Assembly: GCA_964608495.1 (NCBI GenBank)
Contig: CAZSOQ010000003.1
Location: 1-49,573, forward strand
Direction of reading: 5' to 3'
Length of the DNA: 49,573 nt
DNA from: an uncultured Armatimonadia bacterium
GTDB taxonomy: Bacteria; Armatimonadota; Zipacnadia; Zipacnadales; FEN-943
Part shown: in pieces, positions 1 through 49,573 of the stretch
Numbering within the stretch: position 1 is the first letter of the stretch
Layout of the letters: each line of letters starts with the position of its first letter
Made by a program: the position numbers and the translations under genes
Notes under the pieces: generated by a model
What the model saw: the letters and a program-made list of their open reading frames with translations, nothing else
What the model was told of the DNA's origin: nothing
Database searches by the model: none

Positions 1-380
1 CCCGTGTCCTGTGGCTGCGGTGCCAGGAAGTGCCGCAGCTTGAGTTCCGCGGCGAGGGCCGCGTGAGGCGCGTGTACCAGATGTGGGGCGAGGTGCTCAA
101 CGAGTCCGACCAGCCGCTGCCGGTGGCCGTGGTGCGGGGCGCGCTGCTCTATGGAAACCAGGCGGCCGGGTATGGGCTGTCGGAGGTGCAGAACGTGCCT
201 CCGGGCGGCCGCGCGGGCTTCAACTTCTACTCCTACCAACTGGGGCTGGAGGGCGCGGCCAAGCCGAATGCCTACGACGCCATGGTGATTCCGGGATTCC
301 AGATCAGCCAGGCCTTCAAGGACCTCGGCGCCTACGGTACGATGCTCGAGCAGCTCCTGATGGGCAGCGGCGGCATATAG
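1..380 (+). CDS. Hypothetical protein, 5'-truncated by the window edge (C-terminus loosely FxLYD/DUF3426-like)
   Basis: Frame is open from position 3 (RVLWLRCQEVPQ...) to TAG at 378-380. 'GEVLNESDQPL...VQNVPPGGRAGFNF' resembles small Ig-like FxLYD domains. Confidence 0.5.
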   Translation, partial: RVLWLRCQEVPQLEFRGEGRVRRVYQMWGEVLNESDQPLPVAVVRGALLYGNQAAGYGLSEVQNVPPGGRAGFNFYSYQLGLEGAAKPNAYDAMVIPGFQISQAFKDLGAYGTMLEQLLMGSGGI

Positions 381-433
381 CGCGCACGGCGCCGTGCCCG
401 TCGGCGCACACCCCACCAGGGAGGTAGCGACTC

Positions 434-1366
434 GTGGCCTTGCATGACTGTGATGTGGCCGTCGTCGGCGGCGGCGTCGCCGGCTGCACGGCCGGGATGT
501 ACGCCAGCCGATACGGGCTGGACACGCTGATCTTCGGCGGCGGACTTCCAGGCGGACAGGCGGCCCTCGCCGTCCGCATCGAGAACTACCCCGGCTTCCC
601 CGACGGCGTGTCGGGCATGGAGCTGGCTCAGGCCGTGCGGACCCAGGCCGAGAGGATGGGGGCCGAGCTCGTGACGGCGCAGGCCATGGGACTGTCGCGG
701 GCCGACGATGGGCGGTGGATACTGTTCAGCGACGTGGGCGAGGCGAGGGCCGTGGCGGTGATAGTGGCCACGGGAGGACGGCCGCGCAAGCTGGGCATCC
801 CGGGCGAGGAGGAGTTCGCCGGTGCCGGCGTGAGCTACTGCGCCACCTGCGACGGCTTCTTCTTCAGGGGCGAGGCCGTTGCGGTCATAGGCGGCGGGAA
901 CACGGCCATCGAGGACGCGCTGTTCCTGTCCGAGGTCTGTAGCACCGTGTACGTCGTGCACCGGCGGGATGCGCTGCGGGCCGAGAGCTACCTGCAGGAG
1001 CGGGCCTTCGCGCGCGACAACATCGAGTTTGTGTGGGACAGCGTGCCGGTTGAGGTAGTGGGTCGCGAGCAGGTGGAGCGGGTGCGCGTGCGCAACGTCA
1101 AGACGCAGGCAGATCGCGACCTGGAAGTCAAGGGCGTCTTCGTGGCGATAGGGTACGAGGCGCAGACGGAGTGGCTGGGCGACTACGTGGAGCGCGAGGG
1201 GGGGTTCATCCTGACGAACGACAGGATGGAGACGAAGTCGCCGGGGCTCTTCGCGGCGGGGGATGTGCGGCTGACGCCGGTGCGCCAGATAACGACGGCA
1301 GTGGGGGACGCGACGGTGGCCGCCTACTTTGCCTACGACTACCTGGCGGGATTCCGGAATCGTTGA
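434..1366 (+). CDS. trxB: Thioredoxin-disulfide reductase
   Basis: GGGVAG FAD-binding motif, IENYPGF, active-site CATCD, GGGNTA and HRRD NADPH motifs, FAAGD; GGAGG RBS before the GTG. Confidence 0.95.
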   Translation: MALHDCDVAVVGGGVAGCTAGMYASRYGLDTLIFGGGLPGGQAALAVRIENYPGFPDGVSGMELAQAVRTQAERMGAELVTAQAMGLSRADDGRWILFSDVGEARAVAVIVATGGRPRKLGIPGEEEFAGAGVSYCATCDGFFFRGEAVAVIGGGNTAIEDALFLSEVCSTVYVVHRRDALRAESYLQERAFARDNIEFVWDSVPVEVVGREQVERVRVRNVKTQADRDLEVKGVFVAIGYEAQTEWLGDYVEREGGFILTNDRMETKSPGLFAAGDVRLTPVRQITTAVGDATVAAYFAYDYLAGFRNR

Positions 1367-1428
1367 GACGCGCCCCGAGGGGGCCCGGGGCTCGCGGCCT
1401 TACAGTCAAGCCAGGGGGACGTGGGGCG

Positions 1429-2040
1429 CTAGCGCCAGGTGACGTTCCAGCGGCCCGGCCGCAGCCTCTCGTCCGACTTCATCCACTTGACGTGCCCGTC
1501 CACGTAGCAGATGTTGGAGCCGTCGTTGTGCCTCTTAGACGGGACCGCCAATCGGGTCTGGTAATTGCCGGCCGTCGGGGCGCAGCGCAGGCTCGCCCAG
1601 TGGCACCCGGCGTCGAAGAACATGGGGCACTCGGCGGGTGCCTGGATCTGGGCGAGCTTGGTCGGGGCTGAGTTGAAGTCGTGGATCAGATCGCACTCGA
1701 AGGCATAGGTGCCGTGGCCGTTCATGCCAATCCCGGGCACCGCGGGGCACTCGAAGAGCTGCCAGTTCTTGACGTAGGGCTGGATGAGAGGCGCCGGGCA
1801 GATATAGCAGTCACGGTTCCAGTAGTAGCTCCAGGTGTGCGCTCGCCAGGGGAAGCTCTCGTCGAAGTCCTGGACGTACATGGCCATGGCCAGGCCCATC
1901 TGCTTGAGGTTGCTCTGGCACGACGCCTGGCGGGCCTTCTCACGGGCCTTCGCGAAGACGGGGAACAAGATAGCCGCGAGGATAGCGATGATCGCTATCA
2001 CGACGAGCAGCTCAATGAGCGTAAACCCTCGTCGGCGCAT
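1429..2040 (-). CDS. Prepilin-type N-terminal cleavage/methylation domain protein, DUF1559 / H-X9-DG family
   Basis: [48 protein letters not shown]-terminus; C-terminal [17 protein letters not shown] (H-X9-DG); AAGGAGG RBS before the ATG at 2040. Confidence 0.93.
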
Positions 2041-2081
2041 CGGCAACCGCCTCCTTGCTCGGTTTTGCCAACCTCAGGCCC

Positions 2082-2110
2082 AGTATGCTGCGCCCGTCCG
2101 TCAACTTCAA
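2082..2110 (-). promoter_or_regulatory. Putative sigma70-type promoter of the DUF1559 gene
   Basis: Minus strand TTGAAG-N17-CATACT. Confidence 0.5.
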
Positions 2111-2128
2111 GGCCGTCCCGGTGCCACC

Positions 2129-3268
2129 TCACTCGTCCATGAGGGTGACAGCGGGGTCCTGCGTGACAGCCACAAGGGCGGGCAGAAGCCCGGCCAGGGC
2201 CGAGATGCCGGGCACGACGAGGAGCGAGGGCAGCAGAAGGTCGTAGGCCGGCTCCATGGACCTGAAGGTGAGCCTGAACAGTTCCGGACCGAAGTGCAGG
2301 GCGAGCGCGGTACCGAGGAAGAAGCCGATCAGGGCCCCGAAGAGGCCCATGAGGGCCGTGCGCGTGAGAAAGAGCGCCGCAAGACGAAGCGACCCGAAGC
2401 CCAGGGCGCGCAGGATGCCGATCTCGGCGCGTCGCTCGCGGACGTTCAGCATGGCCAGGAAGCCGATCCACAGGGCGCAGAGGACGAGGGTGATGGCCAG
2501 CAACCCCGCCGCGTAGTCCTTGGCCATCCGTCGGGTCTCGATGCGGGCTTCCGCGATCGTCCGCATCTGCGTGACGTGGGTGTCGGGCAGAGCGGTCGCG
2601 ATCTTCGCCCTCAGCACGTCCAGGCTGCCGCCGTCGCAGAGGCAGTTGAGGGCCTCGATGGTGTTGATCCGGCCCTCCATCCCGAGCATGTCCTGGACGT
2701 CGGGCAGATGGGCGTAGAGGCGGATGTCCTCCTTGCTGCCGTCCTCGAGGAGAACGCGCTCAACGGTGAGCTTCTTGCCCAGAACCTGGATCGTGTCCCT
2801 GCCCTTGGCGCCCAGACGGCGGGCGAGCACGAAGCCCAGGTAGCACTTGCCCCGGCCGAGCTTGTAGCCCATGGGAGCCTTGGTGGCGGCGTCCACGGCG
2901 GTGTACTCGGGGAGGATGCCGGTGAGGAGCATGTCGTGCCCCTGCCAGCGCACCTTCCTCTGCAGCATCGCCACGTAGTGGTCGGCGCCGATCCCCGGGG
3001 TGGCTGCCAGCTTCTGCACGTACTCCTCGGGCATGTCGCCCTCAGGGTAGTCGGCGGCCCAGAACCGAGCCATGTCGGTGTCGCCGGGGACGATGAGGAC
3101 GTTGAAGCCCAGGTCGCGCGTCAGGCGCTTGGTCTCCTCGACCGAGGCCCGTCCGGCCGTGACCACGCCAAGGAAAAGAGCCACGGCGGCGGTGGTGGCC
3201 AGGGCGCCGAGGAGGAAGCCGAGTAGGCGGTGACGGATCTCACGGAAGGCCAGGTGGAGAAGCGACAT
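2129..3268 (-). CDS. ABC transporter permease, FtsX/MacB-like family
   Basis: N-terminal TM helix, large extracytoplasmic loop, NVRERRAEIGILRALGF motif, three C-terminal TM helices, ends ...QDPAVTL. Confidence 0.88.
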   Translation of the reverse strand: MSLLHLAFREIRHRLLGFLLGALATTAAVALFLGVVTAGRASVEETKRLTRDLGFNVLIVPGDTDMARFWAADYPEGDMPEEYVQKLAATPGIGADHYVAMLQRKVRWQGHDMLLTGILPEYTAVDAATKAPMGYKLGRGKCYLGFVLARRLGAKGRDTIQVLGKKLTVERVLLEDGSKEDIRLYAHLPDVQDMLGMEGRINTIEALNCLCDGGSLDVLRAKIATALPDTHVTQMRTIAEARIETRRMAKDYAAGLLAITLVLCALWIGFLAMLNVRERRAEIGILRALGFGSLRLAALFLTRTALMGLFGALIGFFLGTALALHFGPELFRLTFRSMEPAYDLLLPSLLVVPGISALAGLLPALVAVTQDPAVTLMDE

Positions 3269-3270
3269 TC

Positions 3271-4572
3271 TCACGACCCTCTGCGCTGCCGGATCAGGAT
3301 GAGCGCGCCGCCCGCAAGCGCCACGAACAGCAAGCCGGCCGCGACGAGCCAGAGGATGCGTATGCTCCGTTGCTCGACCGGAGGCCCGCCCGCGCGCAGG
3401 TCTATCACGGGGGGGCCCTCATCGGCGGCCTCCGCGTCCTCAGCGCCGACCGCCAGCTCCCGGTAGCCGCCCGCGGGCTCACGGGGCAGCTCTCGCGTCA
3501 ACTGCTCGAGGCCCTCGCCATCCGGGGACGACCAGTCCGCCGTGGGATCCCAGAGCAGGACCCAGGCGCCGGCCAGGGTGTGCAGCACGGCCGGGCTGTT
3601 GGCGTCGAAGCCGAGCCGGTCGCGCACCTGGGTCTGCAGGTCGGCGCCCCACCTCACCGGAGCAGCGGGCCCGAGTAGCCAGCGAGGGTCGCTGGTGCAG
3701 GTGCAGTTCCTACCCAGGAGCCTGAAGAGGCCCACCAGCAGCTCCTGGGTAACCTGGCCGCCCGCGAAGAGTGGGCCCAGACGGCGCAGCATCCCGAAGA
3801 GCACCGCCACACGGGGAGTGGAAGACGGCTGCTCGTCGAAGCCCAGACTGGCGAGCAGCACCGCCTCGCCCGTCTGACCGGGCGGGAGCGTGATGACGTA
3901 GGGGGCCGCCTCGACGCGCTGGCCCATCTCGGTCTCCTCGCCCGCAACGGTCTTGCAGGCGGCGGACAGGACACGGCTGAGAGCATCGTTGGCCTGGGCA
4001 TCCGGCCCCTCGGCCACCAGCACCACGCACCAGTGGGAGATGATGTGCCGGGCGATATCGTCGCGCACGGGCGACGATGCCAGGTCGCCGACCATCTGGG
4101 AGATGGCACCGGAGGTGAGGTCGGGCGGCGAGAGCGACGGCAGGGGCAGGAGTCGGCCCCGGGGCGAGAGCAGCACCGCGGCGGGCAGGCGCTTGGGCGG
4201 GTCCTGCGCCACGCGGCGGGTAAGCTTGCCCGGCGCGGGGTCGTCGAGATTCACGACCTCCGCCTCGACGCCGGCGTCCGGCAGGTACAGGTCGGCGGCC
4301 CCCGCGAGCCGGCGCGAAGCCTCCTCGCGGCCGGGAGTCTCGTTCTTCACCACGAGGAGGAGGCGGTACGGACTCGGCTCGCGCACGATGAAGCCCGAGT
4401 CGCGGATGGAGTAGGGGCAGCAGAGGGCCGAAGGAGCAAGCACCGTGGCCAGGAGCACCGGAAGGAGCCCCAGGCGCGTCCCAGGCCCCCCGCGAGCGGG
4501 TCGCGCCGATGCTCGCACGGCAAGAGCAGCCGTGACGACCAGCGATGCGGGGCTGCGGGATCCATGCGCCAT
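3271..4572 (-). CDS. Hypothetical exported protein with a C-terminal membrane anchor and Cys motifs (CPYSIRD, NCTC)
   Basis: Signal-like LLPVLLATVLAPSALC; C-terminal TM helix followed by RQRRGS; abuts the permease gene. The start codon is uncertain (ATG 4572 chosen because it lies downstream of the predicted promoter). Confidence 0.7.
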   Translation of the reverse strand: MAHGSRSPASLVVTAALAVRASARPARGGPGTRLGLLPVLLATVLAPSALCCPYSIRDSGFIVREPSPYRLLLVVKNETPGREEASRRLAGAADLYLPDAGVEAEVVNLDDPAPGKLTRRVAQDPPKRLPAAVLLSPRGRLLPLPSLSPPDLTSGAISQMVGDLASSPVRDDIARHIISHWCVVLVAEGPDAQANDALSRVLSAACKTVAGEETEMGQRVEAAPYVITLPPGQTGEAVLLASLGFDEQPSSTPRVAVLFGMLRRLGPLFAGGQVTQELLVGLFRLLGRNCTCTSDPRWLLGPAAPVRWGADLQTQVRDRLGFDANSPAVLHTLAGAWVLLWDPTADWSSPDGEGLEQLTRELPREPAGGYRELAVGAEDAEAADEGPPVIDLRAGGPPVEQRSIRILWLVAAGLLFVALAGGALILIRQRRGS

Positions 4573-4642
4573 GGCCTGGGGTCTCCCAGAACAACGGGCC
4601 CGCGGGGGGCCTGCCCGACCGCGATGGGCCCAGGGTGGAGGT

Positions 4643-4671
4643 ATGCTACACAGGGGTCCCGGGGTTGGCAA
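4643..4671 (-). promoter_or_regulatory. Putative sigma70-type promoter for the hypothetical protein + permease operon
   Basis: Minus strand TTGCCA-N17-TAGCAT. Confidence 0.55.
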
Positions 4672-4707
4672 GTGCGGGAGCGGGAGGCCTGGCCTGGGGA
4701 GCGGGAT

Positions 4708-4736
4708 TGGACGATGGGACGCCGATCCTGTAGCAT
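4708..4736 (+). promoter_or_regulatory. Putative sigma70-type promoter for the giant beta-propeller gene
   Basis: TGGACG-N17-TAGCAT, back-to-back with the minus-strand promoter and with the same -10 hexamer. Confidence 0.45.
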
Positions 4737-4937
4737 GGGTGCCGGTCTGGGGCCCGCTGCCACGCGCGACCTTGGTGCGAAGGTGGCCAGGGCACGGGCG
4801 CGAAGGTGTGGGCGCGCCGGGGAGTGGCGCCCCGGCCGTGACGGCGAAGGCAGGCGCGCGCGCCGGTGCTTCCGTGGTGGCGTGACGAGGCCGGCGACCA
4901 CCAGGCCGGAGAGCCGGCCAGGCCGGAGGTCTCGACC

Positions 4938-7900
4938 ATGAGAGTGCATTGCAGCAGGCTGTCGCAGAGCGTGGTTGACTACTGCAGGTCCTCAGCGAAG
5001 GTCTCCCCCTTACTGATTGCCGCCGTTGGCGTGGTGATCGTCGTAGTGGTCGTGAGCCTGTGCCTGGCCCAGGGAGTGGTCGGCGGCGCGGCGGGCGTGG
5101 ACGACTGGCCGACGTACATGCTGGACGCCTCGCGCAGCGGCTGCACCCAGTCCGGCGTGAAGCCGCCCCTGCAGGAGCATTGGGTGTTCACGCCCACGGC
5201 TCCGCCGAAGCCGGCCTGGGCCGACCCGCAGTCCATACCCGTGGAGGGCGTGTTCGAGCTGCCCAAGGTGAAGTTCGATGACGCCTACCACGTGGCGGCC
5301 GCGGACGGGGCAGCGTACTTCGGCACGTCGGACAACAAGGTCTACAGCCTCGACGCAGCGTCGGGGAAGGTGCGGTGGACGTTCTTCACCGACGGACCCG
5401 TGCGGCTGTCGCCGATGGTGTACAAGGATCGCGTCTACTTCGGGGCGGACGACGGGCGGGTGTACTGCCTGAAGGCGGCGGACGGCAGCGAGGTGTGGCG
5501 GCACCAAATCCCGCCGACGGACGAGCGGCTGCTGGGGAGCGGGAAGATGGTGTCGGTATGGCCGGTCCGCACGGGCGCGCTCGTCTACGACGATACGGTC
5601 TACGCGGGAGCGGGAGTGTTCCCCGGCGAGCGCGTGTACCTGTGCGCGCTGCGGGCGGACGACGGGGCGCTCGTGTGGAAGAACGACACCCTCAGCGACC
5701 AGGGCGCCGGGCAGAATGGGTTCTCTCCGCAGGGGTACCTGCTGGCGAACAAGGACTATGTCTTCGCCCCCTCGGGCCGGTCGCTGCCAGCGTGCTTCAA
5801 CAGGGCCACCGGCCAGCAGGTCTACCAGAAGAACTACAGCCGTTTCACCTACGGACCCCTCGGCGGGTCCTGGGCCCTGCTGGCGAACGGGCAACTCTTC
5901 TCAGGCGGCATGCCCATCTACGGCTACGAGCAGCAGTCCGGGGCTATTGGCTTCGCCTGGTTCCCCTCGGCCAAACAGCTCGTCGTCAGCCCCGACATCA
6001 CCTACGTGCTGCAGCCCAGCGGGATCCTTGCCCTGGACCGGCAGGCCTACCCGACGGCGAGCCGAGAGCGCCAGAACCTGGCGAATCGGCGGTCGGCGTT
6101 GGTGCAGGCCAAGCCCAAGGACCTCGAGGATCAGCTCAAGAAACTGCAGGAGCAGGAGCAGAAGAACCAGGCTGATCTCGACGCCTGCGAGAAGTGGGTC
6201 TACGACAAGCAGGGCGTTGAGGCCGTCATCGTGGCGGGCGACCTGGTCATCGCGGGGGGCGCCGGCGACGTCGTGGCGCTCGACAAGGCCGAGGGCAAGG
6301 AAGTCTGGAGCGCCCCGGTGGACGGGAAGGCCCGGGGACTCGCCGTGGCCGGCGGCAGGCTGCTCGTGAGCACCGACACGGGCAAGGTCCACTGCTTCGC
6401 GCCCGGCGCGCCGCCGGCGGCCCCGGCGGGTCAGCAGGCCAAGACGGAGCCCTTCGCCCGGGACGCGATGACGCCGCTGTTCGAGAGCGCGGCCGAGACG
6501 ATCGTGAAGGAGACGGGCATCAAGAAGGGCTACTGCCTGGTGCTCGGCTGCGGCACGGGACGGCTGGCCTACGAGCTGGCCAAGCGGACGGACCTGACGA
6601 TCTATGGTGTGGAGGCGGATGCGGCGAAGGTCGAGGCCGCGCGAAGGGCGCTGGACGCGGCCGGCCTCTACGGCTCGCGCATCTGCATGGACCGCTTTGA
6701 CCCCAAGGCCATCGGCTACTCGGACTACTTCGCGAACCTGGTGGTGTCGGAGGAGGCGGTGGTCTCCGGGAAGCTGACGGCGTCGGCCGAGGAAGCCTAC
6801 CGGATGCTAAAGCCCTGTGGCGGCGTGATGCTGGTGGGACAACCGGCGGGCGCGCCGAGCAAGCTGAGCGAGGCGACGCTGGAGAGCTGGGTGAAGTCCG
6901 CCGATCTCGAGGGCTGCAAGATCACCGCCGAGCAGGGCGTGTGGGCGCGGCTGGACCGGGGCATGATCGAGGGCGCCGGGCAGTGGACGCACCAGTACGG
7001 CGACGCGGGGAACACGGCCTCGTCCACCGACACGGCGGTGGAGTGCCCGCTGAGCCTGCTGTGGTACGGCGAGCCGGGCCCGGACATGGTGCCGAGCCGC
7101 CACGCCCGCAACGTGGCGCCGCTGTCCATCGGTGGGCGCGTGTACCTGCAGGGCATCAACAGGATCATGTGCTTCGACGCCTATAACGGCGTCATGTACT
7201 GGGAGAAAGAGATCCAGGGCGCATACCGCGTGGGGTCGTCGCACGAGGCGAGCAACATCGCCTGCGATGACAAGAGCCTGTTCGTGGCCACGGGGCCCCA
7301 GTGCCTGCGGCTGGACGCCCAGACGGGCGAGACCCTGACGACCTTCGAGATGCCCGTCGTAAGGGAGGATGGGAAGAAGGCGAACTGGGCCTACCTGGCC
7401 GTGGTGGACGGGGTCCTGTACGGCAGCGCGGCGACGCGGGGGCAGTACGCTGATGTCGTGTTCGCCTACGACACCAAGACCGCCAAGCTCCTTTGGCAGC
7501 ACAAGGGCAACAACGTCAGGAACAACACGATCGCCATCAGCGACGGACGGATGTTCTTCGCCGACGATCGGGCGACAGCCGATCAGAGGAACGCGGTGCT
7601 CAAGGAGCTGGCTACGAAGCTGAAGGCCGACCAGGGACTGGACGACGCGGCCGCGACGAAGGAGCTGGCCAAGCGGGACGTGCGGGTGGCGGTGGGCCTG
7701 GACGCCCGGACGGGCGGGAAGCTATGGGAGGTGCCCCTGGACCTGACGGACTGCGGCGCCGACCTGCTGATCGCGATGGCGAGCGAGGGCGTGGTGGCCT
7801 TCTCGGGGGCCTTCGGCGACGGTCACTACTGGAACCAGTTCCTGGGCGGAGAGTACGCCAACCGGCGGGTGACGGCGCTGTCCGCGAAGGACGGGTCGCT

Positions 7901-9680
7901 GCTGTGGTCGAAGGCGGTGGGCTGCCGCATCAGGCCGCTGATCGTGGGCGATACGCTTTACGCCGAGCCCTGGGCTTTCGACCTGCAGACCGGCGAGCAG
8001 AAGATGCGCACCCACCCGCTGACGGGCAGGCAGACCGTGTGGGAGATGGAGCGGCCGGGGCACCACTGCGGGTGCATCTCGGGATCGCCGAAGGGCCTCT
8101 ACTTCCGGTCCTACTACTACGGCTACTACGACCTGGTCGCGGACCAGGGCACGGAGCACTTCTCGGGCGTCAGGCCGGGGTGCTGGATCAATATGATACC
8201 GGCGAACGGGCTGCTGGTCGTGCCGGAGGCCAGCTCGGGGTGCGTGTGCCTGGTGTCCATCCACTGCACGACGGTGCTCAAGCCGAGCAGGCGGCACAAG
8301 GCCTGGGGGCTGTACGCGTCGCGCGGTGAGATGATGCCCATCAAGAACCTGAGCCTGAACCTGGGTGCGCCCGGGGACAGGACGGACAGCGGCGGGAAGC
8401 TGTGGCTGAGCTACCCGCGCCCGGGCGGGCGGATGCGGCTGAACCTCGATCTCGCGGCCACGATCCTGCCGGGCTGCGGGTACTACGGCGAGCCGGCGGA
8501 GCGCTACGAGGTGGCCGGGAGCAAGGACGGCTGGCTCTATGCATCGGGCTGCGCGGGGCTGGCGAAGTGCTCGCTGCCGCTGGCGGGCGAGGGCGATGGG
8601 CCTGCCGAGTACACAGTGAGGCTTGGGTTCGCGGCCCCCGAGGGGGACCGGCCCGGGCAGCGGGTCTTCGACATCAAGCTGCAGGGGAAGGTCGTGGCTC
8701 AGGAAGTTGACGTGGTGAAGGAGGCCGGGGGCGGCAAGAGGGTCGTGGTGAAGGAGTTCAAGGGTGTACGAGTGGACAGGGACCTGCAGTTGGAGCTCGT
8801 GCCCAAGGCCCAGAAGGCCGACAAGACGACGGCACCGCTGATCAACACCTTGGAGGTGGCCAGAGAGCGCGTGCTGAGCGTCGGGATGTTGGTGCCGTCC
8901 CTGCTGCTGAGCGACCTGGAGAACCAGAAGACCGGAGAGATCGCGCTGGCCAACCGCACCGACAAGGCCTTCGTGGGGACGCTGCGGGTTGCGGCGCCGG
9001 ACCTGTTCGCGGCCAGTGTCAGCGAGAGCAAGATCAACCTGCCGCCGGACGCGCGGATGACGGTCCAACTCACCGCCAAGATGGCACGCAGGGGCGAGCC
9101 GGGCAACTACAAGCTCGACGTGAGCCTGGTCCGACCGGATGGGGCGGTAGAGCTGCAGCGGCAGGTGGCGGTCGAGTACCTGGGCCCGCGGGAGCGGATG
9201 GTCGTCAAGCCGCTGCAGGACACGTGGGTGGGCGCCGGATCGCCGACCGCGGACAACAGCACCCAGCCGACGCTGCTGGTGGATGGTGGGGGAGACAGGA
9301 TGGGCGATCAGAGCCACAACATCGCGTACCTGCGGTTCCCCATCAACGTGCCGGGCAAGGTCGTGTCGGTGATCCTGCGGATACGCACGGCGGCTCCCGA
9401 GCACTCGCAGAGCGGCGACTCGGGGCGGATCCACCTGACCGAGAAGCCCTGGGAGGCCGGGAAGATCACCTACGCGGAGCGGCCCAAGCCGGGCAAGCAG
9501 GTGGGGACGCTGGGGAACGTGGGGCGCGACGTGTGGATCGAACGGCCGCTGGATGTGGACCTGACGGGCATGAAGGAGCTCAGCCTGGTGCTGGAGCCGA
9601 CTAGCTGCGACGGGGCGACGTACCTGTCCAGCAAGGGGAAGGACGGTCCGGAGCTGGTGATCGAGTACACACCGGGGTAG
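4938..9680 (+). CDS. Large secreted PQQ-like/BamB-type beta-propeller repeat protein with a class I SAM-methyltransferase-like domain, a malectin domain and a C-terminal DNRLRE/CBM96-like domain
   Basis: GGAGG RBS; hydrophobic N-terminal segment; DWPTYMLDASRSG and many LDAxxGxxxW propeller repeats; LVLGCGTGRLAYELA; YTVRLGFAAP...GQRVFDIKLQG (malectin); QDTWV...AYLRF (DNRLRE-like). Confidence 0.85.
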   Translation: MRVHCSRLSQSVVDYCRSSAKVSPLLIAAVGVVIVVVVVSLCLAQGVVGGAAGVDDWPTYMLDASRSGCTQSGVKPPLQEHWVFTPTAPPKPAWADPQSIPVEGVFELPKVKFDDAYHVAAADGAAYFGTSDNKVYSLDAASGKVRWTFFTDGPVRLSPMVYKDRVYFGADDGRVYCLKAADGSEVWRHQIPPTDERLLGSGKMVSVWPVRTGALVYDDTVYAGAGVFPGERVYLCALRADDGALVWKNDTLSDQGAGQNGFSPQGYLLANKDYVFAPSGRSLPACFNRATGQQVYQKNYSRFTYGPLGGSWALLANGQLFSGGMPIYGYEQQSGAIGFAWFPSAKQLVVSPDITYVLQPSGILALDRQAYPTASRERQNLANRRSALVQAKPKDLEDQLKKLQEQEQKNQADLDACEKWVYDKQGVEAVIVAGDLVIAGGAGDVVALDKAEGKEVWSAPVDGKARGLAVAGGRLLVSTDTGKVHCFAPGAPPAAPAGQQAKTEPFARDAMTPLFESAAETIVKETGIKKGYCLVLGCGTGRLAYELAKRTDLTIYGVEADAAKVEAARRALDAAGLYGSRICMDRFDPKAIGYSDYFANLVVSEEAVVSGKLTASAEEAYRMLKPCGGVMLVGQPAGAPSKLSEATLESWVKSADLEGCKITAEQGVWARLDRGMIEGAGQWTHQYGDAGNTASSTDTAVECPLSLLWYGEPGPDMVPSRHARNVAPLSIGGRVYLQGINRIMCFDAYNGVMYWEKEIQGAYRVGSSHEASNIACDDKSLFVATGPQCLRLDAQTGETLTTFEMPVVREDGKKANWAYLAVVDGVLYGSAATRGQYADVVFAYDTKTAKLLWQHKGNNVRNNTIAISDGRMFFADDRATADQRNAVLKELATKLKADQGLDDAAATKELAKRDVRVAVGLDARTGGKLWEVPLDLTDCGADLLIAMASEGVVAFSGAFGDGHYWNQFLGGEYANRRVTALSAKDGSLLWSKAVGCRIRPLIVGDTLYAEPWAFDLQTGEQKMRTHPLTGRQTVWEMERPGHHCGCISGSPKGLYFRSYYYGYYDLVADQGTEHFSGVRPGCWINMIPANGLLVVPEASSGCVCLVSIHCTTVLKPSRRHKAWGLYASRGEMMPIKNLSLNLGAPGDRTDSGGKLWLSYPRPGGRMRLNLDLAATILPGCGYYGEPAERYEVAGSKDGWLYASGCAGLAKCSLPLAGEGDGPAEYTVRLGFAAPEGDRPGQRVFDIKLQGKVVAQEVDVVKEAGGGKRVVVKEFKGVRVDRDLQLELVPKAQKADKTTAPLINTLEVARERVLSVGMLVPSLLLSDLENQKTGEIALANRTDKAFVGTLRVAAPDLFAASVSESKINLPPDARMTVQLTAKMARRGEPGNYKLDVSLVRPDGAVELQRQVAVEYLGPRERMVVKPLQDTWVGAGSPTADNSTQPTLLVDGGGDRMGDQSHNIAYLRFPINVPGKVVSVILRIRTAAPEHSQSGDSGRIHLTEKPWEAGKITYAERPKPGKQVGTLGNVGRDVWIERPLDVDLTGMKELSLVLEPTSCDGATYLSSKGKDGPELVIEYTPG

Positions 9681-9732
9681 TAGCGGGCGCCAGGCGGCCG
9701 CGCGACGACTTGCCCCCCGGTGGACGGGCGCT

Positions 9733-10617
9733 TCAGTCGAGCGGCGCCGTGATGGCGTCCCGGATGTGCTGGCTCGCGGTCGCAGGCAGGACCGACAGGT
9801 CGAGCTCGAGCCAGGCCGTGGGCGTCGGCCCCCTGAGCCAGCCGACCCGCGCGCTGGTCGCGACGCCCAGGAGCCTGCGGGAACGATCCGCGCAGAGCCC
9901 CGTGGCGTCCATCAGCGTCTGGACCATGCCGGTCTCGGCACGCTCGACCGCCCCGTCGAAGCTGTCACCCCATCCGACGATGAAGAACCTGTCACCCCGA
10001 AGGCCGTAGGGCGTGGGTAGGCCCAGGCCCGCGACGCGATGCACACGGAGCGTGGCCACGGCCGCCACCTCGAGGCCCTGGCCGCTGATCTCGCCGTCGC
10101 CCATGACGGCGTGGACGTCCCCCAGGCCCAGGCCCACCTCAGGGGCCCGCGCCAGGAAGCAGACGGTTGCCCCCGGGCCGATGATCGTGCAGTCCAGGTT
10201 CCCGCCGTGGTCACCCGCGCGGAGGGTGTCGAGAGGGCCGTCGGCGGGGGCAACCCCGATCGTGCCGACGTTGGGCGCCAGCGGCAGACCCAGGCCCGGA
10301 GCGTAGATGGCCAGCCCGGCGCACGGGTCCAGGGGAATCTCCGTGAGCGCGTCCCTCGTGCCCACGAAGCTGTTGCCGACGGGCTCGACGCTGAGCAGCT
10401 CCACCGCCACCGTCTCCCCCACCTCGACCCCCGTCACGGCCAGGGGCCCGGTGACAGGGTTGGGGCCGAGCTCGCGCTCGGGGACGGCCGCCGCGGGGAA
10501 GCCGCCGAAGCAGTCGCGCAGCTCCACGGCCACGGTCTCGCCCGGGTCCACGCGGTGAGGGAAGGCGATGTCCGGCGAGAGCACGTCGGATACCAGGTCG
10601 CAGGCCAGTCTGCGCAT
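9733..10617 (-). CDS. Acetamidase/formamidase family protein
   Basis: NPVTGP, DHGGNLD, LGDVHAVMGDGEISGQGLE motifs. Confidence 0.88.
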   Translation of the reverse strand: MRRLACDLVSDVLSPDIAFPHRVDPGETVAVELRDCFGGFPAAAVPERELGPNPVTGPLAVTGVEVGETVAVELLSVEPVGNSFVGTRDALTEIPLDPCAGLAIYAPGLGLPLAPNVGTIGVAPADGPLDTLRAGDHGGNLDCTIIGPGATVCFLARAPEVGLGLGDVHAVMGDGEISGQGLEVAAVATLRVHRVAGLGLPTPYGLRGDRFFIVGWGDSFDGAVERAETGMVQTLMDATGLCADRSRRLLGVATSARVGWLRGPTPTAWLELDLSVLPATASQHIRDAITAPLD

Positions 10618-10678
10618 GAGCACCCCTCGCGAGCCGCAGGAAGTGATATCGCCGACCGTCCCGCCGGATCGGCGGCGC

Positions 10679-11482
10679 CTAGACCAGGCGCTGACCGTGG
10701 GCCTGCTCCCAGCGCCGCCGGTCGTTGACGGTCTGCAGGTCCACGAGGTGGTCCCAGCCGAGGCCGGCGGCGGCCATCAGCCTCTCGCAGAAGCCCAGGT
10801 TGCCCACGGCGCCGCAGGAGTGGGCATCGCTGCCCACCACGAAGTTGACGCCCTCGTCGGCGAACAGGCGCAGGACGGGAACGATCTGCTCGACGTAGTC
10901 CTCGACCGACAGGTCCGGGTGCCACCAGAAGGCCTGGTTCATGATCTCGTAGGCGCAGCCGTGGGCCGCCATGGCTTCGGCGATGCGCCTGAGCATGTCG
11001 CGGGGGAGATCCTCGGGATTGGCGCAGGCCGGGAAGCGGCCCAGGTTGAGGGGATGGGCCACCGCGTCCACCACCGGGTTGGCGGCGGCGGCGCACATCG
11101 CGCTCTCGACGTTGTTGAGGAAGCCCTCGACGGTCGCGGGCGGATTGGCCCCGATCCCTTCGGACCGGCCGCCGAAGTCCGCGAGGACCCAGCGGAGCAG
11201 GCGGGCCTGGTCGCCGCCGATGCTCACTTTGCCCGCGGGATTCAGAATCACGGCCTCGGCTCCTGGGACGACGGTGATGAGGCTGGCGGCGTCAGCCTGG
11301 GCGATGGCGCGGACCCAGTCGGCCAGGGGCTCGTCACCCCAGAAGTGGTCGGTGATCGCCACACAGGCCAGGCCCACGGCCTCGGCGCCGCGGACGCACT
11401 CGATCAGCGAGTTGCGTCCGTCGGAGTTGGTGGTGTGGACGTGGGCGTCGTAGGGCAGCCGGCTAGAAGCCCGCGCGGACAT
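10679..11482 (-). CDS. PHP domain metal-dependent phosphoesterase
   Basis: DAHVHTTNSDG, AITDH, GAE, AHP, EIMN, GSDAH motifs. Confidence 0.88.
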   Translation of the reverse strand: MSARASSRLPYDAHVHTTNSDGRNSLIECVRGAEAVGLACVAITDHFWGDEPLADWVRAIAQADAASLITVVPGAEAVILNPAGKVSIGGDQARLLRWVLADFGGRSEGIGANPPATVEGFLNNVESAMCAAAANPVVDAVAHPLNLGRFPACANPEDLPRDMLRRIAEAMAAHGCAYEIMNQAFWWHPDLSVEDYVEQIVPVLRLFADEGVNFVVGSDAHSCGAVGNLGFCERLMAAAGLGWDHLVDLQTVNDRRRWEQAHGQRLV

Positions 11483-12260
11483 CGCGTATGGCCTCCCGGA
11501 GAAGGTCCCTGGTGGCCCGCAGCGCCTGCCTGGCGACCTGGACGGGGTCGTCGAAGGGGCCGAAGAGGTCCAGCGTGAGGACCCCGCGGAATCCGGCGCG
11601 CCACAGGTCCAGGACGACGCCTTTCAGGTCCATGTCGCCTTGGCCGGGCAACTGGTGGCGGTGTTCGCCAAGCGGCATGTCCTCGAAGTGAGTGTGGGCA
11701 ATAACGCCCTCGAGGGCGCGGATGGCCGCGCCGAGGTCGGGCTCGGTCAGGAAGGCGTGGCCGACGTCGAGGTTGACGGCCAGCGAGTGCGCCGGGCAGT
11801 CCGCCAGGAGCTTGAGGGCATCGGTGACATCCGCGACGAGCAGGCCCGGCTCGGGCTCCATGGCCACCACGACGCCGATCTCCTCGGCGGCGCGGGCCAC
11901 GTCGCACAGGTGGGCCGTCACCTCGGCCGCGTCGGCCTCGGGCGAGGGTGGCGGAGTGTTGAGGACTACGGTGTCAACGCCGAACCAGGGCGCGCCCCGC
12001 ACGGCGGCCGTCTGGCGGGCGGCTCGCCCCTGCCACTCCACGCGGTCGCCGTGGTAGCTGAGGGAGTGCAGGTCCAGGCCCCACCTCTGCGCAGCCTCCA
12101 GCACCTCCGCCGCCTTCCGGGGCGTGAGCCGCAGCGGGTCCAGATCCTCCCGCTCGAGGCACAGCTCGAGGGAATCGTAGCCCATCGGGCCCAGAGCTCT
12201 AAAGGTGTCGGCCAGGCTCAGCTTGCCGAAGCTCGCGGTACGGTATCCTACACGGTACAA
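11463..12260 (-). CDS. Sugar phosphate isomerase/epimerase (AP-endonuclease-2 / xylose-isomerase-like TIM barrel)
   Basis: MEPEPG, NLDVGH, HTHFED, HQLPGQG motifs; AAGGAG RBS before the TTG. Confidence 0.85.
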   Translation of the reverse strand: MYRVGYRTASFGKLSLADTFRALGPMGYDSLELCLEREDLDPLRLTPRKAAEVLEAAQRWGLDLHSLSYHGDRVEWQGRAARQTAAVRGAPWFGVDTVVLNTPPPSPEADAAEVTAHLCDVARAAEEIGVVVAMEPEPGLLVADVTDALKLLADCPAHSLAVNLDVGHAFLTEPDLGAAIRALEGVIAHTHFEDMPLGEHRHQLPGQGDMDLKGVVLDLWRAGFRGVLTLDLFGPFDDPVQVARQALRATRDLLREAIRDVRAGF

Positions 12261-12320
12261 GGGCGGATGCTCCTTCGGCAGGGCGTGTTACGACGCGGGC
12301 GGGTGGGGCGGCCGTGGCTG

Positions 12321-12992
12321 CTACCAGGCGCGGCGCTTCCAGCCGTGCTCCCCGACGCAGGGGACGAAGACACAGCCGATGGTCTTGGTCACCTCGAGCT
12401 CCCCGCCGCGTCGGATGCCGACGACACACTGCTGGACGCCCCGCCGCCCGACGGGCGCGACGATACGGCCGCCCTCCTTGAGCTGCGTCGTCAGCGGCGG
12501 GGGGATCTCGGGGCAGGCGGCGGCGACGATGATACGGTCATAGGGAGCCGCCTCCGCGTGGCCCAGAGTGCCGTCGCCGAGGATCACGCGGATGTTATCA
12601 TAACCGATCTCGCCGAGGACCATCCTGGCGCGGCGGGCCAGGGGCTCGATGATCTCGACGGCGTAGACTTCGGCGCTGAGCTCGCTGAGCAGGGCCGCCT
12701 GGTAGCCGGAGCCGGCACCCACCTCCAGGCAGACGTGATCGTCATGGACATCGAGCATCTCCAGCATAACAGCGACCATATAGGGCTGAGAGATGGTCTG
12801 GCCGTAGCCGATGGGCAGGGCGCGGTCGTTGTAGGCCGCCTGGATGAGCTCCTCGGGGACGAATCGGTGGCGCGGGACGCGGGCCATGGCCGTGAGTACC
12901 CTCTCGTCACAGATGCCGCGAGCGCGGAGCTGGTGCTCGACCATGTGCTGACGCTGGGCCTGGTAGACCTTGTCCGTGTCCTCGGTCCTCAC
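12321..12992 (-). CDS. pcm: Protein-L-isoaspartate(D-aspartate) O-methyltransferase
   Basis: VPRHRFVP, ALPIGYGQTISQPYMVA, LEVGAGSGYQAA, APYDRIIVAAA, FVP. An alternative GTG start exists at 13010. Confidence 0.95.
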   Translation of the reverse strand: MRTEDTDKVYQAQRQHMVEHQLRARGICDERVLTAMARVPRHRFVPEELIQAAYNDRALPIGYGQTISQPYMVAVMLEMLDVHDDHVCLEVGAGSGYQAALLSELSAEVYAVEIIEPLARRARMVLGEIGYDNIRVILGDGTLGHAEAAPYDRIIVAAACPEIPPPLTTQLKEGGRIVAPVGRRGVQQCVVGIRRGGELEVTKTIGCVFVPCVGEHGWKRRAW

Positions 12993-13223
12993 CGTAGATC
13001 CCTGCCTCACCCGGCGAGGTTGACAGGCGGCCTCAGCCCGGTCCGCTAATGTAGGCTCAAGCCCACGCCTCGGGGCCCGCCCGGGCCCTGCGCGCGGCCG
13101 GCCTCAGGGGCAAGAAGGGGTCCGAAGCACCCCTTAGCGACGCCGGGACCCCCGCACTTGCGCGAAAGACCAGCCCGCCCCACAATAGGTAGGCTGCTGC
13201 CGACAACGGCTCGGCGGCGGGAG

Positions 13224-14540
13224 GTGATTGCCCGCTTGTTCCGGTCACCGGTGCGCCACGCGGCTAACCACACCGCGCCCGACGAGTCGGACGTCGCCCT
13301 GGCGCTATTTCGCAGCGCCTTCGTTGTGGCCTTCTCGGTCACAGCCAGCGCGAGCGGCACCGGTCGAGAGGCGATGGTGGCCTGGACGGGAGTTGGGCTC
13401 GGCGTAGCGTATACGTTGGTAGTCTTCGCTGTGTGGTGGCGGCAACGCGCGCCCGTCGTATGTCAGCGTCCTGCCTCCCTGTTGGTGGACATTATACTGG
13501 TCAGCAGCATTATTGCCAGCTACGGTTACGCCGGGTCGGGCGTGAAGGACTGCTACTACGTCATCATCTTCGCCGCGGGCATGTGGTTCCGACTGGCCGG
13601 CGCGGTCATCGTGGGCGTCCTCGCCTGCGCGGCTTACGTCTTCGCTTACGGCTATGGGACCGGCCTGTCGCTCTCGCCGGCCTCGGCGGTGCGGGTGATC
13701 TACGAGAGCGGCGCGATCTTCATGCCGGCCGCGGGCTTCATCATGGGCGTGCTGTTCACCGCCTATGCGCGGGAGATGCACCGACTGGCCGAGATTGACC
13801 ACGAGATAGACCTGGCCCGCCGCCTGCAGGACGACCTGCTCCCCCCTTCCCCACCCGAGCTGCCGGGATGGGAGATCGCCGCGGCCATGAAGCGGGCCCG
13901 ACAGGTGGGCGGGGATCTCTACACCTTCCACACCTACCCCGACGGGTCGGTTTTGCTGGCGATGGCCGACATGGCGGGCAAGAGCGTGCACGGGCTCGTG
14001 CACCTGTCGCTGCTGCACTCCCACCTGAGGGCCGCGGTCGAGGTGACGGAGGACCTGGCGTCGCTGGCGCAGGAGCTGAACGTGCGAGCCTATCCCGAGC
14101 TCCAGCCCGACAGCTACGCCGCGGCCGTGCTGGTGAGGGTACCGCCGGACGGCGGGGAGATCAGTTATGTGAATTGTGGGCACCTGCCGCCGCTCGTGGT
14201 GACTGGCAGCGGCGAGGAACCGGTGCCCCTGAGCACCGGCGACCCCATCATCGGGGCTGAAAGGGACCACGTCTACCGCGAGGAGCGGGCGCTGGTCGAG
14301 CCGGGAGCGCTGCTGGTGTGCTATACCGACGGCCTGGTGGAGACGCGCAGCGCGACGGGACAGATGTACGGTGAGGAGCGGATGCGGCGTTTCGTCAGGG
14401 AGCACGCGCACCTGTCACCCGAGGAGATGTGTCGGGCGCTGCTCGCGCAGGTAGCGGAGTTCAGCGAGGCGTCGCCCCACGACGACCAGACAGTGGTGGT
14501 GCTACGACGTCGGCCAGTGGGGCAGGCGGCTCAGAGCTGA
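13224..14540 (+). CDS. Membrane-bound PP2C/SpoIIE (RsbU-like) Ser/Thr phosphatase
   Basis: Several N-terminal TM helices; ARRLQDDLLP, VGGDLY, ADMAGK, NCGHLPP, YTDGLVE, DDQTVVV. The start is uncertain (13158-13236). Confidence 0.88.
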   Translation: MIARLFRSPVRHAANHTAPDESDVALALFRSAFVVAFSVTASASGTGREAMVAWTGVGLGVAYTLVVFAVWWRQRAPVVCQRPASLLVDIILVSSIIASYGYAGSGVKDCYYVIIFAAGMWFRLAGAVIVGVLACAAYVFAYGYGTGLSLSPASAVRVIYESGAIFMPAAGFIMGVLFTAYAREMHRLAEIDHEIDLARRLQDDLLPPSPPELPGWEIAAAMKRARQVGGDLYTFHTYPDGSVLLAMADMAGKSVHGLVHLSLLHSHLRAAVEVTEDLASLAQELNVRAYPELQPDSYAAAVLVRVPPDGGEISYVNCGHLPPLVVTGSGEEPVPLSTGDPIIGAERDHVYREERALVEPGALLVCYTDGLVETRSATGQMYGEERMRRFVREHAHLSPEEMCRALLAQVAEFSEASPHDDQTVVVLRRRPVGQAAQS

Positions 14541-14553
14541 GGGGCCGTGCGCG

Positions 14554-15171
14554 CTAGAAGCAGCGCAGGATGCCCACGACGCGGCCGAGCACCTGAACGT
14601 CGCGCGCGAAGATGGGCTGGAAGTCGGGGTTCGACGGGCGAAGCTCCACGTTCTCCTCGTGGCGGATGAACCGCTTCACGGTGGCTTCCTCCCCGAGGAG
14701 GGCCACGACGATGTCGCCGGAGTCGGCGGCGTCCAGGCGCTGGACGATGACCAGGTCACGGTCGCGGATGTCGTCGCCGATCATGCTGTCGCCGCGCACC
14801 TGAAGCAGGAACAACTCGCCGCTGGGCAGGAAGTCGTCGGGCAGAGGTAGGATCTCGTCCACGTTCTCCTCCGCCAGCACGGGCAGGCCCGCCGCAACGC
14901 GGCCGACCACCGGCACGAGTCGCGCTGGGCGCTGCTTGCCGTCGCCTGCCTCGCGCAGAGGGCGCATCGCGCGGGTGAGCAAGGGAGCCCGCTCGAGGTA
15001 GCCGGCATCCTCGAGAGCCCGCAGGTGGAAGTGGACGGTGGACGTGGACCGAAGCCCGACGGCCTTGCCGATCTCGCGCACGGTGGGAGGGAAGCCGCGG
15101 TCGGCTATCATGCGCTCGATGAAGCCCAGGATCTCTCGGCGCCGAGTCGTCAGCCTTCGCTGTTTCGCCAT
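14554..15171 (-). CDS. lexA: SOS repressor LexA
   Basis: GFPPTVREIGKAVGLRSTSTVHFHL winged HTH; VAAG cleavage site; GDSM catalytic Ser; ATVKR catalytic Lys; GGAGG RBS. Confidence 0.96.
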   Translation of the reverse strand: MAKQRRLTTRRREILGFIERMIADRGFPPTVREIGKAVGLRSTSTVHFHLRALEDAGYLERAPLLTRAMRPLREAGDGKQRPARLVPVVGRVAAGLPVLAEENVDEILPLPDDFLPSGELFLLQVRGDSMIGDDIRDRDLVIVQRLDAADSGDIVVALLGEEATVKRFIRHEENVELRPSNPDFQPIFARDVQVLGRVVGILRCF

Positions 15172-15212
15172 CGCTGTCGTGCCTCCCGGTGGACCTTGGG
15201 GCCTTGGCACGT

Positions 15213-15255
15213 AGGGTAGCACACGGCGGCAAGGAAGTCAAACGCCAGTTCGACT
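15213..15255 (-). promoter_or_regulatory. lexA promoter (TTGACT-N17-TACCCT) overlapped by a putative SOS box
   Basis: AGTCAAAC-GCCA-GTTCGACT at 15236-15255 is an 8-4-8 palindrome with one mismatch. It matches the GAAC-N4-GTTC (Cheo box) type and overlaps the -35. Confidence 0.75.
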
Positions 15256-15394
15256 TGTCCCGCCGCGAGCCCCGGCAGGTGGTAGGCCGGACGGATTGGG
15301 TCTTCGCCTCGTGGAGAGATGCGCAGGGGGCCCGGCGGCCGACGGGTCGGCTCCGATCCGACGCACGGAGTACGGGCGCAGGGAGCGTCTGACA

Positions 15395-16132
15395 GTGAGG
15401 CCTGAAGAGATCGAGCGCATGTACCGCCTCGAGGATACCTACTGGTGGTTCATCGCCAGGCGGGCTCTGGTGCGCGCGCTGCTGGCGCGCGGCGGCGTGC
15501 CGGAGGGGGGGCTGGTGCTCGATGCGGGCTGTGGGACCGGCGGCACCTTCGCAGCCCTGGGCGACCGGTGGCGGGCGATGGGCGTGGACGTGAGTCCCGC
15601 GGCCGTCGGCCTGGCGAGGCAACGCGGCATGGAGCTGGCCGCCGTGGGGAACGTCGAGGCCCTGCCCCTCGTGGACTCCGCCTTCGATGCGGTGGTGAAC
15701 TGCGATGTGGTGGAGCACCTCGAGCGGGACGTGCAGGGCATGGCCGAGATGCTGCGAGTGACGAAGCCCGGGGGCCTGTTGGTACTGACGGCGCCGGCCC
15801 TGCCCTTCCTCTGGAGCGACCACGACGAGGCGCTGTGCCACCTGCGCAGGTACACGCGCAGGGAGTTGCGGGACAAGCTCACGCAGGCGGGCTGGCGGGT
15901 CGAGTGGCTGAACTACAGCGTCTCGCTGCTGCTGCCGGCCATCGCTGCCGTGCGGATCTTCCGCAGGGCGCGGCGCGGGCGCGGCGCGCCGAAGGTTGAC
16001 CTGTTCGAGATGCCCCCACTGGTCAACGCCACGCTCGAGATGGTCTGTCGCGCGGACAATTGGCTGGCCACTCGGGTGGCCATGCCGCCGGGCGCTTCGC
16101 TGGTGGCGTTGGCCCGAAGGCCCCAGGCCTAG
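15395..16132 (+). CDS. Class I SAM-dependent methyltransferase (Methyltransf_11-like)
   Basis: LEDTYWWFIARR, VLDAGCGTG, GVDVS, DVVEHL, KPGG, LWSDHDEALCHLRRY. Confidence 0.88.
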   Translation: MRPEEIERMYRLEDTYWWFIARRALVRALLARGGVPEGGLVLDAGCGTGGTFAALGDRWRAMGVDVSPAAVGLARQRGMELAAVGNVEALPLVDSAFDAVVNCDVVEHLERDVQGMAEMLRVTKPGGLLVLTAPALPFLWSDHDEALCHLRRYTRRELRDKLTQAGWRVEWLNYSVSLLLPAIAAVRIFRRARRGRGAPKVDLFEMPPLVNATLEMVCRADNWLATRVAMPPGASLVALARRPQA

Positions 16133-16176
16133 AGGTGGTCCGGGGGCCGCGCTTCGTCGCTATCGCCGCAGGGAGC

Positions 16177-16201
16177 AGGAGTCGCCGGCGACAGGGCGAA
16201 G
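16177..16201 (+). promoter_or_regulatory. SigH-like promoter motif AGGA-N17-GAAG
   Basis: (GC)AGGA-gtcgccggcgacagggc-GAAG about 30 nt upstream of the ATG at 16230; the same motif recurs in other intergenic regions. Confidence 0.4.
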
Positions 16202-16229
16202 GGAGCACCGCAGTGGGCGGAGGCCGCGA

Positions 16230-17201
16230 ATGCACGTCGGCTTGGTCGTGACAGCGCCGCCGGACGTCCTGGATCACGTGCCCCTTGCTCTCATGGAACG
16301 AGCAGGCGTGTGGGCGCTGTTTCTGCGGTGCTATGAGGACGAGATGCGGTGGCGTTCGCCGGCTGTGATGACCTTCGCCCAACGCACGCGGGAGCAGCGT
16401 CTGCGACTGTTCCTCCTCCCCGCCGGCTATGGGATCCTCGCCTGCGAACAGCACCCCTCGAGCCTGTTCCTGCAGGTGCATCCCGAGACGCGTCAGGTGG
16501 ACAACCGCGGCCGCAAGCTGCCACGGGCCTGCCCCAACAACCCGCGCTACCTGGAGTGGTTCACCACCTCGGTGCGCACGCTGGCGTGGATGATCGAGGC
16601 GGACGGGTTCGCGTGGGAAGAGCCGGGCTTCCACTTCGGCCGCGGCTCCTGGGCCTGCCGATGTCGCTACTGCCAGGAGCTCTACTCGGGCCGCGACCCC
16701 AAGCCGCTGCCCACGGAGCTCACGCCGGCCGCGGCGGCCCTGCGTCAGCAGAGCGTGGCCATGCTCGTCGCCGCGGCCAGCGCCGCGATAAAGAGCGTGG
16801 ACAGCAACCTGGCGTCGCTGGTGATGCCGACGCCGGGAGCCCAGACGGGGGCGGTGCCGACGGGCAGTGAGAACTGGCGGCTGCTGGAGTCCACGGAGGG
16901 TGTGGACGGGCTGGTGCTCACCTGGCCGCCCGAGGCCTACGGCGAGGCGGGCGTGGGCGGAGCGACGGGGCTGTACACGGCGTCGCGGGCGTGGCTGGGC
17001 GGCTCGACGCCCGTGCTGCTGCGCCTGCTCTGCCCACCGGACCTAACCGACGTCGAGATCGTGCTGCAGCAGCTCAAGCAGCTTGGGGCCCAGGCGGTGC
17101 TGCTCGAGGACGGCTCCCTGTCGCTGACCCAGGGACGTCCCGGCCGGAGGGCCGAGGAGCTGCTGGATGTGGTCAGGACCGTCACGCGGGCCGGGCGGTA
17201 G
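16230..17201 (+). CDS. Hypothetical protein, glycoside-hydrolase-like TIM barrel with a CxCxxC motif
   Basis: RACPNNPRY, DGFAWEEP, WACRCRYC resemble GH42/GHL-type barrels; GGAGG RBS. Confidence 0.6.
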   Translation: MHVGLVVTAPPDVLDHVPLALMERAGVWALFLRCYEDEMRWRSPAVMTFAQRTREQRLRLFLLPAGYGILACEQHPSSLFLQVHPETRQVDNRGRKLPRACPNNPRYLEWFTTSVRTLAWMIEADGFAWEEPGFHFGRGSWACRCRYCQELYSGRDPKPLPTELTPAAAALRQQSVAMLVAAASAAIKSVDSNLASLVMPTPGAQTGAVPTGSENWRLLESTEGVDGLVLTWPPEAYGEAGVGGATGLYTASRAWLGGSTPVLLRLLCPPDLTDVEIVLQQLKQLGAQAVLLEDGSLSLTQGRPGRRAEELLDVVRTVTRAGR

Positions 17202-17315
17202 GCGCGGATTGCGCCCTGCGCGGGAGCGACACCTCGGCCCGCGGGCGCGCGGACAGGGCCTTCGAGTTGGCACGGGAACCCACGCCGGCGAGACCGCGAG
17301 GCCTGGCCGGGCCTG

Positions 17316-18968
17316 CTAGTCCAGCAGGGCGCTGAAGGCGCCGATTGTCCAGAAGAGACGGCCAAGGTCCTGCCAGCTGAACCTGGTGCCGCGGGCGCCG
17401 ATGTAGACTATGTCCCCCGGCTTGAGCACGACACCCACGGGCGCCTTGCCCTTGCGGATGTCCCCCAGCTTCACCTGCACGTGCTCGGTGCTGCCATCGG
17501 GCCGCGGTCGGACGATGTGCACCTCGTTGGGGTCGGCACGTTCGCCGAAGCCCCCGGCGGCAACCAGGGCATCCATCAGCGGGACGCCTTCGTCGGGGCA
17601 CGGGATGGCACGGCCACCCGAACCGCTGACAGCGCCCAGGACATAAACCTTGTCGAGGGCCGGCACGAAGATCACGTCGCCGGGCTCGAGATCGATGTTG
17701 CGCTCCAGCTCCGCGTTCTCGAGCATCGCCCTGTAGTTGACCACTAGCTGCTCGTCGCCGCGGAGGATGCAGACGCGCGTGGTGTCGCCCTCGGGGGTAA
17801 TGCCCACGGAGGTGAGGATTCGCAGGGCGTCGCGCTTCTTGATCCGGCTCATGTCCAGGGAGCCGGGCCTGGCCACCGAGCCGGCCAGGAGCACCTCCTG
17901 GAGGTCGGCCTCCGGGATGACCAGGACATCCCCAGGGTTGAGGACGAGTTGGTCAGCGAGGGCGCCGGTGTCTATGAGAGCCCGCAGGTCCACCGGGCGG
18001 CTTCCCTCGCCGCTGACGATCTTGGCGTTGGACAGGTCGGCGTTGGGCAGGATCTGGCCGGCCCGCCCGAGGGCGATGAGGACGGGGACGGGCTCGCCGC
18101 TGACAAAGACGGTGGGCGCGGACACCTGGCCTACGATGGAGATGTGCTTGGCCTTGCGGACGACAACCACATCCCCGGCCTTCAGCTCCAGGTCCTGGGA
18201 CATGTCGCCCTCGCCGAAGAGCTTCTGCAGGTCCACGTTGGTGCTGCCGCCCTTCTTGTGGAGGATAACGGCGGAGGCGGGATCGGCATCGGCAGACAGT
18301 CCGCCGGCCGCGCGGCCGATGAGCTCAAGCACCGTGATGCGCTCGCCCGCCACGGGAGGGATGCTGACGGGTCGGGCGACGGCGCCCACCACGGTGATGC
18401 GGTCGCTCTGCTCGGGCACGAAGATCACATCGCCGTAGCGCAGAAGCATGGCTTCCTGGACGCCCTGAGCGGACTTCCAGCCGCTGAGGTCAAGCTGGAC
18501 GGGGTGCTTGCCAGGGCGGGTGAGGGTGACCTGGGCCAGGTCGGCGTCGGCGCGAAGGCCGGCGGCGATGACGCCGTCGAGGACGGTGGCGCCGAAGGGA
18601 AGGACTAGTGGGCCGGGCTGCTGCACGGCGCCGCCCACGTAGACCTTGCGCTCGGATTCAAGCTCGTTGATGGTGACGACGACGTGGGGGCGGCGGATCA
18701 GGCTCGAGAGGGCGACGACGATCGCCTCCTGGGCCTGGGGGACAGTGAGGTCCCCGGCCTGGACGCTGCCGATGGCCGGTATATTGATGCGCCCGCTGGG
18801 AGCCACACGGTATTGCCCGCTGAGCTCCTTCTCGCCCGTCACCTCCACCTGGAGGAGGTCCCCAGGGCCAAGGAGGTAATCAGCCCCAAGGCGCTCACCG
18901 CCCCTGGCGGTGTTCGGTAGCAGCAGACAGAGGCATAGCGCCGATAGAAGCCAGTGACGCAGCACCAT
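17316..18968 (-). CDS. Polysaccharide export protein (Wza/Poly_export + multiple SLBB domains)
   Basis: Signal peptide; YLLGPGDLLQVEV Poly_export motif; repeated VxVxGAV..P and LxxGDVIxVP SLBB units; C-terminal amphipathic helix. Confidence 0.88.
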   Translation of the reverse strand: MVLRHWLLSALCLCLLLPNTARGGERLGADYLLGPGDLLQVEVTGEKELSGQYRVAPSGRINIPAIGSVQAGDLTVPQAQEAIVVALSSLIRRPHVVVTINELESERKVYVGGAVQQPGPLVLPFGATVLDGVIAAGLRADADLAQVTLTRPGKHPVQLDLSGWKSAQGVQEAMLLRYGDVIFVPEQSDRITVVGAVARPVSIPPVAGERITVLELIGRAAGGLSADADPASAVILHKKGGSTNVDLQKLFGEGDMSQDLELKAGDVVVVRKAKHISIVGQVSAPTVFVSGEPVPVLIALGRAGQILPNADLSNAKIVSGEGSRPVDLRALIDTGALADQLVLNPGDVLVIPEADLQEVLLAGSVARPGSLDMSRIKKRDALRILTSVGITPEGDTTRVCILRGDEQLVVNYRAMLENAELERNIDLEPGDVIFVPALDKVYVLGAVSGSGGRAIPCPDEGVPLMDALVAAGGFGERADPNEVHIVRPRPDGSTEHVQVKLGDIRKGKAPVGVVLKPGDIVYIGARGTRFSWQDLGRLFWTIGAFSALLD

Positions 18969-19009
18969 AGCGTGATTCTCCGTATCTCGCCCCACGGCTT
19001 TGGTGCTCA

Positions 19010-19039
19010 ATGATAGGCGGCGCGTGTCGCCTGTGTCAA
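19010..19039 (-). promoter_or_regulatory. Putative sigma70 promoter of the polysaccharide export gene
   Basis: Minus strand TTGACA-N18-TATCAT. Confidence 0.65.
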
Positions 19040-19170
19040 GCTTGGGGAGGCCGCGGAGCCAGGTTCGGCGGCCGGAGGCGAACCTCCCTGGGCACCGGAG
19101 CGTCTTACCCAGGAGGGAACCCGAGGCCCGGCAGGGGCTCGGCCAGCGCGGCTTTGGGGGACGGTTTGGG

Positions 19171-19200
19171 TTGCTAGGGAACGCGGCGCGCTGCTATACT
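19171..19200 (+). promoter_or_regulatory. Putative sigma70 promoter of the ftsEX operon
   Basis: TTGCTA-N18-TATACT with an extended -10 (TGn). Confidence 0.6.
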
Positions 19201-19274
19201 AGCCCGGGCGCTCAAGGCAACGGCTGCAGCACCATACGGCAGCAACCCTGGCGGCTCTCATACCCAGATCACCG

Positions 19275-19961
19275 ATGGTCTATCTCGAAGACGTCACAGT
19301 CGTATATCCCAACGGCACGCGCGCGGTAACCGAGGTTTCCCTGCACATCGAACGCGGGGAGTTCGTCTTCATCGTCGGGCCATCCGGGTCCGGGAAGAGC
19401 ACCCTCCTGCAACTGATCTACAGGGAGATTCCCCCCACGGCGGGGCGGGTGATCGTGGCATCGCAAGACGTCACGGCCCTTCTGGGCTCGCGGGTGCCCT
19501 ACCTGCGCCGGATCGTGGGGGTCGTGTTCCAGGACTTCCGGCTTCTCCCGGAGAGGACCGTGTGGGAGAACGTGGGGTTCGCCCTGGACGTGGTGGGGGC
19601 CTCCAGGCGGGAGAAGTTCCGCAGAGTGCCGGTGGCACTGGAGCTGGTGGGGCTGGCCGAGAAGGCTCAGGTCTACCCGAACGAGCTGTCGGCGGGCGAA
19701 CAGCAAAGGGTCTCGATAGCTCGGGCGCTGGTCAACGCGCCCCAGGTGTTGCTGGCGGACGAGCCGACGGGGAATCTGGACCCCGAGATCTCCTGGGAGA
19801 TCGTGCAGATCCTGGCCGACATCGCGGACCGAGGCACCACGGTTATCGTGGCAACGCACGACAGGGAGATCGTTAATCGGCTGAGGCGGCGAGTGGTCAG
19901 TATCACCAGCGGACGGATAGTGAGAGACGACCGCTCTGGTGGCGGATACGATGACGCTTAA
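19275..19961 (+). CDS. ftsE: Cell division ATP-binding protein FtsE
   Basis: Walker A GPSGSGKST, VVFQDFRLL, LSAGEQQRVSIARA, LADEPTGNLDP, ATHD; directly followed by ftsX. Confidence 0.93.
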   Translation: MVYLEDVTVVYPNGTRAVTEVSLHIERGEFVFIVGPSGSGKSTLLQLIYREIPPTAGRVIVASQDVTALLGSRVPYLRRIVGVVFQDFRLLPERTVWENVGFALDVVGASRREKFRRVPVALELVGLAEKAQVYPNELSAGEQQRVSIARALVNAPQVLLADEPTGNLDPEISWEIVQILADIADRGTTVIVATHDREIVNRLRRRVVSITSGRIVRDDRSGGGYDDA

Positions 19962-20826
19962 TACGCTGGAATTCCTGCTACAAGAGAGCTGGACGTCTAT
20001 CAGGAGGAATGGGATTATCTCGGCGGCGGCCGTGACAAACATCACGGTAGTACTCATAGTAGCCGGAATCTTTGTGCTTCTGTCCGCAAACGTTGACTTC
20101 TGGCTGGGCGCTCAGGCCAAGAAGGCGACGATCACGGTAGACCTGGCCGCCGACGCCGACACGGGCGAGGTAGAGGCGGCGATGCTGGCTGACGAGCGCG
20201 TCGCGCGGACCCAATTCCGGACGAAGGACGAGAATCTGCGCGATCTCTTCCAGCGGCAGGGCTGGGACCTCAAGACGATGAAGTACCTGGACAACCCTCT
20301 GCCCGACTCGCTCGTGGTGGAGACGGTGAACCCGGAGGACGTGCCTGCCGTTGGGCAGATGGCGAGCGGCGTGAAGGGTGTCACAGGGGTGCACTACGCG
20401 CAGGACGTGGCGGTGCGGCTGCTTAAGCTGATCCGCGGGGCGAAGCTGACGGGGGCGGCGCTGAGCATGGTTTTGGCGGCGGCGGCTCTGGTCGTCGTAG
20501 CGACGACCATCAGGCTGACGATCTACGCGCGACGGCGTGAGATCAGGATTATGCAGCTTGTCGGAGCGACGCACTGGTTCGTGCGCCTTCCCTTCCTGCT
20601 GGAGGGGGTCATGTACGGGGCGGGCAGCGGGATGATCTCGGCGGTCTTCCTGTTGGCGGGCTACGCCTACCTCGACGAGCAGGTCGACAAGACACTCCCG
20701 TTCTTGCAGCTAGTGTTCGGCCCGAGGGCTTTGGCCTTGCTGGGGCTGGGCAGCGTGGCCGCGGGACTGGTCCTGGGCTTGGCGGGCAGTGTGCTGGCGA
20801 CGCGGGAGTACCTGCGGGAGGTATGA
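19951..20826 (+). CDS. ftsX: Permease-like cell division protein FtsX
   Basis: NPLPDS, TIRLTIYARRREIRIMQLVGATHWFVRLPFLLEG; overlaps ftsE. Confidence 0.93.
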   Translation: MTLNTLEFLLQESWTSIRRNGIISAAAVTNITVVLIVAGIFVLLSANVDFWLGAQAKKATITVDLAADADTGEVEAAMLADERVARTQFRTKDENLRDLFQRQGWDLKTMKYLDNPLPDSLVVETVNPEDVPAVGQMASGVKGVTGVHYAQDVAVRLLKLIRGAKLTGAALSMVLAAAALVVVATTIRLTIYARRREIRIMQLVGATHWFVRLPFLLEGVMYGAGSGMISAVFLLAGYAYLDEQVDKTLPFLQLVFGPRALALLGLGSVAAGLVLGLAGSVLATREYLREV

Positions 20827-20829
20827 GCG

Positions 20830-21948
20830 ATGAGACGACGGCTGGCACGAGGTCTGGCAGCGGCTCTGGGCATTACGCTAATGGTTGGGCTGGCCCAGGT
20901 GGCAACGGCCCAGTCGAGCTCCCAGTTGCGCCAGATCAGGCGCAGCAAGTCCAGGGTGCAGCAGAAGCTGCGCACGGTGAAGACCAAGCAGAAGGTGGCG
21001 GAGAACAAGCTCGTTCAGGCCCAGCAGGAGTTGGACGGGGCGCGGGCGCGGCTGCGCGCGGCGCGAGCGCAGTTGAGGGCCACGAGGGACCACATCACAC
21101 GCGTCAGGAAGGAACTGGCCGGGACGGAAGCCAGGCTCAAGCAGCACGAGGCCGCCTTCGGGGAGCGACTGCGCACGCTGTACGCGTCGTCACAGCCGAC
21201 GGCCCTGGCGCTGGTTCTGGAGGTATCCGACTACGAGGACCTGAGCAACCGGGTGCGATTCGCCAAGATGGTGGCCGACCAGGACCACGAGCTGCTGGTA
21301 CGGCTGGTGCAGTTCGGGGAGAAGCTGTCCAACCGGAAGGCCGAACTGGGCCGCCTGGAGGCCCAGCAGGCCGTTTACCACTCCCAGGTTCAGGCCGAGA
21401 CGAAGCAGGTTGCCGTGCAGGAGCACAAGACGCGCCAGCTCCTCAGCAACATCACGAGCGACAGGGAGCGACTGGAGTCCGAGCTGGCCGAACTGGACGC
21501 CGAGTCAAGGCGCATAGAGCAGATGCTGGCATCGTCGGGCAGGTCCTACAGGTACAGCGGGAAATGGTCGGGCAGCTTGCTGAAGCCCGTACCCGGGAGG
21601 GTAAGCAGCGGGTTCGGGATGCGGATGCACCCCATCTTGCACTACCGACGGATGCACACCGGGGTGGACCTCTCGGCCTCGAGTGGCACCCCGATCAGGG
21701 CGGCGGACAAGGGATTGGTGGTATACGCGGGCTGGCGCGGCGGGTACGGCAAGTGTGTTATCATAGACCACGGCAGCGGGGTCGCGACCCTCTACGCCCA
21801 CATGTCCAGCATCAGTGTGGGGGCGGGGTGTGTGGTGTCGAGGGGCTCGGTCATCGGGGCGGTGGGCAGCACGGGGCTGTCCACGGGGCCCCATCTGCAT
21901 TTCGAGGTGCGAAAGAACGGCCGGCCAGTTGACCCGCTGTCCTACTAG
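20830..21948 (+). CDS. EnvC-like coiled-coil + M23 peptidase
   Basis: Signal peptide, long coiled coil, HTGVD and TGPHLHFEVR Zn motifs. Confidence 0.92.
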   Translation: MRRRLARGLAAALGITLMVGLAQVATAQSSSQLRQIRRSKSRVQQKLRTVKTKQKVAENKLVQAQQELDGARARLRAARAQLRATRDHITRVRKELAGTEARLKQHEAAFGERLRTLYASSQPTALALVLEVSDYEDLSNRVRFAKMVADQDHELLVRLVQFGEKLSNRKAELGRLEAQQAVYHSQVQAETKQVAVQEHKTRQLLSNITSDRERLESELAELDAESRRIEQMLASSGRSYRYSGKWSGSLLKPVPGRVSSGFGMRMHPILHYRRMHTGVDLSASSGTPIRAADKGLVVYAGWRGGYGKCVIIDHGSGVATLYAHMSSISVGAGCVVSRGSVIGAVGSTGLSTGPHLHFEVRKNGRPVDPLSY

Positions 21949-21979
21949 CCAAGCCGGTCTGCGAACGGAGGAGTCCTAC

Positions 21980-23296
21980 GTGAGGGCTGACAGCCGCCTC
22001 AAGCGGACGATTGTTGTCCTAGTGGTAGCCGCGAGCTTTGTCATTGGGGTCCTGGCGGGGCGAAGCGTGACACTGGTCGGCACAGCCGAGCCGGTGAGGA
22101 TGGCCGACATGGTGCCCCAGACGGTCAGGTTCCAGAAGGCCCTGGACGTGGCGTCGCCCACGGACCTGCGTCCACTGGCAACCTTCTGGGAAGTGCGCGA
22201 GAAGATCAAGCGCAACTTCGTCTTCCCCATCACGGATGACAGCCAGCTCACCTACGGGGCCATCCGCGGGATGCTCGAGTCGCTGGACGATCCCTATTCG
22301 CGGTTCATGACCCCGGAGGAGTACAGGGACTTCCAGTCCGAGAGCGAGAAGGGGCGGTTCTCGGGGATCGGGGCGGTGCTGGACAGGTACAAGAACCCTG
22401 ACACGGACGAGTGGCAGATAGTGGTCAGCTCAGTGCTGCCGGACGGGCCGGCGTCGAAGACGGCACTGAGGCCCGGTGACGTGATCGTGGGCGTGGACGA
22501 CAAGGGCGTGCAGGACCTGGCCCTGTACAAGGTGGTGGACCTGATCCGCGGCCAGGCGGGGACGGAAGTGAAGCTGACGGTGACGCGGCAGGGCCTGGCT
22601 GAGCCGCTGGAGATCACCATAGAGCGCGGGGACGTGGAGGTGCCAGCCGTCGAGTACGAGATGCTGCCGGGCAACATCGGCTATGTGTGGCTGAGGAACT
22701 TCAACCGCCAGGCACCAGCCAAGATGCGCGAGGCGCTGACGGACCTCAAGCAGAAGGGCATGAAGGGGCTACTGCTGGACCTGTCGCTGGACCCGGGAGG
22801 CATCCTGGACGTGGCGGTGGAAGTGGCGGACATGTTCATTGACGGCGGCCCGGTGGTGTGGATCCGAGAGCGCGGGGCCGAGCCGGAGGCGCTGACGGCC
22901 CGCAAGGATGTCTTGGTGCCCAAGGACTTCCCCATGGCCTGCCTCATTGACCACGGATCGGCCTCGGCGTCGGAGATCCTGGCGGGGTGCCTGCAGGACA
23001 CCAAGCGAGCCCCGATCGTCGGTCAGCACAGCTTCGGGAAGTCCAAGGTCCAGACGGTGATCGAGCTGAACGACCACTCCGCGCTGGTGCTTACCACGGC
23101 CATCTACCTCACGCCGCAGAAGCGCGATATCGGCGAGGAGTGGGGGAAGGGCAAGCGTGGCGTCAAGCCGGACGTGGAGTTCACCGACACGGACCCCGAT
23201 GCCCACACGACCTACAAGGACTGGCATGACGAGCAGAGGAAGAAGGCTGTCGAGTTCCTGCGCAAGCAGATGGCGGGCGAGGCCGCGGCTGGGTAG
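21980..23296 (+). CDS. S41 family carboxy-terminal processing protease (CtpA-like) with a PDZ domain
   Basis: LDDPYS, FSGIG PDZ loop, DPGG, SASASEI, FGK; GGAGGAG RBS. Confidence 0.92.
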   Translation: MRADSRLKRTIVVLVVAASFVIGVLAGRSVTLVGTAEPVRMADMVPQTVRFQKALDVASPTDLRPLATFWEVREKIKRNFVFPITDDSQLTYGAIRGMLESLDDPYSRFMTPEEYRDFQSESEKGRFSGIGAVLDRYKNPDTDEWQIVVSSVLPDGPASKTALRPGDVIVGVDDKGVQDLALYKVVDLIRGQAGTEVKLTVTRQGLAEPLEITIERGDVEVPAVEYEMLPGNIGYVWLRNFNRQAPAKMREALTDLKQKGMKGLLLDLSLDPGGILDVAVEVADMFIDGGPVVWIRERGAEPEALTARKDVLVPKDFPMACLIDHGSASASEILAGCLQDTKRAPIVGQHSFGKSKVQTVIELNDHSALVLTTAIYLTPQKRDIGEEWGKGKRGVKPDVEFTDTDPDAHTTYKDWHDEQRKKAVEFLRKQMAGEAAAG

Positions 23297-23332
23297 CGAG
23301 GGGACGCAGGCCGGCGTTGCCTGGGGGGCAAA

Positions 23333-24400
23333 GTGACTCCTAAGGTTGCTCCGCAACCTCCAGAGAACGAGGAGCGACTGCGCAGGCGCAAGTCCAAAGC
23401 GCCTTCCTCGAGCGCCCTAGTGGCGGAGCTGCATTTCCTGCGGGCGCTGTCACTACTGTTCTTCGTGGTGGCGCTGGTGGCACTCCTGGCGCTGCGGGTG
23501 GGCGGCTGTCGCGGGCCGGCGCGGGCGATCCTCGTCAATGGCGAGACGGTCTGCTACGTGCACGACGAGAGAGCGGCCGAGGAGGTCCGGCGGCGGGTCG
23601 TGAGCCAGGCGCTGGGAGACCTGGGGGGCGAGGCAGGCATCGAGGAGCGCTGGGAAGTGGTGCGGCCCAAGACCGTCAGCGTGGACGAGGCGGTGGAGCT
23701 GTTGCAGGGCCTCGTGCGCGTGCAGGTCGAGGCGGTGGGCATCGAGGTCGAGGGCACGGTGCTGGTGTGCTTGCCGACCGAGACCCAGGCTCAGCAGGCG
23801 CTCCAGCTCCTCAAGCAGCACTATACCCCGCAGGGCGAGAGACTGCTGGAGCAGCCCAAGTTCCGCCAGAAGGTGCGGATGCTGCCGGAGACCGTCAGGC
23901 CGGAGGAAGTGGTCCGGGACGTGGAGAAGGCGGCCGAGAAGCTCATCGCCAGCGGCGGCGAACGCATCTACACGGTGAACAGAGGCGATCACCCCTCGAA
24001 GATAGCCCAGGCCTTCGGGATGAGCGTGCAGGCGCTGTTCCAGCTCAACCCCGGGATCAAGGGCCGCGACCTAAGGGTCGGCGAGACGGTCAGGGTCTCC
24101 TCGGACAAGCCCCTGCTGACAGTGGTGACGGTCCGAGAGGTGAAGGTGCGTAAGCAGACCCCCCCGCCCGAGCAGGTGGTAGAGACGGACTCGCTGCTGC
24201 GGGGGGAGAAGCGCGTGGTCAGGGAAGGGGAGCCCGGCGAGAAGGTACTGACCCTGAAGGCGGTCTTCGAGAACGACAAGCGGGTGAAGGCCCAGACGCT
24301 GGATGAGCGGGTCATCAAACAGCCCGAGGCGCGGCGAGTGATGGTTGGCACGCGAGAGCCGCCGGCCGCGGGAGCTTCCCCGGAGGCGCCAGCCGACTAG
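23333..24400 (+). CDS. Membrane-anchored LysM + G5 domain protein
   Basis: N-terminal TM; YTVNRGDHPSKIAQAFGMSVQALFQLNP (LysM); LLRGEKRVVREGEPG...VMVGT (G5). Confidence 0.85.
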   Translation: MTPKVAPQPPENEERLRRRKSKAPSSSALVAELHFLRALSLLFFVVALVALLALRVGGCRGPARAILVNGETVCYVHDERAAEEVRRRVVSQALGDLGGEAGIEERWEVVRPKTVSVDEAVELLQGLVRVQVEAVGIEVEGTVLVCLPTETQAQQALQLLKQHYTPQGERLLEQPKFRQKVRMLPETVRPEEVVRDVEKAAEKLIASGGERIYTVNRGDHPSKIAQAFGMSVQALFQLNPGIKGRDLRVGETVRVSSDKPLLTVVTVREVKVRKQTPPPEQVVETDSLLRGEKRVVREGEPGEKVLTLKAVFENDKRVKAQTLDERVIKQPEARRVMVGTREPPAAGASPEAPAD

Positions 24401-24499
24401 AGCCCCGGCCAGCAGGTGAGGATGTGCGGCGACGGGGCCGGCGCGCCGACGGCCCTGGAGGCTGCGGAGCACCCTCAGGGCAGGTGAAGGTCCACCACG

Positions 24500-25246
24500 A
24501 TGAGGATTTCCGTCATCGCCTGCGAGATCATGTTTCGTGAGCTGTGCCTCGCGGCGGCCGAGAGCCCCGTAGTGGTGGACCTGCACTTCCTGCGCAAGGG
24601 CCTCCACGACAACCCGGAGGTGCTGCGCGAGGCCGTGCAGGAGCGGATTGACGGGGCGGACTGCGCTCAGACGGAAGCAGTGGTGCTCGGCTACGGCCTG
24701 TGCAGCAACGGGACGGTGGGCCTGCGGGCGGGCGATCTGCGGCTGGTGGTGCCCCGCGCCCACGACTGCATCACGCTGTTCCTAGGCTCCCGCCAGCGCT
24801 ATGCCCGCATCTTCGCCGAGCGCCCCGGGACCTACTACTACACGAGCGGATGGCTCGAGCGCGGCGGCGATCGGACGCCCCAGCCGCCGGACAAGGGCGG
24901 CGGGTTGATGGATCAGGCTTACGAGGACCTCGTGGCGAAGTATGGGGAGGACAACGCCCGGTACCTGATGGAATTCCAGGGCCACTGGCGCACCAACTAC
25001 ACCCATGCCTGCTACGTGCGCATGCCCCTGTCCCACCGGGAGGAGTACCGGGAGCAGGTGAGACAAGTTGCCGAGGAGAACGGCTGGGAGTACCTGGAGA
25101 TCGAGGGGGACGATGCGCTGGTGCGCGGGATGGTGAGCGGGGACTGGGACGAGAGGGATTTCCTCATCGTGCCGCCCGGGCAGGCCGTGGCGGCGAGCTA
25201 CGACGACTGCGTGCTGCGCTGCGCCGCGGGCGGCTGTCAGGAGTAG
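24500..25246 (+). CDS. DUF1638 domain-containing protein
   Basis: VIACE, GLHDNPE, LGYGLCSNG, PRAHDCITLFLGS, GTYYYTSGW, KYGEDNA. Confidence 0.85.
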   Translation: MRISVIACEIMFRELCLAAAESPVVVDLHFLRKGLHDNPEVLREAVQERIDGADCAQTEAVVLGYGLCSNGTVGLRAGDLRLVVPRAHDCITLFLGSRQRYARIFAERPGTYYYTSGWLERGGDRTPQPPDKGGGLMDQAYEDLVAKYGEDNARYLMEFQGHWRTNYTHACYVRMPLSHREEYREQVRQVAEENGWEYLEIEGDDALVRGMVSGDWDERDFLIVPPGQAVAASYDDCVLRCAAGGCQE

Positions 25247-25250
25247 GCCA

Positions 25251-26156
25251 GTGGCAAACCTTCCGGAGGCCCGGGAAGAACTGAGAGCAGGACTGGCGGC
25301 GACCGCGCGCGCCGTGGACACTCGCCTTGAGGAGTACCTGCCGACGCCAGAGGGCTTGGCGGGGGACATCGGGAAGGCCGTGCGCCATTCGCTGACGGGG
25401 GGCAAGCGTGTAAGGCCCTTCGTGGTGCGACTGGCGGCGGAGACCTTCGGGCTGGACGCCGAGCGGGTGACGCCGGCGGCCTGCGCCTTCGAGCTGCTGC
25501 ACACGGCGACGCTGATTCACGACGATCTGCCGGCGATAGACGATGCGGACCTGCGGCGCGGGCAGGCGAGCTGTCACGCGGCCTTCGGCGAGCCGACCGC
25601 GATCCTGGCCGGGGACGCATTGATCGTGGCGGCCTTCGATGCCCTGGCCGCGCAGGCCGAGGAGCCGGCGACGCCCGCGGAGGCCGTGGCACGCGTGCTG
25701 CGGGAGTTCGCTCAGGCCGTGCAGACCGTGGTCCGCGGTGAGGCCGTGGACATACAAGCCGAGGCGGAACCACCCTCGGCGGAGCTTCTCGACTTCATCC
25801 ACCGCCACAAGACGGCGGCGCTGTTCGTGGGCGCAGCGAGGGCTGGCGCCCTGCTGGCGGGAGCGCCCGAGGAGGGCCTCCAGGCGCTGACGGACCATGC
25901 TCAGGCCGCGGGCCTGCTGTTCCAGGTGACCGACGACCTGCTGGACGTGGAGGGAACGACCGAGGAGCTGGGCAAGCCGGCGGGCGCGGACGCTCGGGCG
26001 GGTAAGCAGACCTACCCGGCCGTCTACGGAGTGGAGGAGACGCGGCGACGCGCGGAGGCACTGGCGGAGGAGGCGCGGGCCGCGGCCGGTCGTCTGCCGG
26101 CGAAGCAGGCCGTCTGGCTGGCCCTGGTGCAGCTCATTCTGGAGCGCAGGTCCTAG
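25251..26156 (+). CDS. Short-chain polyprenyl diphosphate synthase (IspA/CrtE family)
   Basis: GGKRVRP, FARM IHDDLPAIDDADLRRG, KT, SARM FQVTDDLLD, GKPAGAD, TYP. Confidence 0.93.
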   Translation: MANLPEAREELRAGLAATARAVDTRLEEYLPTPEGLAGDIGKAVRHSLTGGKRVRPFVVRLAAETFGLDAERVTPAACAFELLHTATLIHDDLPAIDDADLRRGQASCHAAFGEPTAILAGDALIVAAFDALAAQAEEPATPAEAVARVLREFAQAVQTVVRGEAVDIQAEAEPPSAELLDFIHRHKTAALFVGAARAGALLAGAPEEGLQALTDHAQAAGLLFQVTDDLLDVEGTTEELGKPAGADARAGKQTYPAVYGVEETRRRAEALAEEARAAAGRLPAKQAVWLALVQLILERRS

Positions 26157-26169
26157 CGCGAGGATGCCG

Positions 26170-27069
26170 ATGAGGATCGTCGTCAGCCCCCACTCCGGGT
26201 TCTGCTTCGGTGTACACCGCGCGATCGAGGTGGCGCTGGAAGCCGTGCGGGAGCACGGCAAGGTGTACTGCGTAGGCCCCCTCATCCACAACCGCCAGGC
26301 GGTCGAGGAGCTGAGGAGGGAGGGCCTGGACACGGTGGCGAGTCTGGACGACGTGCCCGCCGGGGCTCCGGTCCTGGTGCGGACCCACGGCGCGGGGCCG
26401 GAGCTTTACCGCAGGAGCGAAGCCGGCGCCCACGAGCTGATAGACGCGACCTGTCCCTTTGTCATGCGCGCCCAAGAGGCGGCGCGGCAGTACCAGGAAG
26501 AGGGGTACCAGGTGCTGGTGCTGGGAGACAAACAGCACCCGGAGGCCCAGGGGATCGTCCAGCACACGGGCGACAAGGCCATTGTCATACAGGGCGCCGA
26601 GGAGCTGGCGGAGATCGAGGTCCGCGGCCGCGTGGCAGTGGTGTGCCAGACGACGCAGCGTGTGGGACAGCTCCAGGCCCTGGTGGAGGCGCTGATGCCG
26701 CTGACGAGGGAGCTTCGAGTGGCGAACACCATCTGCGATGCGACGACCCAGCGGCAGCAGGCCTCGGAGGAGCTGGCGCGGGAAGTGGACGTGATGATAG
26801 TGGTCGGCGGCTACCACTCGGCGAACACGAGCCGGCTGGCTCAGATCTGCGCGGCGACGGGAACGCCCACACACCACGTGGAGACGGCGGAGGAACTGGA
26901 GGACGCCTGGTTCGCGGGAGCCGATGTGGCGGGCGTGAGCGCCGGGGCCTCGACGCCGGACGAGGCGATCGCGGCGGTGGCGGAGAGGGTAGCGGAGCTG
27001 GGCGGCGAGGGGAGCAGGATCGAGTGGTCCGGCCGCAACAAGTCCCGAGGAGGCGAGGTGAGCCGATAG
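26170..27069 (+). CDS. ispH: 4-hydroxy-3-methylbut-2-enyl diphosphate reductase
   Basis: GFCFGV, IHN, THG, DATCPFV, HPE, QTT, TICDAT, SANT, AGASTP. Confidence 0.96.
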   Translation: MRIVVSPHSGFCFGVHRAIEVALEAVREHGKVYCVGPLIHNRQAVEELRREGLDTVASLDDVPAGAPVLVRTHGAGPELYRRSEAGAHELIDATCPFVMRAQEAARQYQEEGYQVLVLGDKQHPEAQGIVQHTGDKAIVIQGAEELAEIEVRGRVAVVCQTTQRVGQLQALVEALMPLTRELRVANTICDATTQRQQASEELAREVDVMIVVGGYHSANTSRLAQICAATGTPTHHVETAEELEDAWFAGADVAGVSAGASTPDEAIAAVAERVAELGGEGSRIEWSGRNKSRGGEVSR

Positions 27070-28016
27070 TGGCCATCACTGACTTCGATCAGCTCATGGT
27101 GACCGTGCGGGACCTGCCTGAGTACAAGGTGGCGGTGGCCGCGGCCAACGGCGAGCTGGTGCTGGCAGGCGCGATGCAGGCCCTGACGGAGAAGGTGGCC
27201 GAGCCGGTGTTCTTCGGCGACGCGCGGGCGATCGCCAAGACCGCGGCGGAGGCGGGCCTGAACCTGACCGGGGCGGAGATCGTGGATGTGCCCGGCGAGC
27301 TCGAGGCGGTGAGCCGCGCGGTGGACGCGGCGGCCTCGGGCGAGTGCCCCATGCTCATGAAGGGGCACGTCCACACCGACGACTTCCTGCGGGCGGTGCT
27401 GCGCCGGGAGGGCGGGCTGAGGTGTGCGGACGTGCTGATGAGCCACGTCTTCATCCTGGAGGCGACGTCGCTGGGCAGGCTGCTGTTCGTGACGGACGGG
27501 GCGATGAACATAGCCCCTGATCTGGAACAGAAGGCACAGATTATCCAGAACGCCGTCTACCTGGCGCGGTGCTTCGGGGTCGAGGAGCCGCGCGTCGGGG
27601 CCGTGGGGGCCGTGGAGCTGGTGGACCCCAAGATGCCGGTGACGGTGGAGGCGGCGGCCTTCGCGGGGATGGACCGGCGAGGACAGATCCCGCACTGCAT
27701 CGTGGATGGGCCCTTCGGCCTGGACAACGCGGTGAGCCGGGAGGCGGCGCGGGTGAAGGGCCTGGAAGGCCCCGTGGCGGGGCAATGTGATATACTCCTG
27801 ATGCCCGACATCGAAGCGGGCAACATAATGGCAAAGACCTTCTCCTTTCTGAGCGGCGGGCGGTCGGCGGGGGTGGTAGTAGGGGCCGCGGTGCCGATCG
27901 TGCTGACCTCGCGGGCCGACAGCGCCGAGGCGAGGCTCTTCTCGATGGCAACGGCCGCGCTGATGGCCAACATGTCCCGCGATGCCTGCATGAAGATCGG
28001 GAAGGTGCACTACTGA
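27069..28016 (+). CDS. ptb: Phosphate acetyl/butyryltransferase
   Basis: LMKG, TDGAMNIAPDLEQK, DGPFGLDNAVS, PDIEAGNIMAK, VLTSRAD; GTG start overlaps the ispH stop. Confidence 0.88.
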   Translation: MAITDFDQLMVTVRDLPEYKVAVAAANGELVLAGAMQALTEKVAEPVFFGDARAIAKTAAEAGLNLTGAEIVDVPGELEAVSRAVDAAASGECPMLMKGHVHTDDFLRAVLRREGGLRCADVLMSHVFILEATSLGRLLFVTDGAMNIAPDLEQKAQIIQNAVYLARCFGVEEPRVGAVGAVELVDPKMPVTVEAAAFAGMDRRGQIPHCIVDGPFGLDNAVSREAARVKGLEGPVAGQCDILLMPDIEAGNIMAKTFSFLSGGRSAGVVVGAAVPIVLTSRADSAEARLFSMATAALMANMSRDACMKIGKVHY

Positions 28017-28092
28017 CGCGCACGCCGCCGGCAGGCCGGACAGGCAGGCGGCGGCAGGTCGCGGGTTCCCCACGGCGGACGCACGGAGGGCG

Positions 28093-28980
28093 ATGGCCAT
28101 GTTCAGACTGGGCGTGATCAGCGACGAGGTGTCGCAGGACTTCGAGCGCGTGATGCAGGTCCTGCAGGAGTTCGGAGTCCCCACGGTGGAGCCGCGCTCG
28201 GTGTGGGACAAGAACCCGCAGCAGCTCGAGGACGAGGATATCGCGCGCATGAAGGCGCTGATGGCACAGTACGGGATAGAGTGCTGCTCGATAGCCACGC
28301 CCTTCCTCAAGTGCGACGTGGGCGACGCCGAGCAGTACGCGGAGCACCTGGGGATCCTGAGGCGGTGCCTGGCGCTGGCGCAGGAGCTTGGCGCGCCGGT
28401 GATACGAACCTTCGTGTTCTGGCGCACGGGCCCGGCGCGGGACGTCTGGCAGCGGCTTCTCGACGCCTACGAGGAGCCCGTGAAGCTGGCCGAAGAGGCC
28501 GGCGTGACCCTGTGCCTGGAGAACGAAGCCTCGACGCACCTGGCCACAGCCCAGGAGACGGCGGAGTTCTGCGCGGCCGTCAACCACCCGCGGGTGCGGG
28601 CCATCTGGGACCCGGCCAACGAGGTGTATGCCGAGGAGGGCGTGCTGCCCTTTCCCGATGCCTTCGAGCGGATCAGGCCCTGGATGATCCACATGCACAT
28701 CAAGGACGCGGTGAAGGGCCCGGACGGGGAGGCGCGCTGCGTGCCCGTGGGTGACGGCGGATACATAGACTACCCGGCGCAGTTCAGGGCCCTGATGGAC
28801 ATGGGCTACGAGGGCGTCTGCTCCCTCGAGACCCACTGGCGGCCCACGGAGGAGCTGGACGAGGACCTGCTGAACCGCCCGGGCGGCTCGGCCTTCTCGG
28901 CGACGGGCGAGCCGGCCACTCGCCTCTGCCTGGAGAAGATCCAGGCGATGCTGGCGAGCATCGGGGGGCGGGCCGGGTAG
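28093..28980 (+). CDS. Sugar phosphate isomerase/epimerase TIM-barrel protein
   Basis: GVISDEVSQD, LENE, WDPAN, HMHIKD, SLETH. Confidence 0.85.
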   Translation: MAMFRLGVISDEVSQDFERVMQVLQEFGVPTVEPRSVWDKNPQQLEDEDIARMKALMAQYGIECCSIATPFLKCDVGDAEQYAEHLGILRRCLALAQELGAPVIRTFVFWRTGPARDVWQRLLDAYEEPVKLAEEAGVTLCLENEASTHLATAQETAEFCAAVNHPRVRAIWDPANEVYAEEGVLPFPDAFERIRPWMIHMHIKDAVKGPDGEARCVPVGDGGYIDYPAQFRALMDMGYEGVCSLETHWRPTEELDEDLLNRPGGSAFSATGEPATRLCLEKIQAMLASIGGRAG

Positions 28981-29000
28981 CCAGGGCCGATCGGGTCGAA

Positions 29001-29022
29001 GGGCCCGGCAGACGCCGGGCCC
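29001..29022. terminator. Perfect 9-bp hairpin after the long plus-strand operon, possible terminator
   Basis: GGGCCCGGC-AGAC-GCCGGGCCC; no U-tract. Confidence 0.4.
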
Positions 29023-29153
29023 CGAGGACCGGCACTCCTTCCCGAGCTTGCATCCTGCGGACGAGGACGAGGCGGCGCGGGGCGGGCCTGGGCCTGGTGG
29101 CGTCGGAGTAGTTCCCCGCGGGCCGTGCCAGCTCCCGACGGAGGTAAGCTCAG

Positions 29154-29738
29154 ATGTCCGAGATGAAGGTGAAGATCTGCGTCGTAGGCTCGGCCGGGGG
29201 TCCGATGGACGAGGGGATCTCGGCCCAGGCCCGCCTTCTCGGCAGGACAGTGGCCGAGCGAGGCTGCGTTCTGATCACGGGCGCCTGCCCCGGCTACCCG
29301 CAGCAGGCGGTGCTGGGGGCCAAGGAGAGGGGCGGGTTCGTGGTGGGCATATCGCCGGCGCTGAGCTGGAAGGAGCACGTCGAGCGGTACCACGCGCCCT
29401 GGCGCGAGTATGACGCCCTGGTCTACGCCGGGAGCGGGCTGATGGGGCGCGAGGTACACATCATTCGCACGGGCGACGTCGTGCTAGTGGTGGCGGGCCG
29501 GTCAGGCACGCTGGGCGAGTTCGCGATAGCCTACGACGAAGGGAAGCTGATCGGCGTGCTGGAGGGGACGGGCGGCGTGGCGGACCACGTCCCGGCGCTG
29601 CTGCAGGTGCTGAACAAGGACACCGGAGCGGACCTGTTATTCGACGCGGAGCCGGTGGCCCTGGTGGACCGCGCGCTGGAGATGCACGAGCAGCAGGTGG
29701 CCGCCGGCAAGGCCTACGTCATCCCGGACCGGGAGTAG
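29154..29738 (+). CDS. LOG/SLOG family protein (TIGR00725-like)
   Basis: ICVVGS, LITGACPG, VVGISP, GRSGTLGEFAIAY, GTGGVAD. Confidence 0.82.
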   Translation: MSEMKVKICVVGSAGGPMDEGISAQARLLGRTVAERGCVLITGACPGYPQQAVLGAKERGGFVVGISPALSWKEHVERYHAPWREYDALVYAGSGLMGREVHIIRTGDVVLVVAGRSGTLGEFAIAYDEGKLIGVLEGTGGVADHVPALLQVLNKDTGADLLFDAEPVALVDRALEMHEQQVAAGKAYVIPDRE

Positions 29739-29758
29739 GTAGGTGCCGGCGGGTCGGC

Positions 29759-31111
29759 TCAGGACTCGGGCGACGGGCCGGCAAGGGTGGCCAGCATCCG
29801 CGCCGAGGCCGGGAAGTAACCCTCGACCACGGCCGACACCTCGGCGGCGAAACGTTTGAGCATCATGACCGTGTCGGGCACGGAGACGTTGAAGGCCTGG
29901 AGATCGAGCAGGGCCGGGGCGTCGAGGACCAGCTCCACCGCCGAGCCGGCCGATAGGCGGCCTACATAGCTCAGCAGGTCCACCAGATTGACGTAGGCAT
30001 CCGTGCCCCGGTAATCCTCCGGCCGCGCCAGCACATCCACCTCGTAGGCCTCGTCCGGCAAGCCCGCAGCCAGCATCGCCATCCGCCTGAGCAGGCAGGG
30101 CACGCAGCCCCCGCACTGCCGGTGCCGACGCCCGGCCATCCAACAGCTCACGGTCTGCTGGATCTCCTCGATCCGCAGGACCGGCCGCAGCACGTCCCTG
30201 ATGACCTCGGCCTTGGTCTGGTAGAGGAAGGGGTTGAGGATGCGTCCCGGCAGGCCCAGGCCCCCCGTCAGCGAGGTGAACAGGCCCAGCACGGCGGGAT
30301 GGGTGCTGCGCGTGGACAGCGCCCCCGCGCGGCTGGGCGACAGGGGCAGGGCGGCGGTGAGCACGCCGTTCTCGCACAGGTAGACCTCTGGAGTGGACAG
30401 GCCTGCCGCCGCGGCGGCGCCGAGGGCCATGAAGAGCAGAGAGCGGGACCGGCGCGACGGCTCGCGCAGCTCGGCCGGTGGGAAGGGTAGGGAGCGGGGC
30501 GTGAGGCTGGGCATCAGCGTGACGCCCGCCCCGTGGAACCGCCCGCCCAGGCGAGTGAACACGTCGCTCAGCCTGCGCTGGGCCTCGGCGATGGTGGGGT
30601 TGCCCGAACGGTGGGTGACGAAGAGGGGTCGGCGTTCGGCCCGCAGGAGCATGACCGCGCCGGCCAGTGAGTCCAGTCCGCCCGACACCAGGCACACACA
30701 GTCGGCATCGCAGGGCTTGCCCGCGGCGCCCGCGGGCGGCTCTGGCTCGCGAGCATAGAAGTGAAGGCCAAGGTTGTCGCCCAGGAGCAGATAGAGCAGG
30801 CGGCCGAGCGTCCGGGCCTGGCCCTGCCAGAGGCCCGGGTCGCGCAGGGGCAGGTGCAGCTCCAGGGAACGAACGAACTGCTCGTTGCGGCCTCGTGGGA
30901 CGGCCAGGTCGGTGAGGAAGACAGCGCCGACGAGATCGGCAAGGTCGGCCACGCTGGGGGAGAGCGGCCCGGCGGCCTCCTCCAGGGCCGAGAGATCGAA
31001 GATGGCGTTGCGGCGAGGGGAGCGCCAGTCGAGCTGGACGAAGGCGCCGGGCGCGAGGGCGTCGCGGTCGGCCGGGGACAGCCCCTCTGGGACAACGGCC
31101 ACGACGCTCAC
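29759..31111 (-). CDS. QatC-like QueC-family (7-cyano-7-deazaguanine synthase-like) PP-loop protein
   Basis: SGGLDS PP-loop, RSRSLLF, ENG, STRSTHP, NPFLYQTKAE, TVSC and CGGCVPCLLRR Zn site. It is 450 aa with the N-terminal extension (DL..AV..D...R; LLGD) typical of QatC and absent from canonical QueC. Confidence 0.88.
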   Translation of the reverse strand: MSVVAVVPEGLSPADRDALAPGAFVQLDWRSPRRNAIFDLSALEEAAGPLSPSVADLADLVGAVFLTDLAVPRGRNEQFVRSLELHLPLRDPGLWQGQARTLGRLLYLLLGDNLGLHFYAREPEPPAGAAGKPCDADCVCLVSGGLDSLAGAVMLLRAERRPLFVTHRSGNPTIAEAQRRLSDVFTRLGGRFHGAGVTLMPSLTPRSLPFPPAELREPSRRSRSLLFMALGAAAAAGLSTPEVYLCENGVLTAALPLSPSRAGALSTRSTHPAVLGLFTSLTGGLGLPGRILNPFLYQTKAEVIRDVLRPVLRIEEIQQTVSCWMAGRRHRQCGGCVPCLLRRMAMLAAGLPDEAYEVDVLARPEDYRGTDAYVNLVDLLSYVGRLSAGSAVELVLDAPALLDLQAFNVSVPDTVMMLKRFAAEVSAVVEGYFPASARMLATLAGPSPES

Positions 31112-31887
31112 ACGGCACCCCCCGCGCCGATGAGGTCGAAGCCCTGGCCCATGGTGTCGAGAAGGAAGCTCTGAAGGCGTGGCAGGCGCTCGGTCTCGGG
31201 CGCGGCCAGGGCGTCGCCGAGCAGGGGCTCGGCGGACCCCAAGGGAAGGCGGCTGATGCTGTCGCGGCAGAAGGAGGCGACGCCGTCGAGAAGCTGGTGG
31301 GCCTGGCCCACCGTGGGGAAGGCGGGTGTGCCCACGAAGTCGCTGAGATCGCGGTCAACGAAGTAGCGGAAGGCGCGGTCCAGGTCGTAGCCGAGGAAGT
31401 GGCCCGACAGCTCGTGCAGGCGCCCCTCGTGCGCGTAGCCGGCGATGCGGGCGTCGGCCTCCGCCGGCGTCACCCCGGTGAGGAGCGCTGGGCGGCCGCC
31501 GGTGGCGATCTCCATCGCCGCCACGGCCAGCCCGTCCACGGCCAGCTCGGCGAAGCGGGACGCGGCTGACCACTCGACGATCCGCTCCTGAGCCGTGCCG
31601 CGCAGGGCCGCAGCGAAGGAGAGCGCCACAGGGCCGGCGGGAGGCATGCCGGCGTCGTCCAGCAGGGCGCCGAGGCCCGAGGTCGCGACCTGCTGCGCGC
31701 CGGTCAGCATGGTGTCCAGGCACAGGGCGACACCCCGATCGCACATGGCCACGCGCGTAAGGGAGTCGAGGGCCTGCACGATGCGGCCCGCCACCTGTCC
31801 CGGCTCGGGGTTAGGCTGCCGGTAGAGCTCTCGCACCCGTTCCCACTCGGGGGTGGCGGGCGAGCGATGGGAGCTAGAGGTTCCCAA
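31108..31887 (-). CDS. QatB-like protein (N-terminal MGTS), putative substrate of the adjacent QueC-like enzyme
   Basis: TTG start giving MGTSSSHRSP; an in-frame TGA three codons upstream fixes the start; GGTGA SD 6 nt upstream; GTGA overlap with the QatC-like gene; helical-looking body. Confidence 0.72.
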   Translation of the reverse strand: MGTSSSHRSPATPEWERVRELYRQPNPEPGQVAGRIVQALDSLTRVAMCDRGVALCLDTMLTGAQQVATSGLGALLDDAGMPPAGPVALSFAAALRGTAQERIVEWSAASRFAELAVDGLAVAAMEIATGGRPALLTGVTPAEADARIAGYAHEGRLHELSGHFLGYDLDRAFRYFVDRDLSDFVGTPAFPTVGQAHQLLDGVASFCRDSISRLPLGSAEPLLGDALAAPETERLPRLQSFLLDTMGQGFDLIGAGGAV

Positions 31888-32103
31888 GGCGTGTCACCAT
31901 TGACGCCGGCCGCGTCGAGGATCCCGGCGCGGAAGGGCATGCGCCGCTAGGCGCCGGCAGGAAGCCTTCCGGTTGTCGCATCGGTGGAAGACGAACCCTC
32001 CCCGCCCCGGCTGGAGCCGTCATTCATGAGACTATACAGGAGGTGCGCCAAACCATCCAGTCCCTCGGGCCCACTCACCCGACCCGGCGCGGGGGCCCCG
32101 GCG

Positions 32104-32943
32104 TCACTCGGCCAGCATCCCTCGCGCGGCCTCGAGCCATTGCACCATTCGCTGGCGGTTGGCGGGCATGGCCTCCTCGGGATCAGGCAGCTTGGGGCGC
32201 CAGAGCTTCTCGTACTCGTCGGATAGGAAGCCATCGTAGCCTGCGGCCAGGAGGTGGGCGAGGATCAGCGGCCAGTCCACCTGGCCCTGGCCCAGGGGCA
32301 CGGAGCTCACTTCCCTGCCCCGTCTGACCAGGTCCTTGACGTGCACGTGGGCGGTGAGGGGAGCCAGGTCAGGCATGACGGCGTCAGGTTCGGTGTCGCC
32401 GGCCGCGTACAGCCAGTAGTAGTCCAGGATCAGCCGGACGTGGGGGTGATCCACGAGCTGGAGGAGGGAGAGAGCCTGCTCGCTGTCGGCGGCGAGGGTG
32501 CCGCCGTGGGTCTCGACGCCGAGGGTGACCCCGAGGGGCGCCACGGCGTCGCCGGCGGCCCGCAAGCCGTCGGCAGCCCGGCGCTCGGCTTGGGCGAAGG
32601 AGAGGCCCTCGAGGGGCCACTTGCCGGGGACGGCCCGCACGATCCTGCAGCCCAGGACCTGGGCGGCGCGGGCAACGCGGGTGAGCCCCTCGACGGTCCG
32701 GGCAGTGGCCTCGGGAGTGGAGTAGTCCCCGTGGTAGGGCGTCAGGCAGGCGATCTCGAGGCCCAACTGAGCGGCCCGCTCGCTGATGCTCCTCAGCCGC
32801 TCCTCGCGAGCGTCTTCGGGCTGCAACTGGCCATTGTCTGCGCAGCGAATCTCGATGCCCTGGTGGCCGATCTCGGCGAAGAAGGCCATGGCCTCATCCA
32901 GCGAGTAGGCGGGTGTGCCCATGGTATGACCACACAGCTTCAT
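32104..32943 (-). CDS. Sugar phosphate isomerase/epimerase TIM-barrel protein
   Basis: GIEIR, VETH, ILD, HVHVKD, LGQGQVDW, SDEYE; GGAGGAG RBS. Confidence 0.85.
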   Translation of the reverse strand: MKLCGHTMGTPAYSLDEAMAFFAEIGHQGIEIRCADNGQLQPEDAREERLRSISERAAQLGLEIACLTPYHGDYSTPEATARTVEGLTRVARAAQVLGCRIVRAVPGKWPLEGLSFAQAERRAADGLRAAGDAVAPLGVTLGVETHGGTLAADSEQALSLLQLVDHPHVRLILDYYWLYAAGDTEPDAVMPDLAPLTAHVHVKDLVRRGREVSSVPLGQGQVDWPLILAHLLAAGYDGFLSDEYEKLWRPKLPDPEEAMPANRQRMVQWLEAARGMLAE

Positions 32944-32997
32944 CGGCGCTCCTCCTCGGGGCAGGCCTGCCCCGCGCGGTCATGAGACAACAGGCCA

Positions 32998-33034
32998 ATT
33001 CCGGCATCAAGGATTTCCTCCTCTAGCGGGGAAT
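32998..33034. promoter_or_regulatory. Overlapping divergent SigH-like promoters (AGGA-N17-GAAT on both strands)
   Basis: Plus strand: AGGA 33010-33013 and GAAT 33031-33034. Minus strand: AGGA 33022-33019 and GAAT 33001-32998. Confidence 0.55.
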
Positions 33035-33087
33035 CGGAGAACGAGTGGAATCCAGCCTGTCATGCCTGGCCTAAGGAGGCGCTCGAT

Positions 33088-33870
33088 GTGAAGAAAGGTA
33101 TCTGCTTCTCATGCCTGCCGGGGTCCCTGCCCTTGCGAGACCGTCTGAAACTGGCCAAGGAGGCGGGGATAGAGGGCATCGAGATCCCGCAATTCGAAAC
33201 GCAGGCGCAAGTGGAGGAAGTAGCGGCCGTGGCGGCGGAACTGGGCATCGAGGTCCACAGCGTGATGGGGGGCACGCACTGGCAGCTCCCCTTGTCGAGC
33301 ACGGACGAGGAGGTGCGGCTGCAGGGGGTAGAGGGCATCAAGAGGGCGCTGCAGGTGGCGAAGTGGGCCGGGGCGCCGGTGGTGCTGGTGGTGCCCGGCG
33401 TGGTGAACGACGACGTGTCCTATGCGGCGGCCTACGAGCTGTCGCGCAAGAGCCTGTACGAGATCCTGCCGGTGGCCGAGGAGCTGGGCGTGGCCATGCT
33501 CCTCGAGAACGTGTGGAACAAGTTCCTCCTTAGCCCCCTGGAGATGCGGGACTACATTGACAGCTTCGAGACGCCCCTGGTGCAGGGCTACTTCGACGTG
33601 GGGAACATCCTCCTCTACGGCTACCCGCACCAGTGGATCGAGATCCTGGGCGACCGGGTGAAGCGGATTCACGTGAAGGACTTCGACGTGAATACCCGGC
33701 AGTTCGTCGCCCTGCTGACAGGGAGCGTGGACTGGCCCCGGGTCGCGAACGCCCTGCGCGGCATCGGCTACGATGGCTACGTGACGGCCGAGGTGCCGGG
33801 CTACAAGCACGCGCCGGAGATCTTCGTCAGGCAGGTGGGCATGGCGCTGGAGTTCATCGTCAACGCCTGA
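33088..33870 (+). CDS. Sugar phosphate isomerase/epimerase (hexulose-6-phosphate isomerase/UlaE-like)
   Basis: VLVVPG, LENVWNKFLLSPLEM, YFDVGN, IHVKDF, GSVDW; AAGGAGG RBS. Confidence 0.88.
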   Translation: MKKGICFSCLPGSLPLRDRLKLAKEAGIEGIEIPQFETQAQVEEVAAVAAELGIEVHSVMGGTHWQLPLSSTDEEVRLQGVEGIKRALQVAKWAGAPVVLVVPGVVNDDVSYAAAYELSRKSLYEILPVAEELGVAMLLENVWNKFLLSPLEMRDYIDSFETPLVQGYFDVGNILLYGYPHQWIEILGDRVKRIHVKDFDVNTRQFVALLTGSVDWPRVANALRGIGYDGYVTAEVPGYKHAPEIFVRQVGMALEFIVNA

Positions 33871-33899
33871 GCCCGACGGCGCGGACGGTACTGTCGGGC
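33871..33899. terminator. Hairpin between convergent genes, possible terminator
   Basis: GCCCGACGG...CTGTCGGGC inverted repeat immediately after the stop codon. Confidence 0.35.
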
Positions 33900-34053
33900 C
33901 CGGGGTGCCGGTGGGACGCCGGGCCACGCCGTCAGTCTAGTCTAGCGGACCTCTGTGGCGGGGGGCGGCCGCGAGCCGCTCCCCGCTGCCTTCAGGCGTG
34001 CTGGGAGGGCGTCGCCGGCAGAGATGCGAGCGTCGGGGCATGTCAGGGGGGTG

Positions 34054-35454
34054 CTACTGGAAGCTCCGGCGCCAGCGGGTGCCCTCGGCGGTGTCCTCGA
34101 GGACAATGCCACGCTGGAGCAGCTCGTCCCGGATGGCGTCGGCGCGGGCGTAGTCCTTGGCGGCCCGGGCGTCCCGGCGCTCCTGGATGAGCCGCTCAAC
34201 GTCCTGGTCGAGAGCCCCCTTGTCGTGATCCAGGAAGCCGAGGACCTGGTCCACCCGAGCAAAGAGATCGAGGACGGCCTCGGCAGCGCCCCGCGTGAGT
34301 CCCGCCGCCAGCAGCATCGGGTTGATGGCGCGGACGAGGTCGAAGACCGTGGCCATGGCCTGCGGGATGTTCAGGTCGTCGCGCAGGGCGGCCTCGAAGT
34401 CAGCCTCGGCGCGGGCCACGGCGTCGCGCACGGCCTGCGATGGCTCACCCTCGGCCGTCACCTCGCTCAGCCGGTCCATGAAGTCCCACAGCCGGAAGAC
34501 GGCCGCGGTGCTCTGGCGCAGGCCCTCGATGGTGAAGTTGAGCTGCTTGCGGTAGGCGGCGGTCATGAGCTGGTGGCGGATGGCCATGGGCTCGTGGCCC
34601 TGCTCGATCAGGTCGCGGAGGGTGAAGAAGTTGCCGAGGGACTTGGACATCTTCTGGCCCTCGACGATCAGGTGCTCGATGTGGACCCAGAGGCGGACGA
34701 ACTTCTCGCCGGTGGCGCCCTCGCTCTGGGCGATCTCGTTCTCGTGGTGAGGGAAGACAAGGTCCACGCCCCCGACGTGCAGGTCGAGGGTATGGCCCAG
34801 GTACTGCATTGACATCACGGAGCACTCGATGCTCCACCCGGGACGGCCGGGCCCCCAGGGGCTGTCCCAGCAGGGCTCACCGGGCTTGGCCGCCTTCCAC
34901 AGGGCGAAGTCGCGCACGCTCTCGCGGTCGTACTCGTCCGAGTCCAGGCGGCTGTACTCCTCGGCCGTCGCGCTGTCCTGGACGGATAGGCCCGAGAGCA
35001 GACCGTAGCGAGGGAAGCTCGAGATGTCGAAGTAGACGCTGCCGTCGCGGACGTAGGCGTGGCCGCGCTCCAGCAGCGTCTGGATCATCTCGATCATCTG
35101 CGGTATGTGCTCGGTGGCGCGCGGGTTCCGCCAGGAGGGCCAGACGCGCAGCGTGGCCAGGTCCTCCAGGAAGAGCTGCAGGTAGCGGTCGGTATACTCG
35201 CGCAGGCTCTCGGCCCCTTCCTGGGAGCGGGCGATGGTCTTGTCGTCCACGTCCGTGATGTTCATCACGTTGTGGACGTCCCAGCCGAGGTAGCAGAAGG
35301 TGCGGACCAGGAGGTCGCTGACGAGCAAGGACCGCATGTTGCCGATGTGGGCGACATCGTAGACCGTGGGGCCACAGGTGTACATGGTGACGGTGTGGCC
35401 GTCGGCCGGCGCGAAGTCCTCGAGATGACGGGTCTGGGTGTTGTACAACCGCAT
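34054..35454 (-). CDS. cysS: Cysteine--tRNA ligase
   Basis: YTCGPTVY, HIGN, NITDVDDK, DFALWK, GRPGW-IEC, FPHHENEIAQ, KMSKS, C-terminal ADAIRDEL...GIVLED. Confidence 0.96.
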   Translation of the reverse strand: MRLYNTQTRHLEDFAPADGHTVTMYTCGPTVYDVAHIGNMRSLLVSDLLVRTFCYLGWDVHNVMNITDVDDKTIARSQEGAESLREYTDRYLQLFLEDLATLRVWPSWRNPRATEHIPQMIEMIQTLLERGHAYVRDGSVYFDISSFPRYGLLSGLSVQDSATAEEYSRLDSDEYDRESVRDFALWKAAKPGEPCWDSPWGPGRPGWSIECSVMSMQYLGHTLDLHVGGVDLVFPHHENEIAQSEGATGEKFVRLWVHIEHLIVEGQKMSKSLGNFFTLRDLIEQGHEPMAIRHQLMTAAYRKQLNFTIEGLRQSTAAVFRLWDFMDRLSEVTAEGEPSQAVRDAVARAEADFEAALRDDLNIPQAMATVFDLVRAINPMLLAAGLTRGAAEAVLDLFARVDQVLGFLDHDKGALDQDVERLIQERRDARAAKDYARADAIRDELLQRGIVLEDTAEGTRWRRSFQ

Positions 35455-35691
35455 CCTCGGCCACCTCCTTGGTCTCGAAGCAGGCGGGGCCCCGGGCGGA
35501 TCGGTGTAACCTGGAGTCCCGCCACCGGGCCGTCAACCGCGAAGGTCGGGGAGGGAGTTGACGTCCCCTGCCGGACAGACCTGCCACGCGCGTCGGCCCC
35601 GGCAGGCTCGGGCGGACGGAAGGTGACGAAGCCGGCAGCCCGGAGTGGTGGGGCGCCGGGAGCCCCTCGGCCCCCGGCCTATCACCTTCGG

Positions 35692-35919
35692 CTAGACGTC
35701 GTAGGGCAGCAGGGCGACCTCGCGCGCACGCTTGATACACTGGGAGAGCTGGTTCTGGTGCTTGCGACAGGTGCCGGTCTGCCGCGCCTTGCGGATCCGG
35801 CCCCGGTCGTCGAGGTAGTCAGCCAGCATCTCTATGTTCTTGTAGTCCATGAGGCGCGAGGAATCCACGCAGAAGGTGCAGTGCTTCCGGCGCTTTTTGC
35901 GGCGTGGTGCTTGGGCCAC
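35692..35919 (-). CDS. rpsR: 30S ribosomal protein S18 (Zn-ribbon form)
   Basis: CTFC...DYKN...GRI...TGTCRKHQ...IKRAREVALLPY; AAGGAGG RBS. Confidence 0.95.
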   Translation of the reverse strand: MAQAPRRKKRRKHCTFCVDSSRLMDYKNIEMLADYLDDRGRIRKARQTGTCRKHQNQLSQCIKRAREVALLPYDV

Positions 35920-36002
35920 GGTTTGTGTTCCTCCTTACTCAGGACACAAGGCCGCCCGCATACTTCTCGGGCGGCCGGCACAAGGCCTTGAGTTCGCCGT
36001 CT

Positions 36003-36031
36003 ATCGTACCCCAGGCGCGGGCCGGAGTCAA
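36003..36031 (-). promoter_or_regulatory. Putative sigma70 promoter of rpsR
   Basis: Minus strand TTGACT-N17-TACGAT. Confidence 0.65.
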
Positions 36032-36081
36032 CGGGGCCTCGGGGGCCGCCGGGCGTCGCCCGCCCGGGGCGGGCCGGCAAC

Positions 36082-36106
36082 AGGAGGCCGCCCGTTGAGG
36101 GCGAAG
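36082..36106 (+). promoter_or_regulatory. SigH-like promoter motif AGGA-N17-GAAG
   Basis: (C)AGGA-ggccgcccgttgagggc-GAAG about 50 nt upstream of the ATG at 36157. Confidence 0.4.
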
Positions 36107-36156
36107 TCAGAGAGGTCCCTGCGGCCGAGGAGGACTCCCGAGGGGGTACAGTCACG

Positions 36157-38925
36157 ATGGTATGCTGCCTCGTCATCGCCACCTTGCTAGCTACCGCGCC
36201 GGTCGGCCAGGCCGAGCGGCCCGTCCTACCCAAGCCCACCTACGCCAACTCCTTCTGCCTCTTCCCCATCCACGAGGGCTGGCACCTGCGCAAGCCGGAG
36301 GATCGCGAGCGGTTGACCAGGGTAGTGGAGGAGATGCGGTCGAGGATCGGGCCCGAGCGGCTGTACGCCCATCTGGGAGTGGCGGTCATCAGCGAGGGCA
36401 GCGAGTATGAGGGCTATGAGCTGGCGCGCGACTTGGGGATCGGCCTGGTGCTACAGGGGGGATGCATCGAGCACCACAGCCACGCCTGGGGTTTCCGCGA
36501 GCTGCTGCACGATCCCGAGAGGGGGGACCGGCGGTTCGCGCAGTGGTTCCAGGACGGGCTGATCGCCGAGCCGGGGCAGGAGGACCAGTGGGACTTCGGG
36601 GTGCGGGCGTGCAGCTCGCGGTATGCGGAGCCCGTCTACGAGCTGCGCAGGCAAAAGGACCAGGCACGGGCGGAACGCGTGGCCAAGGCGATGCGCGCCT
36701 TCCCCGAGACGGTCCTGGCCTGCAGCGGGCCCATCGAGTGCGAGATGCACCAGGGCGACCGGCGCTGGGGTGACTACAGCCCCTTCACCGTGGCCGAGTT
36801 CCGCGATTACCTGACGCACCAGGGCATCTACGCCCCCGGGGGCGACCGCGAAGGCCTGGGCTACCCGGGCGGCGAGGTCTTCGCCGACGATCCGTCGCCC
36901 GCGGAGGCCCGAGGCGACCGCCCGACCTTCAACAGCACCTTCGGCACGCGGTTCTCGACCTGGACCCTGCGGTACTGGGACCCGGCGGCCTTTCCCGAGC
37001 GAGTGCCGCTGGAGGCGCCGGGGATGCCCGGCCCGGGCGCGAAGGGCCACGTGCCGGGCGGTTTCGACGCTCCGCGGGTGCCCCCGGGCGAGCCGGAGCC
37101 CCAGGGCATCCCCCGCGAGGGCAACGACCGGTTCTGGGAGGCCTGGGCGAGCATGGACGATGGGCTGCCGGGCTTCCGCGCCAAGCTGCTGAACTCCTGG
37201 GTGCGCGACCACACCCGGTGGCTGGCGGAGGCCGGAGTGCCGAGAGACAGGATCTTCAGCCATCAGATACCCGGCGAGAGCTACGGAAGGGGGCGGCTGA
37301 CAAACGGCGCCTCGGCGGTGTGGACGGCCGACACGCCCAGCGGGAGCATCGGGATCACGACCTATTTCGGCGCAGCCAGCGATGTGGACGTGTTCACCAA
37401 GATCCTCGCGCGCAACGAGAACTGGGGTATCTTCGAGTACCATCCGCACCCCATCAACGCCCTCGACGCGCCCGTCGAGGAGTACCTCAGGTCCCTGCAG
37501 ACGTGCGTGAGATTCCGGGCGCACATCCTCACGCCCATCTCCTGGCCCAACGAGGGCAAGGACTTCATCGTGAGCACCGGCCCCTTCGCCGAGGCCATGA
37601 AGCAGGTCATGGCCTCGCTGCCGGACCAGCCCTACTACAACCGCTCCTACGTGGACTACGCGCCCCCGCCCGTGAGCGACGTGAGGATGCGGCCAGCCGG
37701 GGACGGGACGCGCGTGTCCTGGTCGGAGCTGATCTGGCCCGACCGCAGGTTCCGCTGGACCGACTGGCGGGAGTTCGAGCGGTTCGAGGTCCGCGACGCC
37801 GGCGGGAGGACACTCGCCGCCACGCGCGACTGCGAGACGACGGTCGAGGGCAGGCATGAGCGGCTGGCGGTGGTGGCCGTCAAGCAGCGCCGGGAGCCGA
37901 GCCTGCCCGCGATCGCAGGCCTGGCGGGCCACAAGGGCCTGGTGAAGTGGGACGAGGCCTACGACTTCTTCTGCGACCACTACCGCGTCGAGGCCTACGA
38001 CGCGGAGGAGGGCGGCGAGCTGGTCCTGACCGACACCACGCGCAGGGCGCGGCTGCACTTGCCGCCGATGGCGCGCGGGGAAGTGTGCTGCCGCGTGGCG
38101 GCCGAGACGCGGGACGGGACGCCGGGGCCCTTCACCCCGCGGGTGCGGGTGAGCGCGCCGCGCCCGGGGCGCCGCATCGTGGACCTTCAGGCGGCCAAGG
38201 CCCGCATCGAGGGCTCGCCGGACACGGCCTGGCGCGACGGGTCCGTGGGAGGCATCACGCAGGCGGCGCTGGCCCAGCACCCACCGCTGCAGGGCGGCTG
38301 GGCGCGGATGGAGGTGGGCGTGAAGCTGCCGGCCGTGGCGCGCGAGCAGAGGCTGCTGTTCGTGGCGGATGCCGGTCTGCGCGACGGCGCCGAGGGCAGC
38401 GACGGCGTCATCTTCCGGGTGGAGGTGGACGGCGATGGGCGCTTCGAGCAGCTCCTCAAGCCGGACGGCCAGTGGCACGAGGTGGAGGTGGACCTGACCG
38501 GCGACGCGGGGAAGGAGGTGCGCCTCGCGCTGATGACCAGCCCGGGCGAGACCTCGAGCTGGGACTGGGCCGTGTGGGGCGATCCGCAGGTGCTGCTGGT
38601 GGGGCCCGGTGTGGCTGAGCAGCCGAGGGTAGCGGGCATCGTGGCGCAGGGCAAGCAGGTGCGAGGGCGCGTGACCCTGCGTTGGCAGGCCAGGGCGTCG
38701 GACGGGCGGGCTTGGGACGAGGTGGCGGGATTCGCGGGATTCCGCGTGTATCGCGGCGCGGATCGGGACTTCCGCCCGAGCGACGCCAACCGTCTGGGAC
38801 AGACCATGGCCTTCGAGTTCGTGGACCACACCTTTGACGGCAAGGAGACCTTCTACCGCGTGAGGGCCGTGTTCGGCGACGGCACGGAGTCGCCGGAGTC
38901 GGAAGCCGTGCAGTATGCGCCGTGA
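36157..38925 (+). CDS. Secreted glycoside-hydrolase-like protein (GH42-like barrel) with FN3-like and NPCBM-like domains
   Basis: Signal peptide; DYSPFTVAEFRDYL and FNSTFGTRFSTW resemble GH42-type motifs; SDGVIFRVEVDG...WDWAVWGDP (NPCBM-like); TLRW...FRVYRG...FYRVRAV (FN3). Confidence 0.65.
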   Translation: MVCCLVIATLLATAPVGQAERPVLPKPTYANSFCLFPIHEGWHLRKPEDRERLTRVVEEMRSRIGPERLYAHLGVAVISEGSEYEGYELARDLGIGLVLQGGCIEHHSHAWGFRELLHDPERGDRRFAQWFQDGLIAEPGQEDQWDFGVRACSSRYAEPVYELRRQKDQARAERVAKAMRAFPETVLACSGPIECEMHQGDRRWGDYSPFTVAEFRDYLTHQGIYAPGGDREGLGYPGGEVFADDPSPAEARGDRPTFNSTFGTRFSTWTLRYWDPAAFPERVPLEAPGMPGPGAKGHVPGGFDAPRVPPGEPEPQGIPREGNDRFWEAWASMDDGLPGFRAKLLNSWVRDHTRWLAEAGVPRDRIFSHQIPGESYGRGRLTNGASAVWTADTPSGSIGITTYFGAASDVDVFTKILARNENWGIFEYHPHPINALDAPVEEYLRSLQTCVRFRAHILTPISWPNEGKDFIVSTGPFAEAMKQVMASLPDQPYYNRSYVDYAPPPVSDVRMRPAGDGTRVSWSELIWPDRRFRWTDWREFERFEVRDAGGRTLAATRDCETTVEGRHERLAVVAVKQRREPSLPAIAGLAGHKGLVKWDEAYDFFCDHYRVEAYDAEEGGELVLTDTTRRARLHLPPMARGEVCCRVAAETRDGTPGPFTPRVRVSAPRPGRRIVDLQAAKARIEGSPDTAWRDGSVGGITQAALAQHPPLQGGWARMEVGVKLPAVAREQRLLFVADAGLRDGAEGSDGVIFRVEVDGDGRFEQLLKPDGQWHEVEVDLTGDAGKEVRLALMTSPGETSSWDWAVWGDPQVLLVGPGVAEQPRVAGIVAQGKQVRGRVTLRWQARASDGRAWDEVAGFAGFRVYRGADRDFRPSDANRLGQTMAFEFVDHTFDGKETFYRVRAVFGDGTESPESEAVQYAP

Positions 38926-39000
38926 GCAGTGGCGGCAGGGGGCGGAGGGGGACCCGCGGCGGCGCAAGAGCGGGCCGCCGGCAGGGCTCGGGGCGCCGCG

Positions 39001-39029
39001 TTGTGGAGAGGGGCCCGAGGGCCTATAAT
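39001..39029 (+). promoter_or_regulatory. Putative sigma70 promoter of rph-rdgB
   Basis: TTGTGG-N17-TATAAT. Confidence 0.65.
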
Positions 39030-39055
39030 GCCCGCGCAGTCGAGGAGGCACCCCC

Positions 39056-39787
39056 TTGCGATCAGACGGAAGGCAACCGGACGAGGTCCGCCCCTGCACC
39101 ATCGAGCGCGGGTACATGAAGTACGCCGAGGGGTCGGCGCTGATCAAGATGGGCGACACCCAGGTGCTCTGCGTGGCCAGCGTCAGTGACCGCGTGCCCC
39201 GCTGGCTGGTGGGAGCGGATCAGGGCTGGGTGACGGCGGAGTACTCGCTGCTGCCGCGGGCGACACAAGAGCGCACACCCCGAGAGAGCTCGACGGGCGT
39301 CAGCGGTCGCACGCAGGAGATCCAGCGGATGATCGGGAGGGCGCTGCGGGCCGTCTGCGACCTCCACGCGCTGGGGACCTGGTCCCTCGTCCTCGACTGC
39401 GACGTCCTGCAGGCGGATGGGGGCACGCGCACGGCGGCCATAACGGGGGCCTACGTGGCCCTGGCCGACGCCGTGTCGTGGATGATCCAGCGCAATCTGG
39501 TGCGAACGTGGCCCCTGACGGCCCAGGTCGCGGCTCTGTCGGCGGGGCTCGTGCAGGGCGAGGTGCTGGTGGACCTGACCTACGAGGAAGACCGCTCGGC
39601 CGGAGTGGACCTGAATCTCGTGCTGACGCAGAACAGCCGGGTGGTCGAGATTCAGGCCGCCGCGGAGGGCAATCCCTTCACCGTCGAGCAGCTCAACAAG
39701 CTCGTCGGGGTGGCCAGCAAGGGGATCAGGACCCTCTTCGAGGTGCAGCAGAAGGCGCTCGAGGGCCTCATTGTCCGGTCGTCGTGA
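39056..39787 (+). CDS. rph: Ribonuclease PH
   Basis: MRSDGR, AEGSALI, GWVTAEYSLLPRAT, GRTQEIQRMIGRALRA, DCDVLQADGGTRTAAITG. Confidence 0.96.
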   Translation: MRSDGRQPDEVRPCTIERGYMKYAEGSALIKMGDTQVLCVASVSDRVPRWLVGADQGWVTAEYSLLPRATQERTPRESSTGVSGRTQEIQRMIGRALRAVCDLHALGTWSLVLDCDVLQADGGTRTAAITGAYVALADAVSWMIQRNLVRTWPLTAQVAALSAGLVQGEVLVDLTYEEDRSAGVDLNLVLTQNSRVVEIQAAAEGNPFTVEQLNKLVGVASKGIRTLFEVQQKALEGLIVRSS

Positions 39788-39788
39788 G

Positions 39789-40433
39789 GTGAAGCGCTCC
39801 GTGCCCCAGCGAAGACCGGACTCCTCGGGCCGACTCGAGCTCGTGGTAGCCTCGCACAACGCCGCGAAGGTGCGCGAGATCCGGCAGGTGCTTGCCCCCC
39901 TTCACGTCCCTGTCCTGTCGCTGGATGACGTCGGCCTCAGCGACGAGATCGAGGAGACGGGCGGTACCTTTGCGGAGAACGCGGCGGCCAAGGCGCTCGC
40001 GGTGGGCCGGATCACGGGCGGGCCTGTCCTCGCCGATGACAGTGGGCTGGTCGTGGACGCGCTGGACGGACGGCCGGGCGTGATGTCGGCCCGGTACGGC
40101 GGCGAGGGCCTCACGGACCCCGAGCGGGTCGAGCTGCTGTTGCGCCAGATGGCCGACGTGCCCCATGGGAGGCGGACGGCCCGCTTCGTGTGCGTGCTGG
40201 CGCTGGCGAAGGGTGACCGGCTGCTGGCGACGTGGGCGGGATGCGTGGCCGGGCTGATCGCCGACGAGGCGCGCGGGACGGGCGGGTTCGGCTACGATCC
40301 CGTGTTCCTGTACGTGCCGCTGGGAAGGACCTTCGCCGAGCTCACGGCGGAGGAGAAGAACGCCCTCAGCCACCGGGGCCGGGCCGTGCGGCGCCTGCCG
40401 TGGCACCTGGGAGCCCTGCACGATCCCCGATAG
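39789..40433 (+). CDS. rdgB: Non-canonical purine NTP pyrophosphatase (RdgB/HAM1)
   Basis: ASHNAAKVRE, EETGGTFAENAAAKA, ADDSGL, PGVMSARY, GFGYDPVF, SHR; canonical position after rph. Confidence 0.95.
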   Translation: MKRSVPQRRPDSSGRLELVVASHNAAKVREIRQVLAPLHVPVLSLDDVGLSDEIEETGGTFAENAAAKALAVGRITGGPVLADDSGLVVDALDGRPGVMSARYGGEGLTDPERVELLLRQMADVPHGRRTARFVCVLALAKGDRLLATWAGCVAGLIADEARGTGGFGYDPVFLYVPLGRTFAELTAEEKNALSHRGRAVRRLPWHLGALHDPR

Positions 40434-40454
40434 GCACGCGCCGCGTCGCCGGTG

Positions 40455-42458
40455 CTACCCCTGCGGGGGCGGCTTGGGGGCGGGACCAGGCCAGGTGTTC
40501 CCTCCGTAGCGCCAGTCGAGCTTCTGGTAGGCGAGCAGGAAGCCGCCCTGCGCCGCCGGTGAACCGTCGGCATAGACGCCGTCCTTGTCCACCCCGTAGC
40601 GCAGCATGTCCTGGCTGAAGCCCAGGTACTGCTTGGCGCCCAGGACGACGGCGTTGACGAGCTGGCGCTGGAGGTTGGCCAGCGGCGCCTTGGGCCGGTC
40701 CGGGAAGAGGGCGCGTAGCTGCTCCTCGGGCATGGCCTGGACACAGGGCGGTATCTTCTCCTCCTCCTGCTGTCCCTTGATCTGGACGAAGGCCTTCAGC
40801 GCCGATCTGCGCTTCGAGGCCTGGATGCCATAGAGGTTGAGGACGGACACGGTCGGGTCCTCCCAGAACGCCCCTGCCTCCTCGATGCCGCCCAGGGCGC
40901 TGAAGGTCTCCGCGACGAAGGTGCCCATGACGGTGTTGTCGTCGGCGAAGCAGGCGGCGGCCTGCCCGAGGACGGCCAGCTCGCGGGCCGAGACCAGGGG
41001 GCTGGGGGCCTCTGAGGGCTCCTTGGCCAGCGCGGCCGTGACGAGCGCGAGGCCGGCGTCGGTGTAATTCGCCTGCTTGGTCACCTCACCCAGTTGGCCC
41101 AGAAAGGCGCCGACGGCGAGGCAGACTTGGCGGGGGTTGGTCACGGCATGGACGCCGAGGCACTTGTCGCCCAGCTCCCGCGCGAGAGCCATGCGCTTCT
41201 CGCGGGGCTGCTGCGGCAGGTCCAGGATCGTGTCCCCCAGGGCCACCCACGCGGCCCAGTGGTCCAGGGTTGCTTGGGCGTCAATCCATCTCTGCACGAA
41301 GTCGAGGTAGCGGCTGTCGTTCGTGTCCTTGTAGGCGCGGACCATGCCCCGGGCGAGAGTCTCGCCGCCGAAGTCGGCGGCCAGGTCCCGAGGCTTCGTA
41401 ACGGCGAGCACGCGGTCCGCGGCGGTCTTCACCAGGTCCCGGCTCGCCAGCTCTTCCATGACCACGGCCTTCTTGGCCTTGTAGGTCTTGGTTTCCTTCG
41501 TGTTCAGCCCGAGGTACTGGGTCAGACACTCGGCGAGGACGCGGCCGGTAGCTAGAGGCGTCTGGAAACGCAGAAGCTCGGCGGCCGTGGGCGCCACGTC
41601 TATCTGCAGAGCTTCCTGCTCGACCACGGCGCCCTTCTTGATGTCGGGGCCGAGCACGAGCAGCATGATGTGCTCGCACCCATCGCAGTGGTCGCCGTGC
41701 GAGTGGAAGTCGTTGGTGTGGCGGCCGTGATCGTTGGTGAAGAAGACGGTGGTCTTGTCGCGGTAGTTGGGGTCCGCCTGGATGGCTTCCCACAGCTTCC
41801 ACATCTGCTCGTCGCAGTTCCTGATGGCGGCCTGGTACTCGCTGATGTCCGTGGCGACGTGGCCCGCGTGGTCGGTGTAGCCGAAGTTGACGAACACGAT
41901 GTCGGGTTGGTCGGCCTTCATCACTTGGATGACTTTGTCGAGCACCGCCGCGTCGCCCTCGGGTCCGTTCTCATTGATGGGGTTGTCGGGCCCGCCCCCG
42001 TTGACGTGGCTGCCGGCGTAGCGCTTCCCGTAGGCGGGGTGCGAGCTGTAGGGCTCGAAGGAGTACCGGGCCTTGCCGAAGACGGACCAGCACTTCGTCT
42101 CGGGCACGTCCTTCTCGTCGCGGCAGTACTCGAAGAGAGTGGGACGGGTGAGACGGGGCCCGCCGTTGGTCACCTTCTGCCACGTGCCGGAGATGAGCGT
42201 GCTGTGTCCCTGCCGGGTGACCGTGATGCCCCGGTCGAAGTAGTTGGTGAAAAGGGTGCCCTGGGGGCGAAGGTCGTTGTACAGGTGGGGTACGAACTGG
42301 TGCGTCTCGTCGCCGAAGGTGTCCATCCACCGCACGCCGTCCATGACGACGATGAAGACGTGTTCGGTGGCATACCCCCCGGCAGCAAAGGCGGCACTGC
42401 ACGTGACGCCGAGCAAGGCCAACACCGCAGCCACAAGCCCGAGGCGCTGTGCGCCCAT
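40455..42458 (-). CDS. Secreted alkaline-phosphatase-superfamily protein with a C-terminal alpha-helical domain
   Basis: Signal peptide; VVMDGVR, TVTRQGHSTLISG, TDHAGH, TNDHGR, HGD; AGGAGG RBS. Confidence 0.8.
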   Translation of the reverse strand: MGAQRLGLVAAVLALLGVTCSAAFAAGGYATEHVFIVVMDGVRWMDTFGDETHQFVPHLYNDLRPQGTLFTNYFDRGITVTRQGHSTLISGTWQKVTNGGPRLTRPTLFEYCRDEKDVPETKCWSVFGKARYSFEPYSSHPAYGKRYAGSHVNGGGPDNPINENGPEGDAAVLDKVIQVMKADQPDIVFVNFGYTDHAGHVATDISEYQAAIRNCDEQMWKLWEAIQADPNYRDKTTVFFTNDHGRHTNDFHSHGDHCDGCEHIMLLVLGPDIKKGAVVEQEALQIDVAPTAAELLRFQTPLATGRVLAECLTQYLGLNTKETKTYKAKKAVVMEELASRDLVKTAADRVLAVTKPRDLAADFGGETLARGMVRAYKDTNDSRYLDFVQRWIDAQATLDHWAAWVALGDTILDLPQQPREKRMALARELGDKCLGVHAVTNPRQVCLAVGAFLGQLGEVTKQANYTDAGLALVTAALAKEPSEAPSPLVSARELAVLGQAAACFADDNTVMGTFVAETFSALGGIEEAGAFWEDPTVSVLNLYGIQASKRRSALKAFVQIKGQQEEEKIPPCVQAMPEEQLRALFPDRPKAPLANLQRQLVNAVVLGAKQYLGFSQDMLRYGVDKDGVYADGSPAAQGGFLLAYQKLDWRYGGNTWPGPAPKPPPQG

Positions 42459-42574
42459 GGTAGCATCCCCCTCCTGAGGTGGAGGCATGAGACTCCCCCC
42501 GCGCTTACACTGCGAAGCGGGCGCCAGGTCAATGGGCGATTCGTGGCACGGGGTCCCTTACGCCGGGCTGGGAG

Positions 42575-43720
42575 CTAGTCGCCGGCGCGCTGGGTCCAGT
42601 CGGTGGCCTGTCCTCTGGTGTCCAGGTGGAAGGACAGAGTCCTGTGGCCGTTGTGGGAGTTCTCGTAGACCCCGCAGCCGCCGGTCCGCACTTCTCCTCT
42701 GCCCTCCATGTCGCGGACCACACCGCGGAGGAAGATCCCGTCGCTCACGTTGACGACTCCGTCGCCGCTGAGGTCTGCCAGGCGGTCGGAGTCGCCCTGG
42801 GTAACGCGGAAGTCAAAGGCCTCGCCCCACATATGGCGGCTCCGGGCCGCGCCGCCCACCCGAGCGTTGTGGGTCGGGCTGCGGAAGCCGTGGTGTTCCT
42901 GGCGCGCGATGACGGCGCCGGGGCAGACGCGATCGAGCACGCGCTGGAGCTTCTCGAGCTTCTCGAGGATGGCGTAGTCGAGCACGGTGTACTTGATGGG
43001 GGCGTCGGCGGGCTGGGCGCAGGTGACGTGGCCGAGGCGGAACATAGGCGTCAGGTAGTGCCCCTCGGCGGCGTCGGGAACGGGCGTGAACCATAGGGGC
43101 GGCACGCAGCCCGAGGGGTAGGCCCCAAGGTGGTAACCGTCAATCGCACCGGCCTGGGGGGCGCCGGGCGCGTAGCGCGGCACCAGCACGACTACGGTGA
43201 CGCTGGCCGAGTAGGCCGGGCCCGGCGGCGAACCGGGCGCGGGCTGCCAGACCGAGGTGAGGCGGAGCGCGGCGTCGCCCCAGGAGCCTGGAGGGGCGCC
43301 GATCTCGAGCACGCCGGGCAGGGCCCACTTGAGCCGCAGGGTGCTGCGCAGGTCGCCTGCCCAGCCCTGCGGTGAGAGCTCCCAGCGGATCTGCTGGGCC
43401 CCGCCTGAGGGCACGGCCTGGCCGGTCTGGTCGCCCCAGAACCCGGCCTGCAGGCCCAGGTTGGCCACGGAGCCCGGCTGGAGCGCGATGGCGGCGTCCT
43501 GGTCCAGACCCCACTCGAGAGCCATCCGCGCCCAGCCACCGCCGTAGGGAACCACCGCGTTGGCGAGGAGTCGGCAGTGGTACCGTGGCGTTCCGGCTAT
43601 GCCCGGCGACGGCGGGCACGCCAGCAGGCACGTCCCAACCGATAGGAGAGCCCACCGGGCAAGGGAGGGCCGACGGTTGAGTGATCCAACACAAGATGAG
43701 CTCTGGTGCTGTGCAGACAT
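42575..43720 (-). CDS. Exported peptidase M15A-like (D-Ala-D-Ala carboxypeptidase fold) with an EF-hand/dockerin-like insert
   Basis: GFRSPTHNARVGGAARSRHMWGEAFD and FHLDTRG Zn motifs; DLSGDGVVNVSD insert. The start is uncertain. Confidence 0.78.
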   Translation of the reverse strand: MSAQHQSSSCVGSLNRRPSLARWALLSVGTCLLACPPSPGIAGTPRYHCRLLANAVVPYGGGWARMALEWGLDQDAAIALQPGSVANLGLQAGFWGDQTGQAVPSGGAQQIRWELSPQGWAGDLRSTLRLKWALPGVLEIGAPPGSWGDAALRLTSVWQPAPGSPPGPAYSASVTVVVLVPRYAPGAPQAGAIDGYHLGAYPSGCVPPLWFTPVPDAAEGHYLTPMFRLGHVTCAQPADAPIKYTVLDYAILEKLEKLQRVLDRVCPGAVIARQEHHGFRSPTHNARVGGAARSRHMWGEAFDFRVTQGDSDRLADLSGDGVVNVSDGIFLRGVVRDMEGRGEVRTGGCGVYENSHNGHRTLSFHLDTRGQATDWTQRAGD

Positions 43721-43982
43721 TCCGGTGGGATGGGTTCGCGGCCTTGCGACTGACCGGCGCGGCTCATCGCCTCGACACGCCCCGGAGGCCGCTGCCTGTC
43801 GGGCGGATGCTGGGGCGAGAGCCGATCGGTTCGGGTACCGACAAGGCCCGTCGTCGGTCCGCGTCGCGAGGCTTAGCCTACACCAATCGTGCCTGGGAAG
43901 GCGACAGGCGCCCTGCTCCGGTGTGCGGAGGTCCCTGCCCAGCGGCGTGCGCGCCACGGGCTGCTTTCTCCCGGGGGCCAGG

Positions 43983-44141
43983 CTACTCCGGGGAGGCGTC
44001 GGGCGGCTGCTCTTTGTGCTCCGCCTGGAGGAAACGGAAGAGGTCGAGGATGTCATAGATGCCGCCGATGCCGCACACCACGATCATCCCCCCGAACCCC
44101 AGGAGGGCTGCCCCCAGCACTGCAAGCCAGACAGCTTCCAT
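43983..44141 (-). CDS. Small (52-aa) single-pass membrane protein, not in the ORF track
   Basis: ATG at 44141 gives MEAVWLAVLGAALLGFGGMIVVCGIGGIYDILDLFRFLQAEHKEQPPDASPE*; purine-rich SD-like GAGGCGGGTGAG upstream; lies right after the symporter. Confidence 0.7.
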   Translation of the reverse strand: MEAVWLAVLGAALLGFGGMIVVCGIGGIYDILDLFRFLQAEHKEQPPDASPE

Positions 44142-44225
44142 GCTACTCACCCGCCTCGCGATAAGCCTTGGCGTCAGGCGGCGACTGCCCGGGTGGGTGC
44201 GTGCCTCGGTCCCGGACAGGCGGCG

Positions 44226-45935
44226 TCAGTCGGCTTCCTGTTCTTGCGGCTGCGACTTTCGGGGCCGCAGTAGCGATCCGATAACCATGCCGAGGGCGCA
44301 TAGAACGATGGTGGCGATCGCGATCTTGGTCTCGGTCATCCAGGGCAGCCCCCAGTCCTTCCAAGGGAAGACGCCAGGAACGGCGAGCAGGCCCAGGGAC
44401 AGGGCTGCGAGGGCGCCGGCCTCGGAGGCACGCTTCCAGTACAGGCCACCCACGATGCAGACGAAGGCCCCCGCCAGGTAGACAGTGCCGGTAATGGCCA
44501 TATAGGTCCACAGGGTGCTGGGGGCCTCATACCACAGGCCCCAGACCAACAGGAACAGGCCCACAGCGACGATCAGGATGCGCGTCAGCAGGATCCGGCC
44601 GCGCTCCGACAGGTCCTCGGGCTCAAGGAGTCTCGGCACCGTGCGAACCAGATAGCCAGCGACCCAGGCGCCAGGGATGACGCCGAGGGCCCGCCAGAGC
44701 TCGGGGACGCCGACCGCGCCGAGCAGGGGATAGAGCACGGCGACAACGCAGATGCCGCCGAGGATCCCGCAGACCTGACCGACGATGGCCCGTCCGCGCG
44801 GGCCCACGCGGTACAGCGGCGCCACAACGTCCTGGGTGATGACCGAGGCCCACATCAGCAAGTAGCTGTCCTGGGCGCTCATGAAGGCGGCCATCATGCC
44901 GGCCGTAACGATGCCGATGAGAACGGGTGGGAAGGCTCGGGCGAAGAAGACCGGCATGGCGTACTGGGTCGAGAGCGTGGGGTTCCCGCCAAGGAAGGCC
45001 GCGGCCAGATCGGGGCGGGCCGAGACGTAGGCCAGAGCCGCAGCGCCCCAGGTCACCGGCAGCACGACCCGCGACAGGAAGGTGATCGAGGACCAGCCAT
45101 AGAGCTTCTGGGCCACGCTGGGACTGCGGGAGGCCAGCGCGCGGGCGGTCGCCGTGGCCCACAGGGACCCGGCCGCCACGCCCATGTAGATCATCCACAG
45201 GATGTAGAGCCAGCCGTAGCCGTCGGAGGCCACCGGATTGAGCCCGGCCAAGCCCCGCTCAGCCACGACAGCCGAGGTGATGTCGCCCCAGGAGATCTGG
45301 GTCAGCACCCAGATCGTGGCGATGACGGTGGCGCCGCCCAGCACCACGAACTGGGTGTAGTCCACGATGACGATGGAGACCATGCCGCCCAGAACGGTGT
45401 AGATGAGCATGAGGATGCACATCACCGTCATCAGCAGCTTCAGGCCCAGGCCGGTGCCGATGCCCAGCACGCAGGTCATGAACCTGGCCCCCGCCTGGAG
45501 GAACAGGCCCATGTTGAGGATGCCGGCGAGGGCCAGGATGATGCCGCCGAGCACCCGAGCCTTGCGGCTGTACCGGAGCTCGTAGTACTCGGGGATGGTC
45601 ATGATGGCGCACTCGCGGAGCGGGCGGATGATGAACCCGGTCAGGCCGACGATGAGCAGCCCCAGGCCCCAGCAGACACCTATGACATAGGCGGAGAGGC
45701 CCTTCTCGAAGCCCTCCTGGGCGTTGTACATGTACGTAACGAGGCCGATCTCGGTGCCGGCCATGCTGCCGACTGCGAGGAAGAGCCCGAGGCCACGGCC
45801 GGCAACCACGAAGTCCGTGAGCCCCTTGACGTAGCGGTTGACCCAGATCCCGATACCCACGCTGCCGAGCAGGTAGGCGAAGACGATGACCCAGTCGATG
45901 TTGGTGAAATTGGTCTGGGACACCACGGAATCCAT
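44226..45935 (-). CDS. Sodium:solute symporter (SSS) family protein
   Basis: DFVVAGRGL, TIPEYYELRY, YTVLGGM, AAFMS, GGLYWKRA; many TM helices; GGAGGG RBS. Confidence 0.92.
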   Translation of the reverse strand: MDSVVSQTNFTNIDWVIVFAYLLGSVGIGIWVNRYVKGLTDFVVAGRGLGLFLAVGSMAGTEIGLVTYMYNAQEGFEKGLSAYVIGVCWGLGLLIVGLTGFIIRPLRECAIMTIPEYYELRYSRKARVLGGIILALAGILNMGLFLQAGARFMTCVLGIGTGLGLKLLMTVMCILMLIYTVLGGMVSIVIVDYTQFVVLGGATVIATIWVLTQISWGDITSAVVAERGLAGLNPVASDGYGWLYILWMIYMGVAAGSLWATATARALASRSPSVAQKLYGWSSITFLSRVVLPVTWGAAALAYVSARPDLAAAFLGGNPTLSTQYAMPVFFARAFPPVLIGIVTAGMMAAFMSAQDSYLLMWASVITQDVVAPLYRVGPRGRAIVGQVCGILGGICVVAVLYPLLGAVGVPELWRALGVIPGAWVAGYLVRTVPRLLEPEDLSERGRILLTRILIVAVGLFLLVWGLWYEAPSTLWTYMAITGTVYLAGAFVCIVGGLYWKRASEAGALAALSLGLLAVPGVFPWKDWGLPWMTETKIAIATIVLCALGMVIGSLLRPRKSQPQEQEAD

Positions 45936-45972
45936 GGCCCGCCCTCCCGGCCGAAGGAATGGCTCGGGGGGT

Positions 45973-46013
45973 ATTCGCGCCGGATGGCAGGTTCTCCTTC
46001 CGCCGGAGCGAAG
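45973..46013. promoter_or_regulatory. Overlapping divergent SigH-like promoter motifs
   Basis: Minus strand: AGGA (45998-45995)-N18-GAAT (45976-45973). Plus strand: (GC)AGGT (45989-45992)-N17-GAAG (46010-46013). Confidence 0.45.
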
Positions 46014-46057
46014 GGACAGACAACGCCCACTCCCCGCTACGGGACGGAGGCGGAAGC

Positions 46058-49000
46058 ATGGCTGTGTGGCTTGGACTGGCCGCCTTCCTGGCGGCGCCGG
46101 CGCCTTCCCTGCTGCCCCCGGACTACGAGCCGCTGCTCGAGCTGAGGGGGATAGCGTCGTCGGGCAGGAACTACGACGAGATGCTGTGGGACGTGGTCGT
46201 GGGCAAGCGCCCGGACGGGAGCCGGTTCCTGTGGGCCAGGCTCCACGGCGGCGAGGTGTGCGAGGACTGGCGGGACGGGCCGGGCAACGACTGGGTTGAC
46301 GCCCCCTACGTGCGCCTGCTCGACGGCGACGGCCGGGAGATCGCCCGCCTGAATGTCCACGAGGGCAAGCTGGGCGCCGGCGCCGAGCAGTACGGGCCCA
46401 AGGAAGCGATCCGCGAGCTCGGCGACCTGCCTGAGACCTTCAATGTGGCCGTGGGATACGTCGGCTACCTGGACCTGTCGCACCCGCCGGGCGGCGCCGA
46501 CGAGATGCTCCTGGCCCCACCACCGCCCGAGCCGAGGGACGTGGTGGACGGTGCGCTGGAGCGTTGCGGCAGGGAGCGGGCGGCCGTGATCGAGCGAGTG
46601 GAGGCCGGCCGCCGCGCCGATCCCGAGGCCGCCGCGGCGCTGCTCGACCTGCTCGACCGGAGCGTGGAGCCTCTGCTTCGCGCGCAGGTCGCGGAGTCCT
46701 TCCCCGAGGGCTGGCACGAGGGCGTGTACGCGGGCAGTCCCAGCTTCCGCCTGTCACCCGAGGGCAGGCCGGGCCGAGCCGCGCAGATCACCGGCACGAC
46801 GACGGACCGAGGATGCCTGCAGCAAGCCGTGACGGCCCTGCAGGAGGGTCGTCGCTACCACCTCAGCGCCCTCTACCGCACCTCCGGCCTCAAGCGGGCG
46901 AGGGACGACGGCGGTCTGCGGATCAGGGCGATGTTCCAGCGAGAGGACGGGTCCTCCGCCAACCAGGAGAAGCACGTGTACCTCGTGGGCGACCCCGAGG
47001 CCCGCGAGTGGACTAGGCTCGAGGGTTCCTTCACCGTGCCGGCCACGACCCAGCGCACGACGGTGGAAGTGTTCTTGTGGTACGCGGAGGGGACGGTCTG
47101 GTGGGACGACGTGGTGCTGGCGCCCGAAGCGGCCGACGGGCAGGCCCGGGAGCCCGTCAGCCTGCTGGCCAATCCCGGCTTCGACAGAGCGCGGCAGGAC
47201 CTGCTGGGGGGCTTCTCGCGAGGCACGTCGGAGTGGCGGTTCCGCGAGACCGCGCAGACCTGCGCGGGGCTGGCCTTCCTGTACGCCTGCCCGCGGTCCC
47301 GGTGGCATGGCGACGCGGGGGTGCTGGCGGCGACGGTCAAGGCGATTGAGTTCCACCGGAGAGGGATGAGCCCGGTCGGGCGATGGTACGAGAAGGACGC
47401 GAACGTGGATCGGTTCGCCCTGGCGCCGATGGCCGAGGCCGTGCTGCTCATCGCCGACGCGGTGCCCAGGGACACGCTGGCGGCCTGGCTCGGGATGCTG
47501 CGGCGGGCGGGCCAGTATCAGCTAGAGACCTACTTCGCGCACTCGACGGGCACCTACCCCAACATGGACGCCTACTTCACCCTCTCGGTCGCCCTGGTGG
47601 GACACATCCTCGGCGAGCCGGCGATGCTCGAGGCGGCGGCGACGCGCGTGGGCCAGGTGCGCCAGTGCCTGGACGAGGGCGGGGGGTTTGAGTACATCCT
47701 GGGCTTCAACCCGGTGGTCGTCTACCAGGACATCACCGTGCAGTGCCTCTACCGGTATCACCTGCTCACCGGCGACGAGGAGGCGCGCGAGCTGGTCGCC
47801 GACACGCGCGACTACTACCCGTGCTTCATCGAGCCGCTGGGGGCGACGGACTCGGGCATGGAGCCGGCGTGGAAGCACTACTGGGGCCATGCGGGGGCGG
47901 TCATGGCGCCCGAGGCCGTGGCCTCCGCCGCCCGGGACGGCCGCAACAAGGGTGCGGCCCGGGTGGTCCTGGCGAAGACGCTGGAGACGGGCCGGGAGCG
48001 CGTCGAGCGCGGCGGAGCCGTGTACAGCGCCTGGATGCACCAGTTCCCCCACGCCCTGCAGTGGCTGAGCGACACGCCCGCGGAGCCCCTGCCCCAGGAC
48101 TTCCTGCGACCTCTGCCCAGCATCCGGGGCTTCCAGGCCAGGCGCGGCGACTGGTGCACGGCGTATCTGACGGGCCGTCCCTCCGCGCGCGATACCTATG
48201 TGTCGCTGGTGACGAGCAAGAGCGGCCCGGGATCGGCCTTCGACGCCTGCCTGATGGGGGTGGCCATCGAGAACCAGACGGCCGACGGGCTGATACACGG
48301 TCTGAGCGACTCGCCCCCGACGATCACGCAAATCGCCGACAACGCCGTGGCCGTGCAGCGCGTGGACACAAGGCTGCACGCGATCGGGCCCGGGCTGGAC
48401 TGGCCCTTCACCCAGGGCCGGTGGATGGACAAGTGGACGTGGTCGCCGTATCCCCGGGGCAGGCCCGAGCCGGGGCCCTGGGGCGCCTCGCAGACCTGGG
48501 TGCTGACGCGAGAGCTGCTGGCCGGGATGGTCTGGGCCGAGGCGGCCGAGGCGGCCGAGGGACGTTTCCTGCGGCTCACAGCCGGGTTCTACCCGGCGGG
48601 CGCGCAGGTCAAGTCGCTCGGCGGGGACGACTTCCTGGTCGGCGACAGGCTCCTGGTCCGCGTCGAGGAGCCCAGGCGCTGGTCCGCTAGAGCCGAAGGC
48701 AACTTCCTGCGCATCACCGACGTAGCCCCAGGCACGCAGCACTGGGAGAGGGGAGCTACGAGGACGGTGGGCCTCGTCTTCGCCGCGGTGCCTACCGGCG
48801 ACGAGCCCGATCTCACCTCCCTCTACCGGAGGGTGCGCTACTGGAGCCTCGGGGAGTGGGGACAGGCGCTGTGGGTGCACGCCCCCTGGGGAGAGGGAGA
48901 CGCCCACTACCTGGCTGTATCCAGCCAGTCGGGGGAGCCGAGGGACCTGGAGACGGCCCTCGCTGGGTCCTACGCGGCGGCCGAGCCGCTGGGCGACAGC

Positions 49001-49102
49001 CCGGCCCTGCGGGTCGCCAAGGGTGAGGACGGCCAGACGATCCTGCGCGGGAGCCTTCCGGCCGAGGGCCTGGGCGTGTGGCGGCTGAGGACAGGGGGCT
49101 GA
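46058..49102 (+). CDS. Large secreted protein with a CBM4/9-like jelly-roll insert and a lyase-like alpha/alpha-toroid plus beta-sandwich region
   Basis: Signal-like N-terminus; YHLSALYRT...WTRLEGSFTVP...GTVWWDDVVL (CBM4/9-like); YPNMD, GGFEY, YRYHLLTGD helical repeats; GGAGG RBS. Confidence 0.6.
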   Translation: MAVWLGLAAFLAAPAPSLLPPDYEPLLELRGIASSGRNYDEMLWDVVVGKRPDGSRFLWARLHGGEVCEDWRDGPGNDWVDAPYVRLLDGDGREIARLNVHEGKLGAGAEQYGPKEAIRELGDLPETFNVAVGYVGYLDLSHPPGGADEMLLAPPPPEPRDVVDGALERCGRERAAVIERVEAGRRADPEAAAALLDLLDRSVEPLLRAQVAESFPEGWHEGVYAGSPSFRLSPEGRPGRAAQITGTTTDRGCLQQAVTALQEGRRYHLSALYRTSGLKRARDDGGLRIRAMFQREDGSSANQEKHVYLVGDPEAREWTRLEGSFTVPATTQRTTVEVFLWYAEGTVWWDDVVLAPEAADGQAREPVSLLANPGFDRARQDLLGGFSRGTSEWRFRETAQTCAGLAFLYACPRSRWHGDAGVLAATVKAIEFHRRGMSPVGRWYEKDANVDRFALAPMAEAVLLIADAVPRDTLAAWLGMLRRAGQYQLETYFAHSTGTYPNMDAYFTLSVALVGHILGEPAMLEAAATRVGQVRQCLDEGGGFEYILGFNPVVVYQDITVQCLYRYHLLTGDEEARELVADTRDYYPCFIEPLGATDSGMEPAWKHYWGHAGAVMAPEAVASAARDGRNKGAARVVLAKTLETGRERVERGGAVYSAWMHQFPHALQWLSDTPAEPLPQDFLRPLPSIRGFQARRGDWCTAYLTGRPSARDTYVSLVTSKSGPGSAFDACLMGVAIENQTADGLIHGLSDSPPTITQIADNAVAVQRVDTRLHAIGPGLDWPFTQGRWMDKWTWSPYPRGRPEPGPWGASQTWVLTRELLAGMVWAEAAEAAEGRFLRLTAGFYPAGAQVKSLGGDDFLVGDRLLVRVEEPRRWSARAEGNFLRITDVAPGTQHWERGATRTVGLVFAAVPTGDEPDLTSLYRRVRYWSLGEWGQALWVHAPWGEGDAHYLAVSSQSGEPRDLETALAGSYAAAEPLGDSPALRVAKGEDGQTILRGSLPAEGLGVWRLRTGG

Positions 49103-49175
49103 CAGGGCCCCCAGGCGACCCGGATGCCTTCGCGCGGCGGTCGGCCGGCAAACCGGCAGGTAAGGAGTGAGGCGA

Positions 49176-49573
49176 ATGGCCCATCGATTCGAGACAGTGC
49201 TCGGGCGTCTGGGCTCGCGGTTCACGCTGGACTTCCTGCCGCAGGAGAACCGGATCCTCTACTCCGCGATGGGGAAGTACTTCGATGAGCCGCTTCCTCT
49301 GCAGATGACCTTCACGCGTGGCCCGCACCAGAGGGCCCTGCCCTTCACGACGGGCGAGGGGCTCGAGATGGTGGAACAGGTGCTCACGCCCACGAGCGTG
49401 ACCTTCCGCTGCCACAGCAGGGAGCTGGGCGTGGCCGTGGAGCTGAGCTTCCTGGCGCCCTTCTACCCCCAGGATGTCGAGACGAGCTGCCTGCCGGTCC
49501 ACGTCGTCCGGGCCTCGTGGGAGCCCTGGGGGCGCGCGGGCCGGGAGCCCGACCCGTCGCCGGCCCGCATCAC
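49176..49573 (+). CDS. Hypothetical protein, 3'-truncated (glutaminase GtaA/GH-like N-terminal domain)
   Basis: AAGGAG RBS; MAHRFETVLGRLGSRF...LTPTSVTF...LSFLAPFYPQD; frame is open to the window end. Confidence 0.55.
   Translation, partial: MAHRFETVLGRLGSRFTLDFLPQENRILYSAMGKYFDEPLPLQMTFTRGPHQRALPFTTGEGLEMVEQVLTPTSVTFRCHSRELGVAVELSFLAPFYPQDVETSCLPVHVVRASWEPWGRAGREPDPSPARI

Follow-up and report, generated by a model that had tools for sequence, protein, structure and literature searches.

Two genes, for a putative modifying enzyme and for its presumed protein substrate, lie back to back on the reverse strand of a contig from an uncultured Armatimonadia bacterium. The window, by which we mean the whole stretch of DNA that was analyzed, is 49,573 nucleotides long. 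The features of the pair are as follows, with (+) and (-) for the forward and reverse strands.

31108-31887 (-): QatB-like partner gene, a 259-aa ORF that starts with TTG and encodes the presumed substrate, a protein with an all-helical body
29759-31111 (-): QatC-family PP-loop enzyme gene (a QueC-like ATP-dependent ligase), a 450-aa ORF with a GTG start
31108-31111 (-): GTGA, four bases shared by the stop of the partner and the start of the enzyme; translational coupling
31843-31887 (-): partner codons 1-15, which encode the N-terminal tail (Gly2, Thr3, Ser4, Pro10 and Trp15); Gly2 is the proposed acceptor
30668-30685 (-): enzyme PP-loop SGGLDS, residues 143-148, which binds ATP pyrophosphate and aligns to the PP-loop of PDB QatC
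30296-30316 (-): enzyme active-site loop STRSTHP, residues 266-272, placed by alignment to 9vlk and 9zee
30095-30145 (-): enzyme zinc site with C323, C333, C336 and C339, all four invariant

The overlap of a 259-aa frame with a 450-aa frame through GTGA, described in an earlier note on this DNA, is borne out by the ORF list and by our reading of the sequence. In the partner's frame a TGA stop comes two codons before the TTG, which makes Met-Gly-Thr-Ser the earliest possible start. Across related loci the gap between partner and enzyme ranges from -4 to +43 nt and is at most 8 nt in 20 of 24. The enzyme gene sits directly downstream of the partner in all 25 loci with a continuing contig (31 loci in all), and the two are adjacent in 33/33 order-level genome loci examined. 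A scan of positions 29400-32400 returned no promoter-like and no terminator-like sites. Eight sequencing runs contain all or part of the stretch, and no RNA runs are listed among them.

The QatC family as compared here consists of NCBIfam NF041925, the PADLOC QatC model and cluster 2 of the PF06508 network. The enzyme matches NF041925 with an E value of 1e-62 and 212.3 bits, below the curated equivalog cut-off of 280 bits, and the PADLOC model with 1.7e-57; its core, at residues 49-360, aligns with the PDB QatC chains 9vlk (6.6e-40) and 9zee (8e-37). The canonical QueC model TIGR00364 gives 17.3 bits against a cut-off of 150.3, and the Pfam QueC match is confined to 58 residues of the C-terminal zinc region (2.4e-7). 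By these scores the enzyme is clearly family-level kin of QatC, placed outside the NF041925 equivalog, and it does not group with canonical tRNA QueC, a grouping that by the earlier note would have counted against its reading. The motifs by which that note recognized the enzyme, SGGLDS (143-148), STRSTHP (266-272) and CGGCVPC (333-339), are present and invariant or nearly so among 21 relatives. In the 21 enzyme sequences S143, G144, G145, D147 and S148 of the PP-loop, T267, S269, T270 and P272 of the active-site loop, and the four zinc-site cysteines are all invariant, and the cysteines align to those of PDB QatC. D56, also invariant, aligns with the catalytic aspartate D63 of E. coli. A set of QatC-specific motifs has been described as replacing the catalytic motifs of QueC, namely D-x4-R-x7-WxR, DxW/YxxxF, RxRxxxF/Y, HP and P-x4-TK (PMC13329287; this and the other papers cited here were covered in part), and the enzyme carries D68..R73..(W/F)VR81, D112..F118, R221-x-R223..F, H271-P272 and P294..T299-K300.

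Two details set the enzyme apart from canonical QatC. The substrate site of P. aeruginosa QatC contains two invariant threonines, T278 and T280, and neither Ala nor Asp is tolerated at the second position (PMC13279940). T267 of the enzyme corresponds to T278, and S269 stands in place of the "invariant" T280; among 33 order-level core copies, 32 have serine here, and canonical and some class-level copies keep Thr-Thr. Because the second threonine is a serine here, the ligated group may differ. The replacement at position 269 is a conservative one. The zinc site has the spacing C-x9-CGGCxxC, whereas the C-x19 loop of canonical QatC is longer (PMC13329287). The 450-aa enzyme extends beyond the QueC core at both its N and C termini and has no added effector domain.

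Standard QatB models do not recognize the partner. It has no match to a QatB model in NCBIfam (NF041924), Pfam or PADLOC, the last even at an E value of 10, and the QatB model finds nothing in the whole genome at E values up to 1. The same model is silent in 19 order-level and 6 class-level genomes, while of 16 genomes from elsewhere in the phylum it matches in 5. A partner-only profile retrieves no QatB chain from the PDB, whereas a canonical QatB profile does find one; likewise, Foldseek with the AF2 model of the partner (pLDDT 94.4) returns no QatB, whereas a canonical QatB model used as a control finds 9y02_A and 9y01_A (E 4e-5). Canonical QatB carries PF28083 in precomputed Pfam domains, and the partner does not. 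In the ESM Atlas the nearest clusters carry no family; PF28083 appears on 15% of the members of one cluster with a score of 0.87, which we take as a lead only.

The kinship emerges through the tail and through a widened profile. G2, T3, S4, R8, S9, P10, T12, E14 and W15 are invariant in 30 partner sequences, and G2, P10 and W15 remain so across 45 diverse relatives. Canonical QatB proteins of other Armatimonadota have the same tail spacing of Met-Gly-Thr-Ser, Pro and Trp, and the Met-Gly-Thr-Ser motif together with the tail Pro and Trp has been described for QatB (PMC13279940, PMC13639016). With hhalign, a widened partner alignment matches canonical QatB over its full length (96.3%, E 1.6e-9, 224 columns); a narrow alignment reaches the first 61 columns only (73.9%), so the full-length match owes much to intermediates and to the strong tail. 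The helix order of the partner's AF2 model is collinear with that of the canonical QatB model. At the level of sequence, the partner is probably a remote QatB homologue, and its family comprises 52 clusters, or at least 325 with a profile. The HMM comparison proposed for the pair in the earlier note is thus split: QatC models match the enzyme, and QatB models miss the partner.

The predicted 1:1 complex of partner and enzyme has an ipSAE of 0.91 against 0.00 for the best control. Of 80 solved complexes 58 reached that mark, as did 2 of 110 mismatched pairs; these counts are a rough guide here, since own alignments and riding ligands were used. At least 88% of contacts are common to the prediction runs, and the partner has a pLDDT of 91 or higher. 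Partner residues 2-7 and 9-10 contact the enzyme, whose interface includes 219, 256-267, 324 and 336-338 and otherwise lies mostly on helices 364-406 and 438-442. By homology with solved QatC, the segments that tail residues 2-10 are predicted to touch would surround the active site. The predicted interface repeats the published QatBC architecture of C-terminal helices and a QatC-specific loop (PMC13279940). Part of the prediction's pass may stem from likeness to the QatBC complex, which is already solved.

We found no QatA in a profile search of the whole metagenome-assembled genome, which is 89% complete, and no SMODS CD-NTase anywhere in it. No KAP NTPase was found either, and the remainder is unassembled, so this one genome may hide QatA or QatD. 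TatD-like matches occur only on contigs C42, C29 and C135, the best (98.9 bits, on C42) standing against a QatD cut-off of 230; the model also matches in 13 of 14 control genomes, and by profile score the match is a weak and generic one. QueD lies on contig C206 and canonical QueC on C134 (177 bits), and TGT is encoded in the same genome; QueE reaches 46.6 bits on a B. subtilis-type model with a cut-off of 206. The window was said to hold no KAP NTPase, TatD, CD-NTase or queD, and this stands, with the genome-wide TatD-like and QueD matches on other contigs. The proposed whole-genome checks yielded no QatA and no QatD-level match; for queCDE they yielded QueC and QueD, and for QueE a weak match below its cut-off. 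In 19 order-level genomes KAP-like matches reach at most 85.6 bits and lie on contigs away from the pair. There is no qatA beside the pair in the related loci examined and no conserved third gene next to it, the downstream ORFs varying between families. Synteny therefore agrees with a conserved two-gene form, since homologues of the clade are never beside qatA or qatD in these loci.

The genes around the pair in the window include the following.

29154-29738 (+): SLOG cluster-4 protein (Pfam PF18306, 2.6e-34)
28093-28980 (+), 32104-32943 (-) and 33088-33870 (+): xylose-isomerase-like TIM barrels (Pfam)

The earlier note had named a LOG-family gene and a TIM-barrel gene as the neighbors; the TIM barrel was right, and the other gene belongs to a LOG-related superfamily (SLOG cluster 4) and is not plain LOG. 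We considered the SLOG gene as a third component and rejected it: it is convergent with the enzyme gene and has no tblastn match in 31 related loci. Its PADLOC match to PsyrA is weak and partial (9.6e-5). No mobility genes were found by Pfam among 16 ORFs (21.8-42.5 kb, the pair included), and no mobility or defense genes adjoin the pair in annotated loci. The flanks differ between families and consist of metabolic or replication genes; one group of pairs lies beside dnaA-dnaN-recF-dciA, and another follows HAD and DHDPS-like genes. Searches found no close relative of the pair on viral contigs and no close copy on plasmids.

The pair is close to universal in its order. The partner is present, once per genome, in 57 of 61 genomes of the order; among the high-quality genomes it occurs in 33 of 34, and all 25 genera have it. 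In this sample QueD is found in 56 of 61. The enzyme was found in 41 of 44 order genomes and in 6 of 8 further genomes of the class, but in only 16 of 348 genomes from elsewhere in the phylum. In a careful tree of 55 QatC rows the core clade has support of 99/98, and families f1, f3, f4, f5 and f8 are each confined to one side of a branch; 21 label changes are required, where the minimum is 20, the shuffled mean is 41 and none of 200 shuffles was as low. A quick first tree gave the same result. Values of dN/dS are 0.14-0.35 in seven pairs for both genes, and this purifying selection argues against a decayed remnant. Identity to the nearest relatives is 55-63% for the partner and 60% for the enzyme, against 72-84% for the flanking TIM-barrel and CysS genes. 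From these patterns of sequence we judge the pair to be a fixed, vertically inherited QatBC-only variant, which the ancestor of this Armatimonadota order would already have had, and probably that of the class too. Vertical inheritance across the whole order weighs against an ordinary mobile defense island and makes a fixed or domesticated role a serious reading.

The closest known system is the QatBC core of QatABCD (E. coli and P. aeruginosa; 9vlk/9vll, 9zee/9zef and 9y01/9y02), which has the same PP-loop, Zn-Cys4 site, QatC motifs and extensions, and the same gene order, with the partner immediately upstream of the enzyme and beginning Met-Gly-Thr-Ser followed by a conserved Pro and Trp. It differs in having qatA and qatD, in retaining both substrate-site threonines with the longer zinc loop, and in a QatB tail reported to hold 30-90 disordered residues (PMC13279940), whereas the tail of the partner is short and its first helix begins at residue 13. 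Canonical Qat is also patchy, in contrast to the order-wide occurrence of the pair. A survey of 631 qat clusters found 98% to be canonical operons, and a BC-only form is absent from the list of forms in the passages covered (PMC13434339); in another survey only about a third of QatC-cluster genes adjoin qatA or qatD (PMC13329287). In the literature covered, a natural BC-only Qat form is undescribed, and the supplementary tables of PMC13329287 and PMC13434339 may hold such loci. What is new is the order-wide distribution of the pair. In type IV CBASS, Cap9-CdnD, a QueC-family enzyme likewise acts on the exposed N-terminal Gly of a complexed partner (PMC13279940, 10.1101/2025.04.06.647259). Cap9 has about 185 aa and keeps canonical QueC substrate motifs (PMC13329287), unlike the 450-aa enzyme with its QatC motifs, and its partner is a CD-NTase nucleotidyltransferase, unlike the all-helical partner here in a genome where no SMODS was found. 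Canonical QueC, the 7-cyano-7-deazaguanine synthase, shares the PP-loop ATP pyrophosphatase fold and zinc site with the enzyme, but its catalytic motifs are absent from the enzyme, and the genome has its own QueC elsewhere. In other Armatimonadota, fusions of QatC to TIR or restriction-endonuclease-like domains follow the same logic, with a Met-Gly-His partner of the same wider family upstream; they have an evident effector domain, are sporadic and form a separate clade (98/95), whereas the enzyme here has no added domain.

We infer the complex in vivo, its chemistry and its biological output along the following lines. The partner would be translated from TTG and would lose its initiator Met because Gly follows, exposing Gly2. 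The enzyme would grip the helical body of the partner through its C-terminal helices and the QatC-specific loop (residues 256-267), while the conserved tail (Gly2, Pro10, Trp15) would thread into the PP-loop active site. There the enzyme would spend ATP to activate a carboxylate, by analogy 7-carboxy-7-deazaguanine from the host queuosine pathway, and would join it to the Gly2 amine. Cap9-CdnD deazaguanylation is the basis for this proposed chemistry. The earlier note took deazaguanylation of QatB as known, and this is less settled than implied there, as one group was unable to establish which reaction QatC catalyzes (PMC13279940). The pair, in single copy and near universal, would have been inherited vertically while its genomic surroundings changed.

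The central idea of the earlier note, a stand-alone QatB/QatC-like unit of writer and substrate among housekeeping genes and without QatA or QatD, is supported by our analysis. We think it likely that the pair is self-contained and translationally coupled, working without QatA or QatD by the mechanism and through the vertical descent set out above. In support of this, QatBC by itself protects E. coli against lambda-vir (PMC13279940, PMC13434339). Whether its output is still antiviral is a closer question, on which we lean slightly toward defense and away from a domesticated, non-immune role: near-universal vertical inheritance is atypical of defense systems and undercuts this part of the explanation. 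A module that has lost phage defense, its partner being modified at the N terminus with a nucleobase (or a related group) for housekeeping or regulation in this lineage, would account for a prevalence on a par with QueD at one copy per genome, for a QatC tree that follows the taxonomic families, for metabolic and replication neighbors with no conserved third gene, for the negative viral and plasmid searches, and for the lack of an effector domain, QatA or QatD. It is a possible reading but a doubtful one, because every characterized relative is immune in the papers on Qat and CBASS (as far as these were covered), and because a sister clade from this phylum carries fusions to TIR or restriction-endonuclease-like domains, effectors typical of immunity. 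The pair also evolves more rapidly than the genes around it, and there is neither a candidate cellular process nor a conserved neighborhood pointing to one. In a more specific form of this reading, queuosine precursors of the cell itself would supply a constitutive, lineage-wide modification at the N terminus of a dedicated helical protein; we hold this form to be possible but equally doubtful.

An ordinary accessory defense system, a qatABCD-like operon trimmed to BC and spreading horizontally, seems improbable. QatBC alone suffices against some phages (PMC13279940), and the wider partner family of 325 clusters extends beyond the core clade: seven soil metagenome loci were found outside it, partner and enzyme occur together in all four whose contig continues, and no KAP or TatD domains appear among the 8 flanking ORFs scanned in the two longest. 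The pattern within the clade, however, is the opposite of patchy, the monophyly of families fits vertical descent, and no mobility or defense genes adjoin the pair in annotated loci. Still less credible is a decayed qatABCD remnant or a unit that depends on QatA or QatD encoded elsewhere. Canonical QatA-QatB-QatC operons do occur elsewhere in the phylum (G298, G017, G007, G172 and G273) and a generic TatD-like gene lies on contig C42, but in dozens of genomes both genes of the pair remain intact and coupled, with purifying selection acting on them, the genome has no QatA or KAP NTPase found, KAP-like matches in the order are weak and on other contigs, and the TatD match falls far below the QatD cut-off with a model that also matches most control genomes. 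We give the least credence of all to a metabolic enzyme, paralogous to QueC and producing preQ0 or a similar small molecule, with an unrelated ORF upstream. The Pfam QueC match to the zinc region would fit such an enzyme; against it stand the low TIGR00364 score, the true QueC on C134, the QatC-specific motifs in place of QueC catalytic motifs, the failure of E. coli QatC to complement a queC deletion (PMC13329287), and a partner that is always present, coupled and predicted to bind the enzyme.

In the preferred reading of a self-contained pair, the locus is a natural minimal system. The chemistry of QatC and the way in which modified QatB stops phages are open questions (PMC13279940, PMC13639016, in the parts covered), and two proteins kept together through the divergence of an order without QatA, QatD or a fused effector offer a clean subject for biochemistry. 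The compact partner, with its short tail and confident AF2 model, may also ease structural work. A family of at least 325 clusters escapes the QatB models now in use, so surveys based on these models may undercount Qat-like systems. A defense-type module at the prevalence of a housekeeping gene is unusual, and it would represent either immunity that has become fixed as "core" or a protein modification that has been domesticated; if the latter were true, it would be the first non-immune use of protein deazaguanylation-like chemistry.

The QatB-like partner gene and the QatC-family enzyme gene form a pair that is intact, coupled and co-inherited. They come from a metagenome-assembled genome present in freshwater habitats (5.37 Mb in 397 contigs, 89% complete, 3.6% contamination), of which the window is contig C3 in full; GC content is about 70%. 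The pair is laid out as follows:

31108-31887, minus strand: partner gene, ORF of 259 aa, TTG start
29759-31111, minus strand: enzyme gene, ORF of 450 aa, GTG start
31836-31887, minus strand: region of the partner's tail, cut off by the automatic start call at Val18

The ORF listing and the sequence bear out what the earlier note had described, namely two coupled ORFs overlapping by the four bases GTGA common to both, and the motifs it had read, SGGLDS, STRSTHP and CGGCVPC, are all present in the 450-aa protein. Because a TGA stop lies two codons 5' of the TTG, the partner frame can begin only there, giving Met-Gly-Thr-Ser. Automatic gene calling places the start at Val18, so the conserved Gly2 tail is lost from database copies: the database copy has 242 aa, and the ESM Atlas entry begins at residue 18. 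QatB start-site misannotation of the same kind is described in the available text of PMC13279940. The start codon of Met-Gly-Thr-Ser is ATG in 11 of 14 relatives sampled and TTG in the source genome; in one sampled relative it is apparently CTG. Of 31 loci drawn from species-representative genomes, 25 have a contig that continues, and in each of these the enzyme gene comes directly after the partner gene; the contigs of the other six end within ~200 nt. The gap between the two runs from -4 to +43 nt (24 loci) and is at most 8 nt in 20 of these 24, and the partner stands directly upstream of the enzyme in every one of 33 order-level genome loci.

The enzyme is a QatC-family member that, from its sequence, appears catalytically complete. 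It is matched by the PADLOC QatC model (1.7e-57) and by the solved QatC chains 9vlk_A (6.6e-40) and 9zee_B (8e-37) over residues 49-360, and also by NCBIfam QatC NF041925 (1e-62), although its score there, 212.3 bits, is under that model's equivalog cut-off of 280 bits. It scores 17.3 bits with the canonical QueC model TIGR00364, whose cut-off is 150.3; Pfam QueC aligns to residues 290-347 only, and a separate true QueC (177 bits) lies on contig C134 of the same genome. Invariant in the alignment of 21 clade members are the PP-loop residues S143, G144, G145, D147 and S148, the zinc cysteines C323, C333, C336 and C339, and D56, the aligned counterpart of the catalytic D63 in E. coli QatC; the QatC signature motifs given in the available text of Libby et al. 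(PMC13329287) are legible in the same alignment. Two threonines of the substrate site in P. aeruginosa, T278 and T280, are termed "invariant" in the available text of PMC13279940. The equivalent of T278 is kept as T267. At the position of T280 the enzyme has Ser269, and 32 of 33 core copies at order level have serine too; Thr-Thr is retained in canonical copies and in some of the class-level ones.

We take the partner to be a distant homologue of QatB that no current model covers. No Pfam, NCBIfam or PADLOC model matches it (PADLOC searched up to E 10), the QatB model has no match anywhere in the source genome, and a profile of 30 family members found no QatB chain in the PDB; as a control, a canonical QatB profile found 9vll_A (2.1e-39) and 9zee_A (8e-31). 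In the 30-member alignment the tail residues G2, T3, S4, R8, S9, P10, T12, E14 and W15 are invariant, and canonical QatB proteins from other Armatimonadota genomes have the same beginning, their Pro and Trp standing at 10 and 15. The Met-Gly-Thr-Ser motif and the conserved Pro and Trp are essential for defence according to the available text of PMC13279940 and PMC13639016. Profile-profile comparison of a narrow partner alignment with canonical QatB matched the tail only (73.9%, 61 columns). A search of 1.84 billion representatives found 325 partner-family clusters at E<=1e-3, 86 at <=1e-10 and 41 at <=1e-30, and the alignment widened with distant relatives from that search matched canonical QatB over its full length (96.3%, E 1.6e-9, 224 columns). 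The AF2 model of the partner (pLDDT 94.4) has the same helix order as that of canonical QatB (pLDDT 88.8). Foldseek speaks against a shared fold, as it gave no link between the partner model and QatB (best E 0.37); in its control, the canonical QatB model found PDB 9y02_A and 9y01_A (E 4e-5, TM 0.62-0.73). When N-termini were inspected in 143 representatives of the wider family, 60 had a Met-Gly-Thr-Ser start, 43 Met-Gly-His and 6 Met-Gly followed by another residue; the motif was internal through over-long gene calls in 8, and the remaining 26, mostly fragments, had other starts. Across 45 diverse sequences of this wider family, Gly2, Pro10, Trp15 and Gly186 do not vary.

Six class-level genomes (G092, G372, G382, G194, G322 and G054; loci L060-L065) carry the same pair, their upstream ORFs matching the partner profile more weakly. 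The partners of G194 and G054 are short (202 and 205 aa), with a Met-Gly-Thr-Ser start and Ser-Pro and Trp in the tail, and in the partner ORFs of G092 and G372 Gly-Thr-Ser is internal; the partner of G382 is full length (269-aa ORF), and in G322 the match is limited to a 66-aa piece. The G092 partner is also weakly matched by the canonical QatB profile, and the class-level sequences bridge the partner family and canonical QatB. Outside the clade, the wider partner family turned up in seven loci of soil metagenomes; all four with a continuing contig hold both partner and enzyme, and none of the eight flanking ORFs scanned in the two longest carries a KAP or TatD domain.

Structure prediction supports binding of the partner to the enzyme. 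With custom alignments, the partner lacking Met1, and ATP and zinc included, the pair gave ipSAE values of 0.92, 0.91 and 0.91, and the best of three controls 0.00; among solved complexes 58 of 80 attain the ipSAE mark, and among mismatched pairs 2 of 110, counts that are only approximate for this set-up. The runs agree in at least 88% of contacts, with partner pLDDT at least 91. In the predicted complex the enzyme is contacted by partner residues 2-7 and 9-10 and by the invariant partner segment R-D...F-V-G...P (177-200), and on the enzyme side contacts fall on residues 75-82, 219, 256-267, 324 and 336-338 and on helices of the C-terminus (364-406, 438-442). Solved QatC, as a homologue, leads us to infer that these enzyme segments surround the active site. 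Published QatBC has the same interface architecture, with a C-terminal extension, a QatC-specific loop and the tail in the active site. Because a similar complex has already been solved, part of the prediction's pass may reflect this likeness; the partner sequence has no detectable similarity to solved QatB.

Model searches across the 89%-complete assembly found neither QatA nor a KAP NTPase nor a SMODS CD-NTase. The best QatD-model match there is a TatD-like gene on another contig (98.9 bits), and this model also matches in 13 of 14 control genomes. The QatB model has no match in 19 order-level and six class-level genomes, and QatA-model matches in order and class relatives are weak (<=85.6 bits) and on other contigs. 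Canonical Qat systems are detectable in Armatimonadota with the tools used, as five sporadic genomes elsewhere in the phylum (G298, G017, G007, G172 and G273) have the QatA-QatB-QatC order. In the last of these the QatA model's match is split into six short stretches that lie in different open frames (G273:C8:26904-28377, in locus L038), which suggests a qatA broken beside intact qatB and qatC.

No conserved third gene adjoins the pair in the related loci compared. The window flanks hold TIM-barrel genes, CysS, IspH, a polyprenyl synthase, PTA and a SLOG protein, including:

28093-28980, plus strand: xylose-isomerase-like TIM barrel (AP_endonuc_2)
29154-29738, plus strand: SLOG cluster-4 protein (PF18306, 2.6e-34)
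32104-32943, minus strand: xylose-isomerase-like TIM barrel (AP_endonuc_2)
33088-33870, plus strand: xylose-isomerase-like TIM barrel (AP_endonuc_2)

The three TIM barrels match at E 3e-42 to 3.4e-40, and the order of two of these paralogues and CysS is kept in L033, a contig of the nearest relative. The SLOG gene is convergent to the enzyme gene, ending 20 nt from its stop, and its product matches PADLOC PsyrA weakly and partially (9.6e-5); it is not beside the pair in any of 31 related loci. Throughout 12 loci from one family of the order (L006-L015, L028 and L034), the pair is divergent to dnaA-dnaN-recF-dciA, with dnaA and the partner gene about 880 nt apart; in L007, for example, dnaA lies at 7751-9121 (minus strand) and the pair at 10001-12127 (plus strand). 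This neighbourhood is probably beside the replication origin region. Flanks in other lineages are HAD and DHDPS-like genes, oxidoreductases, transporters and a phosphoesterase, and no mobility or defence gene was found among the annotated flanks of the window and related loci.

An even phylum sample of 401 genomes, source genome included, was searched with the enzyme as query. Among the order's other genomes 41 of 44 matched, and among the further class genomes 6 of 8; elsewhere in the phylum 16 of 348 did so, with far weaker scores. The partner profile, run against a second sample, of 61 order genomes, found the partner in 57, once each, and QueD was found in 56, so the pair is as prevalent as a housekeeping gene; every one of the 25 genera is represented, as are 33 of the 34 genomes of high quality, and the genomes without a match are within the expectation from MAG incompleteness. 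QatC-like proteins, 55 in all and with every row kept, were placed in a careful maximum-likelihood tree: 33 order-level copies (window included, from part of the matching genomes), 7 class-level and 15 sporadic ones. Order and class copies form one clade (support 99/98), and the phylum's canonical QatC forms its own (99/96). Inside the order-plus-class clade, families f1, f3, f4, f5 and f8 each fall on one side of a branch, and the five core copies of f2 genomes also cluster, the diverged second copy L053 among them. Taxonomic labels change 21 times on the tree against a minimum of 20 (shuffled mean 41; 0 of 200 shuffles as low). Both genes have dN/dS of 0.14-0.35 in seven pairs, and the pair evolves faster than its neighbours, identity to the nearest relatives being 55-63% for the partner and 60% for the enzyme against 72-84% for the flanking TIM-barrel and CysS genes. 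The viral contigs searched held no relative, and the plasmid matches, among the matches listed, are canonical qatC at <=33% identity. The L053 copy (L053:2298-3659, minus strand, order-level genome G357) is an additional QatC-like gene (40% identical) whose PP-loop is degenerate (SGAPDS) and which lacks the STRSTHP loop; upstream of it lies a response-regulator-like ORF and no partner ORF, and it is probably a decaying paralogue.

By analogy with solved and tested relatives, Met1 of the partner would be removed, and the enzyme would adenylate a carboxylate and ligate it to the Gly2 amine of the partner. The obvious donor would be 7-carboxy-7-deazaguanine; QueC, QueD and TGT are all present in the source genome. 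One group regards the QatC reaction as not established and suspects another substrate (available text of PMC13279940), and the Thr-to-Ser change in the enzyme brings extra doubt. Long fusions of QatC-like proteins occur in other Armatimonadota:

L047:7148-9130, minus strand: QatC-like protein with C-terminal TIR fusion (TIR 1.6e-15)
L044:5970-7907, minus strand: QatC-like protein with C-terminal TIR fusion (TIR 9.3e-17)
L050:7758-9737, plus strand: QatC-like protein fused to a DpnII/MboI-like endonuclease (3.3e-10)
L042:7187-8938, minus strand: QatC-like protein fused to a DpnII/MboI-like endonuclease, weak (5.8e-4)
L047:9127-9939, minus strand: fusion partner, Met-Gly-His start, partner-profile match
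L042:9055-9834, minus strand: fusion partner, Met-Gly-His start, partner-profile match

The two fusion partners, of ~260-270 aa, are encoded upstream of the fusions, which form a separate clade of the QatC tree (98/95); no description of TIR or endonuclease QatC fusions was found in the available texts on Qat systems. We lean towards a retained antiviral function because the relatives are immune systems and because the fusions of this sister clade carry TIR or nuclease domains. The same two facts weigh against a domesticated role of the pair in place of defence, a reading that its housekeeping-like phyletic pattern favours and that we consider possible, if rather doubtful.

The pair, made up of one QatC-superfamily and one QatB-superfamily protein, would work like the QatBC core of QatABCD, yet it is not a member of QatABCD as defined, since QatA and QatD are absent, and its partner falls outside the QatB models. 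The survey of 631 clusters in the available text of PMC13434339 names seven qat forms, none of them BC-only, and QatD is called conserved in essentially all qat operons; Libby et al. (available text of PMC13329287) place only ~34% of QatC-cluster genes beside qatA or qatD and leave the rest undescribed. The literature searches, together with the parts of the main texts consulted, turned up no account of a natural lineage with BC alone, or of such inheritance across an order. That QatBC alone can be sufficient is already known from truncated constructs (available text of PMC13279940 and PMC13434339); what appears to be new here is a natural form with a QatB-like and a QatC-like gene only, inherited across an order.
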